Below are positions 1 to 38,423 of a DNA stretch of 38,423 nucleotides, piece by piece (the stretch's first letter is position 1; every line of letters starts with the position of its first letter). A program made the translations under genes and the position numbers. The stretch is taken from positions 1-38,423 of the IMG/VR virus record IMGVR_UViG_3300031945_000013; one strand, written 5' to 3'. The stretch is from a virus. Taxonomy: Duplodnaviria; Caudoviricetes. The notes under the pieces were generated by a model. That model was not told where the DNA came from. It ran no database searches and saw only the letters and a list, made by a program, of their open reading frames with translations.

Positions 1-155
1 TTGCGAACTTTAACAACCGGGCATATTTCGCAGTCGGAAACGTGGACTATTTCAGTGATGTCCTTGTTCCTACGACGCGCACCAACGCCTCGCAGTCCGT
101 GACGCTGGGCGACACGACGCCGATCACGGCTCAATCCGGCCTGCCCGTCCAGACG
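1..155. repeat. Terminal direct repeat, copy 1 (circular assembly overlap)
   Basis: 1-155 matches 38269-38423 except C127 vs T38395; the repeat lies inside a continuous CDS. Confidence 0.95.
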
Positions 156-1088
156 ACCTCGTCCGGCGTGACGGGCGCGCTTGTCGTGTTCAAAGGGTCG
201 AGTATCTGGCAGATCACGGGCGACCCGGCGACGAACAACCTCGCACTGAACTACGTAACGCTGACCACGGGCTGCATTGCGCCTCGCAGTGTGGTGCAAG
301 GGCCGTTCGGTATCTTTTTCATCGGCGTAGATGCACCGTACGTGCTTAACTTCCTCGGCGTGCTAAGCCCGTTGAGCAAGACGCCCGGTAATGACGGCGT
401 GGCAGATGTGCAGGTGCCTTTCCAGAACACGACGCAGGCGAGCCGGATTTCCGCCTCGTTCTCCGGAAACATTTTCCGGGTCTGTGTACCGACGATCATT
501 GCTGGCGTAACGCAGACGAACGATTACTGGTACGACATCCGGCGCAAGCGCTGGAACGGCCCTCACACCTTCACTTACGACGCCATTTCGCAGTTCGGGA
601 ATAACTTCATCCTGTCCGGAGCGGATCACGGCGCCGCGCTATTCCTCAGCCAGAGTATTCCGGCTATCGGTAGTGTGTACACGGATAACGGAGTCCAGTT
701 GACAAGTCATCTCCGGTCTTCCTCGTTTCCGAAGACGGGCCACATGGCCGAAGTGCAGGTTATTGAATCGACACAGGAATTCGCTTCCTCTGGTGCGTCA
801 GTCAACTACAATATCACTGCTCTGGATGATCAGAACAATACGATTAATTCCACTTTTGTTCTGACACCGGCGGCGGGGATTACGTGGGGCGGCGGCGGTC
901 TGTGGGGCGGCGGTGCACCGTGGGCGTCCACGAGCAACATTCCGCACGTGTACACCGTGCCGTGGACGATTCCGCTGGTCTTCCAGAAAATGGCGATAGA
1001 TATCACGGCCACGTCGTCTAACAGTCTGTCGATTGGATCTTTCTTTGCCCGGTATGCGGATACCGGCTACACGAACATGGGGCGCTAA
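1..1088 (+). CDS. 3' part of a tail nozzle / head-stabilisation protein (P22 gp10 / T7 gp12-like position); the gene starts at 37728 and wraps the origin, 542 aa in total
   Basis: Same reading frame as ATG 37728 across the circular junction with no stop; beta-rich sequence; follows the adaptor gene. Confidence 0.7.
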   Translation, partial: ANFNNRAYFAVGNVDYFSDVLVPTTRTNASQSVTLGDTTPITAQSGLPVQTTSSGVTGALVVFKGSSIWQITGDPATNNLALNYVTLTTGCIAPRSVVQGPFGIFFIGVDAPYVLNFLGVLSPLSKTPGNDGVADVQVPFQNTTQASRISASFSGNIFRVCVPTIIAGVTQTNDYWYDIRRKRWNGPHTFTYDAISQFGNNFILSGADHGAALFLSQSIPAIGSVYTDNGVQLTSHLRSSSFPKTGHMAEVQVIESTQEFASSGASVNYNITALDDQNNTINSTFVLTPAAGITWGGGGLWGGGAPWASTSNIPHVYTVPWTIPLVFQKMAIDITATSSNSLSIGSFFARYADTGYTNMGR

Positions 1089-1715
1089 ATGCCGATTATC
1101 GGAACACTGCCAAACATCATCCAGAACGGGCAAGTGGTGGATGCCAATCCGGTAATGGCGGATCTTAACTACATTGTCAATCAGGTTAACGCGAACGGCA
1201 ACCCTGCCGGTACGCTTACTGCACCTACCGGAACGCGGGTTGTATTCCAGCAGTCGGCGGCGCCCCTCGGGTGGACGGCGGATGCAACGATTACCGACCA
1301 TACCCTACAATTGACAGCGGCGAGTGGAGCTATTGTAGCTACGGGGAATCAGTACAGCGGTCTGTTTAGCCTCCCTTGGGTATCAGACGGTCACTCGCTG
1401 ACGATAGCCGAACTGGCGGCGCATGCGCATAACGTAAGCGATCCGCAGCATAACCATACCAGCCCCGGCCACCAGCACGGAACCGCTTCCGGTAATAATT
1501 TCTGGACGGCCACGCCTACAGGTGGCGCATCGGTGAATCTCCCCGGCGGCGCGAATTCCATCAATCAGGAAACGCTGACGAACGCCGTCGCGGTTTCGAT
1601 CAATTCGAGCGCAACGGGGATCAGCATACAGAACAATGGTTCGGGTAATGCGCACAGCCATACGAAGACCTTCAACGTGAACTATGCACAAGGTATTGTG
1701 GGGGTGAAGGCGTGA
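1089..1715 (+). CDS. Short tail fibre / spike protein with HxH motifs
   Basis: Collar-like APTGTRVVFQQSAAPLGW segment; HAH, HNH, HQH and HSH motifs like those of metal-binding fibre tips. Confidence 0.7.
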   Translation: MPIIGTLPNIIQNGQVVDANPVMADLNYIVNQVNANGNPAGTLTAPTGTRVVFQQSAAPLGWTADATITDHTLQLTAASGAIVATGNQYSGLFSLPWVSDGHSLTIAELAAHAHNVSDPQHNHTSPGHQHGTASGNNFWTATPTGGASVNLPGGANSINQETLTNAVAVSINSSATGISIQNNGSGNAHSHTKTFNVNYAQGIVGVKA

Positions 1716-2029
1716 AAGTCGTCTGCCCGCTTATCAAGAAAACGTGCCTGGAATCCGGGTGTGCGTTCTGGACCCACGTCAGCGGAACACACCCCCAGAC
1801 AGGGGCACGGCTCGATCAGTTCGACTGCTCAATCAAGTGGTTACCGATGTTGCTGGTGGAAAACGCACGCTCGACGCGCGGCGCACAAGCCGCCGTAGAG
1901 TCCATGCGCAATGAAGTGGTGCAAAGGCAGGATGCCCTTAACAATGCCGTTGCGCTAGGCCAGCGTCAGGCGGCGAAGAAGATCGGGGAACCGGAATGGA
2001 ACAACGAACGTTTACCGAAAGCGACGTGA
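1712..2029 (+). CDS. Cys-rich phage protein following the fibre gene (possible fibre-associated chaperone)
   Basis: GTGA overlap with the fibre gene; CPL..C...C pattern and WLPMLLVEN..AAVESMRNE segment. Confidence 0.6.
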   Translation: MKVVCPLIKKTCLESGCAFWTHVSGTHPQTGARLDQFDCSIKWLPMLLVENARSTRGAQAAVESMRNEVVQRQDALNNAVALGQRQAAKKIGEPEWNNERLPKAT

Positions 2030-2190
2030 AAGCTATCGTAGATGAACTGGAGAAGCGGGCAGCACAGCGTTTCCAGCTAAACATCGGACGCGGGGTTATA
2101 GGATTGGTATGGCGGGCATGCTTTTATCTTATGCTGTTTATCGCTGCTTATGGCGCATCCGGTGGATTGCGCAAATTCTTTGGAGAATGA
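1996..2190 (+). CDS. Small single-TM membrane protein at the start of the lysis module (holin/antiholin-like)
   Basis: 64 aa with one hydrophobic helix and a basic C-terminus; upstream of the endolysin. Confidence 0.5.
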   Translation: MEQRTFTESDVKAIVDELEKRAAQRFQLNIGRGVIGLVWRACFYLMLFIAAYGASGGLRKFFGE

Positions 2191-2191
2191 A

Positions 2192-2404
2192 ATGAGTTTC
2201 TGGACGCAGATCGAAGCCGACTTTAACGCTGTCATCGCCAGCGCGGACAGCATCCCGACGAAACTGGAAAACCTTATGGGTATCCAGACTCGCGCGCAGG
2301 AAATGACGACCCTCACGACCCAGTTTACGACGATCGTGGACGACGGTTCGAAGGACACGGCCACGAAGGTGACTGAGCTCCTGACGCTGGTTGGCAAGCT
2401 GTGA
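2192..2404 (+). CDS. Hypothetical protein (70 aa)
   Basis: ATG 2192 after GGAG; stop overlaps the endolysin GTG. Confidence 0.6.
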   Translation: MSFWTQIEADFNAVIASADSIPTKLENLMGIQTRAQEMTTLTTQFTTIVDDGSKDTATKVTELLTLVGKL

Positions 2405-2943
2405 TCCCTGAAGAACTGGCGGCTTGCCTTGGGATTCCTCTCCAGCGTGCGACAGTATGGGCTGATCCGCTCAGTGCAGCGATGGCGTTATATGCGATTG
2501 ATTCGCCAAAACGCCAGGCGGCATTTATTGCGCAGGTAGGCCACGAGTCCGGGCGTCTCGTCTACGTCCGTGAACTGTGGGGGCCGACGCCGGCGCAGGA
2601 GCGGTATGAGGGGCGCGCGGATCTTGGTAACACGGAGAAGGGCGACGGGTTCCGGTATCGTGGTCGCGGTCTGATTCAGGTCACGGGCCGGATCAACTAC
2701 CAGCGCTGTGGTAACGCGCTGGTACTGCCTCTGGTTGACCATCCGGAATTGCTTGAACAACCGGGCAACGCCGCGCAGTCCGCCGCATGGTTCTGGAATA
2801 CGCACGGGTGTAATGCGCTCGCGGACCTGATGGACTTCGGCTCGATTACGTTGCGCATCAATGGCGGGCTGAACGGTGCGGACGATCGTAACAACCTGTG
2901 GAAAATGGCACGGGTTTCTCTAGGGGTGGACGATGGCACTTGA
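2401..2943 (+). CDS. Endolysin, glycoside hydrolase family 19
   Basis: AAFIAQVGHES, DLGN..GDG.RYRGRGLIQVTGR.NY and INGGLNG motifs. Confidence 0.92.
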   Translation: MIPEELAACLGIPLQRATVWADPLSAAMALYAIDSPKRQAAFIAQVGHESGRLVYVRELWGPTPAQERYEGRADLGNTEKGDGFRYRGRGLIQVTGRINYQRCGNALVLPLVDHPELLEQPGNAAQSAAWFWNTHGCNALADLMDFGSITLRINGGLNGADDRNNLWKMARVSLGVDDGT

Positions 2944-3310
2944 TCCGATCACAGCAGGGCTTGACCTTGCGCAGACCGTAGTTTCCAAGATCTGGCCCGA
3001 CAAGTCGGCGCAGGAACAGGCGCAGTTGTCTGCTGTCCTCTCGATGATCACGGCACAAACTGACATCAACAAGGCGGAAGCGCAATCGAGCGACCCTCTC
3101 CAGCACTGGCGAGGCGGTCTCGGATGGGTCTGTGTTTGCGGGTATTTCGTCAACTATGTTTTGACGTGGGGCGTAAATACCGCGGGTGCATTCATGGGGC
3201 ACCCCGTCCACATTCCTTACATGGATATGTCGGAACTGGGAACGCTTACGCTCGGTATGCTAGGCTTGGGCGGTCTCCATGTAGCAGAACGCATAAAAGG
3301 GGTATCGTGA
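2933..3310 (+). CDS. Holin (3TM holin / DUF3154-like)
   Basis: PD(K) motif, INKAEA, WR..LGWVC and MLGLGGL...E(R)IKGV pattern; adjacent to the endolysin. Confidence 0.8.
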   Translation: MALDPITAGLDLAQTVVSKIWPDKSAQEQAQLSAVLSMITAQTDINKAEAQSSDPLQHWRGGLGWVCVCGYFVNYVLTWGVNTAGAFMGHPVHIPYMDMSELGTLTLGMLGLGGLHVAERIKGVS

Positions 3311-3864
3311 GAAACTTCGTACAGATCGCAGCAGGTATCGACACTTCGGCCATTCTTCTGGAGATTGCGCGCCAGCCCAAACTCTGGAACCGGCACGGCG
3401 AACGCAAGGCGCTGGAAGTGCATCGCGCGATGGACGATATCTGGCTTCGGTATAACGATGAGAAGCCGTACCGGGAATCGGGCGACTGGTCCACGTTCAA
3501 TGACGAGCATGAGTCGAAGAACTATCCGGAATGGTATGCCCTGCCTTCGATCCACAGTCTGGTCTTCGATCTTGCGCACAGGGTCAAGGCAACACGGATT
3601 GGCGGCATCCTGATTACCCGGATTCCACCCGGTGGCAGGATCGAGCCCCATGTTGATGGCGGTTGGCACGCCACGTATTACAATACGAAACTGTACGTTG
3701 TATTACAGTCGAATCCGCAGTGTATCAATTCAGCGGAAGATGAAAAGGTGGCGATGGCTCCCGGTTCGGTCTGGTACTTCGACAATGCGAAGATGCACGA
3801 TGTCGTGAATGACGGCGTCGATGACCGAATGACGCTGATTATCTGCCTTCGGTGCGAGAAATGA
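3307..3864 (+). CDS. Aspartyl/asparaginyl beta-hydroxylase-family 2OG-Fe(II) oxygenase
   Basis: GTG 3307 overlapping the holin stop; PGGRIEPHVD (HxD), WYFDNAKMH (distal His) and DRMTL (Arg for 2OG). Confidence 0.85.
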   Translation: MRNFVQIAAGIDTSAILLEIARQPKLWNRHGERKALEVHRAMDDIWLRYNDEKPYRESGDWSTFNDEHESKNYPEWYALPSIHSLVFDLAHRVKATRIGGILITRIPPGGRIEPHVDGGWHATYYNTKLYVVLQSNPQCINSAEDEKVAMAPGSVWYFDNAKMHDVVNDGVDDRMTLIICLRCEK

Positions 3865-4142
3865 TCAAACACCATTTCTCTGCCGGAGGCGTGTACTGCC
3901 GGGAACAGACGCTCGAAGCAGGGCGGGAAGTCGAGAAGCACGTCCACGACTACGACCATTTGAGCTATCTGGGTTCAGGCGTGGCTAGCGTGGATGTAGA
4001 AGGTGAGTTACAGGTTCTGACAGGCCCCGCCATGCTGGAAATCAAGGCGGGAAAGCGGCACAGGATTCAGGCGATAACCGATATTACCTGGCTCTGCATC
4101 CATTCTGAAGCGATTGCGGACCCAGACATTGATAAGGAGTAG
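3861..4142 (+). CDS. Cupin-domain protein
   Basis: HHFSAGGVYCRE, KHVHDYDH and GKRHRIQA cupin motifs. Confidence 0.75.
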   Translation: MIKHHFSAGGVYCREQTLEAGREVEKHVHDYDHLSYLGSGVASVDVEGELQVLTGPAMLEIKAGKRHRIQAITDITWLCIHSEAIADPDIDKE

Positions 4143-4145
4143 ATC

Positions 4146-5195
4146 ATGCCCTGGGGAGCAGCAGCAGGTTTAGCGGCATCGGTAGCGGGTTCCGCCATTT
4201 CGAGCGCGATGGCGCCTTCCACGTCTGGCGGCGCGGGTTCGTACTATGTCCCTTCCGGTTTGCAAGGTGCCGACCAGCAATGGCAGAACCTGCAAAACCA
4301 GAACTATAACGTGTTCAGCGCTTCGCAACCGCAGTTGCAGGACTACGGCCAGCAGTCGCTGGCTGCGCAGCTTGCTGCCTACAACACTTACGGAAGCCCT
4401 TACCAGAACGCCGCTAACCTCGCCGGCCAGCAGTACGGCAACCTTGGGCAGCAGTTGACGAACCTCGGCAACCAGAACATTGGCTACGGCCAGCAGTTGC
4501 AGGGTTACGGCCAGCAGGTTTTCAATACCGCACTCGATCCGCAATCCGCGCTCTACAATCGCAGCGTCCAACAGTTGCAGGACCAGACCGGGGCCACGAA
4601 CAGTATGTACGGGCTGGGGTCCAGTGCTGCCGGCGCGGGCGTCGCGAATCAGGCACTTGGCAATTTCAATATCGACTGGCAAAACGCGCAACTCCAGCGC
4701 CAGTTGCAAGGGCTTCAGGGTCTGGGACAGATCTCGAATATCGCCGGCCAGTACAATCAGGCTGGCGCTGGTGAACTCGCAGCGGCGCCACAGTACACGT
4801 TGCAGGGCGGGCAGTTGCCTTACCAGACGGCGCAATTCCTCGGCGGGCAGCCTGCGGCTATCGGTGGGCAATACGGCCAGTATTTGCAAAGCAACGTCTA
4901 CGGTCCGGCGCAAAGTTTTCAGAATCAGGCGATTCCGTATATGAATGCTGGTATTGGCGCGCAGGCTGTCCCCTATCAGAACGCCTACGATCAGGCTAAC
5001 GCGCTTGGCGGCGCGGCCTACCAGGGGATTTCCCGACTCGGGAACAATCCGCAAGTGCAAGCCGGACTCGGTGGTTTGTTCGGCGGGGGCAGCAGTGGCG
5101 GAGGATATGGCGGACAAAGCGCATTAGGGTTCGGAGATGTCAGCGCTTCGCCGTACTACAGCGGCGGCGGGAATACCTACGGCTTTACTATGTAG
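4146..5195 (+). CDS. Q/G-rich internal virion / DNA-ejection (pilot) protein
   Basis: N-terminal Ala/Gly hydrophobic segment, Q/N/G-rich body, typical position. Confidence 0.6.
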   Translation: MPWGAAAGLAASVAGSAISSAMAPSTSGGAGSYYVPSGLQGADQQWQNLQNQNYNVFSASQPQLQDYGQQSLAAQLAAYNTYGSPYQNAANLAGQQYGNLGQQLTNLGNQNIGYGQQLQGYGQQVFNTALDPQSALYNRSVQQLQDQTGATNSMYGLGSSAAGAGVANQALGNFNIDWQNAQLQRQLQGLQGLGQISNIAGQYNQAGAGELAAAPQYTLQGGQLPYQTAQFLGGQPAAIGGQYGQYLQSNVYGPAQSFQNQAIPYMNAGIGAQAVPYQNAYDQANALGGAAYQGISRLGNNPQVQAGLGGLFGGGSSGGGYGGQSALGFGDVSASPYYSGGGNTYGFTM

Positions 5196-5210
5196 ATTTG
5201 AGGGGCAATC

Positions 5211-6794
5211 ATGGCTACATGGGTCGATTACGCGAATACGCTGCAAAATATCCACGATGCGCAAACTCTGAATACGTTGCGTCAACAGAAGGCGCAGCAG
5301 GACCTGCTTACTTTCCAGCAGGCGCAGCAGGATCGTCAACGCCAGATGGCTGCGCAGGCGTCGTTAGGCAACACTTTCGGGCAACTCTATCCGGGCGGCC
5401 AGGTGGCGCAGGTGCAGACGCCTCCTCCGCAAGGTCCGGCGCCACAGCCGCCGGCACCCGGTCAACCCTCGCAGCCGATGCAACAGGCTGGGGGTGGCGT
5501 GCGCCCCCCTCTTCCCGCTGGCGGCGTACCGGCAGTAGCAGGGCAGGGTCCACAAAACCCGTTGCCACCTTTCCGGCCTATGCCCACCACTCCGCCACAG
5601 GCGCAGGCCGCTCCGCAAGGCGCGATCCCTGCGCCGCCGGCACAGGCTGCGGCAACACCCGCTCAACCCCAGGAAGGCGGGCTGTCGCTTGAACGTCTTG
5701 CCAAGCTGGGAAAGGATCAGGGCTTGTCGGGCATGGAGCTATTCACGTACCTGAAAGAGGCAACCCCGCTTCTTGATTACGATTCGCAATTGCAATTGCG
5801 GAAAGCCGAATTGCAGTTTAACCATGAAATCCAGTTGCAGCGCCTGGAAGATCTCCGCATATACCGTGAAGGGCAGGGCGAGCGTGCGGAAACAAGGGCG
5901 GAAGAAACGGCGCGCCACAACCGGGCGACAGAAGCTACGGGGGCGGGTAATCTCGGAGCACGTCGTGAGGGTAACGTCATCCGTGCGGAAGCCGCTGGCG
6001 TAGATCTTCCCCCGGGTACGCCGGGTGCAGGTGGTGGCGCGCCCCCGCTTCCTTCAGGCGCTCCGGGTGCGGCGCCGGCCGCTCCTGAGAAGCTTGGCGC
6101 GGACGGTCTGCCTCTTCCCGTTGCGGGTGGCGGGCTGACGGCGGATGCTGTCCGTAAGTTGTCGGAAGCATGGGTCGCAGGGGAGAAGTTGGTGTTGAGG
6201 GGTCAAACCGCTTCCGCGCGCCGCACGGTAATGAATGATGTAGCGAAGATTTCCCCTGGAGGAGGTGGCGATCTCGCGGCCAGTGCGATCGACTACGCAG
6301 CAGCGAGCAAGGGCGCGCAGACCGCTGTCCAGCGCGAGGCGAACATTGCTACCTCGCTGGAAGCGATCACCGCGCCTAATGGCTTGGCCGATCAGGTACT
6401 TGACGCTGCAAAGAAGACTTACCGCACGGGTTCACCGTTCGTGAACCAAAAATTGAATTACGTCATGGCGAACTATGGCGGTGACCCGGCGGTAGTGGAC
6501 CTGAAAAATGCACTTGGCGATCTGGAAGGCCAGTTCAATAAGGCCATGGCGGGCGGCGGCGCGGCTACAGATTCAGCGCGTGCGGAGACGATAGCACGTA
6601 TCAATGATGCGCAGACGTTGCCCCAGCTGGAAGCGGCGGTGAACCGGATGAAACTCGGTCTGCGTACTGAGCATGAGGCGGCGGAGAAAGTGTCTAAGCA
6701 GTTCTCTAACCGGGTTCGCAATGCCGGTAAATCTGTCGAGTCCGCAGCTAAGGCGCCCGCCATTCCGCAAGGCTGGTCGGTAACGGAGCATTGA
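5211..6794 (+). CDS. Internal virion / ejection protein with Pro-rich linkers
   Basis: 527 aa with coiled-coil and Pro/Gln-rich tracts; second of three ejection-type genes. Confidence 0.55.
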   Translation: MATWVDYANTLQNIHDAQTLNTLRQQKAQQDLLTFQQAQQDRQRQMAAQASLGNTFGQLYPGGQVAQVQTPPPQGPAPQPPAPGQPSQPMQQAGGGVRPPLPAGGVPAVAGQGPQNPLPPFRPMPTTPPQAQAAPQGAIPAPPAQAAATPAQPQEGGLSLERLAKLGKDQGLSGMELFTYLKEATPLLDYDSQLQLRKAELQFNHEIQLQRLEDLRIYREGQGERAETRAEETARHNRATEATGAGNLGARREGNVIRAEAAGVDLPPGTPGAGGGAPPLPSGAPGAAPAAPEKLGADGLPLPVAGGGLTADAVRKLSEAWVAGEKLVLRGQTASARRTVMNDVAKISPGGGGDLAASAIDYAAASKGAQTAVQREANIATSLEAITAPNGLADQVLDAAKKTYRTGSPFVNQKLNYVMANYGGDPAVVDLKNALGDLEGQFNKAMAGGGAATDSARAETIARINDAQTLPQLEAAVNRMKLGLRTEHEAAEKVSKQFSNRVRNAGKSVESAAKAPAIPQGWSVTEH

Positions 6795-6795
6795 T

Positions 6796-8418
6796 ATGCC
6801 AACTTTCACTTTCACCAGTCCGGAAGGCAAGAAGTATGACGTGACGGGCCCGGAAGGCGCGACGAAGGAACAGGCGTTCGGCATCCTGCAACAGCAATTG
6901 GGAGCGGGAACGGCGAAAGCTACGCCGGCATCCCCGCTCGACCGCTTGCCGCCGGAAACATCGCCCGGTAACCAGCCGGGTCCGAAGAATGCAGATAGCA
7001 TTATCAATCGCATCCTCGGTATCGGGGAAGCGGGTCTGTCTGCTGCCACGGGTGCAGCGGGGACTACGGCTGGCCAGCTCTATGGCATAGGCAAGACGCT
7101 TACGGGTGGCAAATACGGTACGCAAGCCGGGATTCAGCAGGGCGAGAAGGCCGGCACGGAACTGGCTGAAAAGCTCACTTACCAGCCCCGTACGCAAACC
7201 GGACAGAACATTACCGAAGCCCTTGGCAAGTCGGAAGGCCTCCGCGCGCTTCAGGGGCTACCCGTGGAAGGGCCAATGCTCGCCCGTCTTCCTGAAGTAC
7301 CCCGAACGGCGGCTCGCGGTCTGGAAGCGGGTGGGGTAGCAGCGCAGCAGGGCGTGCAGCGTGCGGGGCAGGCGGCTGCGCGCGGTGTGGCAGGCGCTTT
7401 GCCTGAAGTGGACGCCGAAACCCGAAGACTTGGGCAGATCGCACACACGATGGGGATGCGTTTGCAACCGCATCAGATTTACGGTTCAGAACGTGGACCC
7501 GGTAAGTACGTGAAACGTGCAGGGACGCTGGTCGGTGACATTCCTTTCGCAGGCGGACAGGAAGACCGGAATTTTTCGATCGTCCAGCAACGTCTGGCGG
7601 ATCTGGGTGGCGTGGAAGGCCCTGCCATTACCAAATCGACTTTTGCTCCTGCCGTAGACCGTGCGGGTGGAACTATTGGCGAAGTGACCCAGAAATATGA
7701 TATTCCTGTAACTCCTGCTTTTATTTCCCAGCTCAGATCCAATGGCGCGCGTCAGTTGCCTGAAGTCGCAAAGGTAATAAATGACTATGCGGACGATCTG
7801 GAAAAGCTCGCGGTGGGAACGCGTACCCTTCCGGGCGGGGGCAGAACAGGGGGAACGCGGACTTTGAGGGGTACTGAATTCCGCAAACTGAATACCGAAC
7901 TTGCGGACCAGATCAGGGGTACGGATAAAGCCGATCTGAAACGGTCGCTTCGCGGTTTGCAGGATGATTTGCAGCAGGCATTCCGTAAAAATATGACGGC
8001 GGAGGACGCTGCACGTTATGACAAGGCCCGCAAGCAATACGCCATTCTCATGACGCTTGAACCGCTGGTAGCAAAGTCGCAGGGTGAAATCAATCCGCAA
8101 TTATTGTTAGGCTCTATCAACCGCACGCCTGCTGGCCGTTCTGCGATGGCCCGTGGCGCTGCGGGTGAACTCGGAGACCTCGCGGATATCAGCCAGCGCT
8201 TCCTCAAGGCGCCAACGTCCAGTGGTACGCCAGAAATGCAACTGGTACAGAAAGCCCTGGCGGGACTCGGCGCGGCAGGCACAGCAGCCGGGGCAGCAGC
8301 AGCGCCGACCATAGCTCTTCCGGCCATCCTGGGGACCGTAGGCGCGGGGCGTCTGTACAATCGCGCGTTAGGCCCCGCTATCTCGGAAGGGGTATTGCAA
8401 CGCCCGCCTTCGCCTTAA
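6796..8418 (+). CDS. Internal virion / DNA-transfer protein
   Basis: N-terminal FTSPEGKKYDVTGPEGATKEQ module; Gly/Ala-rich helices; C-terminal hydrophobic segment. Confidence 0.55.
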   Translation: MPTFTFTSPEGKKYDVTGPEGATKEQAFGILQQQLGAGTAKATPASPLDRLPPETSPGNQPGPKNADSIINRILGIGEAGLSAATGAAGTTAGQLYGIGKTLTGGKYGTQAGIQQGEKAGTELAEKLTYQPRTQTGQNITEALGKSEGLRALQGLPVEGPMLARLPEVPRTAARGLEAGGVAAQQGVQRAGQAAARGVAGALPEVDAETRRLGQIAHTMGMRLQPHQIYGSERGPGKYVKRAGTLVGDIPFAGGQEDRNFSIVQQRLADLGGVEGPAITKSTFAPAVDRAGGTIGEVTQKYDIPVTPAFISQLRSNGARQLPEVAKVINDYADDLEKLAVGTRTLPGGGRTGGTRTLRGTEFRKLNTELADQIRGTDKADLKRSLRGLQDDLQQAFRKNMTAEDAARYDKARKQYAILMTLEPLVAKSQGEINPQLLLGSINRTPAGRSAMARGAAGELGDLADISQRFLKAPTSSGTPEMQLVQKALAGLGAAGTAAGAAAAPTIALPAILGTVGAGRLYNRALGPAISEGVLQRPPSP

Positions 8419-8579
8419 TGGGAATTGCCGCTAGGCTTTGCCAGCAGGCAAAGCCCTAGCACGAACATGACGAAAGTGGCGGGCGACATGCCAAGAAACA
8501 CGAAGAAGAATTCATGGATTCCACTGGACAGAAGATAAATACCGCCCGTAATAAGAGCGATTTTAAGTAGTTCTTTCAC
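8415..8579 (-). CDS. Small two-TM membrane protein (54 aa), antisense moron; superinfection-exclusion candidate
   Basis: Hand translation MKELLKIALITGGIYLLSSGIHEFFFVFLGMSPATFVMFVLGLCLLAKPSGNSH; GTG start with GAGAGG RBS; extended -10 TGCTATAGT upstream. Confidence 0.6.
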   Translation of the reverse strand: MKELLKIALITGGIYLLSSGIHEFFFVFLGMSPATFVMFVLGLCLLAKPSGNSH

Positions 8580-8608
8580 GGTTAGCCTCTCAGGAAGTTA
8601 CGACTAAC

Positions 8609-8624
8609 TATAGCAGGTGCTATA
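8609..8624. promoter_or_regulatory. Palindromic operator copy TATAGCAGGTGCTATA
   Basis: Matches the TATAGCAnnTGCTATA consensus; overlaps the ATG of the ATP-grasp gene and the -10 of the antisense gene. Confidence 0.7.
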
Positions 8625-9964
8625 TGAAAATACTAGTAATTGATGTCGGAAGTAACGCGCTCGATCTGTGCATGCGCTGGACGCGCCAGGGGCATGACGT
8701 GAAGTGGTACGACAAACCCCGGCCTAATGGGGACGACCGGCACGCCGGCGAGGGGATCATCCACAAGATCCGGAACTTTGACGATCTCCGGAAAAAATGG
8801 ATCGGGTGGGCGGATCTCATCTACACCCCGGACAATGTCTCGTATCTCGACATGCTGGAACCCTATCGGCGGATCGGGTATCCGATCTTCGGATGCAACC
8901 TTGATGCCGTCGAATGGGAACTGGACCGCGAAGTCGGGCAGAAAGTGATGGAAGAATGCGGCATGCCGGTCATTCCCGGAAAGACCTTCCACGATTACGA
9001 TTCAGCCATTGCTTATGTAAAAAAACAGGGTAAAGCTTTTGTCTCCAAGCCATCCGGTGATGGCGAGCGGGCAATGTCCTACGTTGCGAACTCTGCGGCT
9101 GATCTGATCTATATGCTGCAGCGCTGGAAAACAGTCCCGAAATACGTTAAAGCAGCCAAAGAAGACGGATTTATTCTGCAGGAAAAGGTTGACGGGATGG
9201 AGATGGCCGTAGGCGGGTGGTTCGGCCCGGACGGCTGGTCCAAGTATTGGGTGGAGAACTGGGAGAACAAAAAGCTGATGAATGGCGACCTGGGCGTTAA
9301 TACGGGCGAAATGGGCACTACTGTGCGCGTGGTCCGCAAGTCCAAGCTGGCCGATCAGGTTCTCAAGCCTGCTACTGACCATCTCCATCGCGTGGGGTAC
9401 GTCGGCTATGTTGATGTTAATTGCATGATAACGCACGATGGAACTCCCTATCCTCTTGAGTGGACAATGCGCGACGGCTGGCCTATCCGCCACAACCTGA
9501 CTGCACTTATTGAAGGCGATCAGGCGCAATGGATGCTTGACAAACTGAACGGACGGGATACCCTCAAGATCAGGCTCGACACGGTCTGCATCTCCGTTCT
9601 CATGGCACTGCCCGACTTCCCGTATTCGAAGATCACGAACAAAGAGTTATGCGGGATTCCGATCTACGGCGCGGAAGACATGGAACACCTGCACTGGTCC
9701 GAAGTCATGCTTGGCGACGCGCCTCGCGAGATCAACGGGAAGGTGCTGGACCTTCCGGGGCCCGTCACAGCAGGGGATTATGTTCTGGTTGCGACTGGAC
9801 TAGGCGAGACGATAACTGGAGCGCGCCGCAGCGTATACAGTGCCATAAAAAAGGTGAAGATACCCAATAGTCCATTTTACAGAACCGACATTGGTGCGGG
9901 ACGCCTGAAGAAGCAGTTGCCAGATCTTCAGAGATTGGGGTACGGGATTGGTCTTTCATATTAG
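8624..9964 (+). CDS. ATP-grasp amidoligase, PurD (GARS)-like fold, substrate unknown
   Basis: FVSKPSG, ILQEKVDGME, KKLMNGDLGVNTGEMG (cf. PurD GDTGPNTGGMG) and LEWTMRDGWP (cf. IEFNCRFGDP). Confidence 0.8.
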   Translation: MKILVIDVGSNALDLCMRWTRQGHDVKWYDKPRPNGDDRHAGEGIIHKIRNFDDLRKKWIGWADLIYTPDNVSYLDMLEPYRRIGYPIFGCNLDAVEWELDREVGQKVMEECGMPVIPGKTFHDYDSAIAYVKKQGKAFVSKPSGDGERAMSYVANSAADLIYMLQRWKTVPKYVKAAKEDGFILQEKVDGMEMAVGGWFGPDGWSKYWVENWENKKLMNGDLGVNTGEMGTTVRVVRKSKLADQVLKPATDHLHRVGYVGYVDVNCMITHDGTPYPLEWTMRDGWPIRHNLTALIEGDQAQWMLDKLNGRDTLKIRLDTVCISVLMALPDFPYSKITNKELCGIPIYGAEDMEHLHWSEVMLGDAPREINGKVLDLPGPVTAGDYVLVATGLGETITGARRSVYSAIKKVKIPNSPFYRTDIGAGRLKKQLPDLQRLGYGIGLSY

Positions 9965-9973
9965 GAGTCTCAC

Positions 9974-10156
9974 ATGCCAATTAAGAGTAAAGCTCAAAAT
10001 GCCGCGATGCATGCCGCCGCTTCCGGGAAGTCCAATCTGGGCATTCCCAAGAAGGTTGGCAAGGAATTCGTAAGCGCGCAGCACGGCAAGAAAGTCCCGA
10101 ACGTCGAAAAGGTTGCGAAAAACCAGAAAACGCGATCCACTCCGAGGAAGAAATGA
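9974..10156 (+). CDS. Small Lys-rich phage protein (60 aa)
   Basis: AGGAG RBS; MPIKSKAQ..M.AAA...GIP..VGKEF pattern. Confidence 0.7.
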   Translation: MPIKSKAQNAAMHAAASGKSNLGIPKKVGKEFVSAQHGKKVPNVEKVAKNQKTRSTPRKK

Positions 10157-10686
10157 CATCACGTTCCCGCAAGGCCGGCGGCATCAATGAGGCTTCCATC
10201 AAGTCGAAACTGGTGGAAGCCAAGGGCGATCTGTTCACGGCTGCCTGCTATCTCGACTGTACGGTCCGGGAACTGGACCAGTACATCCGTAGAAGTGCGG
10301 AGTTACAGGCTTTCGCCGCCACTGTGGAACAGGTAAAGGTCGACGCACGTTATAGTCGAATCAGTACGGAGCAGTTCGAGCAAAAAATTGCCGACCTCAA
10401 CCGCAGCTACGCTATCGACGGCCTGAACGAAGTCCACAAACTTGCCACGATGGAATTCGGTGATTCTGCCGCCCTCGCCAAGGTGAAACTTGATGCCGCA
10501 CTGGCCCTTCGCGGCACTGGTGGGCGGGCAGGTGTCAATAGTGAGACGGAGAGTGTCCTTGCAGAACTCAATAGCCTTTATCATGCGAATGCTCCTAGAA
10601 TAAAAGAGATACGACAAACGGTCATCACTCTACGGGATGAGCGGGAAGTGACTCAACAAGTGTACGAACTGCCGCAAGATCAATAA
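10153..10686 (+). CDS. HTH protein; candidate terminase small subunit or late regulator
   Basis: Fis-like HTH (LVEAKGDLFTAACYLDCTVREL) followed by helical oligomerisation-like segments. Confidence 0.45.
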   Translation: MTSRSRKAGGINEASIKSKLVEAKGDLFTAACYLDCTVRELDQYIRRSAELQAFAATVEQVKVDARYSRISTEQFEQKIADLNRSYAIDGLNEVHKLATMEFGDSAALAKVKLDAALALRGTGGRAGVNSETESVLAELNSLYHANAPRIKEIRQTVITLRDEREVTQQVYELPQDQ

Positions 10687-11428
10687 GTGCTTCATCGCGC
10701 TTTTTCTGGATGATTCGCCAGTCGGGTTCCTCGATCTTGTATTCGTGGTATTTTTTGATGCCAAGGTATCCGAGTTTCCCCATCTCCTCGATATGGCGCT
10801 TCATTCCGGAGTGGTAGACGGAATGGGCGCTGATCTTGCCTGCTTCCACCCATTCCCACGCCTGCTGGAAATGCTTTTCCTCTGGCCGCATGCGCTTTTC
10901 AATAAACCAGACGCGGGAAGGTGCCAGACAGTTTTTCATGTACTGCAATTGCGTGAACGGGATTCCTGTTTCTGCGGATAGCTCAGAGACCGTGAACGTC
11001 TGGCCGCGCGCCTTATCCCAGATCAGGTGTGCTACATCCGTGGTCGGGAACCGGGCGTCGATGCATTCCTCATGCGTGGTCCATGAGACAGGCATCGGGA
11101 TAACTCCGTACACCTCGTTCAGATCATTGCACGTGTTGATACGGTCCATTGAGTACGGGCACTCCACCATCACCGTAACGTCATTCTTCGTGGCGTAATG
11201 CGTGTCCTGTACGATCAGCAGACCGCCTTTCGCATGCCACTTATACAGCTGTTGTAAAGTAGGTGGAATCCAGCTGGCGAACTGGAAAACAGGCAAGTCG
11301 GCAACCAGACCGGTATCAAAATACACAGGCTTGATTGTTGTATAGCCACGGTTCAGGACCACGTGCGTGAAGTCCTGTAGTGCGCAGCGTACCGACTTCG
11401 CGATGTCGAGTGTCGAGTAAAGCCTCAT
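10625..11428 (-). CDS. Hypothetical protein (267 aa)
   Basis: Long ORF ending the leftward operon; converges on and overlaps 10153-10686. Confidence 0.65.
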   Translation of the reverse strand: MRLYSTLDIAKSVRCALQDFTHVVLNRGYTTIKPVYFDTGLVADLPVFQFASWIPPTLQQLYKWHAKGGLLIVQDTHYATKNDVTVMVECPYSMDRINTCNDLNEVYGVIPMPVSWTTHEECIDARFPTTDVAHLIWDKARGQTFTVSELSAETGIPFTQLQYMKNCLAPSRVWFIEKRMRPEEKHFQQAWEWVEAGKISAHSVYHSGMKRHIEEMGKLGYLGIKKYHEYKIEEPDWRIIQKKRDEALIDLAAVRTLVESLPAHPVE

Positions 11429-11553
11429 TTGTAATGCCTGTAATGGTATTTGAGCGCGCTACAAAGTAATACGAAAGAGGGGAACCAGTACGTAAGATCC
11501 TCGTACACAAAAGACCAGCCGCGGTACTTGTCTTTACGGATATGGGGTTTCAT
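11425..11553 (-). CDS. Hypothetical protein (42 aa)
   Basis: Hand-translated; ATGA overlaps with both neighbours. Confidence 0.45.
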   Translation of the reverse strand: MKPHIRKDKYRGWSFVYEDLTYWFPSFVLLCSALKYHYRHYK

Positions 11554-11855
11554 TTCAATCCCAAAGCGCGAAGCGCAAGCTGGCGTACCTCTTCCGTGAC
11601 CGCGTGACCAAGATCCTGCATATCGACCAGCCGGCGCACGAACGCCGCCAGATCGACCACGGCGCGGGTATCGCTGCGCAGGGGTGCGTAGAGGTTTTCG
11701 GGAGTTGCCTCAGCACGGACAGCCGCCTCTTTTACGTGGGTGAAGAAATGCTTTTCCACGCCGTGAATGCGCCGGCTGTTCTCCAGGTGAGCGCGTTCCA
11801 GAAACCGGATTCGCGCCTCCAGTTCCTTGAAACACTCGAATGATTCGTTATCCAT
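11550..11855 (-). CDS. Hypothetical protein (101 aa)
   Basis: ORF abutting the helicase stop, AGGAG RBS. Confidence 0.65.
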   Translation of the reverse strand: MDNESFECFKELEARIRFLERAHLENSRRIHGVEKHFFTHVKEAAVRAEATPENLYAPLRSDTRAVVDLAAFVRRLVDMQDLGHAVTEEVRQLALRALGLK

Positions 11856-13226
11856 CTATTTTCTCCTTTGCATAGCCTTCATCAAGATTTCCTGAACGCT
11901 CGCCTTGCTCTCCAGGCGTTCAAGTACATCAAAATCGACCGTATCGCCGGCCAGAATGTAGTGAATAAATACAGGTCTGTCATATCCCGATTGCGCCTGC
12001 CGTACCGGTCCTATCCGTTCAATAATCTGCGCATGCTCTTCCAGATTCCAGTTCACGGAGAAGAAACAGATTATGTTGCCCCCGTCCTGCAAAGATAGCC
12101 CGTGACCAGCGCTAGCAGGATGAGCGAAAAGAACAGGAATTTTCCCCGCATTCCAGTCGCGCAGAGTCTGGGGATTGCTGTCAAGCACGCGCCCGCGAGG
12201 AAAAGCGGAAACAAGACGAGCAAGATCGTGCTTAAAATGATAAGCAACAAGAACTGGCATACCGTTTGCCTCCTCGATAACGTCTTCAAGGGCTTGCAGT
12301 TTTGTATCGTGGATCTCCTGCCAGTTCTTCGATTCATCGGTATAGATCGCGCCATTTGCGATCTGGAGGCATTTCTGCGTCTTGCTGGCTGCGTTCAGCG
12401 CTTCGATTTCCGTCGGCCCGAGATGCCCCTCCAGTTCCAGGAACATTTTCTTCTCCATGTCCCGGTACTGGCGCCGCGCCTTGTAAGGCAGATCTACGAC
12501 TATCCGGTTGCGGATCGGTTCTGAGAGATTGAAGTAGTCCTTCGCATCCAGTGATAAGCACACGTCGGAGATGACCGTCTGAATCTCTGTTTGTGCATGG
12601 GCCAAGGGTTCCATTCCAAAGCCATCGAAACTCTTCCGAAACCACCGTTCCGAAAAAGCCGTGAACGACTTTCCAAGTCTCTGGCCCCCATCTACGAACC
12701 ACATCGGCCCCCATAGATCTCTCAATCCATTGGGAGCGGGCGTACCAGTCAATCCGATCCATCGATCCACCTTTTTGTGTGCGACTTCCGCAAGCGCCTT
12801 GGCGCGTTTCGTACCCTGGCGGGTGCGGAAGCCTTTCAGTTTCGTGACCTCATCCGCGACTATCGTCTTGAACGGCCACGGTCGAGGGTTGTACTTGAAC
12901 CACTCCACTAGCCACGGTACGTTTTCGTAGTTCGTGGTAAAGATATGCGAATCAGTGCGTAACGCAAGTGCCCTTTGCTCTTGTGTACCAACAACAGGCG
13001 TGCAAGGTAAGTCAAGCTTCCATTTCCTGACTTCGTCGGGCCACGTACTCTGCGCAACCCGAAGCGGCGCAATGACAAGCACCGGAGAGTCGTCAACGAG
13101 CGCCGCTGCCTCGATAGCCTTAAGCGTGCTAACGGTCTTTCCAAGACCCATAGGGACAAAGGCATTGCATCGCTCCTTTTCCAGAATGTGATCGACGATC
13201 AGCTGTTGGTATGGTCTAAGTTCCAT
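11856..13226 (-). CDS. SNF2-family (SF2) helicase
   Basis: MGLGKT Walker A, IVADEV, LTGTPAPNGL.DLW, HPASAGHGL.LQ and Q...RI.P.RQ motifs. Confidence 0.93.
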   Translation of the reverse strand: MELRPYQQLIVDHILEKERCNAFVPMGLGKTVSTLKAIEAAALVDDSPVLVIAPLRVAQSTWPDEVRKWKLDLPCTPVVGTQEQRALALRTDSHIFTTNYENVPWLVEWFKYNPRPWPFKTIVADEVTKLKGFRTRQGTKRAKALAEVAHKKVDRWIGLTGTPAPNGLRDLWGPMWFVDGGQRLGKSFTAFSERWFRKSFDGFGMEPLAHAQTEIQTVISDVCLSLDAKDYFNLSEPIRNRIVVDLPYKARRQYRDMEKKMFLELEGHLGPTEIEALNAASKTQKCLQIANGAIYTDESKNWQEIHDTKLQALEDVIEEANGMPVLVAYHFKHDLARLVSAFPRGRVLDSNPQTLRDWNAGKIPVLFAHPASAGHGLSLQDGGNIICFFSVNWNLEEHAQIIERIGPVRQAQSGYDRPVFIHYILAGDTVDFDVLERLESKASVQEILMKAMQRRK

Positions 13227-13318
13227 TCTTTTTTCTTCTGGTTAGCACCCATGACAAGCCCGATTGCACCTGCGCAAATAACACCCCAGAACAGTGCAAT
13301 AATTGTCCAGATACTCAT
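13199..13318 (-). CDS. Small TM peptide (39 aa)
   Basis: Hand translation MSIWTIIALFWGVICAGAIGLVMGANQKKKEWNLDHTNS; ATGA overlap with VRR-NUC. Confidence 0.45.
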   Translation of the reverse strand: MSIWTIIALFWGVICAGAIGLVMGANQKKKEWNLDHTNS

Positions 13319-13587
13319 TCCAGTTCTCCTATGAACAGATCCACTTCTTCTTTCGTTGAAATTACCCGGCAATTGGCCCCGTGAAGAATAATGCGTTTAT
13401 GGATGCGTACCTGATCCGCACGAAGCGTCTTGCCGGGCGCCTTCAGTTCCACGAAGTACACCTTAACTTTGTATATCACGATACGATCCGGCACGCCGCG
13501 AACGCCAGGGCTGGTGAACTTGAACGATATCCCACCAACTTCCTTTACGCGCTTCACGAAATAGGCTTCGATTTGCGATTCACGCAT
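13315..13587 (-). CDS. VRR-NUC domain nuclease
   Basis: MRESQIE, KFTSPG.RGVPDRIV, FVELKAPG and Q...H motifs; start refined to ATG 13587. Confidence 0.9.
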   Translation of the reverse strand: MRESQIEAYFVKRVKEVGGISFKFTSPGVRGVPDRIVIYKVKVYFVELKAPGKTLRADQVRIHKRIILHGANCRVISTKEEVDLFIGELE

Positions 13588-13697
13588 TACTCGCCCTTTA
13601 TCGCCAAAAGCAATATCTTCACCCCGCAATAGAAAATAACCGGTGCTGCTCCGCAAACGAAAATGCCAACCGCCCCTATAATATATTTTGCGTCCAT
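13587..13697 (-). CDS. Small TM peptide (36 aa)
   Basis: Hand translation MDAKYIIGAVGIFVCGAAPVIFYCGVKILLLAIKGE; TAATG coupling to VRR-NUC. Confidence 0.45.
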   Translation of the reverse strand: MDAKYIIGAVGIFVCGAAPVIFYCGVKILLLAIKGE

Positions 13698-13699
13698 GA

Positions 13700-13840
13700 T
13701 CACGCACGCGTAGCCTTGAAAATCGTCACCTGACCGCCGGCATGGCGAATCTTATTGGCGAGCTTTACGGCTTCGTACCAGTTGGTAGTGGAAAGAAGGA
13801 TCTTCGAATTCGTATCGCTAACAACGATGTATTCTTTCAT
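13700..13840 (-). CDS. Hypothetical protein (46 aa)
   Basis: Hand-translated MKEYIVVSD...FKATRA with GAGGG RBS. Confidence 0.5.
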   Translation of the reverse strand: MKEYIVVSDTNSKILLSTTNWYEAVKLANKIRHAGGQVTIFKATRA

Positions 13841-13847
13841 TATTCCC

Positions 13848-14027
13848 TCATGACGCGAACAGATAACCGTAAAGCGCACCCAGCAGGATCACGCCCACAG
13901 CGCACGCGACGATATCCCAGGCGTGCTGCTTCGGCGCCGGCGGCATCTGGAAGCGATGGTAAGGCCCGAACGCCTGCTGCGTGGTGCGGGGCGTGGCGCG
14001 GTAGTGCTTGTTATCCCGTGAAAACAT
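13848..14027 (-). CDS. Small protein with C-terminal TM helix (59 aa)
   Basis: AAGGAGAG RBS; MFSRDNKHYRATPRTTQQAFGPY...; directly downstream of a consensus promoter. Confidence 0.6.
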   Translation of the reverse strand: MFSRDNKHYRATPRTTQQAFGPYHRFQMPPAPKQHAWDIVACAVGVILLGALYGYLFAS

Positions 14028-14051
14028 GTTCTCTCCTTTGTCTGAGACTTC

Positions 14052-14079
14052 AGTATAGCAATTGCTGTAGAGTTGTCAA
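14052..14079 (-). promoter_or_regulatory. Sigma70-type promoter TTGACA-16-TATACT containing operator TATAGCAATTGCTGTA (14054-14069)
   Basis: Near-consensus hexamers with extended -10 TG; palindrome in the spacer/-10. Confidence 0.8.
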
Positions 14080-16130
14080 TCTTTTCTGTACCGGTAAGAT
14101 TCAAACCCGGCAGCGGCGAGCGGCAAGCCTTCTGCCCAATCCGGAACCGCGGACATGATCCGCGACAGATCGCTCGCGTTATACCGTTCCTCGTCCCGCG
14201 CATAGGTCAACAGTTCATCGTGAACCGGAACCACGATCCGGTAACCCGCATCCAGTACCGACTGGTAGCAGTTCTTGAAGACATCGCGCGCAACGGCCTG
14301 TGTACAATTTTCGCTTAGCTTACCGCCATAGGTAGAAATTACACTCCACTTGCGCGAGTACTGGTCGATCCCCTTGTAAGTCAGTTTGTCTCCGGCTTTG
14401 GGGTTTGCGTAGGAGATGGAGCGACCGGACGGCAGCATTAAGCGCAACCAGTTACCCTGTTTCTGGATGACCAGCTTACCGGCTTCGTAAATACGGCCCG
14501 GATTGTCTACGGCATTGCTGTAGGCACTTTCCAGCGCCGCCCACAGTTTTACCGTCTTCGGATGCGCGCGACGCCACAAACGTTTGAGCGAATCACAAGC
14601 TACGAACACCTCACGTGGAAGGCCGTACGTCGACCGCTTCGTCTCGATAGACCAGTTCCAGAAATTTATGGCTTCGTCCGTTACGTCATCCGGCAGGGCC
14701 AGACCTGAAGTCATCTGCTCCAGATCTAGGTTATAGACCGCAGCGAATGTGATGAATGACCCAACGCCGCCTCCAAAACCCATTGCAAGCTCCAGGACCT
14801 TTCCAACTTGCCGCCTCGCTTTTTCGATAGGGACGCCAAACGCGCGAGCGTACGAAGCCAGATACAAGTCTGGACCTATACCCGCATCGAAGTACTGAAA
14901 CGCTTGTAGCTTCCATTCTTCCCCCGCTAACCATGCCAGAACCCGGCCTTCGATGTTGGACAAATCCGCCACTACCAGTTTCTTACCCGGCGGCGCGATG
15001 ATGACGCCACGCATGGTGTTCGCGCACAGTTCCATCACGTTTTCCGTGAACAGATCCGCGCTACCCGCCTTTATGGCTTCAATCCCAAACTCGATATCCT
15101 CTGCTGCAAGCGTTGGGCGCATCAGGTTTTGCGGTTGAAATAGCCTCCCTGCATCCCGCCCAGTGCGACCAGCTCCTGAAAACTGTATGACTCCTCGCAG
15201 AAATCCGTCAGAGGAGGTTGCCCGGACGAGATTGTTATATTTTGAGACGCTGCTTGTGCTTGCGGCGAGGCGTAGGGCGATAAGTTCCCTAACCCCGTCG
15301 GGTAATAAAGGGTCCGTGAGTCTGCGTTCCAAAGTGTCTGATTTGAGATCGGGGAGTGAAACGCCATGTTCTGCCAGTATGTGGGCGAGGAGCGCGTCTC
15401 GTTTAGTGGCTGAAGATACCACGCCTCCGGTTGCTTCGTCAGTTCGTGCAGCGAGCGCAGCTTGCTCCCGGTCCACCGTTTCAATTGCAGCCTTTGCCAG
15501 TTCGATATCGACATAGATACCTGCCTGATTGATCTGTTGGTCCAGTTGCCAAAGCGCCAGTTCCGATTCGTTGTTCGGATAGTTCCACTTCGGCATTTTC
15601 TTGTGCAGTTCGCGCATCGCGCGAATATCGCTCTTCGCGTACTCCTTGAACTCTTCCCACTCCGCCGGATGCGTCTCGCGAGTAAAGCGCCGCACTTTAC
15701 TGTTAGCGGGACGCGGCATGCAGAACATGCGGATAAGCTGTTTGCCCCTCTTGTCTTTCGCCACATCCTCATCAAGACGGAAGATCGAACAGAGCGCATC
15801 AAGCGAACCGGGTAACCCGTGGCAGAGTGCCTGCACCATCGTGTCGCGATGGTCCACTTCTAGCATATGCTTATAGATATGTGGCTGAGCATGGCGAAGC
15901 ACTGGACGGTCAAACATACCGGAGTTATGGCCCCAGTACTCATCCGCCATATCAATAGCATGGATCAGTTCGTCAGGCATAGCACCTGGCGCGGTAAGAT
16001 CCCAGACCGAAACTGGCCCGTCGTCAACCGCCCACGCGAACAGCAATATCTCTGCGTTCTCCGCGTACCGGTGCGCGCCGTACGCGATTGGGATTTCACT
16101 CCATGTTTCGATGTCCCACCACAAGCGCAT
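14076..16130 (-). CDS. polA: DNA polymerase, family A, with 3'-5' exonuclease domain
   Basis: ExoI WDIET, motif A ADLSNIEGR, motif B RQVGKVLELAMGFG, motif C VHDEL. Confidence 0.95.
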   Translation of the reverse strand: MRLWWDIETWSEIPIAYGAHRYAENAEILLFAWAVDDGPVSVWDLTAPGAMPDELIHAIDMADEYWGHNSGMFDRPVLRHAQPHIYKHMLEVDHRDTMVQALCHGLPGSLDALCSIFRLDEDVAKDKRGKQLIRMFCMPRPANSKVRRFTRETHPAEWEEFKEYAKSDIRAMRELHKKMPKWNYPNNESELALWQLDQQINQAGIYVDIELAKAAIETVDREQAALAARTDEATGGVVSSATKRDALLAHILAEHGVSLPDLKSDTLERRLTDPLLPDGVRELIALRLAASTSSVSKYNNLVRATSSDGFLRGVIQFSGAGRTGRDAGRLFQPQNLMRPTLAAEDIEFGIEAIKAGSADLFTENVMELCANTMRGVIIAPPGKKLVVADLSNIEGRVLAWLAGEEWKLQAFQYFDAGIGPDLYLASYARAFGVPIEKARRQVGKVLELAMGFGGGVGSFITFAAVYNLDLEQMTSGLALPDDVTDEAINFWNWSIETKRSTYGLPREVFVACDSLKRLWRRAHPKTVKLWAALESAYSNAVDNPGRIYEAGKLVIQKQGNWLRLMLPSGRSISYANPKAGDKLTYKGIDQYSRKWSVISTYGGKLSENCTQAVARDVFKNCYQSVLDAGYRIVVPVHDELLTYARDEERYNASDLSRIMSAVPDWAEGLPLAAAGFESYRYRKD

Positions 16131-16150
16131 TTTGTTATCTCCTTTGTTGG

Positions 16151-16170
16151 AAAGGCCCTTTCGGGCCCCT
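16151..16170 (-). terminator. Hairpin GGCCC-TTTC-GGGCC after the SSB gene (weak terminator or processing site)
   Basis: GC stem with GAAA loop on the - strand and a short U tract. Confidence 0.45.
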
Positions 16171-16176
16171 GTTCAC

Positions 16177-16770
16177 TCAAGCAAGGTCCTCGGACTCTTC
16201 CGCTTCCACGCTATCAAAACCGTCATCCGAAGGACGCGAGGCCCCTCCGAACGAATCGCCCGGCGCGTGGTACTGAACGCCCATCAGACCCGAACGCATA
16301 CCGCGATGCGCACCCACCTGTGCCCAGATTTCAACCTTGGCGTTGACGTAGCAGCCTGCGTAGATCACACCCTCATCGCCCTTAAGACGCTTCGCTTTGC
16401 CTGTGGATGGATCGGTAACGTTATGCAGGAACAGCGGCGCGCCATCCTTGGCTTTCCGGATACCGGACAGCGCATAGCGGTCTTCGAATCCGTCATACAC
16501 CTCACCTGACTTGTCCTTCTTGTTCTTCTGGTAAGCGAACGCTTTTTTGTCGCCCCGGATGTCGTCAAGCATCGTTTTCCAGTTTTTGCCCCAGTTCACG
16601 GCTGCCTCTTTCTCGATAGCGGCCTGAATCGCCTTGTCGTTATCGCTGCCCGGTTCCACGATGAACGTGGCGCTGTGGCGGAAATCGCCCTTGCCTTCAT
16701 ACTGGCCGGGCGTGAACAGGTTTTCAATGAAAGCGATGCGTACATTCTTCAACAGAACTTGCGTACCCAT
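16177..16770 (-). CDS. Single-stranded DNA-binding protein (DUF2815 / T7 gp2.5-like)
   Basis: LKNVRIAF, IYAGCYVNA and GDSFGG motifs plus acidic C-terminal tail. Confidence 0.85.
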   Translation of the reverse strand: MGTQVLLKNVRIAFIENLFTPGQYEGKGDFRHSATFIVEPGSDNDKAIQAAIEKEAAVNWGKNWKTMLDDIRGDKKAFAYQKNKKDKSGEVYDGFEDRYALSGIRKAKDGAPLFLHNVTDPSTGKAKRLKGDEGVIYAGCYVNAKVEIWAQVGAHRGMRSGLMGVQYHAPGDSFGGASRPSDDGFDSVEAEESEDLA

Positions 16771-16784
16771 AATTTACATCTCCT

Positions 16785-18002
16785 TTAACAAAGTTCGAAT
16801 CCGTCATCGACGGGTTTGATTTCCAGAGCCGGACGCTTGTCGCTGTCCAGCGCCACATGAGGCTTGCCTTCAGCCTGTATCACAAACTGTTCCACCTGCT
16901 TGAAGCGTCGCGGCGAGCGTTTCAGCAGTTCAAGAATCGGCTTTGGACCTAACAGTTCCTTCTTGTAGATCTGGTCAACCGGAAGTTTGAATTTCTTCAG
17001 CAGGGCTTCCGCCTCCTTATCATTGCTCCAGGCGCGGTTACCGCGCTTGCCGGCTACCACCTTCAGGCCGGGAATCACGACCCCGTTGAACAGTTCGTGT
17101 TCCACCCGGGCGCGAACGGCATTAATCCAGTCTTCGATTGTTTCCAGCTGGGCGAAGAAGTGCCCCAACTGATCAACCGGAATAATGTTGGCACTGATCG
17201 TTGCATCCTCATTGTTCAGTTGGTCGAAAGACGCGCCGATTGCGTCCTCCACGTGCTTACGGCGTGCCGGGCAGACCGCGCTCGCCTTGCACCATTGGCA
17301 ACCTTTCTCGGTGACACCGTAGTCAGCATCAAGTAACGTCAACTTATCGTTGTGGATAGCTAACGCTTTTACAGCAGCCGGACTCGCGACAGTTTCAACC
17401 CATTCGTGAATCACGGCTGGCGTAACCGTCCATTCGCTATCCCCACGCAACGGCTGCTCGATCACGAGCGTGATTTCAGAGAAGTCCTCCACGAGACCGA
17501 ACTTCTCCAGAACCCCTGATGCGTACATCAGCAGTTGGGGGTTCATTTCGGCAAGCACTTCGCTATAGCCGAACTTGGCGTCTATGACATCAGCTGTCGA
17601 ATGGCCATCAGGCCAACCAACAATGAGCACAACGTCACCTGTACCAGTAGCGTCAGTTTCTCCCGTGATATGTTCGATGGGGAGGGATTGTTCAAGCTCG
17701 ACAATAACGCTGCATCCGAGATTGCGGTAGTTATCAATACGAGCGCGAACGTTGTCAACGACAGTCTGGACATCTTTTGCGAACTCCTCATCAATAGAGT
17801 TGCCGAAAGGACCCACCTGGCCGATATACTTCGCCGCCTGCGTAGCGTTCTCCAGACACGTAGTCAGCAGATCATGTTTATCAGACCCAAGATCCGCTGC
17901 CGTCTTGTCACCTTCCGGCTGTCCGATCTGTGCGGCCAGAGAGTTGGCGCATGCGAGCCATGTAGACGAGTGGCTTGGGCTTGCGATAGCGTGCTTAGCC
18001 AA
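16785..18002 (-). CDS. DUF2800 / Cas4-like PD-(D/E)XK exonuclease
   Basis: HAIASPS..TWLAC, GTGD, VIDAKFG, NPQL.MYA and CQWCKA...C motifs; TTG start with GGAG RBS. Confidence 0.85.
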   Translation of the reverse strand: MAKHAIASPSHSSTWLACANSLAAQIGQPEGDKTAADLGSDKHDLLTTCLENATQAAKYIGQVGPFGNSIDEEFAKDVQTVVDNVRARIDNYRNLGCSVIVELEQSLPIEHITGETDATGTGDVVLIVGWPDGHSTADVIDAKFGYSEVLAEMNPQLLMYASGVLEKFGLVEDFSEITLVIEQPLRGDSEWTVTPAVIHEWVETVASPAAVKALAIHNDKLTLLDADYGVTEKGCQWCKASAVCPARRKHVEDAIGASFDQLNNEDATISANIIPVDQLGHFFAQLETIEDWINAVRARVEHELFNGVVIPGLKVVAGKRGNRAWSNDKEAEALLKKFKLPVDQIYKKELLGPKPILELLKRSPRRFKQVEQFVIQAEGKPHVALDSDKRPALEIKPVDDGFELC

Positions 18003-18423
18003 GAGCGTTCTCCACGGAGGTAACGTAAGCGGTCCACTGGTCGGCTTGCAATTGGTCGGCACGCTTCACGCCGAACCGGGCAAGAATCTCGATCACGGCT
18101 TCGCGGTTCTTCTGCGCCAGTTTCAGCGTCAGGGGCTTGACGTGGTCTGCGTATGTGATTTCCTCAACGGCTGTGCTTTCTTGCGCAGAATCGTCCGACG
18201 ATTGCGTCTCCGCAGACGTAGCAGGTGTATCCGACTTTTTTGCTTCGTCGATCTCCCGCTGAACGTTTTCCGCTTCACGATCCGGCGAGCCTGACGATAG
18301 CGGTGTGCTTGCCTCTCCGTAGTTCATGCCAGCTTGGACCGAACCGAGCATTGTCTTTTCCAGTGTCTGGATAAGACGCTCGATCATCTTCGTGTTCTCT
18401 TCAATACGTTGTTCAAGACTCAT
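17995..18423 (-). CDS. Hypothetical protein upstream of DUF2800
   Basis: MSLEQ.IEENT N-terminus, low-complexity linker, LARFGVKRA..L C-terminal module. Confidence 0.7.
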   Translation of the reverse strand: MSLEQRIEENTKMIERLIQTLEKTMLGSVQAGMNYGEASTPLSSGSPDREAENVQREIDEAKKSDTPATSAETQSSDDSAQESTAVEEITYADHVKPLTLKLAQKNREAVIEILARFGVKRADQLQADQWTAYVTSVENALG

Positions 18424-18428
18424 TTTCG

Positions 18429-18679
18429 TTACTCCGTGGCGTCAATCATGCGTGAGAAAAGTTCATGTGCACTGGCTTGCAGGATAAGAACCGTCGGTTC
18501 CAACTTCGCATGCCATCATTCCAAGAACGGCCAAATGCGGCAAGTACTGGATCGACACATGCCGGGTTGTCGCTGAACCGTTCGCCTGCGAACATTGAAA
18601 CGACTTCGAGGAGGCAGTGCCCTTCCTCAGCGCTTGAATGACTGCCGTGGGCGAGAACTACGGAATCCAGATTGAGCAT
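18429..18679 (-). pseudogene. Probable internally deleted / frameshifted phage gene
   Basis: N-terminal GSH..EGHCLLEVVS.FAGERFSD.PACV.PV...R.WND reads in one frame; a plausible C-terminus KLEPTVLILQASAHELFSRMIDATE* reads in another frame and ends at the next gene's RBS. Confidence 0.5.
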
Positions 18680-18711
18680 TCTTATCTCCTTTGTTGGGTA
18701 ACGCGGATTGG

Positions 18712-18783
18712 AATTTACAGCGCGTGCTAGACCCTTGTCAAGCGAAATTTTCCAGTTGACATGCACATAGCATCTGCTATAGT
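18712..18783. promoter_or_regulatory. Divergent promoter region: rightward TTGACA(18756)-16-TATAGT(18783), leftward TTGACA at 18741-18736; operator copies at 18716-18731 and 18766-18781
   Basis: Consensus hexamers at the strand-switch point with two copies of the palindrome. Confidence 0.8.
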
Positions 18784-18804
18784 TCACACATTTCCGGGAG
18801 TAAT

Positions 18805-19065
18805 ATGAATCTCACAAAATATAAACAATGGATGAAGGCGGCGACCGTGGAGCAGAAATCGACAGCCGCCGAAAAGGCCGATACCTCGCTTGCGCATCTC
18901 TACCAGCTCTCAACGGGTTTCCGCAAGGCAAGCCCTGATCTGGCGGCACGGGTAGAGAAGGGCATCGAAGTGGCGAATCGCGGTACGGAATTGCCTGTTA
19001 TCCGTCGGGGTGATCTGGCGGAGACGTGTGCGAAATGCCCTTTCTATAAGGATTGCGAAAAGTGA
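18805..19065 (+). CDS. Cro/YdaS-like HTH regulator
   Basis: AAEKADTSLAHLYQLSTGFRKASPDLAARVE; first gene after the divergent promoter; C-terminal CxxC. Confidence 0.7.
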   Translation: MNLTKYKQWMKAATVEQKSTAAEKADTSLAHLYQLSTGFRKASPDLAARVEKGIEVANRGTELPVIRRGDLAETCAKCPFYKDCEK

Positions 19066-19271
19066 GTACGCGTGAATCAGTGAAGCACCAGTTCAAGGAC
19101 GTAACACCGGATGGAATTTACCTCATCCGCCGATTGCTGAACGCGGCCATTGATGCAGATCACAAGGGGGATCACATGCTCGCGGATCTGCTTACCGAAG
19201 CTGTAAAGGAGATTGAGAAATGGAGACGACCGGAGACCGGATCAGATCAGCCCGAACAAACGCAGGACTGA
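19062..19271 (+). CDS. Hypothetical protein
   Basis: GTGA overlap with the upstream gene. Confidence 0.5.
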   Translation: MSTRESVKHQFKDVTPDGIYLIRRLLNAAIDADHKGDHMLADLLTEAVKEIEKWRRPETGSDQPEQTQD

Positions 19272-19465
19272 AGCAGTGGGAATTAGGTCAGAAAGCAGGC
19301 GTGTGTCAGGCAACAATCATGCGCATGGAAGCTAACCATACGGCATCGTTTTTCACAGTAGCACAGGTAGCAAAAGTATTGAAAGTATCCTTAGACTGGA
19401 TCGCATACGGAGATAAAAATGAGAAAGACAATCATCAGCATCGGGTTTTTGTGCTTAACGGCTAA
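19220..19465 (+). CDS. XRE-family HTH transcriptional regulator
   Basis: GDRIRSAR..AGLKQ.ELGQKAGV.QATI.RME...VAKVLKVSLDWI; AAGGAG RBS. Confidence 0.85.
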   Translation: METTGDRIRSARTNAGLKQWELGQKAGVCQATIMRMEANHTASFFTVAQVAKVLKVSLDWIAYGDKNEKDNHQHRVFVLNG

Positions 19466-20072
19466 CGCACACGCCTGGCAGTTCGAAGCCGGTGCCGGCG
19501 CAACACATTACGAAACTGAAAACGGGAGATGGTATCAAAATGGTCAACAGCAAAATTCTGTTACGAACAATAGCCCTGCGTTCTCTGCTGGCGTTACTGG
19601 TAGTTGGATGGATCGCGGGAACTGGGGTATCGATGGTCATGCTGACTTCGTATATCTGGGGCGTGCTGCCGCATCCTGCCATTGTCTTACCCGCGACGAA
19701 GATTACGCTGCCCACAGGGATGGCCCCCGCGCCGGCTTCAGCGGTTCCGGCAACGCCTACGGCGCATCCCTGACTGTGGAGCCCTACCGGTACGCGTACG
19801 GCCTGCGCTGGTCAATGGAAGCCGGCGCTTTCGTGTACCACTCAAGCTGGTCCGAGTCGGTAACCGGGTGGGCGGTCAACGATGCGCCTAAGCAGGATCT
19901 GCACCTCTCGTCTTCCAGCTGGAATGTGGCGCCCGTGGTTGGCGTGAGCGTAGGTACTGTCCCCTGGTCCATAAACTACCGCCACTACTTCACGGGTCTG
20001 AACAGCAAACGGCAGAACGTTCCGCCTGTGTGGAATGACGCTGATGTACTGGAAATCAAAAGGAGGTTTTGA
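19419..20072 (+). CDS. Secreted outer-membrane beta-barrel-like protein
   Basis: Sec signal ending AHA, aromatic-rich amphipathic strands, C-terminal Phe. Confidence 0.65.
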   Translation: MRKTIISIGFLCLTANAHAWQFEAGAGATHYETENGRWYQNGQQQNSVTNNSPAFSAGVTGSWMDRGNWGIDGHADFVYLGRAAASCHCLTRDEDYAAHRDGPRAGFSGSGNAYGASLTVEPYRYAYGLRWSMEAGAFVYHSSWSESVTGWAVNDAPKQDLHLSSSSWNVAPVVGVSVGTVPWSINYRHYFTGLNSKRQNVPPVWNDADVLEIKRRF

Positions 20073-20073
20073 G

Positions 20074-20325
20074 ATGAACGAACCTGAACTGCGGGCATTC
20101 GCAAAATGCGTGGAACGAAACGAATCGCCACATCAAAGCTCGGGCCTCATTCGCCAGGCGGACGCAATTGCTGATTGCCTCTGGATTGATCGCAGGCATT
20201 ACACCTACGTCGATACAAAAAAGGTCCGCTCAACGAACCCTGGATTTTGCTTCATCGCAGCTGGATGGCGACGCTGCGGATGGACAAAAAGCGGACTGTT
20301 GATACTCGAAAGGACTGTGCAATGA
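20074..20325 (+). CDS. Truncated Mom-like (GNAT-fold) protein fragment
   Basis: RNESPH.SS.LIRQAD..., TYVD..KVRSTNPG.CF.AAGWRRCG.TKSGL.ILE resembles the C-terminal half of Mom-like proteins (from recall). Confidence 0.45.
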   Translation: MNEPELRAFAKCVERNESPHQSSGLIRQADAIADCLWIDRRHYTYVDTKKVRSTNPGFCFIAAGWRRCGWTKSGLLILERTVQ

Positions 20326-20462
20326 CAGAAGACGAAATCAAACGCGCTCACTTGGAAACGACCGGCTTTGACTTGCACGAAAGCGAGTCAGCGCTTCTGG
20401 ACTTCGCCCGCGCCATCGAGCAAGCCTGGTCCGCGCATAAGGCCTTCACGAGGGATATGTAA
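20322..20462 (+). CDS. Hypothetical protein (46 aa; MTEDEI...FARAIE)
   Basis: ATGA overlap, AAGGA RBS. Confidence 0.55.
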   Translation: MTEDEIKRAHLETTGFDLHESESALLDFARAIEQAWSAHKAFTRDM

Positions 20463-20463
20463 A

Positions 20464-21918
20464 ATGAACGCGAAAGAGATAGTAAAACTCGCCCTTGGCT
20501 GCGAGTGGGAAGATACGGAAAGCGCAGCTCGGCGAGTAGCGGAAAAGGCGGAAGAGCTTATGGCTGCGCACGATACTGCACCCTTGGCGGCAGAGCGGGA
20601 GGCGCTGACCGACGAACATGCCGCGCGAATCTATCGCGGGGCCGCAGAGTGGACGAACGAATGGGTTGAGCGTGAGCCGGTCGAGCCAACGAAGCAGCAC
20701 AGCGATGCGATGTTTGTGCACCAAGTTATTGCGCGCGTCGAATTCGCCCGCGCCGCACTCCATCCTGCCGCGTCAGAGCCGAAACACGACAGGGTCGCGG
20801 GCTACTTTGCTTTTCCGACTGTGATTGACCGCAGCCACCCGAACCAAGCCTATGTGACTTACGGATTTTGTGACGAAGAAACCTGCACGCGGTTCATCGC
20901 TGCCACGCGGAGGGGAAACTACCCTGCCGCGCCAGAGAAGACAGACGGAGAGGCGGCAAGCGAGCCGAACATGCGCCATCCGAAGATTCAGTCGATCCTC
21001 AGTTCAAGGGCTCGGTATCAGATCGAACTATCGCTGATTGAATCGCTGATTGATGATCCGGAGTATGAGTACACGCCTACGGATCACGATTACACGACGC
21101 GTTTGACTGAAAAGGTCGAGAAGTTCGTTCGAGCTAATCGAGCCAGCGAGCCGAAAGCACCATGCACCGAATGCGGCGGTAGTTCAACCATTCGGTGTCG
21201 GTCGAAGCATTGCCCGCAAGGCGAGCCGAAAGCTCCTACCGCTGAGAAGATGGTCAACCGCGCACGTGAGCACGGTATGGACCTTGGCAATAACCCTGTC
21301 GCATATGAGTTCTACAACAAGGAAACAGGTCATGCGATTGTCGACTACACGCGCTGGACGCATGCGGGGCATTTGACCGATACCGCTGGATACGAGGCAC
21401 GACCGCTTGTGTACGCCAGCGAGCCGAAAGAGCTGACCGATGAGCAGATTTCGGAAATAGCATCCAATCATTATGCACGCTACGCGGAATGGCACGTCGA
21501 TCTTTATTCATTCGCTCGCGCCATTCCCCGCGCTGCTTCTCCGCAAGTTAGCGAGCCGAGAGCGGAACACAGGCCGACCGCCGAGGATGCCTTCGCAGAG
21601 TTCAAGAATTTCCACCGCGCATTGTGCGAGCGATTCGATTACGTGCATGACGAACGGGACTGGAAACGCGACCAGATTTCTCTGATTGAGTGGATCGCGA
21701 AGAAGATCGAAGCCAGCGAGCCGAAAGCGCTGACGGCTGAGCAGCGCGAGGCAATCAAGAAATCCGTGCTGTTACTCGAAATCTTCGCAGGCCATGACAG
21801 CGGCGCTAATCTGCTGCTTCACTTCGGGAAGGACTGGCATAACCAAGCAAAGGGATTCGCTGACACGTTCCGCGCCCTTCTCCGCGCTGCTTCTGGCGGA
21901 TCGGATGGTCAATCATGA
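20464..21918 (+). CDS. Mosaic multi-module protein with seven (A)SEPK-type linkers
   Basis: ATG 20464; unrelated modules separated by the repeated DNA motif GCCAGCGAGCCGAAAG. Confidence 0.7.
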   Translation: MNAKEIVKLALGCEWEDTESAARRVAEKAEELMAAHDTAPLAAEREALTDEHAARIYRGAAEWTNEWVEREPVEPTKQHSDAMFVHQVIARVEFARAALHPAASEPKHDRVAGYFAFPTVIDRSHPNQAYVTYGFCDEETCTRFIAATRRGNYPAAPEKTDGEAASEPNMRHPKIQSILSSRARYQIELSLIESLIDDPEYEYTPTDHDYTTRLTEKVEKFVRANRASEPKAPCTECGGSSTIRCRSKHCPQGEPKAPTAEKMVNRAREHGMDLGNNPVAYEFYNKETGHAIVDYTRWTHAGHLTDTAGYEARPLVYASEPKELTDEQISEIASNHYARYAEWHVDLYSFARAIPRAASPQVSEPRAEHRPTAEDAFAEFKNFHRALCERFDYVHDERDWKRDQISLIEWIAKKIEASEPKALTAEQREAIKKSVLLLEIFAGHDSGANLLLHFGKDWHNQAKGFADTFRALLRAASGGSDGQS

Positions 21919-22154
21919 CCTTCGAAGAATGGCGCAAAGATCGCCTGACAATGTACGGCTATCCGCAGTACAGCGCTGAGGATGCTTGGGATGCATCCCG
22001 CCGCGCTGCGCTGGAGGAAGCAATTGAGGTCATCACGTCGTATCAGGTTCCAGTCGGCAACAGCGCCGCTGGCGAGATGGCCTGCGAATGGACTATGGAC
22101 GCACTGGCGCAAGTGCGAAGTGCTATCCGCGATCTCGCAAAGGAACCAACATGA
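21915..22154 (+). CDS. Hypothetical protein (79 aa)
   Basis: ATGA overlap; AWDASRRAALEEA motif. Confidence 0.65.
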   Translation: MTFEEWRKDRLTMYGYPQYSAEDAWDASRRAALEEAIEVITSYQVPVGNSAAGEMACEWTMDALAQVRSAIRDLAKEPT

Positions 22155-22237
22155 ACGACGCTCTATTTCTCGCTTTCATAATTGCTGTCCTGTGGATCGA
22201 GATTCAGGACCGGATTTCACGTCTTTACGAAACCTGA
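22151..22237 (+). CDS. Small hydrophobic peptide (28 aa)
   Basis: AAGGA RBS, ATGA overlap; MNDALFLAFIIAVLWIEIQDRISRLYET. Confidence 0.4.
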   Translation: MNDALFLAFIIAVLWIEIQDRISRLYET

Positions 22238-22272
22238 TACACTCCAGCCGTCTCCTTTGTGGTTGGTCTTTG

Positions 22273-22300
22273 GCCCGCATCCCCGTGCGGGCTTTTTCTT
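22273..22300 (+). terminator. Intrinsic terminator
   Basis: GCCCGCA-TCCCCG-TGCGGGC followed by TTTTTCTT. Confidence 0.8.
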
Positions 22301-22360
22301 GCCTGTGGTTTCCTGATGCGGTATCCTGTGTGTCCCATGATGTACCACATTGGAGATACC

Positions 22361-22552
22361 GTGCTGATCACTGTCAACGACATCCTGTCCCTCATTCCCA
22401 TTTCACGGTCGACGCTCTACAGGTGGATGGAAGGAACCGACTTCCCCAAGCCCGTACGGCTTAACGGGCGCGTGCTGTGGAAGTCCGAAGAAGTTCACGC
22501 TTACATTAATAGCAAGCAAGACGTCCAGAAGAGCGGGGGATCAGGCGCATGA
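22361..22552 (+). CDS. AlpA/excisionase-like winged-helix protein
   Basis: ISRSTLYRW....FPKPVRL.GRVLWKSEEV; GTG start with GGAGA RBS. Confidence 0.85.
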   Translation: MLITVNDILSLIPISRSTLYRWMEGTDFPKPVRLNGRVLWKSEEVHAYINSKQDVQKSGGSGA

Positions 22553-24549
22553 GCGAAAAACCAGAAGTCAGGCATTCGTTCGATGCCTCCGAGATACCTG
22601 AAGAACTGAAAGCGCTTCCAAGGTGGCTGTTGTGGAAGCACGTCTGGATTGCAAAGGAGAAGCGCTGGAACAAGGTTCCGTTCCAGATCAATGGTCGCTA
22701 CGCCGATTCTACGGATCCTTCCACGTGGGGGACTTTTGAAGACGTATGTCGTGCTTACAACGATCTAACCGGGTTCGACGGTACGGGATTCGTTTTCAAC
22801 GGCGACGGAATAACCGGTATAGATGTTGACAAGGCTATCGATGAAAAAGGGAACCTTTCCGAAAAAGCCAGAAGAATTCTCGAATCGGTCGAAGGATATG
22901 CGGAACGCTCGCCGTCAGGCACGGGCTTCCATATCATCACCCGCGCGAACACCCGTAACATAAAGAAAGACGGAGTCGAGATATACGGTGAAGACCGTTT
23001 CTTCACATTCACTGGCGCACAGCTGAACGGGCATAACCTTATCCCGTCTGCGGAACAGAATCTTGATGCATTCCACGCCATTGCATGGCCGGATAAACCT
23101 ATCTCCGCCCCATCGGAAAAGCACGCGCTCGACGAAGCAACGGTACGCCCGCCCTTGCCACGCACTATCGAGCAGATGCGGCAGACCCTTCAGTTCATCG
23201 AAACGCCCGATGACGAGCCTTCGGCGACTGAACTGATATGGGCGATCCATCACCAGACTAACGGGTCTGAAGAAGGGCTGGCGCTTGCTCACGACGCCTG
23301 CTCAGGTGAAGTGAGAAGTGAGCCTGTCCATTCCAAATACGACTTTGACTATGTCGAAGAACGCTGGAAGCGTTCGGACGACCAGAAAGGAAACCTGAAG
23401 ACATGGCGCAGTATCGAAAGGGAAGCGAAAGCTAATGGGTGGTCGGGTCTTTCCGAAGCGGAAGAAGTTATCGCCCAGCAAAAGCCCCTTGAAACCGGGT
23501 TCGTGCAGGCAGCCGCCTTCGCGTCGTCCATCAAGGAAGAATGGCTGATCAAGAAAATAATTCCAAAAAACGAAATGACGGTTCTGTACGGCGATCCGGG
23601 TTCGTCCAAATCCTTCTTCGTACTCGATCTCGCCATGCACATCGCGCGAGGTCTCGACTGGCGTAACTTTCGTACGAAGCGGGCGACAGTAGCCTATATC
23701 GCCGCTGAAGGGGTTTCTGGCTTCTCCAAGCGCCTGCAAGCCTACGCCAAAGGCCACGGAATTGATTTGGCTTCCATCCCGTTCTACGTGCGTGGCGGTT
23801 CGTTCAAGCTTGTCGAGCAATGCCTTGCCACTGTGGAGGAGATGAAGAAGATCGGCGCCTCTCTCGTCGTCATTGATACGCTAGCCGCTGTTACACCCGG
23901 CGCCAATGAGAATACGTCTGAAGATATGGGACAGGCGCTTTTCTGCGCGAGCCTCATGCAAGCGGCCGGCATCACCGTGATTCTTGTGCACCACACAAAC
24001 AAGACGGGCGATGTACGGGGCTGGTCGGGCGTACGGGGCAATACTACCAGCATGATACGTATCGAGCGCAAGGAGGATGCCCGTACCGCGCATATCGAAA
24101 AGCAGAAGGATGAGCAGGATGGCGGAGCCTTCGGATACAGGCTCCGGGTTATCGATCTGGGGTCCGACGAGGACGGGGACCCCGTCACAAGCTGTATTGT
24201 CGTGCCGGATTCGGAAATCGCGCCCAATACGCGAACAGCAAAGAAGGAACGCAAACCGCGATCGGGGGATTTTGAGACTTCCGCCAACTACCACACTGCC
24301 CGTATGTATCGACACGTTTTACGCAATGAATTTGGCATGGATGATGAGGCGTCCATTAGCATAGAGGACTTCGTTTCCTTACTAAATGCTGACGAAACAC
24401 TGAACCCGATGAAGCGCGAGGATTTCCCGAGACCCGACAACGTGCAGAAGACTCTCCTGACCCTACAGAAGTATAAGCAGATAGCCATAGAGTCAGGCAG
24501 GATAAGGCTTTGCGAGAATTCCCTGAGCCTACCTGAGCCTACACCCTGA
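22549..24549 (+). CDS. Primase-helicase (primase-polymerase N-terminus, PriCT-like domain, RepA/AAA_25 ATPase)
   Basis: IPEELKALPRW, DPSTW.TF, GIDVD, ERSPSGTGFH; Walker A GDPGSSKS, YIAAEG, VVIDTL, VHHTNK. Confidence 0.88.
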   Translation: MSEKPEVRHSFDASEIPEELKALPRWLLWKHVWIAKEKRWNKVPFQINGRYADSTDPSTWGTFEDVCRAYNDLTGFDGTGFVFNGDGITGIDVDKAIDEKGNLSEKARRILESVEGYAERSPSGTGFHIITRANTRNIKKDGVEIYGEDRFFTFTGAQLNGHNLIPSAEQNLDAFHAIAWPDKPISAPSEKHALDEATVRPPLPRTIEQMRQTLQFIETPDDEPSATELIWAIHHQTNGSEEGLALAHDACSGEVRSEPVHSKYDFDYVEERWKRSDDQKGNLKTWRSIEREAKANGWSGLSEAEEVIAQQKPLETGFVQAAAFASSIKEEWLIKKIIPKNEMTVLYGDPGSSKSFFVLDLAMHIARGLDWRNFRTKRATVAYIAAEGVSGFSKRLQAYAKGHGIDLASIPFYVRGGSFKLVEQCLATVEEMKKIGASLVVIDTLAAVTPGANENTSEDMGQALFCASLMQAAGITVILVHHTNKTGDVRGWSGVRGNTTSMIRIERKEDARTAHIEKQKDEQDGGAFGYRLRVIDLGSDEDGDPVTSCIVVPDSEIAPNTRTAKKERKPRSGDFETSANYHTARMYRHVLRNEFGMDDEASISIEDFVSLLNADETLNPMKREDFPRPDNVQKTLLTLQKYKQIAIESGRIRLCENSLSLPEPTP

Positions 24550-24622
24550 GCCTACTGACCCTACGTCCTGAGCCTACTGACCCTAACCCCCTGCCTTTAG
24601 GCAGGGTAGGGTAGGGTCAGGG
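24522..24622. repeat. Iteron-like repeats with hairpin; putative replication origin
   Basis: CCTGAGCCTAC x4, CTGACCCTA x2 plus an inverted copy, hairpin CCCTGCCT-TT-AGGCAGGG; at the end of the primase gene. Confidence 0.65.
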
Positions 24623-24668
24623 AAATATGGAACGTCAGGAACAATAAACTGAAAGGATTTTGTAAATT

Positions 24669-24845
24669 ATGAAACACGATTCGCAGTTCTGTAGTGCGTG
24701 TGGAAGAGAGTTCACACGCGGCCTCGTGGAGATGGTGAGGCAGGTGTCTGCGGTTTGCGATCAGTGCCAGAGGCACGAGGAACGCATCAGGGAGGCGCAG
24801 GACGGGCTGGAGGGGGATGATGGATGGCGGGATATGCCCAGATAG
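24669..24845 (+). CDS. Small zinc-finger-like protein (58 aa)
   Basis: Hand translation with CSAC...CDQC; AAGGA upstream. Confidence 0.5.
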   Translation: MKHDSQFCSACGREFTRGLVEMVRQVSAVCDQCQRHEERIREAQDGLEGDDGWRDMPR

Positions 24846-24850
24846 ACGAA

Positions 24851-24866
24851 GGCCCCTTGCGGGGCC
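24851..24866. terminator. Hairpin GGCCCC-TTGC-GGGGCC between convergent genes
   Basis: Perfect 6-bp stem at the convergence point. Confidence 0.55.
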
Positions 24867-24872
24867 CGGGGT

Positions 24873-25076
24873 TCAGCCTAGCAGTTCAGCCAGAAGGTCA
24901 TCATCGCTCAGGTCTGTGATTTCAGGTGACAGATCTTCAAACCCGATGAAAGCCTTTTCGTGGGCTATTTCCTTTTCGATCTGTACGATCCAGACCTTTC
25001 GAAGTTCGATTTCCTTTGTCTTCTTCGCGACCGCGAGACGGGTTTGCAGGGCGATCAGGTGGGAAGCGTCTTTCAT
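24873..25076 (-). CDS. Hypothetical protein (67 aa) with acidic tail LSDDDLLAEL
   Basis: Has its own promoter and a downstream hairpin. Confidence 0.7.
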   Translation of the reverse strand: MKDASHLIALQTRLAVAKKTKEIELRKVWIVQIEKEIAHEKAFIGFEDLSPEITDLSDDDLLAELLG

Positions 25077-25111
25077 TTCGTTTCTCTTTCGTGTTGTTAG
25101 CCAGTGAGTGA

Positions 25112-25140
25112 ACTATAGCAATTGCTAGAATCCATGTCAA
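25112..25140 (-). promoter_or_regulatory. Sigma70-type promoter TTGACA-17-TATAGT containing operator TATAGCAATTGCTAGA (25114-25129)
   Basis: Consensus hexamers with extended -10. Confidence 0.8.
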
Positions 25141-25165
25141 GCTATTTCAGGAAGAAATTTCCAGT

Positions 25166-25336
25166 TCAGTGCACACAGTGGAAGGAGACGGGCATATGCA
25201 TCAGCACCTCGCGTTCCGGTCCCTCGTCCATATCGAAGACGCAGTCTGACCAGACGTCGATCGGCTTGGCGCCTTCCTGCATCTCGACGGTGGCAAGCAG
25301 CTCGTGTTCGCTATCCAGCACGATGTAGGTCAGCAC
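25166..25336 (-). CDS. Hypothetical protein (56 aa)
   Basis: Hand-translated; GTG start with GAGGAG RBS. Confidence 0.45.
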   Translation of the reverse strand: MLTYIVLDSEHELLATVEMQEGAKPIDVWSDCVFDMDEGPEREVLMHMPVSFHCVH

Positions 25337-25458
25337 CAGACGATCTCCTCGTAATGCGTCGTGCGAAAGTACAGGTGGATCAGGTGACCGTCAGCGCAGC
25401 GCCAGTCACAGGATTCAAGGACAGCGTACTGGAAGTTGTGGTACGTGTGCAGAGCCAT
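25330..25458 (-). CDS. Hypothetical protein (42 aa)
   Basis: Hand-translated; GGAGA RBS. Confidence 0.4.
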   Translation of the reverse strand: MALHTYHNFQYAVLESCDWRCADGHLIHLYFRTTHYEEIVWC

Positions 25459-25478
25459 GATCGTGTCTCCAGAGTGGC

Positions 25479-25496
25479 AAAGCCCCTTTCGGGGCC
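25479..25496 (-). terminator. Hairpin GCCCC-GAAA-GGGGC-TTT after the 25503-25772 gene
   Basis: GC stem, GNRA loop, short U tract. Confidence 0.5.
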
Positions 25497-25502
25497 TGGG
25501 GT

Positions 25503-25772
25503 TCAGACTGCCTTAACGGGCTTCAGCGAACCGTGATAACGCTTGCGGCGTTCTGCTTCGTTCCGCAAGGCGTTACCAGCATTCAAAGCCTCACAGTACG
25601 CGATAGCCAGCAGATCCGAGGGGTTTTGCGCGGCCACACGGATCTCACTGATACGTTCGTTTCCACGTCCAGCACCGATCATGGCGTCAACCTGAAACAT
25701 CTCGGCGCTATTCGCCTTTTCAATTGCGGCTTCAAGTTTTGCTGCTGATAGTTTTGCGATCTGCATTTTCAA
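25503..25772 (-). CDS. Hypothetical protein (about 87-89 aa)
   Basis: GAGG RBS; own promoter and hairpin. Confidence 0.65.
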   Translation of the reverse strand: MKMQIAKLSAAKLEAAIEKANSAEMFQVDAMIGAGRGNERISEIRVAAQNPSDLLAIAYCEALNAGNALRNEAERRKRYHGSLKPVKAV

Positions 25773-25797
25773 TCCTCGGTTCGGTGTCAGTGATTCC

Positions 25798-25825
25798 AGT
25801 ATAGCAATTGCTATAGAAAGAGCAA
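25798..25825 (-). promoter_or_regulatory. Promoter TTGCTC-16-TATACT containing the perfect operator TATAGCAATTGCTATA (25800-25815)
   Basis: Perfect 16-bp palindrome overlapping an extended -10. Confidence 0.75.
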
Positions 25826-26137
25826 GGTATTTGTGGAGAAAATTTCCAGTTACGGATTGCGTAACGGATTACGGATTATGAAACCGCGCATGTGCAAAGA
25901 CTTTCACTAACATCTAAGCAATTTCCGGTTCAGAATCCCACGGTTTCCGGTTTGTGTGAAATGACCCTCTGTGAACGCCGGAAAAACATTCCTGAACCCG
26001 ATTTGCGATCTGTTAAGTGAGTGCTGACTAACCCTGAATAATGATTGCCTAGTCCAGCAGTTTGCGGGCTCGCGGATCGGGATTTGCAGTAAGTCATTGA
26101 TTTTAAAGGGAATGTGTTTATTACAAATGTAAGAGTC

Positions 26138-26165
26138 ACTTTACGTAATAAGTGTTATCCACCGA
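26138..26165 (-). other. dif-like XerC/XerD recombination site
   Basis: TCGGTGGATAA-CACTTA-TTACGTAAAGT: 11-6-11 layout with TAA/TTA inner ends; right arm 8/11 to the E. coli XerD arm TTATGTTAAAT. Confidence 0.55.
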
Positions 26166-26192
26166 TTTGCTTTCAAAGCAGTAAGATTCGGA

Positions 26193-26234
26193 TGCAATGA
26201 GAAGCATTCTCGTGACTTAATGAGAAGTATTCGC
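26193..26234. promoter_or_regulatory. Two tandem Fur-box-like sequences
   Basis: TGCAATGAGAAGCATTCTC (13/19) and CTTAATGAGAAGTATTCGC (12/19) versus GATAATGATAATCATTATC. Confidence 0.4.
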
Positions 26235-26339
26235 GTTTGGAATGTTATAACGTAACTCTGGGAGCCCCCCGGGCCCCGCCGGACGGGGTGCTTGGAATTT
26301 GTACCCCTCTTCCCCAATCCGCAAACCGCAAAACACGAA

Positions 26340-26355
26340 TACAGCAATTGCTATA
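26340..26355. promoter_or_regulatory. Operator copy TACAGCAATTGCTATA upstream of the late operon
   Basis: 15/16 match to the palindrome; possible extended -10 TGCTATCAT at 26381-26389. Confidence 0.7.
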
Positions 26356-26412
26356 CATGGTTCACCCCCTCCTGACTGCGTGCTATCATCGCGCGGAAAA
26401 CCGGAGAGTGAT

Positions 26413-27195
26413 ATGGCAAACGGATATGTGAACAATACGCCCTACAGTACGGAACCTGTCCTGTGGCAGTTCGGGGCGACGCTCGGACGTGTGGCAGGGC
26501 ATTCGCGCATGGCGGTCTACGGACGCAACACGGCGCCGGCGGCGGGAGAAGACGTGTGGGAAGGAAATTCCGCCTACACGTTTCTGGCAGCAGCGAGCAA
26601 ACTGGAAATCCTTTCCGCTTCGGCGAATGACACGGCAGCGGGGACGGGTGCACGATCGTTCACCATCACAGGCCTGGATGCGAACTTCATGCCGCTGTCG
26701 GAAACCATCGCGATGAGTGGTGTGACTCCCGTGGTGACGGTCAACACCTACCTTCGTGTCAACTCGATGGCAATCGCGAGCGCGGGCAGCGGGCAGACGA
26801 ACGCGGGGATTGTGACGTTGAGGGTGCAGGGTGGCGGGACGACGCAGGCGATTGCGGCAGCGACGTTCGGGTATGCGAAGCAGTGCGTGTTCACGGTCCC
26901 CGCCAGCCAGACGCTGCTGGTAACGGACGTGCTGCCGGAGTGCGGCATCTCGAACACGAATATCGGTGTGGCGCTGGGGTTCACGCGGTTTAACCCTGTG
27001 GCGAACGCGTTCATCATTACCAACGAGTACACGGCAGTGGGCAGTGGGGGCGCGTCACAGCGGTCCGTGATCACGGGTGCGGTTATTCCTTCCACGTGGT
27101 CGCTGACGTTGCGCATTACCGGGGTGACGGGTGCGGCGCCTTCGGCCTACGGCTCGGTGAACGGAATCCTGATCGACAATACGCAACTGGTATGA
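26413..27195 (+). CDS. Beta-rich probable virion protein (260 aa), first late gene
   Basis: ATG 26413 with GGAG RBS; S.NDTAAGTGARS..I.GLD.N....E pattern. Confidence 0.6.
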   Translation: MANGYVNNTPYSTEPVLWQFGATLGRVAGHSRMAVYGRNTAPAAGEDVWEGNSAYTFLAAASKLEILSASANDTAAGTGARSFTITGLDANFMPLSETIAMSGVTPVVTVNTYLRVNSMAIASAGSGQTNAGIVTLRVQGGGTTQAIAAATFGYAKQCVFTVPASQTLLVTDVLPECGISNTNIGVALGFTRFNPVANAFIITNEYTAVGSGGASQRSVITGAVIPSTWSLTLRITGVTGAAPSAYGSVNGILIDNTQLV

Positions 27196-29198
27196 GCCTG
27201 ACATCAACTGCAACGTTACGGGTTATCAGCGAGGACCGGGCACTGGCAAGTGCGATGGTCTTTCCGCACAGGCATCCGAAAGCGACGCCGGAGTTCCACG
27301 TCCAGATCATGGACGCGTGGCGCAGTCAGGATGACAAGGTGCTGGTGGAAGCGTTCCGGGGCGGCGCGAAGTCTACTTTAAGTGAGGAGTTCATTCTTCT
27401 CGAAGCGTGCTTCGGGAACTTCGGGTACTGCGTGCTGCTGGGTGAGACGTACACGAAAGCGTGCCAGCGGCTTGAAGCGATGAAGTTCGAGGCGATGCAC
27501 AACACGAAGTTGCGGACCCTGTTCGGCAAGATCCGGTTGCCTCACGCCGTGTGGAACGAGTACCAGATTGAACTGATGAACGGCGTCATGATCGAGGCGC
27601 ACGGATGGGAGGAAGAGTTCCGGGGCTTCAAGTGGCGGGATAAAAGGCCGGACCGCGTCTACATGGACGATATCGAGACCAAGGACCGCGTGAAGGATGC
27701 CGCAGCCGTCGATAAGTCCATGCGCAAGATTGCGATGGAAATCCTGCCGGCGATGGACCAGGATTGCGGGAAGCTGCGCGTGACGGGAACCCCGCTCGCG
27801 GAAGACTGCATGATCGTGCGGCTGCGCAACAACACGGATTGGGTTCACGTACGGGTGCCGATCTGCAACGGGGATATCGATAGCGATGAGAGCATCCCCG
27901 CGTGGCCGGACCTGTTCCCGCTCGCGAAGATCCGCAAGATGCGCGACACGGCAGAGCGCATGGGGCAACTGAATTCGTTCCTGCAGGAATATATGCTCGA
28001 AGCCATCGGGAGTCAGGACAAGCCGTTCGACAGTGACCAGATCCGCGAGACGGCGCTCGATCCCGCACCGTGGCTGCCCAAGACGGTGATCGTTGACCCG
28101 GCCAGAACTGCCAATGTGGCGACGAGCGACCGCACGGGCCGGGTTGTTGTTTCCAGAATGGGGACCACGGTCTACGTGCAAGCAAGCTCAGGTGAGTTCT
28201 GGAAGCCGGACCAGATTATCGCGGATGCGTTCGGAACGAGCGACCGGTACGCCGGCGCCACGGTGGCGATGGAAAAGAATTCGCTTGACGAGTGGCTGCT
28301 GCAACCGATGCGCGCGGAAATGTTGAGGCGTGGCGTGAGTCTTCCGCTGAAGGCGATCACCGCGCCGCAGGACCGGAGCAAGGAGCAGTTCATCATGGGC
28401 TTGCAGCCTTTCTTCGAAGCCGGAGACATTGTGCTGGTGGGTGGCAAGGGTGCACACCCCCAGCTGGTGGCGGAAATATTGAACTTTCCTTCCGGCAAGC
28501 GCGACATTCTCAACGCGCTGGCGTACTGCCAGCGGGTATTCTCAGGGATTCCCGTCTATGAAGACTTCGGCCAGTGGAACGTTATCGACGGATATGAACC
28601 TTCTGCCCGCGATGCAATGGCGCTCTGCTTCAACGCGAGCGGGGGCGAGACTACGGCGCTACTTGTTTCTGTTGAAGGTGAGCGGATTGTTGCCGTTGCC
28701 GACTGGGTATCGCCAGTCCCTCCGCACCAGGCTATACCGGATGTGCTGCGACTCGTACGCGCAGCTTTCCCGCGAGCAAGGCTGAACGCGTGGTTGCCGG
28801 CGGACGTGATGGACCAGCAGGAGCGGATGCCGCTGATGCAGGCGATGCGGACGGCAGGTCTGACGCCCATGCGTGGCGCATACCCGCAGATGGCAAGAGG
28901 CGTACTGAGTCCGCTGATCCGCACGGAGATGAAGGGAAAGCGGCTGTTCCTCGTGGATACGCAGGCGCGCAACACGCTCAACGCGATGTCGCAGGGTTAC
29001 AACTTTGCGGTCTCGAAGTCGGGGGAACGCGCGGACTCGCCGGAGAAAGGCAGTTACCGGACCCTGATCGAGGGTCTGGAGTGCGCGGCGCATGTTATCA
29101 TGGAGCAGGCGAATAATTCCTTGCCTTCCGAACTGTTTTCGGGTACTAATCCCCACGGAGCGAGTTACCTGTCAACATTACCTATCAGGAGAAGATAA
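27192..29198 (+). CDS. terL: Terminase large subunit (668 aa)
   Basis: Walker A AFRGGAKST, Walker B VYMDDIE, VTGTPL coupling motif, nuclease VIVDPA..D and FP.GKRD. Confidence 0.9.
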   Translation: MSLTSTATLRVISEDRALASAMVFPHRHPKATPEFHVQIMDAWRSQDDKVLVEAFRGGAKSTLSEEFILLEACFGNFGYCVLLGETYTKACQRLEAMKFEAMHNTKLRTLFGKIRLPHAVWNEYQIELMNGVMIEAHGWEEEFRGFKWRDKRPDRVYMDDIETKDRVKDAAAVDKSMRKIAMEILPAMDQDCGKLRVTGTPLAEDCMIVRLRNNTDWVHVRVPICNGDIDSDESIPAWPDLFPLAKIRKMRDTAERMGQLNSFLQEYMLEAIGSQDKPFDSDQIRETALDPAPWLPKTVIVDPARTANVATSDRTGRVVVSRMGTTVYVQASSGEFWKPDQIIADAFGTSDRYAGATVAMEKNSLDEWLLQPMRAEMLRRGVSLPLKAITAPQDRSKEQFIMGLQPFFEAGDIVLVGGKGAHPQLVAEILNFPSGKRDILNALAYCQRVFSGIPVYEDFGQWNVIDGYEPSARDAMALCFNASGGETTALLVSVEGERIVAVADWVSPVPPHQAIPDVLRLVRAAFPRARLNAWLPADVMDQQERMPLMQAMRTAGLTPMRGAYPQMARGVLSPLIRTEMKGKRLFLVDTQARNTLNAMSQGYNFAVSKSGERADSPEKGSYRTLIEGLECAAHVIMEQANNSLPSELFSGTNPHGASYLSTLPIRRR

Positions 29199-29199
29199 C

Positions 29200-29361
29200 A
29201 TGGCTATCTCCCGTACGATTACCCCTAAAGCCCCCTCGCAGCGCCCGACTGACTTTTACCAGTTGAAACAGCAAGGCGGCGCGCATGGCAAACCCGAATC
29301 GGTTCCCGAAAAGCTGAAGGGCGGCCCGATGCGCGAGAAAATGCGCCGGGACGGTCTGTGA
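29200..29361 (+). CDS. Small basic protein (53 aa)
   Basis: ATG 29200 right after the terL stop, GGAGA RBS. Confidence 0.6.
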   Translation: MAISRTITPKAPSQRPTDFYQLKQQGGAHGKPESVPEKLKGGPMREKMRRDGL

Positions 29362-29363
29362 TC

Positions 29364-29513
29364 ATGGAAAGCAAGAAAGGACGCATGTCGCGCGTCTACG
29401 ATGGCGACAAGAAACCCGCTGCCCCGTCGAAAGTGAAGATGGGCGGCAAGATGCCTGAGCGTGGTGAACGGTCGATGAAGCACAAATCGACCAAAGGCAA
29501 GATGGGGGGCTGA
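29364..29513 (+). CDS. Small basic protein (49 aa)
   Basis: Hand translation MESKKGRMSRVYDGDKKPAAPSKVKMGGKMPERGERSMKHKSTKGKMGG. Confidence 0.55.
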   Translation: MESKKGRMSRVYDGDKKPAAPSKVKMGGKMPERGERSMKHKSTKGKMGG

Positions 29514-29514
29514 T

Positions 29515-29697
29515 ATGGCTTACCGCAATCACCGCGACGGCAACGGGAAGAATTCCTCGGAGTCGCGAGACATCCGGGAATTCTTCGGCACGACGCGCAA
29601 AAAGCCGGAACCGGACGATCGTCCGGCGCGCACGCCTCGTGATCGCAATACGGGTTCCAAGCTGGCAAACAAGCTGAAAGGCAAAGTCATCGGGTAG
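29515..29697 (+). CDS. Small basic protein (60 aa)
   Basis: Tightly packed between the previous ORF and the portal gene. Confidence 0.6.
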   Translation: MAYRNHRDGNGKNSSESRDIREFFGTTRKKPEPDDRPARTPRDRNTGSKLANKLKGKVIG

Positions 29698-29700
29698 CCA

Positions 29701-31887
29701 ATGGCGCGCAAAAAGAAAGAAGAGAAGAAGGACGAGCAGCCCGTAATCGAAAAAGTCGATTCACGGGCTATTGATTCTGAGCGGACCGGGGAAGAAATCG
29801 AGAACTGGGCAGAAGACATGTCTTCGGATGCCTATATCGACGCGTGCAAGCTTTATCCGAAGATACAACAGTGCTACACAAATAAGCAACAACAATCCGA
29901 TTGGATAGAAGAATATTGGAACATCTACAATGCGCGCCCCGATGAGAACCAGCAATACACTGGAAACAGCCAGTGCTACATTCCTGCCGTTCGTGATGCA
30001 GTCAATGCTCGATGCAAGCGAACACTGGCTACTCTTTTCCCGGCCAATTACAAACATGTGGATGCAGTGGGACCGGCTGATGTCACGCCATATCCTACGC
30101 TCGCATTGCTGGAACACTACATTCGCCGGACAAACCTGAAAGACATTGTCCGTACGGACCTTCTTTCAGGCGACGTGACGGGCCAGTGGGTTCTTTACAT
30201 AGACTGGCTGCGCACCACGCGACGCGTGACAGAACTGGTCAAGAAGCCCCCTGTCGTTGAAATCGACCTCGGCGAGGAAACGGACGACGTCGAAGACGTC
30301 ACCGTTGAGATGGAATGGGATGTCGAAGACAAGACGGTCGTCGAAGAGATGCCCGACGTCACGCCGATGGCAGTGGATGATCTGGCCGTCTATCCGCCGA
30401 CCGTGAATGACATCGAGCGCGCCACGGCTACGGCTGTGCGTTTGCGGCTGTCCAAGGAATCCGTCCAGCAGTTCATCGACGAAGGTGTCTTCGTCGGCTG
30501 GAATGCGAAAGAAATCATGGACAACCTGAACGAACCCGACGGTGGTCGTCAGAAGCGCGTCCCGCAGAAACGTCGCACGGCGGATGCGGGTGTCCGGACG
30601 GAAGGGACATACAAGTATGCGCTGATTTACGAAGTGCATACCGACCTTGAACTGGAAGAAGGCAAGGGCAAAGAGCCGTGCTTTGTCTACTATGCGGGTC
30701 CGGAAATCATTCTCGGCATTATCCGTAATCCGTTCTGGCCGAAGAAACGCCCGGTCATTACGGCGCCCGTCGAACGGATTCAGGGAACGATTTACGGTAT
30801 TTCCCGCGTGGAACCCGTCAAGTATCTCCAGTGGAACCTGAATGACTACTGGAACATGGGTCAGGATTCAGCGCAATACGCGCTCCTGCCTATCGTCATG
30901 ACCGATCCGTTAGCGAACCCTAATTACCAGTCGATGGTCATGGGTCTTGCCGCCGTGTGGCTGACTGATCCGCAGAAGACGCAGTTTGCGCAGTTCCCTG
31001 CGATCTACAAGGATGCCGTTGCGCTCTGTCAGGCGATCAAGGCACAGATCAATGAGAGCATGGAAGTCAATGACGCCATGCTCGGCAAGGCGCCGGCAGG
31101 CCGGAAGAATCAGGCGCAGGCCGCTGCGATGGCGCAGGAACAGCAATCGAACATCATTGACCACGCGAAGCGGTATGAGCAGTGCATCCTGAACCCGCTG
31201 CTTGAACGCATGTTCGAGCTCGACCGCCAGTTCCGTACGAAGGAACTGACCGTCATCACGATGGGCGAAGTCGGAGCGCGCGCCAAACAGGAAGAGATTC
31301 CTGTTCAGGCGTTCAACGAGCGGTACTTCTTCCGCTGGTGCGGCACAGCCTATCAGGCCGGTTTGCAGCGCATGCAGCAGATGATCGCGTGGATGAACGT
31401 GCTCCGCGGGATTCCGCCCCAGCAACTGGATGGCCGTCGTCTGAATGTCGGGCCTATCCTTGAGTACGGCACTGAGCAGATTTTCGGTCCGGAACTGGGT
31501 CCGCGAATCCTGATCGACGAGCGCAACCTGTATCACGTCGATCCGGAAGACGAAAACCTGATGATGCACAACGGCATGCCTGCGAACGTGCATCCGGCCG
31601 ATGATGACCAGCGTCACCTCGCAGCGCACATGCGTGGCGCGACGCTCACAGGCGATCCGCACGGGCTGTTCCGTGCACACATTCAGGCGCATCAGCAGGC
31701 GATGCAGCAGAAGATGATGAAGAACCAGCCCCCGCAACCCGGCCAGCAGGGCATACCGGGCGGAGCGGGTCCGGGCGTGGCGGGCACTCCGCGACCGGGC
31801 GCGATTCCCGGACAGCCCCGTCCGCAAGGCCCTGCCGGCATGATTCATCCGGATCAGGTCCAGGACGCACAGATGGGGCCGCGCTAA
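29701..31887 (+). CDS. Portal protein
   Basis: 728 aa following terL; IYGISRVEPVKYLQ..LN segment; Q/P/G-rich C-terminal tail. Confidence 0.85.
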   Translation: MARKKKEEKKDEQPVIEKVDSRAIDSERTGEEIENWAEDMSSDAYIDACKLYPKIQQCYTNKQQQSDWIEEYWNIYNARPDENQQYTGNSQCYIPAVRDAVNARCKRTLATLFPANYKHVDAVGPADVTPYPTLALLEHYIRRTNLKDIVRTDLLSGDVTGQWVLYIDWLRTTRRVTELVKKPPVVEIDLGEETDDVEDVTVEMEWDVEDKTVVEEMPDVTPMAVDDLAVYPPTVNDIERATATAVRLRLSKESVQQFIDEGVFVGWNAKEIMDNLNEPDGGRQKRVPQKRRTADAGVRTEGTYKYALIYEVHTDLELEEGKGKEPCFVYYAGPEIILGIIRNPFWPKKRPVITAPVERIQGTIYGISRVEPVKYLQWNLNDYWNMGQDSAQYALLPIVMTDPLANPNYQSMVMGLAAVWLTDPQKTQFAQFPAIYKDAVALCQAIKAQINESMEVNDAMLGKAPAGRKNQAQAAAMAQEQQSNIIDHAKRYEQCILNPLLERMFELDRQFRTKELTVITMGEVGARAKQEEIPVQAFNERYFFRWCGTAYQAGLQRMQQMIAWMNVLRGIPPQQLDGRRLNVGPILEYGTEQIFGPELGPRILIDERNLYHVDPEDENLMMHNGMPANVHPADDDQRHLAAHMRGATLTGDPHGLFRAHIQAHQQAMQQKMMKNQPPQPGQQGIPGGAGPGVAGTPRPGAIPGQPRPQGPAGMIHPDQVQDAQMGPR

Positions 31888-32228
31888 TGAGTTACGCCAA
31901 GTGCACCCCGTGGGGAACGATCCGCACGGGTCCGCAATTCCAGAAACTGACGCCCGGTGAAAAGGCGGCAGTGATTGCACACGAGACGGCGCATATCAGG
32001 AATCACGATTCGCTCAAACGGATCTGGTGGCTGGTAACATTGCGCTATTTCTTCCGCCCTGAATGGGTCGCGCAGAAGTGCAAGGATCAGGAATTCGCGG
32101 CAGACCAGTACGTGAAGGATTGCGGTCTGGCCCCTTGGCTTGCCATGTTCCTTGCGCGCGCGAAAGACGATTCGGGCGGTCCCTTCCATCCGTCTGTCAT
32201 GGAAAGAGTGAGAGCGCTAAATGGCTGA
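31887..32228 (+). CDS. Minimal M48-family (HtpX-like) zinc metallopeptidase
   Basis: AVIAHETAH (HExxH), QEFAAD (third ligand), FHPSVMERVRAL; hydrophobic IWWLVTLRYFF segment. Confidence 0.85.
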   Translation: MSYAKCTPWGTIRTGPQFQKLTPGEKAAVIAHETAHIRNHDSLKRIWWLVTLRYFFRPEWVAQKCKDQEFAADQYVKDCGLAPWLAMFLARAKDDSGGPFHPSVMERVRALNG

Positions 32229-33384
32229 TCCATTCCAGATTATCCCGCCAGTCGTAAGAGCGGAGGGTAAAGACGTTCCACCTGAACAGATTCAGGCGGC
32301 GCTTAACTCACTCGCCCGTCAGACACAGATCGGGCTTAACAGCGTGGCGAGTGATCCGTCCGGCCCTGCCGGCGGCGATCTTGGCGGGATGTACCCGAAC
32401 CCTACGGTTACCGGCCTGCACGTCACAACCGGTACGGCGAGCGGCATTGCTGTAACCACAAGTACGGTCGATAGCACGCCGATCGGGCAGACCACGCCGG
32501 CAGCTGGCGTCTTTACGACTCTCACGGCTACTACGCCTGTGGGCGCGACCAGTGGCGGTACGGGTCGTAATGCGCTGTCCGCGAACACTGTTCTGATTGG
32601 CGAGGGTTCCTCGCCTGTGAACTTCGCGGCGCCGACAGCGACCACGGGCATTCCTCTTGTCTCGAACGGGGCGGCAGCAGATCCTTCCTTCACTACCGCC
32701 AGTGTGGCAGGTGGCGGTACGGGGCGGGTGTCACTGACGACTCACGGTGTACTGATCGGTGAAGGCACGGCTGGCATTAACCAGACGGTGGCCGGCACTA
32801 CGGGCCAGATGCTTCTGGGGTCCACGGGTGCCGATCCGGCGTTCGGCAATAACCCGGTCATTACTGGCGGTTCGATTGACGGCGCACCTGTTGGCGCCAC
32901 TACACCATCTACGGGTAAGTTCACAACGCTTTCCAGTACCGGTACGTTCACGCCTTCCAGCACGAATGGCATTGTCGGAACTACGACTAACGACAATGCG
33001 AACGCGGGAAGCGTAGGCGAATTCTTACAAGCCAGCACGACAGGGACTTCGCTGACGAACAACACGAATGCCAACGCTACGTCTGTAAGTCTGACGGCTG
33101 GCGACTGGGACGTGTGGGGCGTAGTAAATTTCGTTCCGGCAGGCACAACCACGGTAAATAACCTCGTGGCCAGTATCAGCACGACCTCAGCGACGGTGGG
33201 GGCAGTGGGTACTTTTACCAGTATGGCTACGACTTTCACGACAGGCACTGTGCAACGGTTTTCAGCACTTCCTGTGCGCCTTAGTCTGCCAACGACTACC
33301 CCGGTGTTTCTTGTGGCGCAGGCCGGATTTGGCGTTAGCACGATGACAGCAGACGGGTATCTGTACGCCCGGCGCAGACGTTGA
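32221..33384 (+). CDS. Fibre-like virion protein with GGTG repeats
   Basis: AGGDL.G.YPNP.V, repeated V.GGGTG and IDG.P.G.TTP..G.FTTL units, C-terminal beta-sandwich (LTAGDWDV). Confidence 0.65.
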   Translation: MADPFQIIPPVVRAEGKDVPPEQIQAALNSLARQTQIGLNSVASDPSGPAGGDLGGMYPNPTVTGLHVTTGTASGIAVTTSTVDSTPIGQTTPAAGVFTTLTATTPVGATSGGTGRNALSANTVLIGEGSSPVNFAAPTATTGIPLVSNGAAADPSFTTASVAGGGTGRVSLTTHGVLIGEGTAGINQTVAGTTGQMLLGSTGADPAFGNNPVITGGSIDGAPVGATTPSTGKFTTLSSTGTFTPSSTNGIVGTTTNDNANAGSVGEFLQASTTGTSLTNNTNANATSVSLTAGDWDVWGVVNFVPAGTTTVNNLVASISTTSATVGAVGTFTSMATTFTTGTVQRFSALPVRLSLPTTTPVFLVAQAGFGVSTMTADGYLYARRRR

Positions 33385-33437
33385 CTTTTAGTAACAGATC
33401 GCATATAACCGGGCGAAAGCCTTAAACGGAGCAAATC

Positions 33438-33959
33438 ATGAAGAAACTTCGATTGGCCGAAATTATCGGCTCGCTTTTCCCCGGCGTGCAGGGCCAGACA
33501 CCCGCCATCTCGCCGGTTCTTGGCGCAATGCCGGATCAGATTGGCGTGATCAATGCGATTCTCGCAATCAATCCGTGGCAGGCAACGATCTACAATGCCG
33601 CAGCGAACACGACCGGTTTCACGGCAACTCAATCGCAGGTGATGGGTGCTGAATTCACGGTTCTGGAATTGACGGGCACGATTGGCGCTGGCCAGGCTCT
33701 TACTCTTCCGACTGTCGCTAACCTGATTGCAACCCTCACGCCGCAACAGGCTGTTGTCGGTTCGACGATCGGTCTCCGTGTTGGCCGTGCTGCAACGGGC
33801 GCTTTCAACTGGACAGTTACCACGAATACGGGCTGGACGTTGAATGGTACGATGACCATCGCTCAAAGCACCTTCCGTGATTTCTTCATCACGCTCACCA
33901 ACGTGGGTTCCACGCCTACGGCTGTCATCCAGCAGGTTGGTACTGGCACCTGGAGCTAA
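33438..33959 (+). CDS. Probable capsid decoration / minor head protein with LFPG leader
   Basis: Beta-rich LTLPT motif; directly upstream of the scaffold gene. Confidence 0.55.
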   Translation: MKKLRLAEIIGSLFPGVQGQTPAISPVLGAMPDQIGVINAILAINPWQATIYNAAANTTGFTATQSQVMGAEFTVLELTGTIGAGQALTLPTVANLIATLTPQQAVVGSTIGLRVGRAATGAFNWTVTTNTGWTLNGTMTIAQSTFRDFFITLTNVGSTPTAVIQQVGTGTWS

Positions 33960-33960
33960 A

Positions 33961-34686
33961 GTGAACAAGCTACTCAAAAAACTTCTGGCCTATCTGTTTC
34001 CGGGGATTGACGGAGATAACGATGATCCTGCTGACCTTGGAAACGATGTTCCGGATGATTCCGCTGGCGATGATGATCTGGATTTGCCTGTTGATGATCT
34101 TCCTGATGATCCTCCCGCACCTGTCCGCTCGCGCCATGATGATCGTGACGAGCGTCTGGCTCGTCTGGAAGCTGAAGTTGAGCGCCGGGGCCGCATGGCG
34201 GAAGACTTCCGCCGGAATCAGCCCCCTGCGGTAGATCCGGAATACCAGCGCGAAGAAGAGCGTTTGCGTGCGCAGGATCTGAGCGACCTTGAACGCTGGC
34301 AGATCCAGAGCAATCGCACCTTGCGTGACACGCAACGTGAAGCACGTCAGGCGATGGCGCAAGCGCAGGACATGATGGACCGGGCGAAGTTTGAGAGCAA
34401 GGTTACCTCTGATCCGCGACGCGCGAAGTATGCTGACCGCGTGGAAGAAGCTATCCAGCAGGAAAGGTCGCAGGGCCGTAGCGCGTCGCGCGAAGCCGTG
34501 TACTACTACATGCTGGGTAAGGACATCGCGGAAGGCAAGGTCAAGAGCAAACCGAAGGTCGCTTCCAGCGCGCCGGCAGTTCCGCGCGGCAAGTCGCCAG
34601 CGGTGCGCAGTGATGTTCAGGGCCGTGGCCGTGCGTCGTCCGAACAGGACAAACGCCGTTCGCGTCTCGAAAACATGAATATCTAA
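33961..34686 (+). CDS. Scaffolding protein with LFPG leader
   Basis: GTG 33961 with GGAG RBS; acidic N-terminus, coiled-coil, basic C-terminus; immediately before the MCP gene. Confidence 0.75.
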   Translation: MNKLLKKLLAYLFPGIDGDNDDPADLGNDVPDDSAGDDDLDLPVDDLPDDPPAPVRSRHDDRDERLARLEAEVERRGRMAEDFRRNQPPAVDPEYQREEERLRAQDLSDLERWQIQSNRTLRDTQREARQAMAQAQDMMDRAKFESKVTSDPRRAKYADRVEEAIQQERSQGRSASREAVYYYMLGKDIAEGKVKSKPKVASSAPAVPRGKSPAVRSDVQGRGRASSEQDKRRSRLENMNI

Positions 34687-34705
34687 ACGATCCCAGGGAG
34701 GGACC

Positions 34706-36124
34706 ATGAAAGTAAGCAAATTTGCCCTTCTCCGGGCGTATCTGTTTCCGGGCGTAACGAACCAGTCAACCAGTTTCACGGCTGACGTTGAAGCGTACAT
34801 TCAGGAAGAAGTTGAACCGCTGGCACGTCGCCAGCTGGTCGCGTACCAGTTCGGCAAGCCTCTGAAGCTGGACACGAACCGCGGCACGACGTACACGGCT
34901 TCGCGCTACCAGCGTCTGCCGCTGCCGTTCGCACCGTTGCAGGAAGGTGTTGCGCCTCCCGGCGAAGCAATGACGCTGCAACAGGTTTCGGCCACGGCCC
35001 AGCAATGGGGCGACCGCGTCATCATCACTGACGTGGCGAACCTCACCATCAAGCACCCGCTGTTCCAGCAGGCTTGCGAACTGGTCGCGCTGCAACTACC
35101 GGAAACGCTTGAGCGTAATACGTTCAACACACTGCTCGCCACGACGCAGGTGAACTACGCGAACGGCAAAGCCTCGCGTGCCAACCTGCTGGCTACGGAC
35201 GTGATGACCCCGCACGAGAATAACCGCATCGTCGGTTCGTTCCTTACGTACGGTGTGCCGCGTTTCATGGGCGATGAACGCGAAGACATGATGATTGAGG
35301 CGGGCGCATACCGCGATCCGTCGAAGTCGCCGGCTGTCATGCAACACTACGTTGCACTGATCCATCCGCTGTCGGCGCAGGACATGCGCGAAAACACGAC
35401 CGTGGTGAACGCATGGTCATACAGCGATGTCAACCGTCTGTATAACAACGAACTGGGTCCGTTTGGCGGTTCGCGCTTCGTTGAATCGAACCTGCTTCCT
35501 TACTGGACAGGCGCAGCAGCGATTCAGGGCACGGCTTCCGCTTCTGGCGGTACGCTGGCTACGAACGCTGGTTACCAGATCATTGTTACGGCATCGCCGG
35601 CACAGACGAGCGTCGAACAGATCATTTATCAGGTTTCGAACGCGATCAGCGTTACGGGTCCGACAGGTTCCATCACGGTGACGCTGCCGAACCTGCCGAA
35701 CTACGTGTTCAACGTCTATATCGGTACGTCGTCAACGCCTTCGAACCTCGCAACGGCAATTGGTAACGGTGTTCCGGTTACGGGTCCGCTGGCTGGTCAG
35801 GCTACGCAGTTGCTGCCGAACCAGACGGTGACGCTGACGGGTATCGGTGTTACGCAAACGCCGCCGGCGGCTCCCGCCACGGGCGTTAGCGTGTTCCCGA
35901 CGATCTACATCGGTAACCATTCGTACGGCCAGGTTCTGCTAGAAAACCCGGAATTCCACTACCTGACGGGCGCTGACAAGTCGGACCCGCTGAACCAGAC
36001 CCGTGTAGTATCGTGGAAAGTCTTTTACGGCTCGATCATTCTCAATCAGGCGTTCCTCGCCCGTGTTGAGGCTGGCTCGGCCTTTACCGCTGGCTACTCT
36101 GCTGGCACTGTGACCACCCCGTAA
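34706..36124 (+). CDS. Major capsid protein (N4-gp56-like) with LFPG leader
   Basis: QFG, PLQEGV.P, QWGD.V.ITD, YVALIHP, NELG..GG.RFVES and DPLNQ..VSWK motifs. Confidence 0.9.
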   Translation: MKVSKFALLRAYLFPGVTNQSTSFTADVEAYIQEEVEPLARRQLVAYQFGKPLKLDTNRGTTYTASRYQRLPLPFAPLQEGVAPPGEAMTLQQVSATAQQWGDRVIITDVANLTIKHPLFQQACELVALQLPETLERNTFNTLLATTQVNYANGKASRANLLATDVMTPHENNRIVGSFLTYGVPRFMGDEREDMMIEAGAYRDPSKSPAVMQHYVALIHPLSAQDMRENTTVVNAWSYSDVNRLYNNELGPFGGSRFVESNLLPYWTGAAAIQGTASASGGTLATNAGYQIIVTASPAQTSVEQIIYQVSNAISVTGPTGSITVTLPNLPNYVFNVYIGTSSTPSNLATAIGNGVPVTGPLAGQATQLLPNQTVTLTGIGVTQTPPAAPATGVSVFPTIYIGNHSYGQVLLENPEFHYLTGADKSDPLNQTRVVSWKVFYGSIILNQAFLARVEAGSAFTAGYSAGTVTTP

Positions 36125-36134
36125 GGAGTAATGG

Positions 36135-36620
36135 ATGCCCCCGCGCAACCCGAACGCCCCCTCGCAAGAGGGGGTTTTTGAAGAGAAGAACGAAGATCTC
36201 GACAACGCCCAGCTTCAGGCGAAGATCCGTGAACTGGAAGAGTTGCTTGCGAAGTCCGATGCCGCGAAAGCGATTGCGGAAGACGAAGCGGGCCGACTCC
36301 AGCATCAGGCGCAAGCCTCGCTGCTGACGACCAATGTCACGGAACGTTTCGCCGGCAAGACGGACGACGGCGAGGACCTTTGGTGGTATCGTATCGACCT
36401 GGCACCGTGTGGCGGTCTTGATCTGAAGATCAACGGCCTGCAATACGTGCATGGTGAGACGTACAAGTTCACCACGGATGTTCTGCGCTGTGTTAAGGAA
36501 ATCGTTTCGCGTACGTGGTCGCATGAAGCCAGCATCAGTGGCGCGAACGAGAATCCGTACAAGCGGGCGCAAAACAAACTTCTCGGCGGGGGCAGTGCTC
36601 CCGGTTGGGCATATCGTTAA
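36135..36620 (+). CDS. Hypothetical head-region protein
   Basis: AAGGAG RBS; INGLQY motif. Confidence 0.65.
   Translation: MPPRNPNAPSQEGVFEEKNEDLDNAQLQAKIRELEELLAKSDAAKAIAEDEAGRLQHQAQASLLTTNVTERFAGKTDDGEDLWWYRIDLAPCGGLDLKINGLQYVHGETYKFTTDVLRCVKEIVSRTWSHEASISGANENPYKRAQNKLLGGGSAPGWAYR
36156..36180 (+). terminator. Intrinsic terminator after the MCP gene (inside the start of the next CDS)
   Basis: GCCCCCTC-GCAA-GAGGGGGT followed by TTTT. Confidence 0.8.
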
Positions 36621-36628
36621 GAGGAAAC

Positions 36629-37015
36629 ATGGACAAGGACACAGCCGTTCTCGGTAATTTCCAGATCAACCTTCCCGGCCCGAACGGCGCAAGCCTTTCG
36701 ATTAGCGGGTATGTCTACGATAGCGAGTCGCAAGAGTCGCTGAATGAGCGGATGGATACGTGCCGGGAAGCACTGGCACGGCAGCAGGCGATTCTGGAAA
36801 TTCCGGTGCTTGAAGAAAACATCAAGCAACTGGAACGCCAACTGGAAGTGACGCAGAAGGCTTACGCGGAACTTCTGGAAAAGAAGAAAGCTAACTCCAA
36901 GATGTCTTCGCAAGACCAGGCTGCGTTCGGCAACTATCCGCAGCAGATCAAGTTCATTCAGAACGAACTGGACAAGGGTCACGCGAAGATCGCCCATGTG
37001 AAAAAGGCTGCGTAA
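36629..37015 (+). CDS. Hypothetical coiled-coil protein
   Basis: ATG 36629 with GAGGA RBS. Confidence 0.65.
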   Translation: MDKDTAVLGNFQINLPGPNGASLSISGYVYDSESQESLNERMDTCREALARQQAILEIPVLEENIKQLERQLEVTQKAYAELLEKKKANSKMSSQDQAAFGNYPQQIKFIQNELDKGHAKIAHVKKAA

Positions 37016-37719
37016 TGGCTTACCTTCAGAGTCAACAGATTGTTTCCCTTGCGTGCCAGATCTGCAAGTGCCCCGGCTTTAGCCAACTGGGCGGAACCTT
37101 CCTGAACATGACTCTGGAGGATCTCTGGCTACACCGTGACCTGAAGATGAACCGGGTCACGGAATTTATTCCCGTACAGGCGAATAACTTCGGTCCGTTC
37201 ACGTTGCCGCTGAACTATCTGCGCACGTATGACCTGTTCTTTGAGCAGAACAATCTTCCGTACTTCCTGAATCCGATTTCCACAGAGGAATACGATCAGG
37301 AATTCAAAGATCCGTCGATTGCGAACTACCCGTACGAATTCATGACCATTCTGGTCGATGAGACGACGGCGATTGCGCAAAACAGTGCGGGCCAGCTGTT
37401 CATCTACCCGCAATCCTCTGGTGCTATCACGCTGACTCATCGGTACATGGTGAAGCAACCGGATATCGCATCCCCGGAAACGTCTGCCGTTATCCCGTGG
37501 TTCCCGGATCAGGATTATCTGATTCACGCCACGGCTACGCGGTTGATGAAGATCACGGACGACACACGCTATGAGCGGTTCATCGCGGAAGGCGAAAAGA
37601 TGCTCAGAATTCACCTGATCATGGAAGGCGACGAGCAGCAGGTGGTCAAGTCTGTCCGTCTCGATCCGCGCCGGTTCCACAGTAATCGGACTTTGAAGCC
37701 GACCAAAATCACCGACTAG
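37015..37719 (+). CDS. Head-to-tail adaptor protein
   Basis: 234 aa; LFIYP and PWFPD..YLI pattern; sits between the MCP region and the nozzle gene. Confidence 0.65.
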   Translation: MAYLQSQQIVSLACQICKCPGFSQLGGTFLNMTLEDLWLHRDLKMNRVTEFIPVQANNFGPFTLPLNYLRTYDLFFEQNNLPYFLNPISTEEYDQEFKDPSIANYPYEFMTILVDETTAIAQNSAGQLFIYPQSSGAITLTHRYMVKQPDIASPETSAVIPWFPDQDYLIHATATRLMKITDDTRYERFIAEGEKMLRIHLIMEGDEQQVVKSVRLDPRRFHSNRTLKPTKITD

Positions 37720-37727
37720 GAGACCGT

Positions 37728-38423
37728 ATGGCAATCCGCAACGGTCAACCTGTACGTTTTACCGCCAAAGGCATTTGTGATGCGTTCGATGCAACGGACG
37801 CTTTTCCCGGTGCTTGCGCCCTGCTTTCGAATCTGATTTTCGATCAGGGTAACCCGGAAATCGTAGTCAGCCGTCCGGGCGTTGGCACGCCCAAGACATC
37901 GTTCGCCTCTTTCACGTCCCCGACTTTCGTTTCGGGTTTCATTACGATTGGAAGCGTTGTGTATGGCATGGTATCGACCGGGCGCAATGCAGGCCACGAT
38001 GAACCGTTCGCGTATGACCTGAACGCCGGTACGTTCATTACGATTTCCGGTGTGACGGCGGGCAATACGCCGACCTCGCCGGCGACTTCAGGCCCGTGGA
38101 CGCCGCCTACGTTTGCCGTGGTGAGTACAAAGATCCTCGTCACGCATCCGGGATTCAACGGAGCGGGTTCGAACTTCTTCGGCGTGATCGACATCACGAC
38201 GCCCGCAACGCCTTCATGGACAGCGGCAAATCTGGCTACGAACCCATTACCGGGTGTTCCGACCAGCGTTGCGAACTTTAACAACCGGGCATATTTCGCA
38301 GTCGGAAACGTGGACTATTTCAGTGATGTCCTTGTTCCTACGACGCGCACCAACGCCTCGCAGTCCGTGACGCTGGGCGACACGACGCCGATCATGGCTC
38401 AATCCGGCCTGCCCGTCCAGACG
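37728..38423 (+). CDS. 5' part of the tail nozzle / stabilisation protein (continues at 156-1088)
   Basis: ATG 37728 with AGGAG RBS; open to the window end, so absent from the ORF track. Confidence 0.75.
   Translation, partial: MAIRNGQPVRFTAKGICDAFDATDAFPGACALLSNLIFDQGNPEIVVSRPGVGTPKTSFASFTSPTFVSGFITIGSVVYGMVSTGRNAGHDEPFAYDLNAGTFITISGVTAGNTPTSPATSGPWTPPTFAVVSTKILVTHPGFNGAGSNFFGVIDITTPATPSWTAANLATNPLPGVPTSVANFNNRAYFAVGNVDYFSDVLVPTTRTNASQSVTLGDTTPIMAQSGLPVQT
38269..38423. repeat. Terminal direct repeat, copy 2
   Basis: Matches 1-155 with one mismatch. Confidence 0.95.

Follow-up and report, generated by a model that had tools for sequence, protein, structure and literature searches.

Three consecutive genes of this phage encode otherwise unrelated structural proteins that begin with the same kind of short N-terminal leader, and a gene for a very small predicted metallopeptidase lies upstream of them. 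This raises the question whether the phage itself encodes the enzyme that removes the leader. The locus belongs to a tailed-phage record of 38,423 nucleotides, here called the window, which was analysed over its whole length. The features concerned are as follows.

29701..31887, + strand: portal protein, 728 aa (phrog_1216 portal, E 1.7e-10), without leader
31887..32228, + strand: minimal M48 zinc metallopeptidase, 113 aa, predicted from the PF01435 profile, motifs and a fold match
32221..33384, + strand: fibre-like protein, 387 aa (phrog_11393 tail fibre, E 1e-13), without leader
33438..33485, + strand: leader 1, 16 aa, ending LFPG, on the spike-like protein; predicted cut before V17
33438..33959, + strand: spike- or decoration-like protein, 173 aa, for which a TNF-like knob is predicted; capsid or tail
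33961..34005, + strand: leader 2, 15 aa, ending LFPG, on the scaffold; predicted cut before I16
33961..34686, + strand: putative scaffolding protein, 241 aa, GTG start, assigned from its position and acidic N-terminal region
34706..34753, + strand: leader 3, 16 aa, ending LFPG, on the major capsid protein (MCP); predicted cut G16|V17
34706..36124, + strand: MCP of the N4-gp56 family, 472 aa (TIGR04387, phrog_1357)
1089..1715, + strand: tail-fibre-like protein (phrog_8469 tail fibre, E 1.2e-6), leaderless in this genome

An earlier, sequence-only reading had built its proposal on the spike-like protein, the scaffold, the MCP and the 113-aa peptidase, and all four open reading frames were found where it had placed them. 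The MCP is assigned by profile search (TIGR04387, 131.9 bits, cut-off 60), while the scaffold has no family match in profile searches. The model of the spike-like protein (Foldseek E 7e-4) resembles the capsid spike knob of Pa223 (Z 8.5, rmsd 3.0 Å over 95 residues), a match which in the structure comparison is tied with tailspike domains. The coupling of the peptidase gene to the portal gene is evident from the overlap of the portal stop (TAA, 31885-31887) with the peptidase start (ATG, 31887-31889) in TAATG. The leaderless fibre-like gene in turn starts inside the end of the peptidase gene, and it separates the peptidase from the three leadered genes.

The three leaders end in LFPG-[VI] just as first read, and each of the three starts is preceded by GGAG. 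When the whole window is searched in six frames, [LFIVM]FPG matches five times; three of the matches are the leader N-termini, and the other two fall within minus-strand frames that run opposite genes of the plus strand. Scored with a leader profile, the three leadered reading frames reach 14.6-17.9, and none of the others among the 87 reading frames with candidate starts exceeds 7.6; the MCP score is circular because MCP homologues served to train the profile. The end of the MCP leader contains no in-frame start codon (V17 is GTA), and an internal start at the junction was rejected since most P1' codons are no start codons. The common residues could also be the by-product of an RNA or DNA element, such as a translational operator or gene conversion, and the leader ends of scaffold and MCP are indeed close at the DNA level in the window. 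However, the spike gene encodes the same residues with different codons, and over 93 copies of LFPG-[VI] every synonymous codon is in use, which makes the motif a protein-level one. This explanation is largely refuted and barely credible.

Across the relatives the leader extends the protein by 7-30 aa that are basic, hydrophobic and poor in acidic residues; its length and body vary, but its last six residues are constrained. The motif is broader than that of the window and reads [FLY]-[LF]-x-[PL]-G|[VIL]; LFPG, common to all three window leaders, is one variant among others and occurs in 29 of the 115 unique MCP leaders. P1 is Gly in 94 of these 115 leaders. At P1', V, L, I or A is found in 77/77 unique MCP hexamers, partly by definition of the anchor, and V, L or I in 75/77. 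Gluzincins prefer a hydrophobic P1', and we count this agreement in favour of cleavage by the M48 peptidase. MCP and scaffold are the constant leadered proteins across loci, while individual structural genes gain or drop the leader. The tag is also present on predicted outer spike and tail-fibre-like proteins; in the tail-fibre family, 15 of 61 rows from the M48 clade carry a short leader (some of only 7 aa) versus none of the 38 M48-less rows.

The proteins that lack the leader point to the place of the cut. Leaderless tail-fibre orthologues begin at the junction where the leader ends in their relatives, and 73 of the 87 leaderless MCPs in the alignment have Met at the position of G16. Leaderless MCPs start with [AP]-[TV]-N after Met, and the window MCP continues past the junction with VTN. 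We interpret the leaderless orthologues of these two families as natural "pre-cut" forms that mark the predicted cut at G|V. The proposal of a shared, protein-level leader with a probable cut at G|V/I is supported.

The leader and the peptidase gene occur together. Among loci collected with MCP queries only and covered from portal to MCP, the M48 gene is present in 62 of 62 leadered and 0 of 61 leaderless loci, which bears out the co-occurrence that had been put up as a check. The enlarged set, some members of which were found with an M48 query, gives 87/87 versus 0/66. In whole virus records that are at least 90% complete, M48 was found in none of 14 without an M48-type leader and in all four leadered controls. 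A scan of the leaderless loci for HExxH revealed no M48-like reading frame. One SprT-like reading frame was seen in locus L161, on the minus strand and outside the head module. Since tagged relatives carry M48 and untagged ones do not, the phage likely brings its own tag-clipping enzyme. Nevertheless, the loci with leader and M48 form one clade (SH-aLRT 99, in quick LG+G4 trees with SH-aLRT support only) with one change on the tree, and the contrast between clades therefore represents a single evolutionary event. The origin of the spike family falls on roughly this branch as well, and M48 is kept in four loci (L324, L342, L346 and L350) where no spike-family gene was detected. Broad alignments of diverse MCPs and of divergent M48s yielded no stretch of sufficient conservation for scanning loci, which limits the survey of M48 relatives to this clade and to the less divergent ones outside it. 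The survey drew on the best 80 of 149 M48 matches, and a profile search gave 14 proteins. The clade comprises about 400 matching stretches in IMG/VR, as well as prophages of Burkholderia and Paraburkholderia. INPHARED holds no close relative (best MCP identity 27%), and a tblastn search of it with the M48 protein returned only two weak partial matches, on unannotated contigs.

The peptidase matches PF01435 with 29.1 bits (cut-off 20.3) and has the expected motifs HExxH (32-36), ExxAD (69-73) and HP-x4-R (101-107), with the residues H32, E33, H36, E69, D73 and H101-P102-x4-R107. H32-E33-x-x-H36, E69 and D73, together with the Pro and Arg of HP-x4-R, are invariant in the alignment of 51 homologues. 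Among 129 unique M48 domains the His position of HP-x4-R is His in 56 and Tyr in 45, and HExxH followed by E-x-x-[AC]-D is found in 125, the four misses being cut by contig ends. The site is retained while median identity at 70 loci is 37% for M48 compared with 77% for MCP, and we count this retention in favour of a role for the enzyme. The gluzincin site is intact, and zinc-dependent proteolysis is the predicted activity. The model (pLDDT 94) fits the fold of ZMPSTE24 (Z 10.3, rmsd 2.1 Å, 106 residues), and the best PDB sequence match is Ste24p (E 2.7e-7), an enzyme that also trims hydrophobic pro-segments. Foldseek found no M48 match under E 0.001 in the PDB (best ZMPSTE24, 3.3e-3) and other viral M48-like proteins in BFVD; in the ESM Atlas the protein falls into a 51-member, mostly viral M48 cluster, and it lies far below the cut-off of HtpX models. 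The "hydrophobic segment" formerly ascribed to it is an amphipathic helix and not a membrane span. A transmembrane M48 was rejected, as the best 19-residue Kyte-Doolittle mean is 0.6 and only 4 of 72 homologues exceed 1.6. A predicted complex of M48, zinc and MCP residues 1-32 scored 0.22 (mark 0.32) and was counted neither for nor against.

An alternative is that the leader stays uncut as a permanent assembly or membrane-targeting helix, and that M48 was merely picked up on the same branch, with no connection to the leader. The single origin on the tree would be in agreement with this, as would the amphipathic character of the leaders (hydrophobic moments of 0.58 in the spike-like protein, where residues 2-13 are modelled as a helix, 0.59 in the scaffold and 0.24 in the MCP) and the viability of uncleavable 80alpha mutants (PMC5744158). 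Such a helix does not account for a leader free in length but fixed in its last six residues, for orthologues that begin exactly at the junction, or for catalytic residues that all 125 complete copies have kept, and we regard it as improbable.

Removal by a host protease has to be considered likewise. Candidates would be a Prp-like activity, signal peptidase I or a host enzyme of the M48 family, for instance HtpX, and the phage M48 would then act on some other target. Prp is a host cysteine protease, and P0231 and P0238, distant MCPs of the same family, have Prp-like starts. Moreover, N-terminal extensions occur without M48 in the MCPs of L081, L088 and L247 and, as F[RA]AP-type starts, in about a dozen scaffolds, which suggests that this phage family can use leaders without an encoded M48; a Sec-like signal stands at the same tail-fibre junction in 30 rows, often in M48-less sister phages. 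Yet Prp (PF04327) was found in none of 151 genomes from the order of a Burkholderiales MAG, which may not be the host of the window, nor in any of five proviruses. Signal peptidase I follows a (-3,-1) small-residue rule with an AxA end; by this heuristic 30 of 115 MCP leaders fit the rule and one ends in AxA, and a Sec signal was rejected for the MCP and scaffold tag. A prepilin leader was rejected for the same tag because the mature starts are polar when judged against the prepilin rule. Leaders of 7 aa on some tail fibres also speak against signal peptidase, and a host enzyme would leave the presence of M48 in 87/87 leadered loci unexplained. Despite the precedent of 80alpha (PMC5744158), we therefore give host cleavage a low probability. 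As S78 and S49 proteases (PF04586, PF01343) have no match in this genome either, the phage M48 is the best candidate enzyme, as originally suggested, in view of co-occurrence, intact catalytic residues and the lack of Prp in those 151 genomes.

Near-identical leaders occur beside M48s only 34-55% identical, which indicates that specificity is not tightly tracked. In favour of our reading we count leader variants that are specific to one genome and recur on its unrelated genes. MCP and scaffold have the same P2 class in 41 of 57 genomes, versus 20.9 by permutation, with scaffold anchors from a profile blind to P2 and several rows visibly misplaced. After accounting for phylogeny the agreement is not significant (six independent pairs, p 0.25; on average 2.7 same way, 0.0 opposite and 3.3 without difference). 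Single genomes show such sharing too: L104, in a Leu clade, has Pro at P2 on the MCP, the scaffold, both spike paralogues, the reading frame after M48 and the tail fibre, and L366 has RG|V on both MCP and scaffold. Against it stand L437, L439 and L447, in each of which some genes have Pro and others Leu.

It could be argued that M48 is a classical prohead protease, packaged with portal and scaffold and cutting after shell assembly, as T4 gp21 and SPN3US gp245 do. Its small size, its coupling to the portal gene here and MCP and scaffold as putative constant substrates would suit this role. The "prohead-protease slot" is nevertheless a loose description, with M48 directly after the portal gene (within 250 nt) in 54 of 87 loci, just before the scaffold in 20 and elsewhere between portal and MCP in 13; the gene moves yet stays within this interval in 87/87. 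The tag on the predicted outer spike and on the 15 tail-fibre-like rows would be unreachable from the prohead interior, M48 itself carries no leader, and sister phages assemble without an encoded M48. These points make a packaged protease quite unlikely, and the tags on outer proteins suggest a counterpart of Prp instead.

Our preferred reading is that the phage M48 probably cuts the shared leader between Gly and Val/Ile, as a phage-encoded counterpart of host Prp. The enzyme would read roughly P5-P1' and cut before an aliphatic residue. The mature MCP would start with VTN, which lines up with the [AP]-[TV]-N that leaderless relatives have once Met is removed. Since the tag is also carried by spike and tail-fibre proteins that are predicted to lie on the outside, M48 would act in the cytoplasm, either on free subunits or, from outside, on particles, rather than inside a sealed prohead. 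The purpose is the least certain part: the amphipathic leader may most likely hold new subunits together or assembly-competent until the peptidase releases them, perhaps on a common chaperone, on each other or at a membrane surface. Membrane tethering and a block on assembly before the cut, as first suggested, would be putative roles as well; the 80alpha phage can do without cleaving its analogous leader (PMC5744158). More speculatively, and with a good deal less confidence, the pair might form a private signal-peptide system, in which a portable leader can be fitted to whichever structural gene, be it for capsid, scaffold, spikes or tail fibre, and M48 is the dedicated leader peptidase. Subunits would be parked at a common assembly site or on the surface of the inner membrane. 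The system would have replaced, at the same tail-fibre junction, the host Sec/signal-peptidase route on which the tail fibres of M48-less sister phages appear to rely, before spreading to the capsid.

If M48 does remove the leader from capsid, scaffold, spike and fibre proteins, phage maturation would gain both a further catalytic class, that of zinc peptidases, and a further mode of action, as the tailed-phage maturation proteases described in PMC5744158, PMC10052503 and PMC7824862 are either serine peptidases of the phage or Prp of the host. Particle maturation by a tag-clipping enzyme from the phage itself would likely be new. The reason for cleavable leaders on phage structural proteins would become directly testable; 80alpha leaves this question open because its host cannot do without Prp, but here enzyme and substrates are all phage genes and natural leaderless orthologues serve as controls. 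A soluble M48 of 113 aa with a six-residue site would also be a minimal model of Ste24/ZMPSTE24 and possibly a tool for tag removal.

Our literature search retrieved no description of an M48 peptidase paired with a shared leader. The closest parallel is 80alpha, where capsid and scaffolding proteins share an N-terminal motif and Prp removes 13-14 residues, a cleavage that is dispensable; Prp-type motifs also occur on tail proteins of other phages (PMC5744158). Both systems place one short leader on unrelated structural proteins, scaffold and capsid included. In 80alpha, the enzyme belongs to the host, cuts F|A and also processes L27 (PMC5744158), whereas the present leaders have the motif [LF]-x-[PL]-G|[VIL], no Prp was found among genomes of the likely host order, and the candidate is a phage-encoded zinc peptidase. 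T4 gp21 and SPN3US gp245 are likewise phage enzymes encoded near head genes that remove N-terminal propeptides at a short motif, but they are serine peptidases acting in proheads on propeptides of 20-254 aa, with an A-X-E cut in SPN3US (PMC10052503, PMC7824862). By contrast, the present system would combine a 113-aa gluzincin, leaders of 7-30 aa and predicted outer spike and fibre substrates. In group 1 jumbo phages, a zincin-like metallopeptidase, so far uncharacterised, has been proposed to aid virion maturation in addition to a serine prohead protease; its description in PMC7824862 gives no substrate motif and no M48 assignment. With the M48 family (Ste24p/ZMPSTE24, HtpX, BepA) the window enzyme shares HExxH, the downstream Glu ligand and HP-x4-R (PMC7950410). 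It differs from that family as a bare core without transmembrane barrel, signal peptide or TPR domain, in a plug His that is often replaced by Tyr, and in its setting among viral structural genes.

The window record (38,423 nt, completeness estimate 100%) has a gene truncated at its 3' end that resumes at position 1. It encodes terminase, portal, N4-gp56 capsid protein, SU10-like adaptor, ejection protein, endolysin and holin together with a PolA/helicase replication arm, which suggests a podovirus. Its major capsid protein (MCP) has named relatives at 82-83% identity in Burkholderia, Paraburkholderia and one Rhodanobacter MAG, none of which need be the window's host, and no MCP above about 27% identity was found in INPHARED (31 records matched). 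The head genes are arranged as follows.

29701-31887, portal
31887-32228, M48 zinc metallopeptidase (113 aa), TAATG overlap with the portal gene
32221-33384, fibre-like protein (387 aa)
33438-33959, 173-aa spike/decoration-like protein
33961-34686, scaffold, inferred from position and composition
34706-36124, MCP

Elsewhere, a 446-aa GARS-like ATP-grasp gene (8624-9964; PF01071, PF02843), resembled by genes in the relatives' loci L081 and L083, follows the ejection-protein genes. Between the lysis genes and the ejection genes come an Asp/Asn beta-hydroxylase-like ORF (PF05118, E 4e-13) and a small neighbour (3124-3864, 3852-4142), for which a role in virion-protein modification is possible.

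The 173-aa protein, scaffold and MCP all start with leaders of 15-16 aa that end in LFPG-[VI], with GGAG upstream of each. The six frames of the window hold five matches to [LFIVM]FPG, three of which are these N-termini, and the leaders reach profile scores of 14.6-17.9 against at most 7.6 for all other ORFs (87 ORFs), the MCP score being circular because the profile was trained on MCP homologues. Coordinates, motif search and profile score thus bear out the shared leader on three consecutive head genes noticed in the sequence-only reading. Across 120 MCP homologues (73-95% identity) an extension as such persists, with a variable body. The 115 unique MCP leaders measure 7-30 aa (median 17), 107 lack acidic residues, the last residue (P1) is Gly in 94, and at the position before it (P2) 71 have Pro and 41 have Leu/Ile. 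LFPG in its exact form is one variant, present in 29 of the 115. A nucleic-acid element behind the shared residues is most improbable, as all synonymous codons of LFPG-[VI] are used across 93 distinct copies in relatives, so that the constraint acts on the protein.

MCPs more distant than these are leaderless and start with M-[AP]-[TV]-N. In leaderless MCPs, Met takes the place of G16 in 73 of 87 and residue 2 is Ala/Pro in 85 of 87; removal of this Met, by the rule as stated in the accessible part of PMC10052503, would give a register equal to a cut at G16|V17.

The peptidase described as HExxH-type and coupled to the portal is confirmed by the TAATG overlap and by a PF01435 match above the cut-off. 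HExxH, Glu and HP-x4-R, the M48 features listed in the accessible part of PMC7950410, are all present, and H32, E33, H36, R45, E69, D73, G80, P102 and R107 are invariant among 51 homologues. The best PDB match of its profile is Ste24p (E 2.7e-7), and the structure closest to its model (pLDDT 94) is ZMPSTE24, with 106 residues aligned at Z 10.3 and rmsd 2.1 A; Ste24p, BlaR1, BepA and abylysin rank below it. The hydrophobic segment noted in it is an amphipathic helix, and the protein has no membrane span. Profile, invariant residues, fold match and the missing span together identify a predicted peptidase that is a bare M48 catalytic core.

Among loci collected by MCP queries only (175 unique MCPs with start), those covering the portal-MCP interval, 49 partial loci being excluded, have M48 in 62/62 cases with the leader type and 0/61 leaderless ones; three exceptions beside these (L081, L088, L247) possess other MCP extensions without M48. 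In an enlarged set, which includes loci retrieved by an M48 query, the counts are 87/87 and 0/66 with the same exceptions. Whole-record searches recovered M48 in 4/4 leadered controls vs 0/14 further virus records of 90% completeness or more; weak matches within longer open frames of MAG G017 are probably host peptidases. The split must be read with phylogeny in mind: in a thinned 36-row tree with a single branch dividing the two groups, leader and M48 lie on one side of it (SH-aLRT 99), with the M48-less L081-L083 as sister. The co-occurrence is one gain, not 62 events, and added weight therefore comes from M48 retention inside the clade, where the enzyme is divergent (median identity 37% vs 77% for MCP over the first 70 listed loci), 125/125 complete copies have intact zinc ligands, and its gene keeps to the portal-MCP interval (n=87: after portal 54, before scaffold 20, between 13, outside 0). 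In Burkholderia-type loci L059-L080, the M48 beside near-identical MCPs and leaders alternates between two divergent types, which share about 36% and 55% identity with that of the window; this suggests allele swaps with an M48 always kept.

Variants of the motif shared between genes of one genome are suggestive only. The P2 class of MCP and scaffold agrees in 41/57 genomes vs 20.9 by permutation (134 rows thinned to <90% identity; L052 and L071 removed for wrong scaffold starts), several scaffold anchors being misplaced, and phylogenetically independent pairs (n=6) gave means of 2.7 same way, 0.0 opposite and 3.3 no difference (p 0.25). Within a Leu clade, L104 shows Pro as the P2 residue of six genes, and in L366 MCP and scaffold both read RG|V; Pro and Leu are mixed in L437, L439 and L447.

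The tag is present on the MCP in every M48-positive locus, on the scaffold in almost every inspected row, and on a 115-125 aa ORF after M48 in 8/10 rows. It is frequent in the 173-aa family and a roughly 265-aa paralogue, with some copies leaderless, and occurs in the tail-fibre-like family (window 1089-1715) in 15/61 M48-clade and 0/38 M48-less rows. In its fold the 173-aa protein resembles the capsid spike of phage Pa223, specifically the C-terminal knob (Z 8.5, a score shared by tailspike domains); that spike is an outer virion protein according to the accessible part of bioRxiv 10.1101/2025.06.11.659172. That predicted outer proteins are tagged too speaks against an enzyme enclosed within the prohead, and an encapsidated prohead protease appears unlikely.

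In M48-less sister phages, 29/38 rows of the tail-fibre family carry long hydrophobic Sec-like signals (assigned heuristically, not by SignalP) ending near A-x-A at the M48-type leader junction. The junction thus occurs in three forms, bare, with a Sec-like signal or with a short M48-type leader. The Sec-like orthologues (including L157, L165, L195, L202, L231 and L237), often with Cys next after the signal, suggest a virion appendage exported to the periplasm and attached at or after lysis. Sec-like signals are further seen at the start of fibre-like ORFs that lie between portal and scaffold, in both Burkholderia-type M48-positive and M48-less loci (L049:6768, L122:7150, L145:7101, L182:4395, L209:4993). 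For the MCP leaders signal peptidase I is a poor fit, its rule agreeing with 30/115.

A second leader type, ending in F-[RAY]-A-P or similar, is confined to scaffolds of loci with leaderless MCP and no M48 (L155, L159, L162, L167, L173, L194, L199, L204, L212, L235, L239), two of them in alphaproteobacterial MAGs; a host peptidase possibly cuts it. Isolated aromatic-before-Ala extensions without M48 occur at L081:9399 (32 aa, own RBS), the L247 and L088 MCP starts and the L207 scaffold, SPNVxF being common to L247 and L207. The distant N4-gp56 MCPs P0231, P0238, P0242, P0244 and P0270 have Prp-like starts or other leaders, so that leaders of cleavable appearance recur among N4-gp56 capsids.

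We consider it fairly probable that the M48 of the phage serves as a peptidase dedicated to these leaders, which would recognise about six residues at the leader end, cut before the aliphatic residue and act in the cytoplasm, on subunits that are free or in the course of assembly. The data show the motif, its boundary as marked by leaderless orthologues, the intact active site and the co-occurrence; cleavage, enzyme-substrate pairing and site of action are what we infer. That the tag is never cut is improbable in our judgement, and removal by a host protease is similarly doubtful, given Prp in 0/151 genomes of the likely host order, which may not be that of the window's host. What the leader is for is the least certain point: phage 80alpha needs its scaffold leader but can do without cleavage of it, according to the accessible part of PMC5744158, so that a block on assembly until cutting should not be assumed.

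No description of M48 paired with virion leaders was found in the literature covered (main texts, mostly outside subscription journals); the accessible part of PMC7824862 mentions an extra zincin in jumbo phages as speculation only. The proposed system would work much as the 80alpha Prp system does, from which it differs in motif and enzyme. With T4 gp21 and SPN3US gp245, as presented in the accessible parts of PMC10052503 and PMC7824862, it would have phage-encoded propeptide removal in common, but these enzymes have a serine fold, which the window M48 lacks.
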